Part shown: in pieces, positions 1 through 57,933 of the stretch
How positions within the stretch are numbered: position 1 is the stretch's first letter
Layout of the letters: each line of letters starts with the position of its first letter
Assembly: GCA_016874535.1 (NCBI GenBank)
Contig: VGUA01000005.1
Coordinates: 1-57,933, forward strand
Length of the DNA stretch: 57,933 nucleotides
Source: Gammaproteobacteria bacterium
Lineage (GTDB): Bacteria; Pseudomonadota; Gammaproteobacteria; Ga0077536
Direction: 5' to 3'
The notes under the pieces: generated by a model
What the model was told of the DNA's origin: nothing
What the model saw: only the letters and a program-made list of their open reading frames with translations
The model's database searches: none
Translations under genes and position numbers: made by a program

Positions 1-1
1 A

Positions 2-490
2 AGCATTCGCCGAGCGCTGCGCAGAGAAGACCCCGGGCTGGTGGCGGCATCCGATCATGGGGCCTGGTATCGGGAACTTTTTGCGCCCAGCGTCGCGGCT
101 GGTCTTGTCAGGCCCTCGGATTTGGCCGGGTACCGTAACGGCCCCGTGCACATCCGACGCTCCATGCACACCCCACCCAATCCCGCAGCTGTGCGTGATT
201 TGATGGTTGCATTATTTGACCTCCTTGCCGCGGAGAAGGAGCCTGCTGTGCGCGTGGTACTCGGGCACTTCATGTTCGTCTACATACACCCCTATTTTGA
301 CGGTAATGGGCGTATTGGCCGCTTTCTCATGAATTTGATGCTGGCATCCGGTGGCTATCCCTGGACGGTGATTCCTCTGGAAGGCCGGAATGAATACATG
401 GCCGCGCTGGAAGAGGGTAGCGTCGGCGGGAACATCAAACCCTTTGCCCAGTTCCTGGACGGCTTGGTGAGAAAGGCATTGGAACGGTGA
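2..490 (+). CDS. Fic/DOC family protein, 3' part (5' end outside window)
   Basis: Frame is open from base 2; contains the Fic catalytic loop HPYFDGNGRIGR (consensus HxFx[D/E]GNGRxxR). Confidence 0.9.
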   Translation, partial: SIRRALRREDPGLVAASDHGAWYRELFAPSVAAGLVRPSDLAGYRNGPVHIRRSMHTPPNPAAVRDLMVALFDLLAAEKEPAVRVVLGHFMFVYIHPYFDGNGRIGRFLMNLMLASGGYPWTVIPLEGRNEYMAALEEGSVGGNIKPFAQFLDGLVRKALER

Positions 491-561
491 ATGGCGTTTG
501 CCATTGCCACCGAACCGAAAGCCTCTAACATCGCCTCAACTCCACCCGAGGCATCCGTCGA

Positions 562-996
562 ATGAACCCCAATCCCCTGCTTGCACCGGCAGCCTTGCTG
601 GTGCTGTGGTCCTGTCTCGTGCTTCTGTGGCTGGTGCTGACCCGCTTCCCGGCGTTTGCCAAAGCCGGCATATCCTTGGACAACGCGCCGCGTGGCGCGC
701 GCTACGTGGACGTGGAAAAGAACCTGCCGCAGAAAGTGAACTGGGTGTCCCACAACTACACCCACCTCATGGAGCAGCCGACGATCTTCTACGCGGCCAT
801 CGCGGTGCTGGCCCTGGCGGGTGACACCAGCACGGTGAACACAGGCTTCGCCTGGGCCTACTGTGGGCTGCGTATCGTGCACAGCCTGTGGCAGGGTCTC
901 GTCAATACCATCAAGGTGCGCGTGGCGCTCTTTACACTGTCGACGGTGTGTTTGTGTGTGCTGGCTGTGAACGCTGTGCGATGCACACTGTTCTGA
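562..996 (+). CDS. MAPEG family membrane protein
   Basis: Four hydrophobic segments and the motif HNYTHLMEQPTIFYA...AWAYCGLRIVHS typical of bacterial MAPEG proteins. Confidence 0.85.
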   Translation: MNPNPLLAPAALLVLWSCLVLLWLVLTRFPAFAKAGISLDNAPRGARYVDVEKNLPQKVNWVSHNYTHLMEQPTIFYAAIAVLALAGDTSTVNTGFAWAYCGLRIVHSLWQGLVNTIKVRVALFTLSTVCLCVLAVNAVRCTLF

Positions 997-1008
997 GAGG
1001 AGCGCTGC

Positions 1009-1860
1009 TCAGTACACGACCAGGGTACGCGCCTCGATGCTTTCCCGTGGCGTGTATTCGGCTGGACACGCAGGATTGCGGAAACCCGTGTGCGCCATGA
1101 AGCGCGCCACACCATCCAGACGAGTATCAAAGCATTTAAGCAGCAAGACGTCGTGCGGCTGCATGTCCGGGAAATAAAACCAGCGGTGTCCCTCCGCATG
1201 GTGCATCGACTGAATCTCACCGCTGTGGCTGGGATGTTCGAGATCTGATTCCGCAAAATGATGGATTGGCGTGTCGACGATTTCCTCGCTGCTGAGGCTA
1301 CGCGCATCGCACACGGCGAGCGGGATATCCTGCACCGGGCCCAGTATCGGTCGCCACAGATTGACGAAGGCAAAAGGTCGCTTCAGGAGATCGTCGCGCC
1401 CCGCTTCGGTCAGAATCTCCCGGGCGCGCTTGGGGCCGGAAGCTTCGCTGTAATCGTTGTGGACGCCATCAACCGGCAGCCTCACCCCCGCTTGGCCACG
1501 TGCGGCGCGCACGACACTGCGCGTGTTGTGATCAAAGACCAAGACGGCGCGCGCGCCCAAGGTATGGCACAGCCACGCGGAGACTTCCGGGTAATAGCCA
1601 CTTCTTACCTGAGCTTCGTCGTAGAACTCCTGGAAAGGCGTGGCATGCCGATGGAAGGCAAAGCCCTCCACATCCAGGGAAAAAAGATGCGCGAGGGGAC
1701 GTGCATCGCGAATCGGCACCTCGCGGGCCTGGAGCAGGGGCCGCACGTCCGATCTGCCCGCACTGGCGGGATAAATGCGGTACTCGGCCGCCGGGGCGCT
1801 CGGATGCAGGTAGGCGAGCGGTGCGATCACGCTCGGCAAGGCCTCGAGGGTTTGACTCAT
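1009..1860 (-). CDS. CmcJ/NvfI-family (Asa/GA4-desaturase-like) Fe(II)/2OG-type oxidoreductase
   Basis: LDVEGF, VFDHNTR, VHNDYS (HxD), FVNLWRPI, DIPLAVCDARS, WFYFPDM, HTGF and RESIEARTLV motifs; start moved from the ORF-track 1899 to ATG 1860. Confidence 0.8.
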   Translation of the reverse strand: MSQTLEALPSVIAPLAYLHPSAPAAEYRIYPASAGRSDVRPLLQAREVPIRDARPLAHLFSLDVEGFAFHRHATPFQEFYDEAQVRSGYYPEVSAWLCHTLGARAVLVFDHNTRSVVRAARGQAGVRLPVDGVHNDYSEASGPKRAREILTEAGRDDLLKRPFAFVNLWRPILGPVQDIPLAVCDARSLSSEEIVDTPIHHFAESDLEHPSHSGEIQSMHHAEGHRWFYFPDMQPHDVLLLKCFDTRLDGVARFMAHTGFRNPACPAEYTPRESIEARTLVVY

Positions 1861-1877
1861 GAAATTACTCCCCACAC

Positions 1878-2765
1878 TCACAGATGCTTCAGAAACCAAT
1901 CACGTGCCACCGAGCTGCTGAGCGCGAAGCCGTCCTCGTAAGGGTGGTAGTGATCTCCCCGCACCAGCTCCAGCTGTTTGGGTGAAAGCGCGCTGTCAAA
2001 CGCAGCCAGTGCGACATCGGTGGGGGTGATGGTGTCCTGATTGGCCACTAGCATGAGCAGTGGTGTCGGGCTGATTCGCGGGATGAACGGCCGCGCGTCG
2101 AAGTCGAAGCGCAGATCGAGTGAGCGCAGGGTCACGCGGTTCTCCCACGGCACGCCGCGCTGACGCCAGCCATCAAAGTAACGCCAGGTCCGCCGGCCCG
2201 GGGCATCAAAAGGTTTGGCTGGATCATCACTGCAGATTTCAATGAGTGTGGGTTCCGCACCTGCCGCGATTGCCCTTCGTTCGGCCGCAAGCCGCTCGAA
2301 GTACGCGCCATGCTGGTCCAGCGGCACCAAGCGTTGGAAGCTCTCTAAGCCACTGATGAAAGGCACTTGGCTGACAACGCACTTCACGCGGCGATCGATT
2401 GCGGCCGTCATCAGGACCAGCCCCCCGCTGTAGCTGGTACCCCAGATTCCGATCCGCTGCGCATCGACTTCCACGCGTGATTCCGCGTAGGTGATTGCGT
2501 GACGGTAATCACGCATCTGGGCGATGGGATCGATCTCCTGCCGCGGGTTGCCCTCACTGGCCCCAAAGTTGCGCTGGTCGTAAACAAGGCACGCAAGGCC
2601 CGCATCAGAGAAAACCCGGGCATAGGCATCGAGGCCCATTTCCTTGAGGGCAGAGAAACCATGGGCCATGGCTACGGCCGGCACTTGCCCTCTGCGCCCG
2701 TCAGGCAAAATGAACCAGCCGCGCAAGCGTGTTCCGTCGGCATCGAATTCGATTTGTTCAATCAC
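1878..2765 (-). CDS. Alpha/beta hydrolase (S15/AidA-like)
   Basis: MAHGFS oxyanion motif, GTSYSGG nucleophile elbow, D(TITP) acid and GDHY histidine. Confidence 0.85.
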   Translation of the reverse strand: MIEQIEFDADGTRLRGWFILPDGRRGQVPAVAMAHGFSALKEMGLDAYARVFSDAGLACLVYDQRNFGASEGNPRQEIDPIAQMRDYRHAITYAESRVEVDAQRIGIWGTSYSGGLVLMTAAIDRRVKCVVSQVPFISGLESFQRLVPLDQHGAYFERLAAERRAIAAGAEPTLIEICSDDPAKPFDAPGRRTWRYFDGWRQRGVPWENRVTLRSLDLRFDFDARPFIPRISPTPLLMLVANQDTITPTDVALAAFDSALSPKQLELVRGDHYHPYEDGFALSSSVARDWFLKHL

Positions 2766-2966
2766 GAGTCCACGCTAGCACACACGCCGGACAGCGCCCA
2801 GAGCACACGCGCCGCAGCATCAGGTGCCGGAACGCAAGGGGTGGATGCCGCGAAGCATGAATCGCGCGAGAATAGGAGAGCGGTTCGCCGTTTCTGCCTT
2901 CACTGCAGGTATGAAGACCCCGCTGGCAGCGGGGAGACGCTTGACCAGGACTATCGGGAGGAGCAC

Positions 2967-3389
2967 ATGTCGGATTATTGGGCGGGCGGATGTCTTTGTG
3001 GCGCGGTCCGATACCGTTGCGAAGGCGATCCACTCAACATGGGTTTGTGCCAGTGCGAGCGGTGCCAAAGACAGTCAGGCTCCGCGTTCCTGATCGCAAC
3101 GGTGTTCCCTCGGGATGCTGTCCACTTCACTCGCGCCATGCCTCATAAATATGAGACAGGACCAGAGGGTGAGCGACTTTCGAGGCATTTCTGCGCGAAC
3201 TGCGGATCGGCTGTGATGATTACCTTGGACCGTTATCCGGAAATACGCTCCATGATGGGCGGGACTCTGGATGACAAAACACGACTCAAGCCCACTTTCA
3301 GCCTTTGGTGCTCGAGCGGTCAGCCCTGGTTAACGCTTCCAGAGAGCATCCGGTTGTTTCCGGACTATCCCGACGGACTCATCGCCTGA
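2967..3389 (+). CDS. GFA family (Mss4-like zinc-binding) protein
   Basis: GGCLCGAVRY, CQCERCQ and RHFCANCGS motifs; strong RBS (gggaggag) before ATG 2967, so the longer ORF-track start is rejected. Confidence 0.9.
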   Translation: MSDYWAGGCLCGAVRYRCEGDPLNMGLCQCERCQRQSGSAFLIATVFPRDAVHFTRAMPHKYETGPEGERLSRHFCANCGSAVMITLDRYPEIRSMMGGTLDDKTRLKPTFSLWCSSGQPWLTLPESIRLFPDYPDGLIA

Positions 3390-3474
3390 GTCCGTCAATA
3401 AGGGGGCTGACATTGCGAGGGCAGTTGCGCATGCCGGCCTTTGGAATTCCTTCCCGCAATTGTTGGGTATGACC

Positions 3475-3933
3475 ATGCGCTACTGGCTGATGAAGAGCGA
3501 ACCGGACTGTTTCAGCATTTCCGATCTCCGCAAGAGCCCCGGTCGGGCCAGCATGTGGGATGGCGTGCGCAACTATCAGGTGCGCAACATGCTGCGGGAC
3601 GACTTCAAGAAGGGTGATCTCGCCTTCTTCTATCACTCCAGCTGCCCCGAGCCCGGCATCGTCGGCGTGATGGAGGTGATGTGCCCCGGCTACCCGGACC
3701 CTACCGCCTTCATGCCGGGACATGAGCATCACGATCCCAAGAGCCTGCCGGACCAGCCGCGCTGGTACACGGTGGATGTGAAGTTCAAGCGCGAGTTCGA
3801 TCTGGTTTCCCTGGACGAAATCCGGCGCCACCCTCCGCTGGAAGAGATGCTGATCCTGCGCCGGGGCAACCGGCTGTCGATCACGCCGGTCACGCCCAGG
3901 GAGTGGGAGTACATCCTCGCGCTGCGCAGCTGA
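3475..3933 (+). CDS. EVE domain-containing protein
   Basis: YWLMKSEP, WDGVRNYQVRNML, FFYHSSC..PGIVG, DPKS..DQPRWYTVDV, RLSITPVT; start could be 3469 or 3475. Confidence 0.93.
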   Translation: MRYWLMKSEPDCFSISDLRKSPGRASMWDGVRNYQVRNMLRDDFKKGDLAFFYHSSCPEPGIVGVMEVMCPGYPDPTAFMPGHEHHDPKSLPDQPRWYTVDVKFKREFDLVSLDEIRRHPPLEEMLILRRGNRLSITPVTPREWEYILALRS

Positions 3934-4039
3934 GTTCGCGGGTGTTGGGATTCTGCCCGGCGACGGGCGCCACCCGGTGGCGCCGGAGTAACACGTGATC
4001 TAGGCTAGGCGCTCGTCAGAATCCTCCGGTGGTGCCTCC

Positions 4040-5215
4040 ATGCGTCTGATCTCCCGTTTGCTGATGTTGCTGGTGGTCTTGGTGCTGGCCGCCGAGGGCT
4101 ACGGCCGCTATGTGCTCAAGATGAAGCCGGGGTTGCCGGAAAACCGGGTGGCGGAGGCCGTGAGCAAGTTCGCGGAATTCGACCCTCAACTCGGCATGCG
4201 TTACCGGCTGAACATCGACCAGCTCATCGATTCGCCAGAGGCGGATTTCTCCATCCTCTACAAGACCAACGAGATTGGCCTGCGCGATCGTCCCATGGGC
4301 ACGCACCTGCGCAAGGAGCTCAAGTTCCTGGTGTTCGGGGATGAGTTCGCGGAGGGCTGGGGCATGGATATCGACCAGACCTTCGTGGTCCGTGCCCAAG
4401 CTGCAGTGAATGAGAAAACCGGCCTGCAGCCGCCGGTGCGGTTCGTGATCACTGGCAAATCGGGTTATGGCGCGGCCCAGAACTACCTTGCCGCCGGGCC
4501 GCTTATCGACAGCCTCGCACCCAAGGCCATCGTGATGATGTATTCCTCGCTGATGCCCCATCAGGACGCCTTGTTCCTGAAGGACGCCAACATGGAGGGG
4601 GAACTCGCCACCGGATTGAGGCCCGATGCCCCACAGACCGTGCGCCTGCCCCACGCAGAGGACTACCCTGCGGCGCCCCCAGCCTGGCTGGCGGGTTTTG
4701 CGCAGCAAAGCGTGGCGGCAACACTCCTCGGTCGCTGGTTGTCACTGCGTTTCACCCTGCCGGATCTGAAGCCCGGCGACCCGCTTACGGACCGTCTGGC
4801 TGGCATACGCGCTCCGGCAGAGACACTCGCCGCCGTGCACGCACCCTCCTTGCGGCATGTGAAGGCGTTCGCGGATCTCGCGGCCAGCAAAAGCATTCCC
4901 TTCCTGCTGATTCACGCACCCTTGCCAACTCAGGTGACCTCCAATGCCTGGGAGAAGGGTCGGCAGGTATTCCGCGCACCGGACGGTTTGATGCCTGCGG
5001 AAGATGAAGCGGTTGTAGGCGCTTTCTGCATGGAAGCGAAAATCCAGTGCCTCAGCCTGCACGGCCCGCTGCGCGATGCTGCGGCCAAGCTCGAGAGCAC
5101 TCGTCTCTATCATCCCTCCGAACTTGCTTTCACGGTGGATGGTGCGCGCGTGACGGCAGACTGGTTTGCGACCGAGATGCTGCGTTTGATGGATGCCCAA
5201 GGTTGGCGTGACTGA
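4040..5215 (+). CDS. Membrane-anchored SGNH/GDSL-hydrolase-fold protein, probably catalytically degenerate
   Basis: N-terminal TM helix, then TNEIGLRD and VFGDEFAEGWG (block I, GDS changed to GDE), and GKSGYG (block II); the DxxH of block V is not recognisable. Confidence 0.65.
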   Translation: MRLISRLLMLLVVLVLAAEGYGRYVLKMKPGLPENRVAEAVSKFAEFDPQLGMRYRLNIDQLIDSPEADFSILYKTNEIGLRDRPMGTHLRKELKFLVFGDEFAEGWGMDIDQTFVVRAQAAVNEKTGLQPPVRFVITGKSGYGAAQNYLAAGPLIDSLAPKAIVMMYSSLMPHQDALFLKDANMEGELATGLRPDAPQTVRLPHAEDYPAAPPAWLAGFAQQSVAATLLGRWLSLRFTLPDLKPGDPLTDRLAGIRAPAETLAAVHAPSLRHVKAFADLAASKSIPFLLIHAPLPTQVTSNAWEKGRQVFRAPDGLMPAEDEAVVGAFCMEAKIQCLSLHGPLRDAAAKLESTRLYHPSELAFTVDGARVTADWFATEMLRLMDAQGWRD

Positions 5216-5431
5216 GATACGAGACGGCGCGCGGGCGCGCGCTTGCAACTGTATGGAATCCTTGGCAAAGTCGGCCGGGTTCTGCGGTCAGGGTCGGTGG
5301 GCTGCGCGTTGGCGCAAGGTTTTCTGAATCGAAGCAAATCCCATCCTGTTCAAAGATCACGGTGAGCCCGCCGCGGGCGCGCTCGCGCCTGTCGTCACCG
5401 GCAACAAGAATGTGTTCATCAGGGGAGTTCA

Positions 5432-7846
5432 ATGAATTTCAAGATCGCGAAATGGGTCATGGCCCACCGCGCCGGCGTGGGGATGATTTTCGTCCTGATC
5501 ACGCTGCTGCTGTCGTCGGGTATTCCCAAGGTAGATATCCGCACCATCTTCAAGGACCTATTGCCGACGGATGATCCGTTCGTACAGGTCTACTTCGACC
5601 ATCCCAATTTCGGCAATCCCTTGCTCATCTCCGTGATGGTGAAGGTGAAGGAAGGCGATATCTACAACGCCGAGACGCTCTCGAAGGTCTGGAAGATGAC
5701 GCGCGACATCGATCTCGCGCCGCAAGTGAACCACGACACCCTGATTTCGATTACCACCGAAAAGCTCCGCTATGCGGAAGCCACGCCGGAAGGCGTCGAC
5801 ATGCAGGCGCTCATGGGGAACGAAGCACCGGCTACCGCCGAGGAGCTCGATGAATTCCGCAAGCGCGTGGCCATGTCGCCCAATGCGCGTACTTTCTATA
5901 TCTCGCCTGATGAGTCGGCGACCCTCATCAATATCGCGTTCCTCGATTCCGTGGATTACGGCGAAGCGTTCGAGTTCGTGCAGGATCTGGTCGAGAACGC
6001 CCGTGACGACAAGCACGAGGTCTATGTGGCTGGCCAGCCCACCCTTACGGGCTGGGTCTACAAGCTGCAGAAGCAGACCAACTACATCTTTGGAGCCACC
6101 ATCGGTGTGCTGATGGTGCTGCTGGTCCTCTACATGCGCAACGTGGCGGGTGTGACCACTCCCATCGTCTGTGCGCTGGTGGCGGCGCTCTGGGGCTTCG
6201 GTTTCATCGGCTGGATGGAAAAGCCCATCGAGCCGCTACTCATGATCGTGCCGCTGCTGCTGGTGGCGCGTTCATTCTCGCACTGCGTGCAGTTCACCGA
6301 GCGTTACTACGAAGTGCTGCACGTGCTGAAGGACAAGCGCCGCGCGGCCGAAGTCACCATGGGCATCATGATGGTGCCCTCCGTGCTCGGGGTGATGACG
6401 GACGTGTTCGGCATCGTTTTCATTGCCATCGCGCCCATCAAGACCATGGTGAATCACGCCATCTTCTGCGGCATGTGGGCCTTGTTCATCATCCCGACCG
6501 GCGTGTTCCTGGTGTCTATCCTGCTGTCCTACCTGCCCGCACCCAAGAACATTGACGACATCGTGGGCGGCAAGGACAAGGAAACCGGCATTCACCTGCT
6601 GGAAGAAAAGGCCTTGGCCGGAATCTCGCGGCTCACCGTGGGCAAGCCAGCCAACGTGGTACTGGTCATCACCATCCTGATGGGTGTGGGTGCCATCTAC
6701 CTGAATTCCAAGATCAAGATCGGCAACCCCGTGGAGGGCAGCAACCTGCTCTGGTACGACTCCGAGTTCAACACGGCGGTGCGGGCGATCAACGCCCACT
6801 TCCCCGGCATGAACACGCTGGAGATCGTGCTGGAAGCCAAGGAGCGCAGCCCGGAGCGCCGTATCGCGCGTACCCCGGAAGCGGTGGAGGTCTCCACCAC
6901 CATCCAGCGCATGATGGAAGCGGACATGTCTATGCCGCCGCGGGCAACGCTGTCCTTCGGCGATTACATGGGCGAGGTCTCGCGCCTGTTCTCCGGCGGC
7001 AATCCCAAGTGGCTGAACATGGATCCGACCGACGAAGCGGTGGCCACGGCCGGCATCGTGGCGACCTTCGGCACCAGTCCGCTCAACTTCGCCACCATCT
7101 CCGACTATGAGTTCCAGAACAGCACGGTGTCCGTGTGGTTCAAGGACAACAAGCAGGAGACGGTGGATGGCGCGCTCGCGAGTGCCCGTCGCGCGGTGGA
7201 AGCCGTGGGCGAGGATCACAAGGAGTTCCGGGTGCGGCTCGGCTCAGGCGTGATCGCACTCCAGCAGGCCATGAACAGTGTGGTCGAGCGCTATCACTGG
7301 TTCATCCTGGGGCTTGTGAACATCGCGGTGATGGTGATCTCCTGGTGGGCGTACAAGTCCTATTACGCCTCACTCATCCTGCTGATCCCGGTGAACCTGT
7401 CCAACTTCATGCTGGGCGCCACCATGTATGTGCTGGGCATCGGCTTCGACATCAATGCCACCATCGTGGCGGTGATGGGTGTGGGCGTGGGTATCGACTA
7501 TGGCATCTATTTGCTCAGTCGTATCTGCGAGGAGAACCTGGCTCGCAAGGGTGACTTGCCGGCGGCCATTCGCGCCGCACTCACCACCACCGGCAAGGCC
7601 ATCCTGTTCACCGCAAGCATCATGCTGATTGGCATCGTGCCGTGGTATTTCCTGTCGGATCTGAAGTTCATGGCCGACATGGGCATGCTGCTGGTGTCCA
7701 TCATGTTGATCAACATGGCGCTGTCGCTGGTGGTGCTGCCGCTGATCGTGTGGTTCCTGAAGCCGGGCTTCCTCAACCGCACGGATCTCGCGGTGGGCGA
7801 GAACGTCGATCTGTCCCAGTTCGCGGTGGGCACTTCCCACAACTGA
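5432..7846 (+). CDS. RND-superfamily MMPL-type transporter
   Basis: 804 aa with two repeats of 1 TM + large soluble domain + 5 TM; AGQP linker and GVGVGIDYGIYL motif. Confidence 0.88.
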   Translation: MNFKIAKWVMAHRAGVGMIFVLITLLLSSGIPKVDIRTIFKDLLPTDDPFVQVYFDHPNFGNPLLISVMVKVKEGDIYNAETLSKVWKMTRDIDLAPQVNHDTLISITTEKLRYAEATPEGVDMQALMGNEAPATAEELDEFRKRVAMSPNARTFYISPDESATLINIAFLDSVDYGEAFEFVQDLVENARDDKHEVYVAGQPTLTGWVYKLQKQTNYIFGATIGVLMVLLVLYMRNVAGVTTPIVCALVAALWGFGFIGWMEKPIEPLLMIVPLLLVARSFSHCVQFTERYYEVLHVLKDKRRAAEVTMGIMMVPSVLGVMTDVFGIVFIAIAPIKTMVNHAIFCGMWALFIIPTGVFLVSILLSYLPAPKNIDDIVGGKDKETGIHLLEEKALAGISRLTVGKPANVVLVITILMGVGAIYLNSKIKIGNPVEGSNLLWYDSEFNTAVRAINAHFPGMNTLEIVLEAKERSPERRIARTPEAVEVSTTIQRMMEADMSMPPRATLSFGDYMGEVSRLFSGGNPKWLNMDPTDEAVATAGIVATFGTSPLNFATISDYEFQNSTVSVWFKDNKQETVDGALASARRAVEAVGEDHKEFRVRLGSGVIALQQAMNSVVERYHWFILGLVNIAVMVISWWAYKSYYASLILLIPVNLSNFMLGATMYVLGIGFDINATIVAVMGVGVGIDYGIYLLSRICEENLARKGDLPAAIRAALTTTGKAILFTASIMLIGIVPWYFLSDLKFMADMGMLLVSIMLINMALSLVVLPLIVWFLKPGFLNRTDLAVGENVDLSQFAVGTSHN

Positions 7847-7856
7847 GCGACTTCAC

Positions 7857-7885
7857 CCCGCTGCTCCCGGAAAGGGGGCGGCGGG
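7857..7885. terminator. GC-rich hairpin between convergent genes (possible bidirectional terminator)
   Basis: CCCGCTGCTCCC-GGAAA-GGGGGCGGCGGG: 12-bp stem with two G-U pairs; no clear U-tract. Confidence 0.45.
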
Positions 7886-7892
7886 TACCCTC

Positions 7893-8216
7893 TCAGGGCT
7901 CGTCCTTCCAGCGATATCGCGCGAGATCGAGCACGCCCCCCAGGCCAAAGGCCACTCCTTCAGCCTCCAGCAACCAGCGCTGGTAGTCCGGCCGCTCGGG
8001 ATCCGCACGCAAGCTCACCTGACCTTTCGCATTCACGACGCGATGCCATGGCACTTGCGTGTCCTCACTGAGCGCCGACAGCGCATAACCCACCTGCCGC
8101 GCGGCACTGCGCCCGGGCAAACCCGCCAGTGCGGCGATCTGCCCATAGGTCGCGACCTTGCCTTCGGGAATGCGGGCGACCACCTGCCATACACGCTGGT
8201 TGCGCTCCGACGCCAT
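7893..8216 (-). CDS. Alkyltransferase-like protein (ATL/YbaZ, MGMT family)
   Basis: IPEGKVATYGQIA, ARQVG and PWHRVVN (Trp in place of the catalytic Cys of MGMT). Confidence 0.9.
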   Translation of the reverse strand: MASERNQRVWQVVARIPEGKVATYGQIAALAGLPGRSAARQVGYALSALSEDTQVPWHRVVNAKGQVSLRADPERPDYQRWLLEAEGVAFGLGGVLDLARYRWKDEP

Positions 8217-8225
8217 CGCTCCGCC

Positions 8226-9014
8226 TCAACCGTGGCGTTGAAGGAAGGAGAGAAGGCCTGGGTTGAACTCGCCTGCCGCTTCCAGATTCAGCAGGTGCTG
8301 GCTCTCGGGAATGATCAGAAGTTCGGAGCCCTCGATGGCGGTGTGCAGTTGGCGCGCGTGCTCCACCGTGGTTCCCGGGTCGAGCTCCCCGCCGATGATG
8401 AGCGTGGGTGTGGTGATGGCACGAATGCTTTCGCGTTGATCCATGTCGCGGATCGCCGCACCGCAGGCGGCATAGCCGGCGGGCGGAGTGTGCAGGATAC
8501 CTTCACGGATGGGCCTTAATTCGGCCTCCATGCGCGCGAGTCCCGCCGGCGTGAACCAACGCTGCAGGGTGGCCTCCACCACCGAGCCCATGCCGTGGGT
8601 CAGCACCTGCTGGATGCGGGAGTCCCACAGATCGGGCGGCCCCATCCACGCGGCCGTGGCACACAGGGTGAGTGAATGCAGGCGATTGCCATGCAGAGTG
8701 GCAAAGCGCTGGCCGGTCATGCCACCCAGGGACAATCCGCAGAAATGCACTTTTTCCACACCGAGGGCATCAATGAGGCTCAGCGCATCGGTCGCGAGCT
8801 GGTCGATGGTGTACGGACCCGGTGGCACGCTGGAGGCCCCGTGGCCCCGTGTGTCATAGCGCAGCACGCGATATCCCACCGCCAGCAAAGCCGGCACCTG
8901 CGGCGCCCACATCGCGAGCGTGGAGGCGAGCGAATTGCTGAGCAGGACCACGGGGCCGGTGTCGCCTTCCAGACGGTAATTCAGGCTTGCGCCGTTGACG
9001 TGGAGAATACTCAT
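8226..9014 (-). CDS. pcaD: 3-oxoadipate enol-lactonase-like alpha/beta hydrolase
   Basis: LSNSLASTLAMWAPQ, YDTRGHGAS, GLSLGG, RWFT, GYAACGAAI and H-LNLE motifs of the PcaD family; substrate not proven. Confidence 0.8.
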   Translation of the reverse strand: MSILHVNGASLNYRLEGDTGPVVLLSNSLASTLAMWAPQVPALLAVGYRVLRYDTRGHGASSVPPGPYTIDQLATDALSLIDALGVEKVHFCGLSLGGMTGQRFATLHGNRLHSLTLCATAAWMGPPDLWDSRIQQVLTHGMGSVVEATLQRWFTPAGLARMEAELRPIREGILHTPPAGYAACGAAIRDMDQRESIRAITTPTLIIGGELDPGTTVEHARQLHTAIEGSELLIIPESQHLLNLEAAGEFNPGLLSFLQRHG

Positions 9015-9925
9015 GCGCGCTTCGCTCCCGGGTGCTCTGGGATGGTGGGTGACTGGACATGGTCATATTGCGCCGGCCAGTCGCGGTAATTGAAAACCTG
9101 ACCCTCCTTGCGGATGCGCGCGATTTCACCCAGATCGAGATCCGCATACACCCACTGCGGTGAGTTCATCTCGCCACACACAAGCACACCATCGGCAGGA
9201 AAGCCGTAATCCACCGGCGTGTATACGGCAGCCGCGCCGGTGTTGCGGTCCACGGATTCGGACCATGGGCATTCGCCAACGGTGGGTGATTGCACCACGA
9301 AGCATTGATTCTCCAGCGCCCGCGCCTGACAACCGATGCGTACGCGGTGGTAGCCGGCCAAGGTGTCGGTACAGCTCGGGACCAGCAGGATGTCCGCGCC
9401 CTGCTCCACCTGCTGGCGGGCGAGGAGGGGGAACTCGCTGTCGTAGCAGATGTTGATGGCCACCCGGCCAAAGTCCGTATCGAAGACCTTGAGATCGCGG
9501 CCCGGCGAAACATGCCACTGCTCCGTCTCGAAACGCGTCATCTGCAGCTTTTCCTGGTAGCCGCAGGCGCCGGCGGGCGTGAAGAAGTAACTGCGGTTGC
9601 AGTGGCGCCCATCGGGCAGGCGCTCGGGGAAGCTGCCGGCGCAGATGAAGACTGTGTGTTCGCGTGCGAGATCCCTGAACAGGGCGATGAAGTCGGGCAG
9701 CCGCTCCTGCAGTCGCGCAAGGGACAGCGGCAGGGAGCGGGCCACTTCAGGCCCGAAGCTCGCCGTGATCTCCATCGAGAAATATTCGGGGAAGACCAGC
9801 AGCCCCGCACCCTCACCCGCAGCTTCCCGCACCCAGTGGGTGAGCTTGTCCGCCACGGCATCCCAGCTGGAAAGATCCTCCGGCCAGTACTGGGCCGCGG
9901 CCACCCGCACGCCACGCTCGCTCAT
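9011..9925 (-). CDS. Carbon-nitrogen hydrolase (nitrilase superfamily)
   Basis: Glu-Lys-Cys triad in FPEY, QEKLQMT and ICYDSEF; ARALENQ motif. Confidence 0.92.
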   Translation of the reverse strand: MSERGVRVAAAQYWPEDLSSWDAVADKLTHWVREAAGEGAGLLVFPEYFSMEITASFGPEVARSLPLSLARLQERLPDFIALFRDLAREHTVFICAGSFPERLPDGRHCNRSYFFTPAGACGYQEKLQMTRFETEQWHVSPGRDLKVFDTDFGRVAINICYDSEFPLLARQQVEQGADILLVPSCTDTLAGYHRVRIGCQARALENQCFVVQSPTVGECPWSESVDRNTGAAAVYTPVDYGFPADGVLVCGEMNSPQWVYADLDLGEIARIRKEGQVFNYRDWPAQYDHVQSPTIPEHPGAKRA

Positions 9926-10527
9926 GCGAGAGCCTTCAGCCAGAACACCATCTCTTTCGGGGTGGCGCTGGTTTCATCGAGATCCTGCCAGTCGAAATGG
10001 GTGATGAGTTCGGGATACTTGCGGTAGCCGAAGCGCTCCCAGACAGCGTCCAGTGGCGCGTAGTCCGACGGACGGCGGGGATGATCCGCCGCTCGCACCA
10101 CGCCGCAGAGTGCCATCCAGCGGAAGCCGCCGAGCGCTCGAGCGTGATCCTCCCGCCCCTTGAAAAAGGCCTTGTACAGGCCGCGGCCGCGGTAGGTCTG
10201 GCGCAGCACGGATTCCCCACAATAGAAAACCTCTGCGAGAGCGAAGCCGTGGTCGATGAAAGGTTGCTGGACTTCCGGCGTCTCGGCCTGCAACGGCAAG
10301 CCGGTGGAGGCGCCGACAATCTCCTCGCCGTCACGCGCCAGCACCACCACGCTGTCCGGGCAACGCGTATAGGTGGTGAGATACTTCTGCTCGTACTCCA
10401 GCGAGCCGGCATAGAGGTAGGGAAACTCGTGGAAGACTTCGATGCGCAGGCGGGCCAGAGCGGGCAGCACCCCGTTCAGGGCCGGGTCCCGGCCCGTGAG
10501 GATGTCGATGCGCACGGGATCCACCAT
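9922..10527 (-). CDS. GNAT-family N-acetyltransferase
   Basis: LRIEVFHEFPYLY, GESVLRQTYRGRGL (motif A); ATG at 10527 overlaps the upstream stop (TGATG). Confidence 0.85.
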   Translation of the reverse strand: MVDPVRIDILTGRDPALNGVLPALARLRIEVFHEFPYLYAGSLEYEQKYLTTYTRCPDSVVVLARDGEEIVGASTGLPLQAETPEVQQPFIDHGFALAEVFYCGESVLRQTYRGRGLYKAFFKGREDHARALGGFRWMALCGVVRAADHPRRPSDYAPLDAVWERFGYRKYPELITHFDWQDLDETSATPKEMVFWLKALA

Positions 10528-10934
10528 CAGGCGCCTACCTGGGCAATCCAGTCCTGGAGGTTGTAGTAGTTGGTGACGCGCGCCACCCGGCCATCCCGAA
10601 CCTCGAAAAAGGCTCCGGCCGGGAGCTTGTAGGTCTGTCCGTTGGCCGGGGGCAAACCCTCGTCCGTCGCCAGATATTCGCCGAGGACCGTGAATTCGGC
10701 ACTGGCTCGCGCACCGTCGTCCGTTGCCATGATCACCATGTCCACCAGGCGCTCGCGGTAGCACCGGTTCATGTGCGCCATGAAGGCACCGAAGGCGGCC
10801 TTGCCCACCTCACGCTTGCCTTGGTTGATGTCATGCGCCACATCCTCGGTGAGCAGGCCGAGGAAAGCCTCCATGTCGCCCGCATTGAAGGCCGCGTAAT
10901 AGCGCTGGATGAGGCCAAGGGTCCGATCGCGCAT
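10527..10934 (-). CDS. Ketosteroid-isomerase-related (SnoaL/NTF2-like) protein
   Basis: YYAAFNAGD, VAHDINQG, MNRCYRE, YLATDEGLP and RVTNYYNL; start set at ATG 10934. Confidence 0.88.
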   Translation of the reverse strand: MRDRTLGLIQRYYAAFNAGDMEAFLGLLTEDVAHDINQGKREVGKAAFGAFMAHMNRCYRERLVDMVIMATDDGARASAEFTVLGEYLATDEGLPPANGQTYKLPAGAFFEVRDGRVARVTNYYNLQDWIAQVGA

Positions 10935-11016
10935 ACTTGCTGTTCTCCGGGTGATTCCCGGTGAATGATAGCGCAAGGGTTCCGGCTGGAATGCGGCAAA
11001 CAAGGCAGGGCACGGG

Positions 11017-12102
11017 ATGAACAACCATCAGCGTGTGGAGAATGTGCTCACCCTGGCAGCCCTGGGCTTCCTGGTGCTGGGGTGCCTCACCGTGCTCGCG
11101 CCCTTCGTGTCGGCACTGTTGTGGGCGGTCATCCTGGCCTTCTCTACCTGGCGCATCTATGAGCGCGTGCTGCGAGCCTGCGGGCACCGCCAGGGCCTTG
11201 CCGCCGGGCTGATGACCCTGGGCTTGGCGCTGCTGTTGCTGGCGCCGGTGCTGATGGTGGGCGCGCAGCTCGGCGAGAACATCGACAACCTCATGGGTGC
11301 GGCCCGGCGCTTTCTGGCACGCGGGGTCCCGGCGCCGCCGCCTTGGCTGCTGGGCCTGCCGGTGATCGGCCCCCACGTTTCGGAATACTGGGCACTGCTG
11401 CCGGGCAGTGGCGAGGGAGAGGCCGCCAGCGCAAAGGCGCTGGCTTGGCTGGAGGCCCAGGCCAAGCCCATCAGCGCCTGGCTGTTACAGCGGGGGCTGG
11501 ATCTCGGGCAGGCACTGTTGCAACTCACCCTGAGCGTGTTTGCCTCGTTCTACCTCTACCGTGATGGCGTGGATGTGGTGGCGAGGCTGCGGGCCGGAAT
11601 GGAGCGCATCGCGGGCAAACGCGCGCAGTCGCTCATCGACCTGTCGGCCCGCACGATTCGTGGTGTGGTCTACGGAATTCTCGGCACGGCGCTCGCCCAA
11701 GGGATCGCCGCCGCCATTGGCTTCACCGTGGCCGGCATTCCCGGGCCGCTGGTGCTCGGCCTGCTGACTTTCGTGGTGTCCATCATTCCTGCCGGGCCGC
11801 CGTTGATCTGGATTCCGGCCACGCTTTGGTTGCTGCAGGAGGGATCACCGGGCTGGGCCGCCTTCATGGGGCTGTGGGGATTCTTCATCATCAGCGGCAT
11901 CGACAACGTGGTGCGGCCCTGGCTCATCAGCCAGGGCGCTGCCCTGCCTTTCATCCTGGTGCTGCTGGGGGTGGTGGGCGGCCTGCTCACCTTCGGCTTC
12001 ATCGGAATCTTCCTCGGCCCCACACTGCTCGCCGTAGGCTTTGCGATGCTCCGGGAATGGACGCGGGAGAGACGCCTGCAGGGCGGCACTGCAGAACCCT
12101 GA
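11017..12102 (+). CDS. AI-2E family (YdiK-like) transporter
   Basis: Multi-TM 361 aa; LLWAVILAFSTW, TALAQG, IDNVVRP.LIS and GFIGIFLGPTLLA. Confidence 0.9.
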   Translation: MNNHQRVENVLTLAALGFLVLGCLTVLAPFVSALLWAVILAFSTWRIYERVLRACGHRQGLAAGLMTLGLALLLLAPVLMVGAQLGENIDNLMGAARRFLARGVPAPPPWLLGLPVIGPHVSEYWALLPGSGEGEAASAKALAWLEAQAKPISAWLLQRGLDLGQALLQLTLSVFASFYLYRDGVDVVARLRAGMERIAGKRAQSLIDLSARTIRGVVYGILGTALAQGIAAAIGFTVAGIPGPLVLGLLTFVVSIIPAGPPLIWIPATLWLLQEGSPGWAAFMGLWGFFIISGIDNVVRPWLISQGAALPFILVLLGVVGGLLTFGFIGIFLGPTLLAVGFAMLREWTRERRLQGGTAEP

Positions 12103-12123
12103 AGCGGACGGCCCGCCCGGGCC

Positions 12124-12474
12124 TTACTTCACCTCGACGATTTCCGCAGCAGTACCAAGCACGGTCTGGCCGTCGTGCATCGCCACGCAGCGGTAGCTCT
12201 GGTGCTTTATCCCGTAAACCTCCTTGGCCGCGATCATCTCCCGGGACCCCGCGCCCTCGTCGCGCAGGCTGAACCCCGCTGCCCGGGCTTCGAAAACGAA
12301 ATCCCGCAGCGGGGCGCCGCCTGCTGCGAACTGCGCGCAGAAAGTATCTGTCTCGGCGGCTGTCTTCTTGATCAGATGACTGAACCAGATCGTGGCCATC
12401 ATCATGGCCACGGCCGGCGCGAGCACGACGGCAAGAGGGCGGGGAATCCGCAGGCGCGGGCGTTTTTTCTTCAT
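12124..12474 (-). CDS. Hypothetical single-TM protein
   Basis: Basic N-terminus, one hydrophobic helix and a small domain with two Cys; fills the gap between convergent/divergent neighbours; no family recognised. Confidence 0.6.
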   Translation of the reverse strand: MKKKRPRLRIPRPLAVVLAPAVAMMMATIWFSHLIKKTAAETDTFCAQFAAGGAPLRDFVFEARAAGFSLRDEGAGSREMIAAKEVYGIKHQSYRCVAMHDGQTVLGTAAEIVEVK

Positions 12475-12600
12475 TCCGGTTCCTCGTGGCCGCCGGCTGC
12501 GGCGAAGCAAAAAGGGGGACGCGCGGGTTGGGGAGTAGGTGTTCCTGCAATGGCTTGGCTACACTCGACGGGCACAAGCACAACACACAGGAGGGGAGAA

Positions 12601-13590
12601 ATGCATCCAGTCCGTTTTGGTGTATTCATCCTGCCCGATTCCATAGCGGCTGCCCAAGCGGCCGCCGTGAAAGCGGAGCAGCAGGGCTTTTACTCGGTCT
12701 CGGTGAATGACCATTTCTATTCACCTCTTGGCAATGCCCAATCGCCGCAGCTGGAATGTTTCACAGCGCTCACCGCCATGGCCTGCGTCACGCAGCGCAT
12801 CCGCCTGGTCCCGGCGGTGGCGGCCATGTCCTTCCGCAATCCCGCGATGCTGGCAAAGATCATGACCTGCGTCGATCTGGCGAGCAACGGCCGTTTCACC
12901 TGTGGCCTCGGCGCCGGTTGGCAGCCCACGGAGTATGAAGCCCACGATTATCCGTTTCCCTCCACGCCGGTGCGCCTCGAGCAGCTCGATGAAGGCCTCC
13001 AGATCTGCAAGGCGATGTGGACTCAAGATGAACCGACCTTCACCGGCAAGCATTTCCGGATCGAGAAGGCTTACAACAATCCTCGCGGGGTGCAGAAACC
13101 GCATCCGCCGATCATGCTGGGCGGATCAGGCACGAAGCTGCTCAAGCTGGCCGCACGTGAGGCCAGCATCATCAATCTGATCCCGGCCACCGGCAACGGC
13201 AAGGATTTCGTCAACGATCCGGTCGCGACCGTGAAGTTCGACATGCCGACCCTCAAGTCGCGCATCGCGCTGCTGCGCCGGTTCATGCGCGAGGAGGGTC
13301 GCGATCCGGGTGAGATGGAAATCGGCGGCCTGCTGCTCCTCGGACTCTCCCGGGATCCACAAGATGCCGGGCTGCGTGCCCTCGCCTCACAGCTGGGTTT
13401 TCCGGACTACGCCACCGCACAGGCCTCGCCGGTAGCCATCCTCGGCACGCCGGAAGAAGCCCGGGCGGAATTGAAGAAGCGCGTGCGGGAAACCGGCATG
13501 ACCTATTACATCTTCGTTGCATCGTTCGAGGAGTCGCAGAACCTGTTCGTGGAGGAGGTCATGCCTGCCTTTACGGACATGAAAGGCTGA
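12601..13590 (+). CDS. LLM-class flavin-dependent oxidoreductase (luciferase-like)
   Basis: SVNDHF, LECFTALTAMA..T.RIRL, FRNPAMLAK, SNGRF..GLGAGW..EY and PHPPIMLGGSG; RBS gaggggag before ATG 12601. Confidence 0.9.
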   Translation: MHPVRFGVFILPDSIAAAQAAAVKAEQQGFYSVSVNDHFYSPLGNAQSPQLECFTALTAMACVTQRIRLVPAVAAMSFRNPAMLAKIMTCVDLASNGRFTCGLGAGWQPTEYEAHDYPFPSTPVRLEQLDEGLQICKAMWTQDEPTFTGKHFRIEKAYNNPRGVQKPHPPIMLGGSGTKLLKLAAREASIINLIPATGNGKDFVNDPVATVKFDMPTLKSRIALLRRFMREEGRDPGEMEIGGLLLLGLSRDPQDAGLRALASQLGFPDYATAQASPVAILGTPEEARAELKKRVRETGMTYYIFVASFEESQNLFVEEVMPAFTDMKG

Positions 13591-13689
13591 ATGAGCCATG
13601 ACGGAGGGCGGGATCAGCCGGTATGCTCCCCGCCATCCGGTTGCCACGGCGGCGACCGCCGCCCCAACCCCTGCAGAAGGAGTGATTCC

Positions 13690-14385
13690 ATGACACCGAT
13701 CAACGGTATCCACCACCTCGCGATCATGACTGCCGATGTGAAGAAGCAGATCGAGTTCTTTTCGGATGTGCTCGGCATGAAGCTCACGGCACTCTACTGG
13801 ATGCACAACGTGGAGGGCTGTTTCCATGCTTTCATGGAGCTCAGTCCGAGCTGCTCGGTGGCGTTCGTCTTCAGTCCTGCGGTAAAGGACATTCCGGTCG
13901 AGTTTGGGGTGTCGCATGCCGGCAACCCCATCAAGCCCTGCTCCGCGGGGGTGATGCAGCATCTGGCGTTCAATGTCGACACCGATGAAGAGCTCCATGC
14001 CATGCGTGACCGCATCCGCGCCAAGGGCGTGCGGGTACTGGGGCCGCTCGACCACGGGTTCTGCAAATCCATCTATTTCGGGGGCCCCGAAAACCTGGTG
14101 CTGGAGGTCTCGACCTCGGAAGCGGCCATCAATGCTGAGGCCTGGATCGACCCGGAAGTCGTCGGACTGTGCGGCATTTCCAGCGAGGAGCTGGCGCGCT
14201 ACAAGAATCCGCCGGCGTTCGCGCCAGCCCGCAGCCCGGTTGCACAGCCGCCCGCGGGAACCGGCACGCCGGAATACACTCAAATGGACCCGGGCTTCGG
14301 TGGAGCCTTCGATTTGCCTGATGACTTTGTCACGCGCGAGCTCAGCGAAAGCACGCCGCCCGTGAAGATAGCGAGTGTGGCCTGA
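13690..14385 (+). CDS. VOC (glyoxalase/extradiol dioxygenase) family protein
   Basis: GIHHLAIMT, MQHLAFNV and SIYF.GPENLVLEV metal-ligand pattern (His, His, Glu). Confidence 0.85.
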   Translation: MTPINGIHHLAIMTADVKKQIEFFSDVLGMKLTALYWMHNVEGCFHAFMELSPSCSVAFVFSPAVKDIPVEFGVSHAGNPIKPCSAGVMQHLAFNVDTDEELHAMRDRIRAKGVRVLGPLDHGFCKSIYFGGPENLVLEVSTSEAAINAEAWIDPEVVGLCGISSEELARYKNPPAFAPARSPVAQPPAGTGTPEYTQMDPGFGGAFDLPDDFVTRELSESTPPVKIASVA

Positions 14386-14387
14386 GC

Positions 14388-15062
14388 ATGGATCTGAAAG
14401 GAAAGGTAGTTGTGGTGACCGGGGCCAACGGCATCCTGGGCCAGGCCGTGCTTGCGCGCAGCCAGGCCCTGGGGGCTGCAGTCATCGGCCTCGACATCCA
14501 CTTCGACGCCCTGCCGGGCGACGGCGTGCGCCGTGAACGGCTGGACCTGACCGACAAGCAGGCGACGGAGGATCTCTTCCATCGGCTCGGCCCCATGCAC
14601 GTGCTGTTCAACGTGGCCGGGGGCTTTGCCATGGGCGAGACGGCCTACGAAGTGGCCTCTCCGCAGTGGGAGGCCATGTTCAAGATCAACGTGGCCACCA
14701 CCCAGAACGCCATCCATGCGGCCATGCCCCTCTTCCTGCAGCAGGGCCGGGGCAGCATCGTGAACATCGGGGCGATGTCGGCACGGGAAGGTCAGGCCAA
14801 CATGAGTGCTTACTGTGCGGCCAAGAGCGTGGTGATGCGCCTGACCGAGAGCCTCTCCAAGGAGGTTCGCGCCAAGGGCGTGAACGTCAATGCCGTGCTC
14901 CCCAGCATCATCGACACTCCGCGCAATCGCCAGGACATGCCGGAGGCCGATTTCTCGCGCTGGGTGAAGCCCGACGATCTGGCCAAGGTCATCTGTTTTC
15001 TCGGATCGGAAGCGGCCGTGGCCATCCATGGTGCCCTCATCCCGGTGGTCGGACTCTCCTGA
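14388..15062 (+). CDS. Short-chain dehydrogenase/reductase
   Basis: TGANGILG Rossmann motif, NVAGG, and YCAAK (YxxxK) catalytic motif. Confidence 0.92.
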   Translation: MDLKGKVVVVTGANGILGQAVLARSQALGAAVIGLDIHFDALPGDGVRRERLDLTDKQATEDLFHRLGPMHVLFNVAGGFAMGETAYEVASPQWEAMFKINVATTQNAIHAAMPLFLQQGRGSIVNIGAMSAREGQANMSAYCAAKSVVMRLTESLSKEVRAKGVNVNAVLPSIIDTPRNRQDMPEADFSRWVKPDDLAKVICFLGSEAAVAIHGALIPVVGLS

Positions 15063-16780
15063 ACCAGAACTCCGGCCCGTCACCCTTGGAACTGCGCGCG
15101 CTGTTTCGAATCCTGCTGGGCCCGGAACGCGGGTATTACTGGCTGGCCATCGCTTATGGCGTGGCCATGAGCGTGCTCACGCTGGCCGTGCCGCTGTCCG
15201 TGCAGATTCTCATCAACAGCATCGCCAACACCGCCCTGATGCGGCCGCTAGTGGTGCTCGGCATCGCCCTGTTCTCGCTGCTCGGACTGTACGGCCTGAT
15301 GTACGCCCTGCAGACCTGGGTGATGGATCGCTTCGAACGGCATTTCTTTGCACGCGTAAGCCGGGAGATCATCCTGCGCAGCCTGCATGCCCGCTATGCC
15401 GCCGTGGAAAGCGTGAATCGCGAGGAGCTTGCCAACCGCTTTTTCGAAATCGTCACCGTGCAGCGCAATCTGCCCTCCCTGTTCATTGGTGGGTCCGCAT
15501 TGTTCCTGCAGGCGCTCGCCGGCTTCATCGTGGTCTCGGCCTACCATCCGGCATTTCTTGCTTTCAATGCCACACTGATCCTGGCCGTGTGGGTGGTGTG
15601 GGCCATCTGGGGTGGGCGCGCCACGCGCAGCAAGATCAAGGCATCCAAGGCGAAGTTCCGGCTGGCACACTGGCTGGAGGAACTGGCGCGCGCCAATGCA
15701 TTCTTCAAATCCGAGCGGGCGATTCATTACGCGGTGGACCGCTCGGACGGTTTCATCCGGGATTACCTCAAGGCCCACCGCACCCACTTCAAGTACAAGT
15801 TTGCCCAGCTGCTCGTCTGCCTGCTCCTTTACGCACTGGCCAGCGCCTCGCTGCTGGTGGTGGGGGGCTAGCTGGTAGTCAACAGTGCACTCACCCTAGG
15901 CCAGTTGGTTGCTGCAGAACTCATTCTCTCGGTGATTTTCATCGCCATCGCGCGCCTGCCGGATTATCTGGATCTCTGGTACGAGCTGTGTGCGGCGGTA
16001 GCCAAGCTCGGTGATTTCTACGCCATTCCCCTGGAGGCGCCCATCGCCGGTGAACGCCTTGCACCCGACGAGCACGGGCTCCGCCTCGATGAGGTGGTGT
16101 GCAGCTTCCATGGTGACAGGCTCCGCTTCCATTTTTCTCTGGAGCCCGGTGCGCAGATCATGGTGGTGACCAGCGCGCAGCGCCTGCAGAAAAGTCTCAT
16201 CGATCTGCTGCTGCGTCATCTGGCTCCGGAGGCTGGCATCGTCAGCCTCGGTGGTCGCAATCTGGCGGATCTGGACCCGCATCACCTGCGCGATCTGGTG
16301 GCCCTGGTCGACAATTCCGGCGCTCTCGAATCCTCCATCGCCGACAATCTTTCGCTCGGTGACCCCGGAGTGGATCGCACCGCGATGCGGGCGGTATTGG
16401 AGGAGGTGGATCTCCATGATGAGATTTCACGATTGCCGGAAGGTCTGGACACTGTGCTCGGTCCTTTCGGATATCCACTTTCCCGCTCGGAAACCATCCG
16501 CATGAAGATCGCCGGCGCGCTGCTGGCCGAGCCGCGGGTGCTGATTCTCACCGAGGTTTTCGACACCCTTTCGCTCCGGCACCGGCGCCGCATCTTGCAG
16601 GCCATCGGCAGGCGCCGCGCTCTGGTGCTGCTCGACTTCAGTACGCGTCGTGATATCGAGGAATACACCGGCTACCTGCTGGTGCGGCCAGAGGCCCAGG
16701 AGCTGCTGCCCTCGCTCGACGCACTGATCGCCCGCGAGCAAGATGCGCCTGGCGCGGAGGGTGGGGTGCAAGGCACATGA
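15059..16780 (+). pseudogene. ABC exporter (TMD plus degenerate NBD) interrupted by an in-frame TAG at 15869-15871
   Basis: ORF-track pieces 14666..15871 and 15905..16780 are in the same frame; read-through gives VGG*LVVNSALTLGQLVAAELILS, the typical type-I-exporter TM6 motif. Start uncertain (CTG 15059 overlapping the SDR stop, or TTG 15086). Confidence 0.8.
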
Positions 16781-17814
16781 AGACGCCTTCCTCGCAGCCT
16801 TTTGCCCAGGCGCTGCTCGACCGCTTTGCCAGCGTGCGCGAACTCGCTCCGCCGCGGCCCGCGCGTCACATCGCCATCATCATCCTGCTGTGCCTGGTGA
16901 TGCTCGTGGTCGGTCTCTGGTGGTTGCCCTGGGTGCAGACCGCCCCGGGCAGCGGCACGCTGATAGCGCTGGACCCGCAGGGTCGCGTGCAATCCGTGAC
17001 CGCGCTGGTGAGCGGGCGCATCAAGGCCTGGCACGTGCAGGACGGGAGTCGCGTGAAGAAAGGCGATCTGCTGGTGGAAATAGTGGACATGGATCCGCGC
17101 TTCCTGCAGCGGCTGGAGGCTGAACGCGCAGCGGTAAATGCAAAGTTTGATGCGGCGCGTGCGGCAACGGAGACCGCGCTGCTGGACGTCGAACGCAAAA
17201 CCCGTCTGTTCGAGAAGGGCCTTGCGGCACGGCGCGACAGGGAGGCAGCCAACATCCGCTACAAGGAGCTGCTGGCGGCGCAATCCAGCGCTGCCGCAGA
17301 AGTCGCCAAGGCAGAAACTCAGGTGGCGCGCCAGACGACCCAGCGTGTGCTGGCACCACAGGATGGGGTGGTGGTGCGCAGCGCCGCACTCGATACGGCC
17401 ACCCTGGTGAGAGAAGGCGACGAGTTGTTGAGTTTCGCGCCTTCGGCAAGCAAGCGGGCAGTGGAAATCTACGTCAACGGGCTCGATGCGGCGCTGGTGC
17501 AGCCGGGGCGGCGCGCTCGGTTGATGTTCGAAGGCTGGCCCGCCGTGCAGTTCAGCGGCTGGCCGTCCGTGGCCGTCGGGACCTTCCCCGCGATGGTGCA
17601 TTTCGTGGACCCGGCCATCTCGGCCAACGGTCGGTTTCGGGTGGTGCTGGTGGAGGAGCCCGGAGCGCCGTGGCCGGATGAGCGCTTCCTGCGCCTGGGC
17701 GGCAAGGCCAAGGGCTGGGTGTTGCTCAATGAGGTGCGCCTTGGTTACGAGTTGTGGCGGCAGCTCAACAGCTTTCCGCCCGAGGCAACCGCGGCCGCGG
17801 GACCAAGCCCGTGA
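16777..17814 (+). CDS. HlyD-family membrane fusion protein
   Basis: N-terminal TM, LPWVQTAPGSG, lipoyl-like VSGRIKAWHVQDGSRVKKGD, coiled coil, FEGWPAVQFSGWPS; ATGA overlap with the ABC stop. Confidence 0.92.
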   Translation: MKTPSSQPFAQALLDRFASVRELAPPRPARHIAIIILLCLVMLVVGLWWLPWVQTAPGSGTLIALDPQGRVQSVTALVSGRIKAWHVQDGSRVKKGDLLVEIVDMDPRFLQRLEAERAAVNAKFDAARAATETALLDVERKTRLFEKGLAARRDREAANIRYKELLAAQSSAAAEVAKAETQVARQTTQRVLAPQDGVVVRSAALDTATLVREGDELLSFAPSASKRAVEIYVNGLDAALVQPGRRARLMFEGWPAVQFSGWPSVAVGTFPAMVHFVDPAISANGRFRVVLVEEPGAPWPDERFLRLGGKAKGWVLLNEVRLGYELWRQLNSFPPEATAAAGPSP

Positions 17815-27412: not shown

Positions 27413-29196
27413 CAGGGGCGGGCCGTGCGCGGCAGCGTCCAAGCGATGATTTCGTCCCCCACCGGATAGCCATAGAGACTGTTGCCTCCTGCGACCACGG
27501 CAACGAACTGCTCATCCGCCACGGCATAGCTGACCGGCGGTGCATTCACGCCGGCCTCGGTGGTGTCTTCCCACAGACGCGCACCAGTCTTTCCGTCAAA
27601 AGCGACGAAGCGACCGCGGCCCTCGCCAGTGAAGACCAGTCCGCTCCGGGTGGCGAGCACGCCGCCCACCATGGGCTGATCGAGTTTCACCTGCCATCGG
27701 AGGCTGCCATCGGCCAGATTCAAGGCGCTCAAGAGCCCGTGATGTGCGCCTTCCACCGGCTTGAACATCGTGTAGCTGTCCCAAGCCTGGCCCGCCCGCT
27801 CCGGCAGCTTGCGCACGAAGTAGTCGGCGGGCCCGTGGCTGCCGGCGATGAAGACGCTGCTGGCCGTCTCATCCACCGCCACGGGGGACCAGGAACAGGC
27901 CCCGAGCCCGGAGGGCGAAATGCGCACGCCTGCCTCGGTCGGCGGCGTGAACAGATTTTCCTGGGGCGCGAAGGGCGCGGAGCGATACAGGAGTCGACCC
28001 GTCGCGCGCTCGTGCACGAAGAACCAGCCGAGCTTGGACGCCTGGCCCACGGCTTCCACGGGCTTGCCTTCGTGCTGCATGGTGAACAACACCGGCGGGC
28101 TCGCGACATCGTAGCCCCAGCGGTCGTGCGGGACCTGCTGCCAGGCCCACACGAGTTTCCCCGTTTGCAGTTCGAGCGCGACCAGACTCACCGTGTGCAG
28201 GTTGTCGCCGGGTCGGGTGGCATCATCCATCTGCGGCGCCGGATTGCCGGTGCCGATGAAGATGAGCCCTCGCGCGCGATCCACCGCGGGCGTGGTCCAG
28301 ACCGAGCCTCCGCCGAACTGCCAGCTTCCAGCATAGCGCTCGCTGCGCGCGCGTTCGCCGGCCAGATCCCGGTTGAGGGTCTCACCGTAGGCCGTGGTCG
28401 GTGTGAACTGTCCCGTCCAGTTGGCATCCGGCACGGTATGCCAACGCCAGCGCTCCTCGCCGGTCGCGGCATCCAGGGCCACGATGAAGCCGCGCAGCCC
28501 GAGCTGCTCACCGGCCAAGCCCACCACGGACATGGAGGTCTCGCCGTTCTCTCGGGTTTCCACGTGCAGGCCGTAGGCCGTGCCGGTCACGCCCACCAGC
28601 ACCAGATCGTCCACCACCTGCGGCGCCATGTTGGCGCTGTAGCCGGTCTGGCCGGTCTGCGCGCTGCCGGCGAGGCCGAGCGACTGATCAGGCGCGGCCC
28701 CGGTCAGGAGCTCGGAGAGCTTTTCCGTGGCCACCGGCTGATGATCGATGAGCGGGCTTTCCCAGATTTTCTTGCCAGTGGTGGCATCGAGGGCTACCAC
28801 CCGCGAGTCGATGGTAGCCATGAAGACCCGCCCGTCCGCCACCGCCACTCCGCGATTGGCCGGTCCGCAACAGACATCGCGCGTCGTCAGCACATGTTCG
28901 TAGCGCCAGCGCTCGGCGCCGGTGGCCGCATCGAGCGCGAGCACATGATTGAACGGCGTGGAGACATACATCACTCCTTCGCGTACGACCGGCGAGGCCT
29001 GGAAGGACGCCTTGATGCCGGTCTTCACGCTCCAGCGGCGCGTGAGCTGCGTGACGTTCTCCGGCTTGATGTCGACCAGCGGCGAGAGTCGCTGGTTTGA
29101 ATAGTCGAGCCCGTAGAGCGGCCAGTCGTCCGCGGCGTGCGCCGTGGCGAGGAACACCGGAAACAGCAGCAGGCTCATGCTCAGGAAAGTTCTCAT
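27412..29196 (-). CDS. PQQ-dependent dehydrogenase (beta-propeller quinoprotein), atypical active site
   Basis: Signal peptide, DWPLYG...RLSPL..I...NV, W-motif repeats (ALDAATG..RW), vicinal CC (VCCGPANRG), GGGSVWT, GTGNPAP and HDRWGYD. Confidence 0.9.
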   Translation of the reverse strand: MRTFLSMSLLLFPVFLATAHAADDWPLYGLDYSNQRLSPLVDIKPENVTQLTRRWSVKTGIKASFQASPVVREGVMYVSTPFNHVLALDAATGAERWRYEHVLTTRDVCCGPANRGVAVADGRVFMATIDSRVVALDATTGKKIWESPLIDHQPVATEKLSELLTGAAPDQSLGLAGSAQTGQTGYSANMAPQVVDDLVLVGVTGTAYGLHVETRENGETSMSVVGLAGEQLGLRGFIVALDAATGEERWRWHTVPDANWTGQFTPTTAYGETLNRDLAGERARSERYAGSWQFGGGSVWTTPAVDRARGLIFIGTGNPAPQMDDATRPGDNLHTVSLVALELQTGKLVWAWQQVPHDRWGYDVASPPVLFTMQHEGKPVEAVGQASKLGWFFVHERATGRLLYRSAPFAPQENLFTPPTEAGVRISPSGLGACSWSPVAVDETASSVFIAGSHGPADYFVRKLPERAGQAWDSYTMFKPVEGAHHGLLSALNLADGSLRWQVKLDQPMVGGVLATRSGLVFTGEGRGRFVAFDGKTGARLWEDTTEAGVNAPPVSYAVADEQFVAVVAGGNSLYGYPVGDEIIAWTLPRTARP

Positions 29197-29209
29197 CCGA
29201 TGCGGCTCC

Positions 29210-29578
29210 TCAAGGTTTCGGCCAGGGTGCGAAGAGCAGGCATACCGGCCCGTCTATGCAGCGCGTGCGATGGCCGCGGCCTTCGATATCCGCGGGCAGG
29301 AACACGCCACCACGGCGCCAGCGCCGGGTTTCGCCATCGGTCGTCTCCACCTCGAGGATGCCGTCCAGCACCACCACGATCTGGCGGGCCGGCGCCTGGT
29401 GCCAGTTCTGCGAGAGGCCGGCCGGCAATTGCACGAACTGCACGGCAGGCGAGGCCCAGGGCGATGAATGGGTGATGGTGTGACCGAAACCGTCCTCGCG
29501 CGACTGATCCAGCGGAATGTCGATTTCGGCGAAGCGCGAGCCGCCGTCCGGCGTGGCATGGAATGTGATGACCTTCAT
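29210..29578 (-). CDS. Cupin-fold protein
   Basis: WHQAPARQIVVVLDGILEVETTDG and DIEGRGHRT cupin motifs. Confidence 0.8.
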   Translation of the reverse strand: MKVITFHATPDGGSRFAEIDIPLDQSREDGFGHTITHSSPWASPAVQFVQLPAGLSQNWHQAPARQIVVVLDGILEVETTDGETRRWRRGGVFLPADIEGRGHRTRCIDGPVCLLFAPWPKP

Positions 29579-31506
29579 GCGTGCTCAATCTCCCGTTGGG
29601 TGGCGCGTGCCTCCACATGGTAGTCCGCAAGTCTCGCTTCGCGCGTCATGCGGTGGAAATCGACATTGCGATAAGGTGAATTCACCACGATTCGCCCGCG
29701 CGAATTGCGGTAATAGGTCGTCATGCCCTCGTGCGCCCACACCATGTTGGCGTGCGCGGCATCCACTCCCGCGCGATAGGCTTCGAAGACTTCGGTCCGG
29801 CAGTCCACGGCACCAATACCCTCTTTGGTCATCCGGCGCAGCATGTCCATGATGTAGCGCATCTGCATTTCCGCCACCACCATGAAACTGCCCCCGTGGC
29901 CGGGCTGCAGATTGGGCCCGTACATCATGAAGAAATTGGGAAAGCCCGGCACCACGGTGCCGAGATAGGCCGCCGCATTGTCACCTTCCCAGAAATCCCG
30001 GAGCTTCCGGGCATCGCGCCCGAAGATTTCATAGGTGTTGAGGAAATTGAGCACATCGAAGCCGGTGGCGATCATCAGGACATCCGCTTTGTGGCGTGTG
30101 CCATCTGCTGTGACCACATGGCCTTCGTCCACTTCGGTGATGCGCGTGTCCACCAGCTGCACGCGTGGGTTCTGCAGCATTCGGTACCAGCCATTGTCCA
30201 TCAGCATGCGTTTGCCGAAGGGTGGATAGTCGGGTAACACCTTGGGCAACAGATCCTGGCGATCACCCAACTGCTCCTGGATATAGCGCGTGTAATAGGC
30301 GCGATGCGCGTCATTGGTGGCGTTGAGCGAGCGCTCCGGATAGGGCCAGGCTGGATCCTTCTGCAGGGTGGCGTGCACGCGATCGTTGATGGTCCAGCCG
30401 AGACGCACGCGATACCAGGCCTGATAGAGCGGGACTTCCTGGATGAGGAAACGCAGGGCCTCCGGCACGGATCTGCGAAATTGCGGGAAGGGCGCTGCCC
30501 AGTGCGGAGAGCGCTGAAAAATGGTGAGTGATTCCACCGCGTGCTGGATTTCGGGACCCACCTGCATGCAGCTCGCGCCGTTGCCGATGATGGCAACATG
30601 CTTGCCCGCCAGATCGATGCCGTCGGGCCACTCGGCGGTATGGAAGCAGGGACCTGCGAACGAGGAGAGGCCCGGAATCCGCGGCCACACCGGCGGATTG
30701 AAAATCCCCGCGGCGCTGATGAGGACATTGCCACGCAAAATCTCCGCGCTGCCATCCGGCCGCGTGACCGTGACGAGCCAGGCTTGGCTTTCGGCGTCGT
30801 AGCGGGCCGTCTCCACCCGTGTGCTGCAGCGGATATGGGGTGCGAGGTCGAATTCGCGCGCCACATGCTGCAGGTAGGCATGCAGATCGTCCCGCAGGGC
30901 GTAATACGTCGGCCAGTCGTACCTGGCGAAAGAGAAGGAGTAGAGGTGGTTGGGCGTATCGACGCCCGCGCCGGGATAGCGGTTCTCCTGCCACACCCCG
31001 CCCGCGACCGGGTTCTTCTCCAGCACCGTGAACGGGATGCCCGCCGCCTTCAGGTTGACCGCTGCACAGAGGCCTGAGACTCCGGCACCGATGACCAGCA
31101 CACGGAAACCTTCCGGCACGGGGATGCGTTCCGTGCTGGGTGGGCGGTGCCCGAAGAGGTCCCTGGTGAACTCCCCGTATTCCTCGGGCACGGGCTCACC
31201 CATGGCCACGGACAACATCTCCACCAGCTGACCGGGGCTCGGGTCCGGAATGGCCACCGGCCTGCCGGCACGCCAGGCCAAGATGGCCTCCAGCGCTGCG
31301 GCGCGGATCTCTTCCTGAATGGCCTCGGGCAGACCACCGGTGTCGTTGTCCCCCAGGCCCACGCTGCGGGAGGGCCGATAAGGGGGCTGCAGCCAGCGCT
31401 CTTCACCGGTGAGCTGGGCCACGACCATGAGCAGAGTCGGGATATTGGCCACCGCAATGCCGGCGGCGAAGCGGTCCCTCATGAGGGCTTCCGGGACGTG
31501 GTTCAT
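29575..31506 (-). CDS. Type I Baeyer-Villiger monooxygenase (4-hydroxyacetophenone monooxygenase-like, N-terminally extended)
   Basis: GAGVSG, GGVWQENRYPGAGVD, the BVMO fingerprint FAGPCFHTAEWPD, GNGASCMQ and ATGF. Confidence 0.9.
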   Translation of the reverse strand: MNHVPEALMRDRFAAGIAVANIPTLLMVVAQLTGEERWLQPPYRPSRSVGLGDNDTGGLPEAIQEEIRAAALEAILAWRAGRPVAIPDPSPGQLVEMLSVAMGEPVPEEYGEFTRDLFGHRPPSTERIPVPEGFRVLVIGAGVSGLCAAVNLKAAGIPFTVLEKNPVAGGVWQENRYPGAGVDTPNHLYSFSFARYDWPTYYALRDDLHAYLQHVAREFDLAPHIRCSTRVETARYDAESQAWLVTVTRPDGSAEILRGNVLISAAGIFNPPVWPRIPGLSSFAGPCFHTAEWPDGIDLAGKHVAIIGNGASCMQVGPEIQHAVESLTIFQRSPHWAAPFPQFRRSVPEALRFLIQEVPLYQAWYRVRLGWTINDRVHATLQKDPAWPYPERSLNATNDAHRAYYTRYIQEQLGDRQDLLPKVLPDYPPFGKRMLMDNGWYRMLQNPRVQLVDTRITEVDEGHVVTADGTRHKADVLMIATGFDVLNFLNTYEIFGRDARKLRDFWEGDNAAAYLGTVVPGFPNFFMMYGPNLQPGHGGSFMVVAEMQMRYIMDMLRRMTKEGIGAVDCRTEVFEAYRAGVDAAHANMVWAHEGMTTYYRNSRGRIVVNSPYRNVDFHRMTREARLADYHVEARATQREIEHA

Positions 31507-31599
31507 GGGCAAGAGGCTCCTGGCTGATTGCCACTCAGGGTCGAGGGCCTCCGGATGGTAACAGGGCGCCACCGGCTGAGATGTCGGATTCTTCCTGAG

Positions 31600-31627
31600 G
31601 GAACTGGAGCGGGGCTTAGCACTCTAA
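31600..31627 (+). promoter_or_regulatory. Candidate sigmaE (RpoE/AlgU-type) promoter for rpoH
   Basis: GGAACTG at 31600-31606, 16-bp spacer, TCTAA at 31623-31627, versus the consensus GAACTT-N16/17-TCTRA. Confidence 0.6.
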
Positions 31628-31642
31628 TCGGCCGAGTGCTAA
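31616..31642. promoter_or_regulatory. CIRCE element (HrcA operator)
   Basis: TTAGCACTC-taatcggcc-GAGTGCTAA: exact match to TTAGCACTC-N9-GAGTGCTAA, 29 bp upstream of the rpoH ATG. Confidence 0.95.
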
Positions 31643-31671
31643 ACTTCGACACAAGGAATTTGGAGGAGGCT

Positions 31672-32556
31672 ATGCAAGCCATGACAGTCGCTCTGGACAC
31701 ACTGCTCGTTCCGACCGGGTCGCTCGAGTCCTATGTGGCCGCGGTGAACAAGGTCCCCATGCTGAGCGAGGCCGATGAACAGGCTCTGGCCCGGCGTTTT
31801 CAGGCAGATCAGGATCTGGATGCAGCCCGCCAGCTGGTGCTTTCCCACCTGCGTTTCGTGGTGCGGGTAGCCCGGGGTTACAACGGCTACGGCTTGGCCC
31901 AGGCCGATCTCATCCAGGAGGGCAATATCGGCCTCATGAAGGCCGTCAAGCGTTTCAACCCTGAGCTCGGCGTGCGACTGGTCTCTTTCGCCGTGCACTG
32001 GATCAAGGCGGAGATTCACGAATTCATCCTGCGCAACTGGCGCATCGTGAAGGTCGCCACCACCAAGGCGCAGCGCAAGCTCTTCTTCAATCTGCGCAGC
32101 GCACGCCAGCGCCTCGGCTGGATGAGCAGCCAGGAAGTCGAGGCTGTCGCCAAGGATCTGGGCGTGGAGACGCACGAGGTGCTGCTCATGGAAGAGCGGA
32201 TGAATGCCCATGATCAGGCCTTCGATCCGGCCGTGGAGGGAGAGGATGACGATGACGATCTCTCACCCTCCGCCTACCTTTGCGACACGCGCTTCGAACC
32301 CGTGCAGCAGCTGGAGAGGCTGGAGGAAGAATCGCGCGGCCAGGAAAACCTCGGCGATGCCCTCGCCGCGCTCGATGCACGCAGCCGCGACATCGTCACC
32401 AGTCGTTGGCTGACTGAGCCCAAGATGACCCTGCAGGAACTGGCAGACAGGTATCAGGTCTCCGCGGAGCGCATCCGTCAGCTGGAGAACAACGCGATGA
32501 AAGCCATGCGGCGCGCGCTGGGCGTGAACCTGCTGCCGGCACCCGCGCAAGCCTGA
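31672..32556 (+). CDS. rpoH: RNA polymerase sigma-32 factor
   Basis: [23 protein letters not shown], RpoH box QRKLFFNLR and [12 protein letters not shown] ggaggagg before ATG 31672. Confidence 0.98.
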
Positions 32557-32566
32557 AAGCTATCCT

Positions 32567-32595
32567 GGCGTCCGCCTTGAAGCGGGGTGGACGCC
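32567..32595. terminator. Hairpin between convergent rpoH and membrane-protein genes
   Basis: GGCGTCCGCC...GGTGGACGCC inverted repeat with one G-U pair; no U-tract. Confidence 0.4.
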
Positions 32596-32599
32596 TGCC

Positions 32600-33298
32600 T
32601 CAGAGTGCTGCGCCCTTGCCGTGCATCCGCGCGTTCACCGCGAGCAGATAGATGAGCAGGAACAGGGCGAAGTAATACTCCTGCGGCTCGCTCCAGCGAA
32701 TCTCGAAGGGCAGCGAGCCCGGCCCCGCAAAATCCCGGTAACGTTCGGGCAGCTTGATGCCAATGGCAAGCACGGCGGTGGGAATGCACTCCCGTGCCGG
32801 CCAGAACCAACGCCAGAACAGCCCCTTGGGGTGACCACCCAACCACCGCCGTTTGAGTGGCAGCAGGATGCCGCCCACCAATACCCACAGCTCCAGCAAC
32901 AGTCGGGGTTTTTGATCGAACCAGCTGCTCATGTTGTGCAGGTTGGTCTCGTTCTGGTCGTTCAGCTCCGCGAGGGTCTCCGGCGTTTCCCACTGGAACA
33001 ACTGCTGTCCCCAGGAAAGTTCCTCGCCCGCCAGGTAAAAGCACGCTAGCGTGAGTCCCAGAATCCAGATACGCATGGGCTGGCTGGGAATGCGGTACAG
33101 GTGCCGCAGCATGGTCAGGCCCACGATGAAGCCGATAATCGAGACTAGCGGCGTGGCGAGCTCCACCAGGCCGAGTTCAGGCTCGATGAAGGCCGCGTAG
33201 AAGTCCGGGGTGAGGAGACGGGTCGCTATCACCACCACGGCGAGAACCGGAGGAAACCACAGCCACATCCAGGCTGGCAGTCTGATCCGGTCAGCCAT
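32600..33298 (-). CDS. Hypothetical multi-pass membrane protein
   Basis: About six TM helices and the motif AGEELSWGQQ...NDQNETNLHN; lies directly after cyoE in the same direction. Confidence 0.8.
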   Translation of the reverse strand: MADRIRLPAWMWLWFPPVLAVVVIATRLLTPDFYAAFIEPELGLVELATPLVSIIGFIVGLTMLRHLYRIPSQPMRIWILGLTLACFYLAGEELSWGQQLFQWETPETLAELNDQNETNLHNMSSWFDQKPRLLLELWVLVGGILLPLKRRWLGGHPKGLFWRWFWPARECIPTAVLAIGIKLPERYRDFAGPGSLPFEIRWSEPQEYYFALFLLIYLLAVNARMHGKGAAL

Positions 33299-33307
33299 GG
33301 GCGACTT

Positions 33308-34231
33308 TCATTGCAGCGCGGCTCTCACCAGTGGCAGGTAATGATCCACGAACAGGACGACGAAGAGGGCGGTGAGATAGACGATCGAATATTTGAACGT
33401 GCGATACGCCAGCTCGTCACTGTCATCGAACTGCATGCGAATGGCGTAGTACAGGAAAATTACATTCAGGATGACCGCGCCCACAAGATACACCATCCCG
33501 CACATGTAGGTGGCGAAGGGCAGCAGGGTCGCCGCCACCAGCAGCAGGGTGTAGTAAAGCACGTGCAGACGCGTGAATTCCGTGCCGTGCGTGATGGGCA
33601 GCATGGGCAGGTCGGCCTTGGCGTACTCCGCGCGGCGGTAGATGGCGAGTGCCCAGAAATGCGGCGGCGTCCACGCGAAGATGATGAGGAACAGCAACAG
33701 AGCGTGCGGGTCGAGGGTGCCTGTGACGGCGGTCCAGCCGAGCACCGGGGGCGCGGCGCCGGCGGCGCCGCCAATGACGATGTTCTGCGGCGTGGCGCGC
33801 TTGAGGTACATCGTGTAGATGACCGCATAACCGATGAGCGAGAAAAACGTGAGAACCGCGGTAAGCACGTTGATGTAGGCAACGAGCAGATACATGGACA
33901 CCGCGCCCAGCACCAGCGCAAAGATGAGCGCTTGCTGGGTGGTCAGTTCGCCCTGTGGCAGGGGACGATTCTGGGTGCGCGCCATCAGAGCATCGATACG
34001 ATGGTCCGCGACATGGTTGATGGCCGCCGCGGAGGCGGCCGCGAGCCCGATGCCCAAAGTCGCAATGATGAGCACATCCAGCGGCACCAGACCGGGCGTG
34101 GACAGCAGCATGCCGATGATCGCGGTGAAGACGATGAGATAGACCACCCGCGGCTTGCAGAGCTCCAGGTAATCCCGCCAGGTGGCGCCTGTGGCGGTGA
34201 TCGTCGTATCGGGGGCGGTAGGCTTGGTCAT
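33308..34231 (-). CDS. cyoE: Protoheme IX farnesyltransferase (heme o synthase)
   Basis: [40 protein letters not shown] and [10 protein letters not shown]. Confidence 0.97.
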
Positions 34232-34246
34232 GATCCTCAGGTCCGG

Positions 34247-35236
34247 TCAGGGGCCACTTGGACGGGTGTAACGGAAGAGGGTTACCACGCTGAGGAGCAG
34301 CAGGGCCGCGACACCGTTGTGCATCACGGCCACCGGCAAGGGCAGGCCCCTGACCACATTGGTCACCCCCAACGCTATCTGCAGCGCGAGCAGTCCGAGT
34401 ATACACCAGCCGATCGTGCGACCCGCAGGAGGCAGGCTGCGGGTGCGCAGGAACAGCCAGAGCAGGGTGAGGCAGACCACGACGGCACCCAGCCGGTGGG
34501 TGAAATGAATAGCCGTGCGGGCCGGGGTGTCCAGGACGCCAAACTCGTAGTTCACGCCCAGACCCCGCCACAGCACGAAGCCATTTGCGAAGTCCATGTC
34601 CGGCCACCACTGACCATGGCAACGCGGGAAATCCGTGCAGGCCAGCGCCGCATAGTTGGTGCTGGTCCAGCCGCCCAGAAAGGCCTGCGCGAAGACCATC
34701 AGCATCGCAAACAGCGCCCACGGGCGAAGGTCGGCTACAGCCCGTGATTCGGGTGACGCACGGCTCGCACCGTGCACCTCCAACAGGTTCCACCACAGCA
34801 GCGACAGGAGCGTGAAGCCTCCCAGCAGATGCAGCGCCACGACCAGAGGCTTGAGCAGGAGTGTGACCGTCCACATGCCAAGCAGCCCCTGGAACATGAC
34901 CAACGGCACGAGGCTCAGCGCCACCCAGGGCTGATGGGTATGGCGCCGGCGCCAGGCGAGCCACGCCAGCAACAGGATCAGCGCGCCCAGGCCTGATGCC
35001 ATGTAGCGGTGGATCATCTCGGCCCAAGCCTTGCCGGTTTCCAGCGGACGGGCCGCGAGACTCTCGGCATCGGTGATCTCCTGAGCCGTCTCGGGCACCA
35101 GCAACTGGCCGTAACAGCCGGGCCAGTCGGGGCAACCGAGCCCAGCGTCGGTCAGGCGCACATAGGCGCCTTTCACGATCACCGTGAAGGCGAGCAGAGG
35201 CAGAAGAAGGGCCAGGGTCAGGTGGAGTTTGCGCAT
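34247..35236 (-). CDS. ctaA: Heme A synthase (COX15/CtaA)
   Basis: GAYVRLTDAGLGCPDWPGCYG, EMIHRY, VALHLLGG, CTDFPRC, IHFTHRLGA and AVMHNG. Confidence 0.95.
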   Translation of the reverse strand: MRKLHLTLALLLPLLAFTVIVKGAYVRLTDAGLGCPDWPGCYGQLLVPETAQEITDAESLAARPLETGKAWAEMIHRYMASGLGALILLLAWLAWRRRHTHQPWVALSLVPLVMFQGLLGMWTVTLLLKPLVVALHLLGGFTLLSLLWWNLLEVHGASRASPESRAVADLRPWALFAMLMVFAQAFLGGWTSTNYAALACTDFPRCHGQWWPDMDFANGFVLWRGLGVNYEFGVLDTPARTAIHFTHRLGAVVVCLTLLWLFLRTRSLPPAGRTIGWCILGLLALQIALGVTNVVRGLPLPVAVMHNGVAALLLLSVVTLFRYTRPSGP

Positions 35237-35238
35237 GG

Positions 35239-35823
35239 TTACTTGATGGCAGAGGCGCGCAGCAGGCGCTTGAGATCACGCTGGATGTTGGACAGCTCAC
35301 CGCTCGCGGCGTAGCGCATCATGAGCTGGTGGCGCCAGTCCACGAAAACAATCGCGGGCAGCGGGCCCGCTTGTCCCGCCGGCAGGCGCTCAGCGAGCAA
35401 GGCGAGGGTGTCGGGGTCGGGGTGGACCCGGTTCACATGGCGCTCCGGGGCACCGGGGAGTCCCGTGATGGCATGGGTGGAAACCCGCACGCCAGCCTGG
35501 CCGATCAGCTCACGCAGGGTGAGGAGGTCGTCCAGAGTCTTCCCGCACGGCTGCTCGGCGCAGGCCTCCGCCTGTAGCAGGACCACCGCCCATTCGCTGG
35601 GTTGGAGGCGAAACAGGGGCTGGACTCCCGGGCGTGAGCCTTCTGCGGAGAGATCCACAGGTGGGTCCAGCAGCTGTCCGCGGTGGGTCAGCTCATCTCC
35701 CGGCAGGGCGAGCCGGCCGCTGGAGAACAGCCAGGCCAGTACGATGGGGCCCACGAAAACCCCGATGATCAGCAGCAGGGTGAGGCGATTGCGCGTGCGG
35801 GAGACAGGCTTGCTTGGATTCAC
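35239..35823 (-). CDS. Cytochrome oxidase assembly-associated hypothetical protein (N-terminal TM, thioredoxin/SCO-like domain)
   Basis: Position between SURF1 and ctaA; RNRLTLLLIIGVFVGP, THRGQLLDPP, C-x4-C and VDWRHQLMMRY; GTG start overlaps the SURF1 stop. Confidence 0.75.
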   Translation of the reverse strand: MNPSKPVSRTRNRLTLLLIIGVFVGPIVLAWLFSSGRLALPGDELTHRGQLLDPPVDLSAEGSRPGVQPLFRLQPSEWAVVLLQAEACAEQPCGKTLDDLLTLRELIGQAGVRVSTHAITGLPGAPERHVNRVHPDPDTLALLAERLPAGQAGPLPAIVFVDWRHQLMMRYAASGELSNIQRDLKRLLRASAIK

Positions 35824-36545
35824 GTGGAGGACTCGCGACGGAAATTGATTCGGAAATAAAGCAGCAGCAGTACGCCAGCCATGGCAAACCACTGGGTGGC
35901 GTAAGCCTCGTGCTTGGAGGTGTCCGCGCTCACCACGGGCCACGCGCGATCGTAGCCGTTCTCGGCCTCTGCACCCAGAAAAAGCAGCACCGGAGGCAGC
36001 TTCACCTGCAGCCGATCTCCCAGGGCCGCAGTATCCACATGCTGTATCCGGTAAAGACTGGTTCCGGTTTGCTCAATCATCGGCTGCCCGGCGAGTCGGA
36101 TTCCCGTACTGGGTGCGCGTCCAAGGCGACCCGGGACCCGGCGGGGGTCGTCATCCACCTCCACCCCGGGCACGCGCGACCGATCATTTCCAGCGGGCAC
36201 CCAGCCGCGCGCAACCAGCAGCACGCCACCGCCTGTGAGTTCGAAGGGGGTGAGCACTTCATAACCCGGTGCGCGGTTCCTGACGCGATTGTCGAGCAGG
36301 AACTGGGGCGAAAGGTAGCGCCCTTGAAGCGCGGTGGCGCGACCGATGTTGTCTTCGAGATTAACCGCACCCAGGCGCTCGAGTTCAAGTGTCGGGGCGT
36401 CGCGCCGTAATTCCATTTCCAGGTGGAGTGCCCGTTTCTGGGCTGCACGGTCGAGCTGCCAGAAACCGAGACTGAGCAGGGCGGGAAAAAGTAGAATCAC
36501 GACCACGGTGGATGCCATCCCCGGCCTGAAACGGCGGACGCTCAT
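35820..36545 (-). CDS. SURF1-family cytochrome oxidase biogenesis protein
   Basis: LSLGFWQLDRA.QK, LLDNR, PGYEVLTPF, VARGWVP and KHEAYATQWF. Confidence 0.95.
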   Translation of the reverse strand: MSVRRFRPGMASTVVVILLFPALLSLGFWQLDRAAQKRALHLEMELRRDAPTLELERLGAVNLEDNIGRATALQGRYLSPQFLLDNRVRNRAPGYEVLTPFELTGGGVLLVARGWVPAGNDRSRVPGVEVDDDPRRVPGRLGRAPSTGIRLAGQPMIEQTGTSLYRIQHVDTAALGDRLQVKLPPVLLFLGAEAENGYDRAWPVVSADTSKHEAYATQWFAMAGVLLLLYFRINFRRESST

Positions 36546-36631
36546 CGCACCCGCTTCCTGCCCGCCCACAAACATGCGGAAGAGCGCTGTTTCATGCAGT
36601 TGCAGCCGCTCGCGAACCCTCAGAGGTATCC

Positions 36632-36850
36632 ATGGATAACCATCCAGTCATCAAGTACATCGTGATCGGCCTGCTGATCCTCATCCTGGGTGCCTTGGCA
36701 ACGGCCTTCAAGGCGCTGTTCCGCGGACCACGCGGGAGCACTGCGGGAGTTAAGGCGCTAACCCTGCGCGTTGGACTGTCCATTGGTCTGTTCGTTCTGC
36801 TGATGGTGCTTTATGCGCTCGGCATTATCGAGCCGCGTGGGGGACGTTGA
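36632..36850 (+). CDS. Twin-TM small protein (DUF2909-like)
   Basis: Two hydrophobic helices, KALTLRVGLSIGLF and LGIIEP; typical divergent position in cox clusters. Confidence 0.88.
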   Translation: MDNHPVIKYIVIGLLILILGALATAFKALFRGPRGSTAGVKALTLRVGLSIGLFVLLMVLYALGIIEPRGGR

Positions 36851-36866
36851 GCCCACGGTTGGCGAT

Positions 36867-36895
36867 AAAAAAGGGCGCCAGAGGCGCCCTTTTTT
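36867..36895. terminator. Bidirectional rho-independent terminator
   Basis: AAAAAA-GGGCGCC-AGA-GGCGCCC-TTTTTT between convergent genes. Confidence 0.93.
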
Positions 36896-36913
36896 CTTGC
36901 TACCGGACTGGCC

Positions 36914-37798
36914 TCAGATCCAGTAGACGAAGATGAAGAGGCCAATCCACACCACGTCCACGAAGTGCCAGTACCACGCCACCGCCTCGAAGGCGAAATG
37001 ATGCTTCGGCTTGAAGTGGCCGCGGATTGAGCGCGCCAGGATTACCGCCAGCATGACGGTGCCCATGGTCACATGGAAACCGTGAAAGCCGGTGAGCAGG
37101 AAGAACGTGGCACCGTAGATGCCGGTGCTCATCGTCAGGCCCAGCTCATGATAGGCGTGGCTGTATTCCTCGGCCTGCATGAACACAAAGATGGCACCGA
37201 GCGCGACGGTCATCGCCAGACCCAGGATCAACTGCCCGCGATTGTTCTTCTGCAGGCCCCAGTGCGCCCAGGTCACCGTGCCGCCCGAAGCGAGCAGGAT
37301 GGCCGTGTTGAGAGCCGGCACGCCCCAAGCGCCGATCACATCCTTGGCTTCGCTGAAACCGTAGTCACTGGGGAGCTTGAGCAAGGGCCAGTCGGCGAGG
37401 AACTCCGGCCACAACACGGCATGGGTAGTGGCCTCGGCACCTGCACCCGACAGCCACGGCACCGAGAGCACGCGTGCATAGAAGAGGGCGCCGAAGAAGG
37501 CCGCGAAGAACATGACTTCGGAGAAGATGAACCACATCATGCCCATGCGGAAGCTGGTGTCTTCCCATTGGCCGTAAATGCCCTTTTCGCTTTCGCGGAT
37601 GACCTCGCCGAACCAGCCGAACAGCATGTAGACGAAAAGAATGAATCCGGCACCGAGAACTTCCGGGCCGACTCCGCTGTCGTTGAGCGTGAGCGCTCCA
37701 CCCACGAACATGGTGAAGATCGAGATCGTGGCGATGATCGGCCATTTGCTCGACTCGGGAACAAAGTAATGGTGATGCGCCGCTTGTGCGTTTGCCAT
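36914..37798 (-). CDS. coxC: Cytochrome c oxidase subunit III
   Basis: WFIFSEVMFF, NTAILLASG, YGATFFLLTGFHGFHV and AWYWHFVDVVW. Confidence 0.97.
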   Translation of the reverse strand: MANAQAAHHHYFVPESSKWPIIATISIFTMFVGGALTLNDSGVGPEVLGAGFILFVYMLFGWFGEVIRESEKGIYGQWEDTSFRMGMMWFIFSEVMFFAAFFGALFYARVLSVPWLSGAGAEATTHAVLWPEFLADWPLLKLPSDYGFSEAKDVIGAWGVPALNTAILLASGGTVTWAHWGLQKNNRGQLILGLAMTVALGAIFVFMQAEEYSHAYHELGLTMSTGIYGATFFLLTGFHGFHVTMGTVMLAVILARSIRGHFKPKHHFAFEAVAWYWHFVDVVWIGLFIFVYWI

Positions 37799-37830
37799 GG
37801 CTGTATCTTTCTTGTGGCTGGAAGTTGATC

Positions 37831-38412
37831 TCAGGATTCGGGTTTCGTGGCGTTCTGCGCCGGAGATGCGGACACCTGTACAGTCGAGCGGAAGAATGTG
37901 TATCCCAAGGTCAGGGACTCTATGTTCTTCGGCAATCTGGGGTCGACGATGAAGCGCACTGGCATCTGTCGGGTTTCGCCTGGTGCCAGTTTCTGTTCGG
38001 TGAAGCAGAAGCATTCGGTCTTGCTGAAATAACGCGCCGCTTCGTTGGGAGCAACGCTCGGCACTGCCTGGCCGATGGCGGTGTCACTGGTGCGGTTGGT
38101 CACCTCGAACATGACTTCCATCTGCTTGCCGGGAACCACCTCGACGCGACTCACCATGGGTTTGAAATTCCACGGGAAGCCTGAATTCACGCTGGTGACG
38201 AACTCGACTGTCACCAGCCGGGAGGGATCAGCGGTCATGCTGTTCGCCTGCTCCGCGCTCAGGCGACCGGTCTTGCCATTCATGCCGGTCACTTCGCAGA
38301 ACACGTCGTACAGCGGTACCAGGAGGTAGCCAAAACCGAACATGGCGACCACAACCAGAGCCAGCCTGCTGACGAGGCGGCGGGTGGCGCGTTGTTGGGT
38401 CTCGGTGGTCAT
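37831..38412 (-). CDS. ctaG: Cytochrome c oxidase copper chaperone Cox11/CtaG
   Basis: VPLYDVFCEVTG, GQAVPSVAP and KTECFCF. Confidence 0.96.
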   Translation of the reverse strand: MTTETQQRATRRLVSRLALVVVAMFGFGYLLVPLYDVFCEVTGMNGKTGRLSAEQANSMTADPSRLVTVEFVTSVNSGFPWNFKPMVSRVEVVPGKQMEVMFEVTNRTSDTAIGQAVPSVAPNEAARYFSKTECFCFTEQKLAPGETRQMPVRFIVDPRLPKNIESLTLGYTFFRSTVQVSASPAQNATKPES

Positions 38413-38415
38413 GAT

Positions 38416-38532
38416 TCAGAGCAGGTGCTTGAGCACGAATACCGCGTAGAAGCCGGCCACGATGACCGCCAGGACCATGGCCGTGCGCCGCGCGCGTTGC
38501 CGCTGGCGCTCCAGGGTGGCTGGGTCAGGCAT
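38416..38532 (-). CDS. Small single-TM protein of the cox operon (38 aa)
   Basis: MPDPATLERQRQRARRTAMVLAVIVAGFYAVFVLKHLL: basic stretch plus TM helix filling the coxA-ctaG gap. Confidence 0.65.
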   Translation of the reverse strand: MPDPATLERQRQRARRTAMVLAVIVAGFYAVFVLKHLL

Positions 38533-38579
38533 CGTGGCTTGCCGTGCTTCCCGATATTCCAGTGTCTCGACGGCGCCTG

Positions 38580-40178
38580 TCAGCGATAGCCGCCGTCGAT
38601 GGTCGCCGGCGCCGGTGGCGTGGAGAAGCTGTGGTAGGGCGGCGGCGACGGCAGGGTCCACTCGAGGCCGCGAGCCCCTTCCCACACCTGATCACGGGCC
38701 TTGGCTCCGCCGCGTGCACATTTCACGATGACGGCAAGGAACAGTAGCTGCGACACACCGAAGACGAAGCCACCTAGGCTGGACACCATGTTCCAGTCGG
38801 CGAACTGTACCGCGTAGTCGGGGATACGGCGGGGCATGCCGGCGAGGCCCAGGAAGTGCTGCGGGAAAAACAGTACGTTCACCGAGATGGTGGACAGCCA
38901 GAAGTGCAGCTGGCCCAGCGTCTCGTCATACATGTGGCCGGTCCATTTCGGCAGCCAGAAGTAGGTGCCGGCCATCAGCGCAAAGATCGCACCGGTCACC
39001 AGCACATAGTGGAAGTGCGCCACGACGAAGTAGGTGTCGTGGTACTGGAAGTCCACGGGGGTGATGCCAAGCATCAGACCCGAGAACCCACCGATCGTGA
39101 ACAGGACCACGAAGGCGATGGAGAAGAGCATTGGGGTTTCGAAGGTCATCGAGCTTTGCCACATCGTGGCCACCCAGTTGAAGACCTTCACGCCGGTCGG
39201 AACCGCGATGAGGATGGTGGCGTACATGAAGAAGAGCTCGCCTGCGAGCGGCATGCCGACCGTGAACATGTGGTGCGCCCACACGATGAAGGACAGGAAG
39301 GCAATGGACGCTGCAGCGTACACCATCGAGCTGTAGCCGAAGAGCGGCTTGCGCGCGAAGGTGGGGATGATGGCCGACACGATACCGAAGGCGGGGAGAA
39401 TGAGGATGTAGACCTCCGGGTGCCCGAAAAACCAGAAGATGTGCTGGAACATCACCGGGTCACCACCACCGGCGGCACTGAAGAAAGCGGTGCCGAAGAA
39501 TTTGTCGGTGAGCAGCATGGTCACCGCGCCCGCCAGTACCGGGATGGAGGCGATCAGCAGGAAGGCGGTGATGATCCAGGTCCACACGAACAGCGGCAGC
39601 TTCATCAGAGTCATGCCGGGCGCGCGCAGGTTGAACACGGTGGCGATGATGTTAATCGCCCCTGCAACCGAGGAGGCTCCCATGAAGTGCACGGCGAAGA
39701 TGAGGAAGGGGAATGCCGCACCGGTCTGCAGGACCAGCGGCGGATACATCGTCCAGCCGCCAGCCGGAGCACCGCCGGGCAGGAACAGGGTCATGAGCAG
39801 GAGCGTAAAGGCGAACGGCAGAATCCAGAAGCTCCAGTTGTTGAGCCGGGGCAGGGCCATGTCAGGCGCCCCGATCATCATCGGGATCATCCAGTTGGCG
39901 AAGCCTGTCCAGGCGGGCATGACCGCACCGAAAATCATCACCAGCGCGTGCATGGTGGTCATGCTGTTGAAGAATTGCGGGTCAACCCACTGCAGTCCCG
40001 GCTGGAAGAGTTCCAGACGGATGACCATGGCCATGGCTCCACCCACGAAGAACATCATGAGGGAGAACACCAGGTACATCGTGCCGATGTCCTTGTGATT
40101 GGTGGTGGTCAGCCAGCGCATGATGCCCGTCGGATGATGGGCGTCGTGGTGGTCGTGATGAACAGCTGCGTCACTCAT
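38580..40178 (-). CDS. coxA: Cytochrome c oxidase subunit I (aa3 type)
   Basis: TTNHKDIG, GWTMYPPL, WFFGHPEVYI, VWAHHMF and VVAHFHYV. Confidence 0.98.
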   Translation of the reverse strand: MSDAAVHHDHHDAHHPTGIMRWLTTTNHKDIGTMYLVFSLMMFFVGGAMAMVIRLELFQPGLQWVDPQFFNSMTTMHALVMIFGAVMPAWTGFANWMIPMMIGAPDMALPRLNNWSFWILPFAFTLLLMTLFLPGGAPAGGWTMYPPLVLQTGAAFPFLIFAVHFMGASSVAGAINIIATVFNLRAPGMTLMKLPLFVWTWIITAFLLIASIPVLAGAVTMLLTDKFFGTAFFSAAGGGDPVMFQHIFWFFGHPEVYILILPAFGIVSAIIPTFARKPLFGYSSMVYAAASIAFLSFIVWAHHMFTVGMPLAGELFFMYATILIAVPTGVKVFNWVATMWQSSMTFETPMLFSIAFVVLFTIGGFSGLMLGITPVDFQYHDTYFVVAHFHYVLVTGAIFALMAGTYFWLPKWTGHMYDETLGQLHFWLSTISVNVLFFPQHFLGLAGMPRRIPDYAVQFADWNMVSSLGGFVFGVSQLLFLAVIVKCARGGAKARDQVWEGARGLEWTLPSPPPYHSFSTPPAPATIDGGYR

Positions 40179-40243
40179 TGGCAGTTCCTCGTTCGATGCT
40201 TATTTCTTTGCGTCTTTGCGACTTGGCGCTTCGGCGAACCGGA

Positions 40244-41116
40244 TTACGGGTTGCCGGCCACGGTCACGGGTGCCGCCGGAGCGGTGCCGGCAGTGGCCGT
40301 CTTGCGGGCGGCAAGCCACTTCTGGAATTCCTCTTCCGACACGGCGCGCAGGACGACGGGCATGAAGCCGTGATCCTTGCCGCACAGCTCCGTGCATTGG
40401 CCGCGATAGACACCTTCTTCCTTGATGGTGGCCCAGGATTCATTGATGAAGCCCGGGACGGCATCACGCTTCCAGCCCAGTGCGGGTACCCACCAGGAGT
40501 GGATCACATCGGCCGCGGTGGTGAGAAAGCGGATTTTCTTGTTCACCGGGACGACGATTTCGTTGTCCACTTCGCGCAGATAGTTTTCCACGCCCTCGGG
40601 ATTTACGCCGGAACCAAGCTGGCGGGCCTTGTTGCTGGCGTCTCCCAAGGTGCTGAAGAAGGAGACGTCCTCACCCAAGTATTCATACTGCCATTTCCAC
40701 TGGTAGCCGGTGACCTTGATGGTGAGGTCGGACTTGGTGACGTCTTCCATCATCACCAGGGCCTTGGTGGCGGGCACGGCCATGACGATCAGGATGATGA
40801 ACGGGACGACAGTCCACAGCACTTCCACCGTCGTGCTCTCGTGCCACTGGGCAGCCACGGCACCCTGGGACTTACGGAACTTCAGGATGGAATAGAAGAT
40901 TGCCCCAAAGACACCAACACCTATGACCACACAGACCCAGAGGATGAGCATGTGCAGGTCGTAGACGGTCTCGCTGTAGGGCGTGACTCCCCGAGGGAGG
41001 TTGAGCTGGTCCCAGGCGGCATTGGCGAATCCGGGCAATATCATCAGGAGCCCCGCGCAAAGTGCGGCAAGACGGCCTGGTCTGTTCATCAATCTCATCA
41101 TGCTATGGCTCCCCAC
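40244..41116 (-). CDS. coxB: Cytochrome c oxidase subunit II
   Basis: TGYQWKWQY, DVIHSWW and the CuA motif CTELCGKDHGFM; no fused cytochrome c; start may be 41104 or 41092. Confidence 0.97.
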   Translation of the reverse strand: MGSHSMMRLMNRPGRLAALCAGLLMILPGFANAAWDQLNLPRGVTPYSETVYDLHMLILWVCVVIGVGVFGAIFYSILKFRKSQGAVAAQWHESTTVEVLWTVVPFIILIVMAVPATKALVMMEDVTKSDLTIKVTGYQWKWQYEYLGEDVSFFSTLGDASNKARQLGSGVNPEGVENYLREVDNEIVVPVNKKIRFLTTAADVIHSWWVPALGWKRDAVPGFINESWATIKEEGVYRGQCTELCGKDHGFMPVVLRAVSEEEFQKWLAARKTATAGTAPAAPVTVAGNP

Positions 41117-41159
41117 AAGCTCCCAAACAGGTGCAGAAACTTACGTCAGCCGCGGCATT

Positions 41160-41630
41160 CTAACGACTTTTCTTGATGGCGTTAATCAGCGTTCGTGCGA
41201 GGTCTTCACGCTCCCCCTCGGTGAGGAAGTGGCCGATGGTCACCTCACGGCCATGGGAGATGAAACACAGTCGCGAGGGATGCCACCGGTTCGGTGAGGG
41301 TCGCAGTTCGATGCGCACCCAGCTTTGCTCGAAGCGGTGAACTTCTTCGGGCTCATCGCGGCCTTTCTCGATGATGACCTGTGATCCCTCCAGCCTGATC
41401 ACCTCACGCTGGCGCCCGGTCAGGTTCACCCAGTAGAAAGCCGCCCACAACAAGGCGATCTCGAGACCGGCGAACGGCAGCACCAGCGGCGCACCGTAGA
41501 AGGCCGACAATATCCCGCTGCTGGCCGGAATGAGGCTCAGCACGCAGAGCCAGCGTCGCGCTTCTAGCCAGGTGAGTGAGCGCTGCGGCTGCACTATCCA
41601 GGTTCTCGCGGTGGCGGGTTCGGGATACAC
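41160..41630 (-). CDS. DUF2244-like membrane protein
   Basis: PQRSLT, GAPLVLPFAGLE, and IGHFLTEGEREDLA; start set at GTG 41630 (uncertain). Confidence 0.85.
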   Translation of the reverse strand: MYPEPATARTWIVQPQRSLTWLEARRWLCVLSLIPASSGILSAFYGAPLVLPFAGLEIALLWAAFYWVNLTGRQREVIRLEGSQVIIEKGRDEPEEVHRFEQSWVRIELRPSPNRWHPSRLCFISHGREVTIGHFLTEGEREDLARTLINAIKKSR

Positions 41631-41646
41631 GGGAATGCTCTTGCGC

Positions 41647-42336
41647 TCAGGCTGCGGGCTTGGGGTAATGCTCCAGTGCAGTTGCAGCATTCGTCAACCC
41701 TGCAGCGAGACGGGTGATCGCCGCTTCCTCTTGCCAGGCCAGCCGCGCGAGGCACGGGGAGCGCAGCCGTTGCTCCAGAGCAGTGATGGTCTGGTCCGCG
41801 TAGATATAGCCGGGGTCGATGACGTTCGCAAACCACCCGGCCATAACGCAACCGGAATGCGCGATGGATTCGGCTGTCAGCAGCGCGTGATTGAGCGCAC
41901 CCAGACGCACCCCCACCACCATCAGCACCGGCAGATTCCAGCGCCGCGGCAGATCCGACAGTTCCAGGGTGGGTGAGAGGGGAATCTGCCAGCCTCCGAC
42001 TCCCTCGACCAGCACCGCGTCGGCCAGCGCGACGAGATCCCGATAGGCGGCGTCCAATGTCTCCCAGGCGATCGTCCGGCCTTCGCGGGCAGCCGCGATG
42101 TGCGGCGCCGTGGGAGCCGAAAACAGATACGGATTCACGCTCGAAGGGCGCATGCCGGGCGACGAGGCCGCCAGCAGTGCTTCCACATCTTCATTGCGAC
42201 CATCTTCCCCCACACCCGCCGCGATGGGTTTCATGCCGACAGCCTTGTGCCCGCGCGCACGCAGCGCCAGCAGCAGCGCTGAGGTGACAGCCGTCTTGCC
42301 ACATCCTGTATCCGTCCCGGTGATAAAGAACCTCAT
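41647..42336 (-). CDS. bioD: Dethiobiotin synthase
   Basis: FITGTDTGCGKT, MKPIAAG, APHIAA, VEGVGG and LGALNHALLT. Confidence 0.97.
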   Translation of the reverse strand: MRFFITGTDTGCGKTAVTSALLLALRARGHKAVGMKPIAAGVGEDGRNEDVEALLAASSPGMRPSSVNPYLFSAPTAPHIAAAREGRTIAWETLDAAYRDLVALADAVLVEGVGGWQIPLSPTLELSDLPRRWNLPVLMVVGVRLGALNHALLTAESIAHSGCVMAGWFANVIDPGYIYADQTITALEQRLRSPCLARLAWQEEAAITRLAAGLTNAATALEHYPKPAA

Positions 42337-43217
42337 GCTTTGCGCATACCCAGTTTATGGAAGGGGAACGTGGCGACGGTGCTGCCGTCCTGAGGGCGGG
42401 TTCCTTGCTCCGGGATCCAGGCGTGGCCCATCACGATTTCGTAGGTGGCTGGCAGCAGACCATTCCGGCGGTGGGTTTCGTAAGCGGCGGCGAGGGCCCT
42501 CTGTTGACCCGACCCGCGCAAGCCCTTGTGGCGCCCCGGATGGCTGTTGACGGCACCCGTGGCCCGCAGATCCGCGAACAGACCTGCAAGATCGCGGTAA
42601 GTCACGCAGAGGTTGTCGCGCTCCATCACCGGTGAAGCAAAGCCGGCCCTGATGAGCGCATCGCCGATGTCGTGCATGTCCATGAAGAGATGCACATGGG
42701 GAGAGTCATCAAGGCTCGCCCACGCGGCGCGCAGCTCCTGCAAGGTGGATGGCCCGACCGTGGAAAAGATGAGCAGGCCGCGCGGTTTCAGTATGCGGCG
42801 GCATTCGGCCAGAACCGCGTCTGGATCCGTACACCAGTGCAGGGCAAGGTTGGAGTGTATGAGATCAATCGACTGATCCTTCAAACCCGTGGCGGCTGCG
42901 TCCGCGCAGAGATAGCGACTGCGCGAAAACCAACGGCGGCGACGTGACCTGGCCTTGGCCAACATCTGTCTCACCGCATCCAGCAGGATGATTGTGGCCT
43001 TGGGGTAGCGCGCTTCGAGGGCGCGGGCGGAGTCTCCCGTGCCCGCGCCCAGATCCAGTATCACCTCTGGTGTCAGCTGCATGAGATCCAGCCTTGCAAG
43101 CAGGCGTGCTGCCACCTCGCGCTGCAGGACCGCGTGGGCATCATAGGTTTCCGCTGCCCGCGCATGTGAACGGCGCACGGCGCGGGTTTCGGGGGCATGC
43201 GCGAGAAAGTCCGTCAT
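42333..43217 (-). CDS. bioC: Malonyl-ACP O-methyltransferase
   Basis: YDAHAVLQREVA, LDLGAGTG, SNLALHW, TLQELRAAW and MHDIGDAL..AGF; ATG 43217 overlaps the bioF stop. Confidence 0.95.
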   Translation of the reverse strand: MTDFLAHAPETRAVRRSHARAAETYDAHAVLQREVAARLLARLDLMQLTPEVILDLGAGTGDSARALEARYPKATIILLDAVRQMLAKARSRRRRWFSRSRYLCADAAATGLKDQSIDLIHSNLALHWCTDPDAVLAECRRILKPRGLLIFSTVGPSTLQELRAAWASLDDSPHVHLFMDMHDIGDALIRAGFASPVMERDNLCVTYRDLAGLFADLRATGAVNSHPGRHKGLRGSGQQRALAAAYETHRRNGLLPATYEIVMGHAWIPEQGTRPQDGSTVATFPFHKLGMRKA

Positions 43218-44386
43218 GGCGCAGGCAGGAAGGCACTGTGGTGCGCGTTGAGGCCTTCGACGAGCTGCTCGATCTGCGAGGTGTCGTGCGCCGCGCTGAG
43301 GCAGACGCGCAAGCGGGCCGTGCCAGCAGGAACTGTCGGCGGCCGGATCGCACGCACATAAAGTCCTCGCTTGCGCAGACCTGCCGCGACCTCGAGCGCG
43401 CGTTCGCCGTCCCCCACCAGCATCGGTTGGATGGGCGTATCTCCCGGCGCTTGCGGCAACCCCACTTGCATGAGGCACTGCTTGAAGTGGCAGATGTTGG
43501 CCATGAGTTTCGGGCGCGGCGATTCCGGGCCCATCAGGAGGTGCAGGGCGGTGCGCGCGGCGTGCATCAGCGCAGGCGAGGGAGCCGTGTCGAAAATGAA
43601 TGTTCTCGCCCGCTGGAGCAGGTTCTCGATGAGCAGATGGGGCCCGATCACCGCCGCGCCGGCGGTGCCGAGCGCCTTGCCGAAAGTCACCACCAGCAGG
43701 GGAACGTCCTTCTGGCCCAGACGGAGCTCGGCGAGCGTTCCTGCACCTTCGCCCAGCACACCGAAACCATGGGCATCGTCGCAGATGAGCCCCGCGCCGT
43801 GACGGTCCGCCAACGCAGAGATCTGCATTAGCGGCGCGAGATCTCCATCCATGCTGAAGAGTCCGTCTGTGACGACCCAGGTCTGTCCCGGGTGATCTTG
43901 CGCAAGCGAGGCTTCGAGACTGCCGGTATCCGCGTGTCGGTAGCGGAGATTTTCCGCACGCGAGAGTCTCACCCCGTCAATGAGGGACGCGTGATTGAGT
44001 TCATCGGAAATGACGCGATCCTCACGACCGACCAGTCCGCTGAAGATTCCGAGGTTGGCCAGATAGCCGGAGGAGAAGATCAGTGCGCGATCACGTCCCG
44101 TGCTTGCGGCGAGATCATGCGCCATGGCTTCATGGGCCTCGCCGTGGCCGGAAAGCAGTGCGGCGGCACCGCTGCCGACGCCGTAGCGTTGGGCGCCCTC
44201 GGCGAGCGCTTCGACCAGACGGGGATGGTTGGCAAGGCCGAGGTAATCATTGCTGCAGAAATTGAGCAGCGCTTCATCGCCTATGCGTATCAGCGGCCCT
44301 TGTGGGCCGCGATTGGCTTCCAGCGTTCGCCAACGCTGTTCGCGCGCGACGAGATCCAGCTGCCGCTCGAAACGCGCGAAATCCAC
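43214..44386 (-). CDS. bioF: 8-amino-7-oxononanoate synthase
   Basis: NFCSNDYLGL, SSGYLANLG, LNHASLIDG, FSMDGD, DDAHGFG, TFGKALG and IRPPTVP. Confidence 0.97.
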   Translation of the reverse strand: MDFARFERQLDLVAREQRWRTLEANRGPQGPLIRIGDEALLNFCSNDYLGLANHPRLVEALAEGAQRYGVGSGAAALLSGHGEAHEAMAHDLAASTGRDRALIFSSGYLANLGIFSGLVGREDRVISDELNHASLIDGVRLSRAENLRYRHADTGSLEASLAQDHPGQTWVVTDGLFSMDGDLAPLMQISALADRHGAGLICDDAHGFGVLGEGAGTLAELRLGQKDVPLLVVTFGKALGTAGAAVIGPHLLIENLLQRARTFIFDTAPSPALMHAARTALHLLMGPESPRPKLMANICHFKQCLMQVGLPQAPGDTPIQPMLVGDGERALEVAAGLRKRGLYVRAIRPPTVPAGTARLRVCLSAAHDTSQIEQLVEGLNAHHSAFLPAP

Positions 44387-44392
44387 ACGCCC

Positions 44393-45394
44393 TTACCCGT
44401 GCGACTCACCCGTGGGTGACAGGCCCAGCTTCGCAAAGAGGCGCTGGTCCTCGATCGTGAGCGGATTTTCGGTCGTGAGCAGTTGCTCCCCATAGAAGAT
44501 GGAATTCGCGCCAGCAAAGAAGCACAGGGCCTGCGTCTCATCTGACATGCTGGAGCGGCCCGCTGACAGTCGCACATACGACTCGGGCATCATGATTCTC
44601 GCGGCGGCGATCGTGCGCACCATGTCCAGTGCATCCAGCGCCTGCTCTTCCGCCAGCGGGGTTCCCTCGACGCGCACCAGCATGTTGATCGGGACGCTCT
44701 CGGGTTGTACCGGCATATTCGCCAGCGTGCACAGCAGGCCTGCCCTGTCATGGGTTGTCTCACCCATGCCGACGATGCCACCACAACAGACATTGATGCC
44801 CGCGTCGCGCACGGCTTCCAGTGTATTGAGCCTGTCCTCGTAAGTGCGGGTGGAGATGATCTTGCCGTAGAACTCGGGCGAGGTATCGAGGTTGTGGTTG
44901 TAGTAGTCGAGGCCGGCATCCTTGAGGCGTTCCGCCTGTGCAGGCTTCAGCATGCCGAGCGTGACGCAACTCTCCATGCCCAGATCCTTCACCGCCTGGA
45001 TGAGCGGGATCACGCGGTCGAGGTCACGGTCCTTGGGTGAGCGCCAGGCAGCACCCATGCAGAAACGGGTGGCACCAGCTTTCCGGGCGTTGAGCGCGGC
45101 GGCTCGCACCACTTCCACATCGAGCACATCCCCCGTCTCCACGTTCGTTTCGAATCTGGCGCTCTGCGGACAATAGGCGCAATCTTCCGGGCAACCCCCG
45201 GTCTTGATGTTCAGCAGAGTGCTGAGCTGAATCCGGTTGGCGTTGAAGTGTTCCCTGTGAACGGTGTGGGCCTGGTGGAGAAGGTCCATGAGCGGCTGCG
45301 TCAGCAAGGCTTCTGCCGCCTCTCGACTCCATCTTTCCGCCGAGTGATCGGCTGGATGGATTTGGGACTCTGTGCTCAGTGAAACAGCTGACAT
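44393..45394 (-). CDS. bioB: Biotin synthase
   Basis: Radical-SAM motif [23 protein letters not shown] and [10 protein letters not shown]. Confidence 0.98.
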
Positions 45395-45451
45395 TCAGCT
45401 CACTCCTGTTCGCTCTTGGATGACACACGACAATGACAAGGAGGTCATGGC

Positions 45452-46129
45452 GTGAACCCTAACAAGCTTTGGACGTCAAGCCTAGAGGCCGTCCGAAATC
45501 TTTACATCTGCACCAAGACAGGTCTTTCCAGTGGCCAGCGATGCCGCTTGTGCCTTGCGCCATCTGCCGAGGCGCTCTGCAAGGCCTGCCTTTCAGATTT
45601 ACCTTGGCTGCCCACCGCGGAGCGCATCAAGCGACGTGCTTTTGGGCAAGAGATGGCCGCATTTAGCTACGAATTTCCGTTAAATGCGTTGATCGTGTCG
45701 GCAAAATATCAGGGGGGAACAGGCCTGTGCCGCTTGCTGGGTGACCTGGCTGCCCGGTCGTTGGGCTCTCCCGGCCCACCTGTTGACTGCCTGGTGCCGG
45801 TGCCCATGCCTTGGCCCAGGGTCCTGCGGCGGGGATACAACCATGCCGATGAAATTGCGCTGGGTTTTGCCAACTCCTGGAAGCTGCCGCTGCGGCATGA
45901 TCTGTTGAAACGCAGCGGTTGGCAGCCTCCACAGAGAGGATCTTCCCGCCGCGAGCGGAAAAACAGGTTGGGCGCCGCGTTCACGGGCGATGCCGGAGTG
46001 GCTGGTTGTGCCGTCATGCTGGTGGACGATGTGTCCACCACAGGCTCAACGCTGGAGGCCTGCGCGCGGGCGCTGCAGAAAGCCGGCGCCGCGCGGGTGG
46101 ACGCCGTGGTCGTGGCGAGGACGGCCTGA
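45452..46129 (+). CDS. comF: ComF family phosphoribosyltransferase-like protein
   Basis: CRLC...LCKAC, VPVPM...RRGYNHA and LVDDVSTTGST; divergent from bioB; start uncertain. Confidence 0.92.
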   Translation: MNPNKLWTSSLEAVRNLYICTKTGLSSGQRCRLCLAPSAEALCKACLSDLPWLPTAERIKRRAFGQEMAAFSYEFPLNALIVSAKYQGGTGLCRLLGDLAARSLGSPGPPVDCLVPVPMPWPRVLRRGYNHADEIALGFANSWKLPLRHDLLKRSGWQPPQRGSSRRERKNRLGAAFTGDAGVAGCAVMLVDDVSTTGSTLEACARALQKAGAARVDAVVVARTA

Positions 46130-46140
46130 GCGGGCGTCGC

Positions 46141-49643
<3,503 letters not shown>

Positions 49644-49662
49644 TCGAGGGTGCGTAAAGCCC

Positions 49663-57933: not shown

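Follow-up and report, generated by a model that had tools for sequence, protein, structure and literature searches.

The DNA analyzed here (the window) is a stretch of 57,933 nt, contig C5 of a 3.08 Mb genome of 63% GC content assembled in 189 contigs. On its forward strand it carries rpoH (31672–32556), encoding a sigma32 of 294 amino acids that scores 402 bits against TIGR02392 rpoH_proteo (cut-off 323.1) and 416.6 bits against NF005143. A Shine-Dalgarno sequence GGAGG was read on the same strand at 31662–31666, 5 nt 5' of the ATG at 31672. The neighboring gene (29575–31506, reverse strand) is divergent and flavin monooxygenase-like, with weak family matches; it lies outside the element and serves as context only. 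Its start was read from the sequence at 31506, and the whole rpoH control region therefore comprises 165 nt. Unlike most Gammaproteobacteria there is no ftsE-ftsX 5' of rpoH within 26892–31671, where the divergent monooxygenase-led cassette is found instead, so that all control of rpoH is squeezed into these 165 nt. A weak terminator-like hairpin CCGGCTGAGATGTCGG followed by a T-run ATTCTTCC is located just 5' of the rpoH promoter at 31572–31587. No co-directional gene lies 5' of it, and two relatives with 95% identity (L127 and L128) have a hairpin like it. Possibly it is what remains of the ftsX terminator, ftsX being the gene normally 5' of rpoH.

The sequence from 31600 reads directly as GGAACTGGAGCGGGGCTTAGCACTCTAATCGGCCGAGTGCTAAACTTCGACACAAGGAATTTGGAGGAGGCTATG. 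It contains a CIRCE, the operator of the HrcA repressor, at 31616–31642 (no strand assigned), with the left arm at 31616–31624, the spacer at 31625–31633 and the right arm at 31634–31642. The element is TTAGCACTCTAATCGGCCGAGTGCTAA, i.e. TTAGCACTC-N9-GAGTGCTAA, and matches the consensus at 18/18 positions. Its end is 29 nt from the rpoH start codon at 31672. With three or fewer mismatches allowed, the window contains no other match, and 100 dinucleotide shuffles produced none. An exact CIRCE before rpoH was the core of the original prediction, and is borne out both by the match itself and by the assignment of the downstream ORF as RpoH by TIGR02392.

The repressor gene is also present. The source genome has a full-length hrcA, scoring 225.6 bits against PF01628 and 335 bits against TIGR00331 (cut-off 197; model positions 1–337 of 338 covered). 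It heads an hrcA-grpE-dnaK operon, and nadK is divergent from it. Only two CIRCEs were found in the genome at three or fewer mismatches, one at rpoH and the other directly 5' of groES-groEL on contig C3 (44871–44897, or 1501–1527 of L002), with one mismatch. The search for hrcA and for further CIRCEs proposed with the original prediction has thus given a positive answer on both counts. The same genome scan revealed no CIRCE at the hrcA-grpE-dnaK operon, and inspection by eye of the sequence 5' of hrcA gave no convincing match to a sigma32-type promoter. The groESL promoter adjoining its CIRCE can be read as sigma32-like (CTTGAAA-N14-CCCTACTA) or, equally well, as sigma70-like (TTGAAA-N17-TACTAT). 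Several other genomes (L088, L089, L094, L100 and L101) instead have a CCCCATAT box just 3' of the groES CIRCE, an arrangement in which the −35 and −10 of a sigma32 promoter may flank the operator.

The CIRCE at rpoH overlaps a sigmaE-type promoter. On the forward strand the −35 element GGAACTg was read directly at 31600–31606 (GGAACT being 31600–31605). The −10 element TCTAA is at 31623–31627 on the same strand, with its TC taken from the CIRCE left arm and its TAA from the spacer. The GGAACT-N17-TCTAA promoter originally proposed to overlap the CIRCE is therefore there in the sequence at these positions. In Escherichia coli the sigmaE promoters have −35 GGAACTT and −10 TCAAA or TCnnA with a strongly preferred spacer of 16 nt, and a discriminator of 5–6 nt after the −10 (Rhodius 2006, PMC1312014). 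Counted in the E. coli style our promoter is GGAACTg-N16-TCTAA, and so has the preferred sigmaE spacing, with G at the seventh position of the −35 where the consensus is T. The 5–6 nt discriminator places the predicted start site at 31633–31635 on the forward strand, in agreement with the earlier estimate. Over both strands of the 3.08 Mb genome GGAACT-N16-18-TCTAA has a single occurrence, at rpoH, against the 0.11 that the counts of its two words would predict. A relaxed genome scan for a sigmaE regulon left 11 filtered sites from 179 relaxed matches, among which there was no recognizable regulon. Such a scan is too noisy in a 63% GC genome; it was discarded and the strict count kept.

The genome encodes an RpoE orthologue (285.7 bits to TIGR02939, cut-off 236). 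The gene order nadB / rpoE-rseA-rseB-degP / lepA was read from the positions of the ORFs and their N-terminal translations rather than from family scores. The sequence GAACTT-N17-TCTAT lies upstream of this rpoE itself. A second ECF-type sigma gene is found on contig C7 (39342–39866), about 5 kb from hrcA; its score against TIGR02939, 71 bits, is lower than the cut-off.

The other side of the CIRCE provides a further putative promoter element, which was overlooked in the original prediction. The TGCTAA of the right arm together with the following ACT creates TGCTAAACT (31637–31645, forward strand), an extended −10 element of the sigma70 type. Its hexamer TAAACT has 4/6 matches to that of sigma70, including A2 and T6, and is directly preceded by TGn. 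The corresponding start site is predicted about 6–8 nt after the hexamer, at 31651–31653 on the same strand. A sigma70 promoter scan of 31350–31800 reported none; it misses TGCTAAACT because the two hexamers total 8/12 matches. Considering the source genome by itself, TGCTAAACT is plausible as a promoter element, but not strong.

We have examined rpoH loci across the Gammaproteobacteria. Eighty loci were fetched by protein similarity, and a subset of 50 genomes was checked for hrcA. A CIRCE with three or fewer mismatches lies just upstream of rpoH in 19/80 loci. Within the 50-genome subset hrcA is present in 17/19 genomes that have a CIRCE at rpoH, compared with 2/31 that do not. The two genomes with the operator and without hrcA are metagenome bins. 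Most hrcA-bearing genomes have exactly two operators, at groES and at rpoH. CIRCE-like sites are found in 159 of 201 genomes (one for each of 200 genera across the class, plus the source genome), about four fifths. Among Gammaproteobacteria with hrcA, a CIRCE is found at rpoH as regularly as at groESL. The original prediction had CIRCE acting usually at groESL or dnaK; groESL is indeed a target, but the role of rpoH was understated.

Some genomes depart from the two-operator pattern. There is one clear exception, the Thiomargarita genome G020: hrcA is present and both of its groES operons (L102 and L103) carry a CIRCE, but rpoH has none at two or fewer mismatches. Albibeggiatoa (G045) was taken for another genome with hrcA and no CIRCE at rpoH. 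This was resolved on finding the CIRCE at the second of its two rpoH copies (L077 and L104), where there is no GGAACT in register. Genome G222 also has two copies of rpoH, and both have the GGAACTT-CIRCE signature (L119 and L124). A third CIRCE occurs in a minority of the genomes: L093 (G011:C45:52542–52568), L125 (G087:C23) and L121 (G148:C49). In L093 and L125 this is upstream of hrcA, i.e. direct autoregulation.

The relative positions of the sigmaE-type promoter and the CIRCE were compared in an unbiased, CIRCE-anchored set of 40 rpoH loci, comprising 20 from the similarity fetch (including the source locus) and 20 from a search of relatives. Nineteen groES-type CIRCEs from the same genomes provided the comparison set, and GGAACT was counted where at least 5/6 positions matched. 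GGAACT starts at −16 from the CIRCE in 27/40 rpoH loci and between −17 and −15 in 30/40, although these loci are related and 12 are congeneric, so the counts overstate independence. At any other offset from −40 to −6 it was found in 0–2 of the 40 loci. The in-register GGAACT is present in none of the 19 groES-type CIRCEs against 30/40 of the rpoH type (p = 1.4e-8). The spacer differs in the same manner. Its first base is T in 30/40 rpoH-type CIRCEs and in 3/19 of the groES type, and the third base is A in the same proportions (30/40 versus 3/19). This T-n-A, together with the TC of the left arm, makes TCTnA, a sigmaE −10. The groES CIRCEs are preceded by promoters of the CTTGAnn-N14-CCCTATtA type. 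A clear in-register GGAACT is missing in 10/40 CIRCE-bearing rpoH loci, showing that the sigmaE input is not universal.

Within the source genus the CIRCE is kept in all 12 other species. In ten of these GGAAC(T/C) is found in register; the remaining two have ggatgt (L135) and gaatat (L138) in its place. TCTAA is present in 10 of the 13 species, including the source, while the rest of the spacer and the bases between the motifs vary. One congeneric rpoH homologue (L130, G258:C5:18778–19641) contains an in-frame TGA, for which a sequencing error, a pseudogene or recoding could be the explanation.

A class-wide scan from which signature sites were picked by eye gave 19 sites, of which 18 lie directly 5' of an rpoH homologue. 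The 19th is L121, which precedes an ORF read by eye from its N-terminus as NAD kinase. Given that nadK is the divergent neighbor of hrcA in the source genome, we infer that this is a site of hrcA autoregulation, although hrcA itself was not found in the L121 locus. Judged from these comparisons of sequence, the overlap of CIRCE with a sigmaE-type promoter at rpoH is a conserved design.

A sigmaE-type promoter is also found 5' of rpoH in 22/61 loci lacking the CIRCE, using a strict filter. These include members of the Enterobacterales and Pasteurellaceae, Idiomarina and Marinobacter, among others. The presence of such promoters in CIRCE-less lineages makes the sigmaE input look ancestral, with the operator superimposed upon it. 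Some rpoH-type CIRCEs with a variant left arm TTGGCACTC (for example L007 and L106–L109) contain TGGCAC, the −24 element of sigma54, and the rpoH of E. coli has a sigma54 promoter. This idea is not applicable to the source locus, where the left arm is TTAGCACTC.

Comparison of the same loci strengthens the assignment of the extended −10 element. A T three nucleotides 3' of the right arm is present in 39/40 rpoH-type CIRCEs but only 6/19 of the groES type (p = 8e-8). Because the opposite half of the palindrome has no counterpart of this T, its conservation is directional and not explained by the inverted repeat. The right arm and the next three nucleotides of the rpoH-type sites read GAG-TGC-TAAnnT, i.e. 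an extended −10 element TGnTAnnnT. In hrcA-less genomes TGnTAnnnT lies exactly 8–9 nt after the sigmaE −10 in 8/22 rpoH loci, the same register as in the source. Against a background of 6% per 30-nt window the enrichment is significant at p = 3e-5. The loci include those of Pseudomonas, Porticoccaceae, Marinobacter, Oleiphilaceae and Oceanospirillaceae. The retention of the extended −10 in lineages that lack hrcA indicates a role independent of HrcA, as expected for part of a promoter. Three hrcA-less Pseudomonas rpoH loci (L029, L030 and L035) have CAGTGCTAGACT or GGTGCTACACT about 8 nt after the sigmaE −10. The sequence resembles what would be left of a CIRCE right arm that had been kept for use as an extended −10, suggesting loss rather than gain of the operator.

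Taking these data together, we consider it likely that the CIRCE of 27 bp functions as an HrcA operator interwoven with two core promoters of rpoH, both of which HrcA gates. The left arm of the CIRCE would lie inside the spacer of the sigmaE-type promoter and supply the TC of its −10 element. The operator spacer would supply the rest of that −10 and hold the start site at about 31634. The TGCTAA of the extended −10 promoter TGCTAAACT, with a start at about 31652, would come from the right arm. HrcA, kept active by free GroEL, would then occupy the sigmaE-type promoter from approximately −18 to +9, and the same HrcA dimer would cover the whole extended −10 of the second. Expression of rpoH would be shut off by steric exclusion of RNA polymerase from both promoters. 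The dependence of HrcA on GroEL is proposed by analogy with the GroEL-titration model of Bacillus subtilis, in which unfolded protein inactivates HrcA. Unfolded proteins would titrate GroEL, so that HrcA falls off. Transcription of rpoH by the sigma70 holoenzyme could then proceed at a basal level, becoming stronger once sigmaE is set free by envelope stress. More sigma32 would mean more chaperone synthesis, including that from groESL, itself a predicted HrcA target, and the restored GroEL would re-arm HrcA and close the loop. With HrcA repressing both the gene for sigma32 and a target of sigma32, this would be a feed-forward arrangement with negative feedback.

The original prediction had sigmaE and HrcA form an AND gate at rpoH within a three-layer cascade. 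The idea of a cascade finds good support in the comparative evidence. Its components have been found, i.e. hrcA, the rpoE cluster and the −35 element in fixed register, yet a strict gate fits less well with the conserved extended −10. Such a gate would require the sigmaE-type promoter to be the only promoter of rpoH, with TGCTAAACT conserved for another reason. The short intergenic region of 165 nt in which a consensus scan detects no sigma70 promoter is in keeping with this, as is the uniqueness of the sigmaE motif in the genome. Yet the non-palindromic terminal T of TGCTAAnnT is found in 39/40 rpoH loci and is absent from most groES CIRCEs (present in 6/19), the same extended −10 follows the sigmaE −10 by 8–9 nt in hrcA-less lineages, and the quarter of CIRCE-bearing rpoH loci that have no GGAACT must still express rpoH. 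We therefore regard the strict gate as rather unlikely. As the terminal T of the TGCTAAACT-type element is conserved in 39/40 loci and the element persists without hrcA, sigmaE is probably not the sole route to transcription of rpoH. An AND gate would be a limiting case, with sigmaE as the sole activator; the comparative sequence evidence favors a gate on two promoters. A different doubt concerns which sigma factor reads GGAACT...TCTAA, which might be another ECF sigma, such as that encoded on C7, and not the RpoE orthologue. A second ECF-type gene does exist in this genome, and −35 elements containing AAC are generally recognized by several ECF groups. Yet motif, spacing and target gene all equal the pattern of the E. 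coli sigmaE promoter P3 of rpoH (PMC1312014), and a matching motif lies 5' of the genome's own rpoE. The motif is moreover kept across many families, while accessory ECF sigmas are usually lineage-specific. Reading by a different ECF sigma is thus quite improbable.

Alternatively, the palindrome might work mainly in RNA rather than as an operator on DNA, forming a stem-loop in a longer 5' leader transcribed from an upstream promoter and thereby affecting the stability of the mRNA. CIRCE reportedly has a role in mRNA stability in B. subtilis, and there is the weak hairpin with its T-run upstream at 31572–31587. Against this, the short region contains no detectable promoter further upstream, and the CIRCE at rpoH tracks the presence of hrcA. 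The conserved directional elements put the starts inside or after the palindrome; since the first predicted start falls within the operator spacer, transcripts would lack part of the stem, which favors action on DNA. We give this possibility hardly any weight. Even less can be given to a chance or fossil palindrome without present function. An 18/18 match that none of 100 shuffles reproduced, an intact hrcA, and conservation in 12/12 congeners and in many families make that very unlikely. One published observation does count against our model of a gate on two promoters. On nitrogen starvation of Xylella, hrcA is induced and groESL repressed, and rpoH is induced two-fold (PMC3224663); simple co-repression by HrcA would not predict the induction of rpoH.

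For hrcA-bearing Gammaproteobacteria in general the proposal would be that the CIRCE is dual-use, standing in register with two ancestral tandem promoters, and that GroEL-HrcA is a master gate on sigma32. We place this broader reading at about even chances. If it is true, about 46 bp integrate basal expression with signals of envelope stress and of folding stress in the cytoplasm. Chaperone feedback on sigma32 would then be transcriptional, replacing or adding to the post-translational control of the E. coli type, and lineages that lose hrcA (Pseudomonas and its relatives) would keep CAGTGCTAGACT only as a −10 element. The textbook account of sigma32 control derives from E. coli, which lacks HrcA. 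In bacteria that have hrcA, the two classic heat-shock systems would be wired in series at the rpoH promoter, and not in parallel. The fused elements provide a compact and easily mutated test bed, in which single bases separate the inputs of what would be three signals at one promoter.

The arrangement at this locus can be compared with several known systems. E. coli sigma32 is restrained after transcription by chaperones and FtsH, and not by a promoter-bound repressor. The closest parallel to the sigmaE-type promoter is E. coli rpoH P3, the founding sigmaE promoter, which has sigma70 promoters nearby; the gene, the −35/−10 motif and the spacing GGAACTT-N16-TCnnA are all the same (PMC1312014). 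Enterobacterales rpoH loci in our sample have TGAACTT-N16-TC..A. E. coli and its relatives, including our control genomes, have neither hrcA nor CIRCE, unlike the source genome.

The operator corresponds to the CIRCE/HrcA system of groESL and hrcA-grpE-dnaKJ, for which B. subtilis is the paradigm and which is found in many proteobacteria. The same inverted repeat of 9-N9-9 is used. As in that paradigm hrcA is present, the site lies at the promoter or start of a heat-shock gene, and groESL also has a CIRCE. Unlike it, the target here is a sigma factor gene, rpoH, and not a chaperone operon, and the hrcA-grpE-dnaK operon of the source genome has no CIRCE. Moreover, the operator at rpoH overlaps a sigmaE-type promoter, whereas the groES CIRCEs abut promoters of the CTTGAnn-N14-CCCTAT type, which are sigma32/sigma70-like.

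CIRCE before rpoH is said to have been predicted in some beta- and gammaproteobacteria by Permina and Gelfand in 2003. For Geobacter sulfurreducens an exact CIRCE was predicted at −51 of rpoH (Rodionov et al. 2004, PMC545781), in a paper that cites Permina and Gelfand 2003 for the beta-, gamma- and epsilon-proteobacteria. The statement in the original prediction that such sites had already been proposed computationally agrees with this. The likeness of G. sulfurreducens to our locus is close, as both have an exact operator some 50 nt 5' of rpoH and groESL as another CIRCE target (PMC545781). The table of Rodionov et al. (PMC545781) gives only the site and its position, and no register with sigmaE or extended −10 elements. 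A paper on Xanthomonas sigma factors had nothing on the rpoH promoter, and among the papers covered by our full-text searches none describes or tests a fixed-register fusion of sigmaE promoter, CIRCE and extended −10 at rpoH. From its sequence, the present locus appears to be a real and well-supported further example of the predicted CIRCE-rpoH circuit. The interlocked register of the sigmaE promoter, the CIRCE and the extended −10 is apparently undescribed, and is a detail of that circuit rather than a new kind of system.
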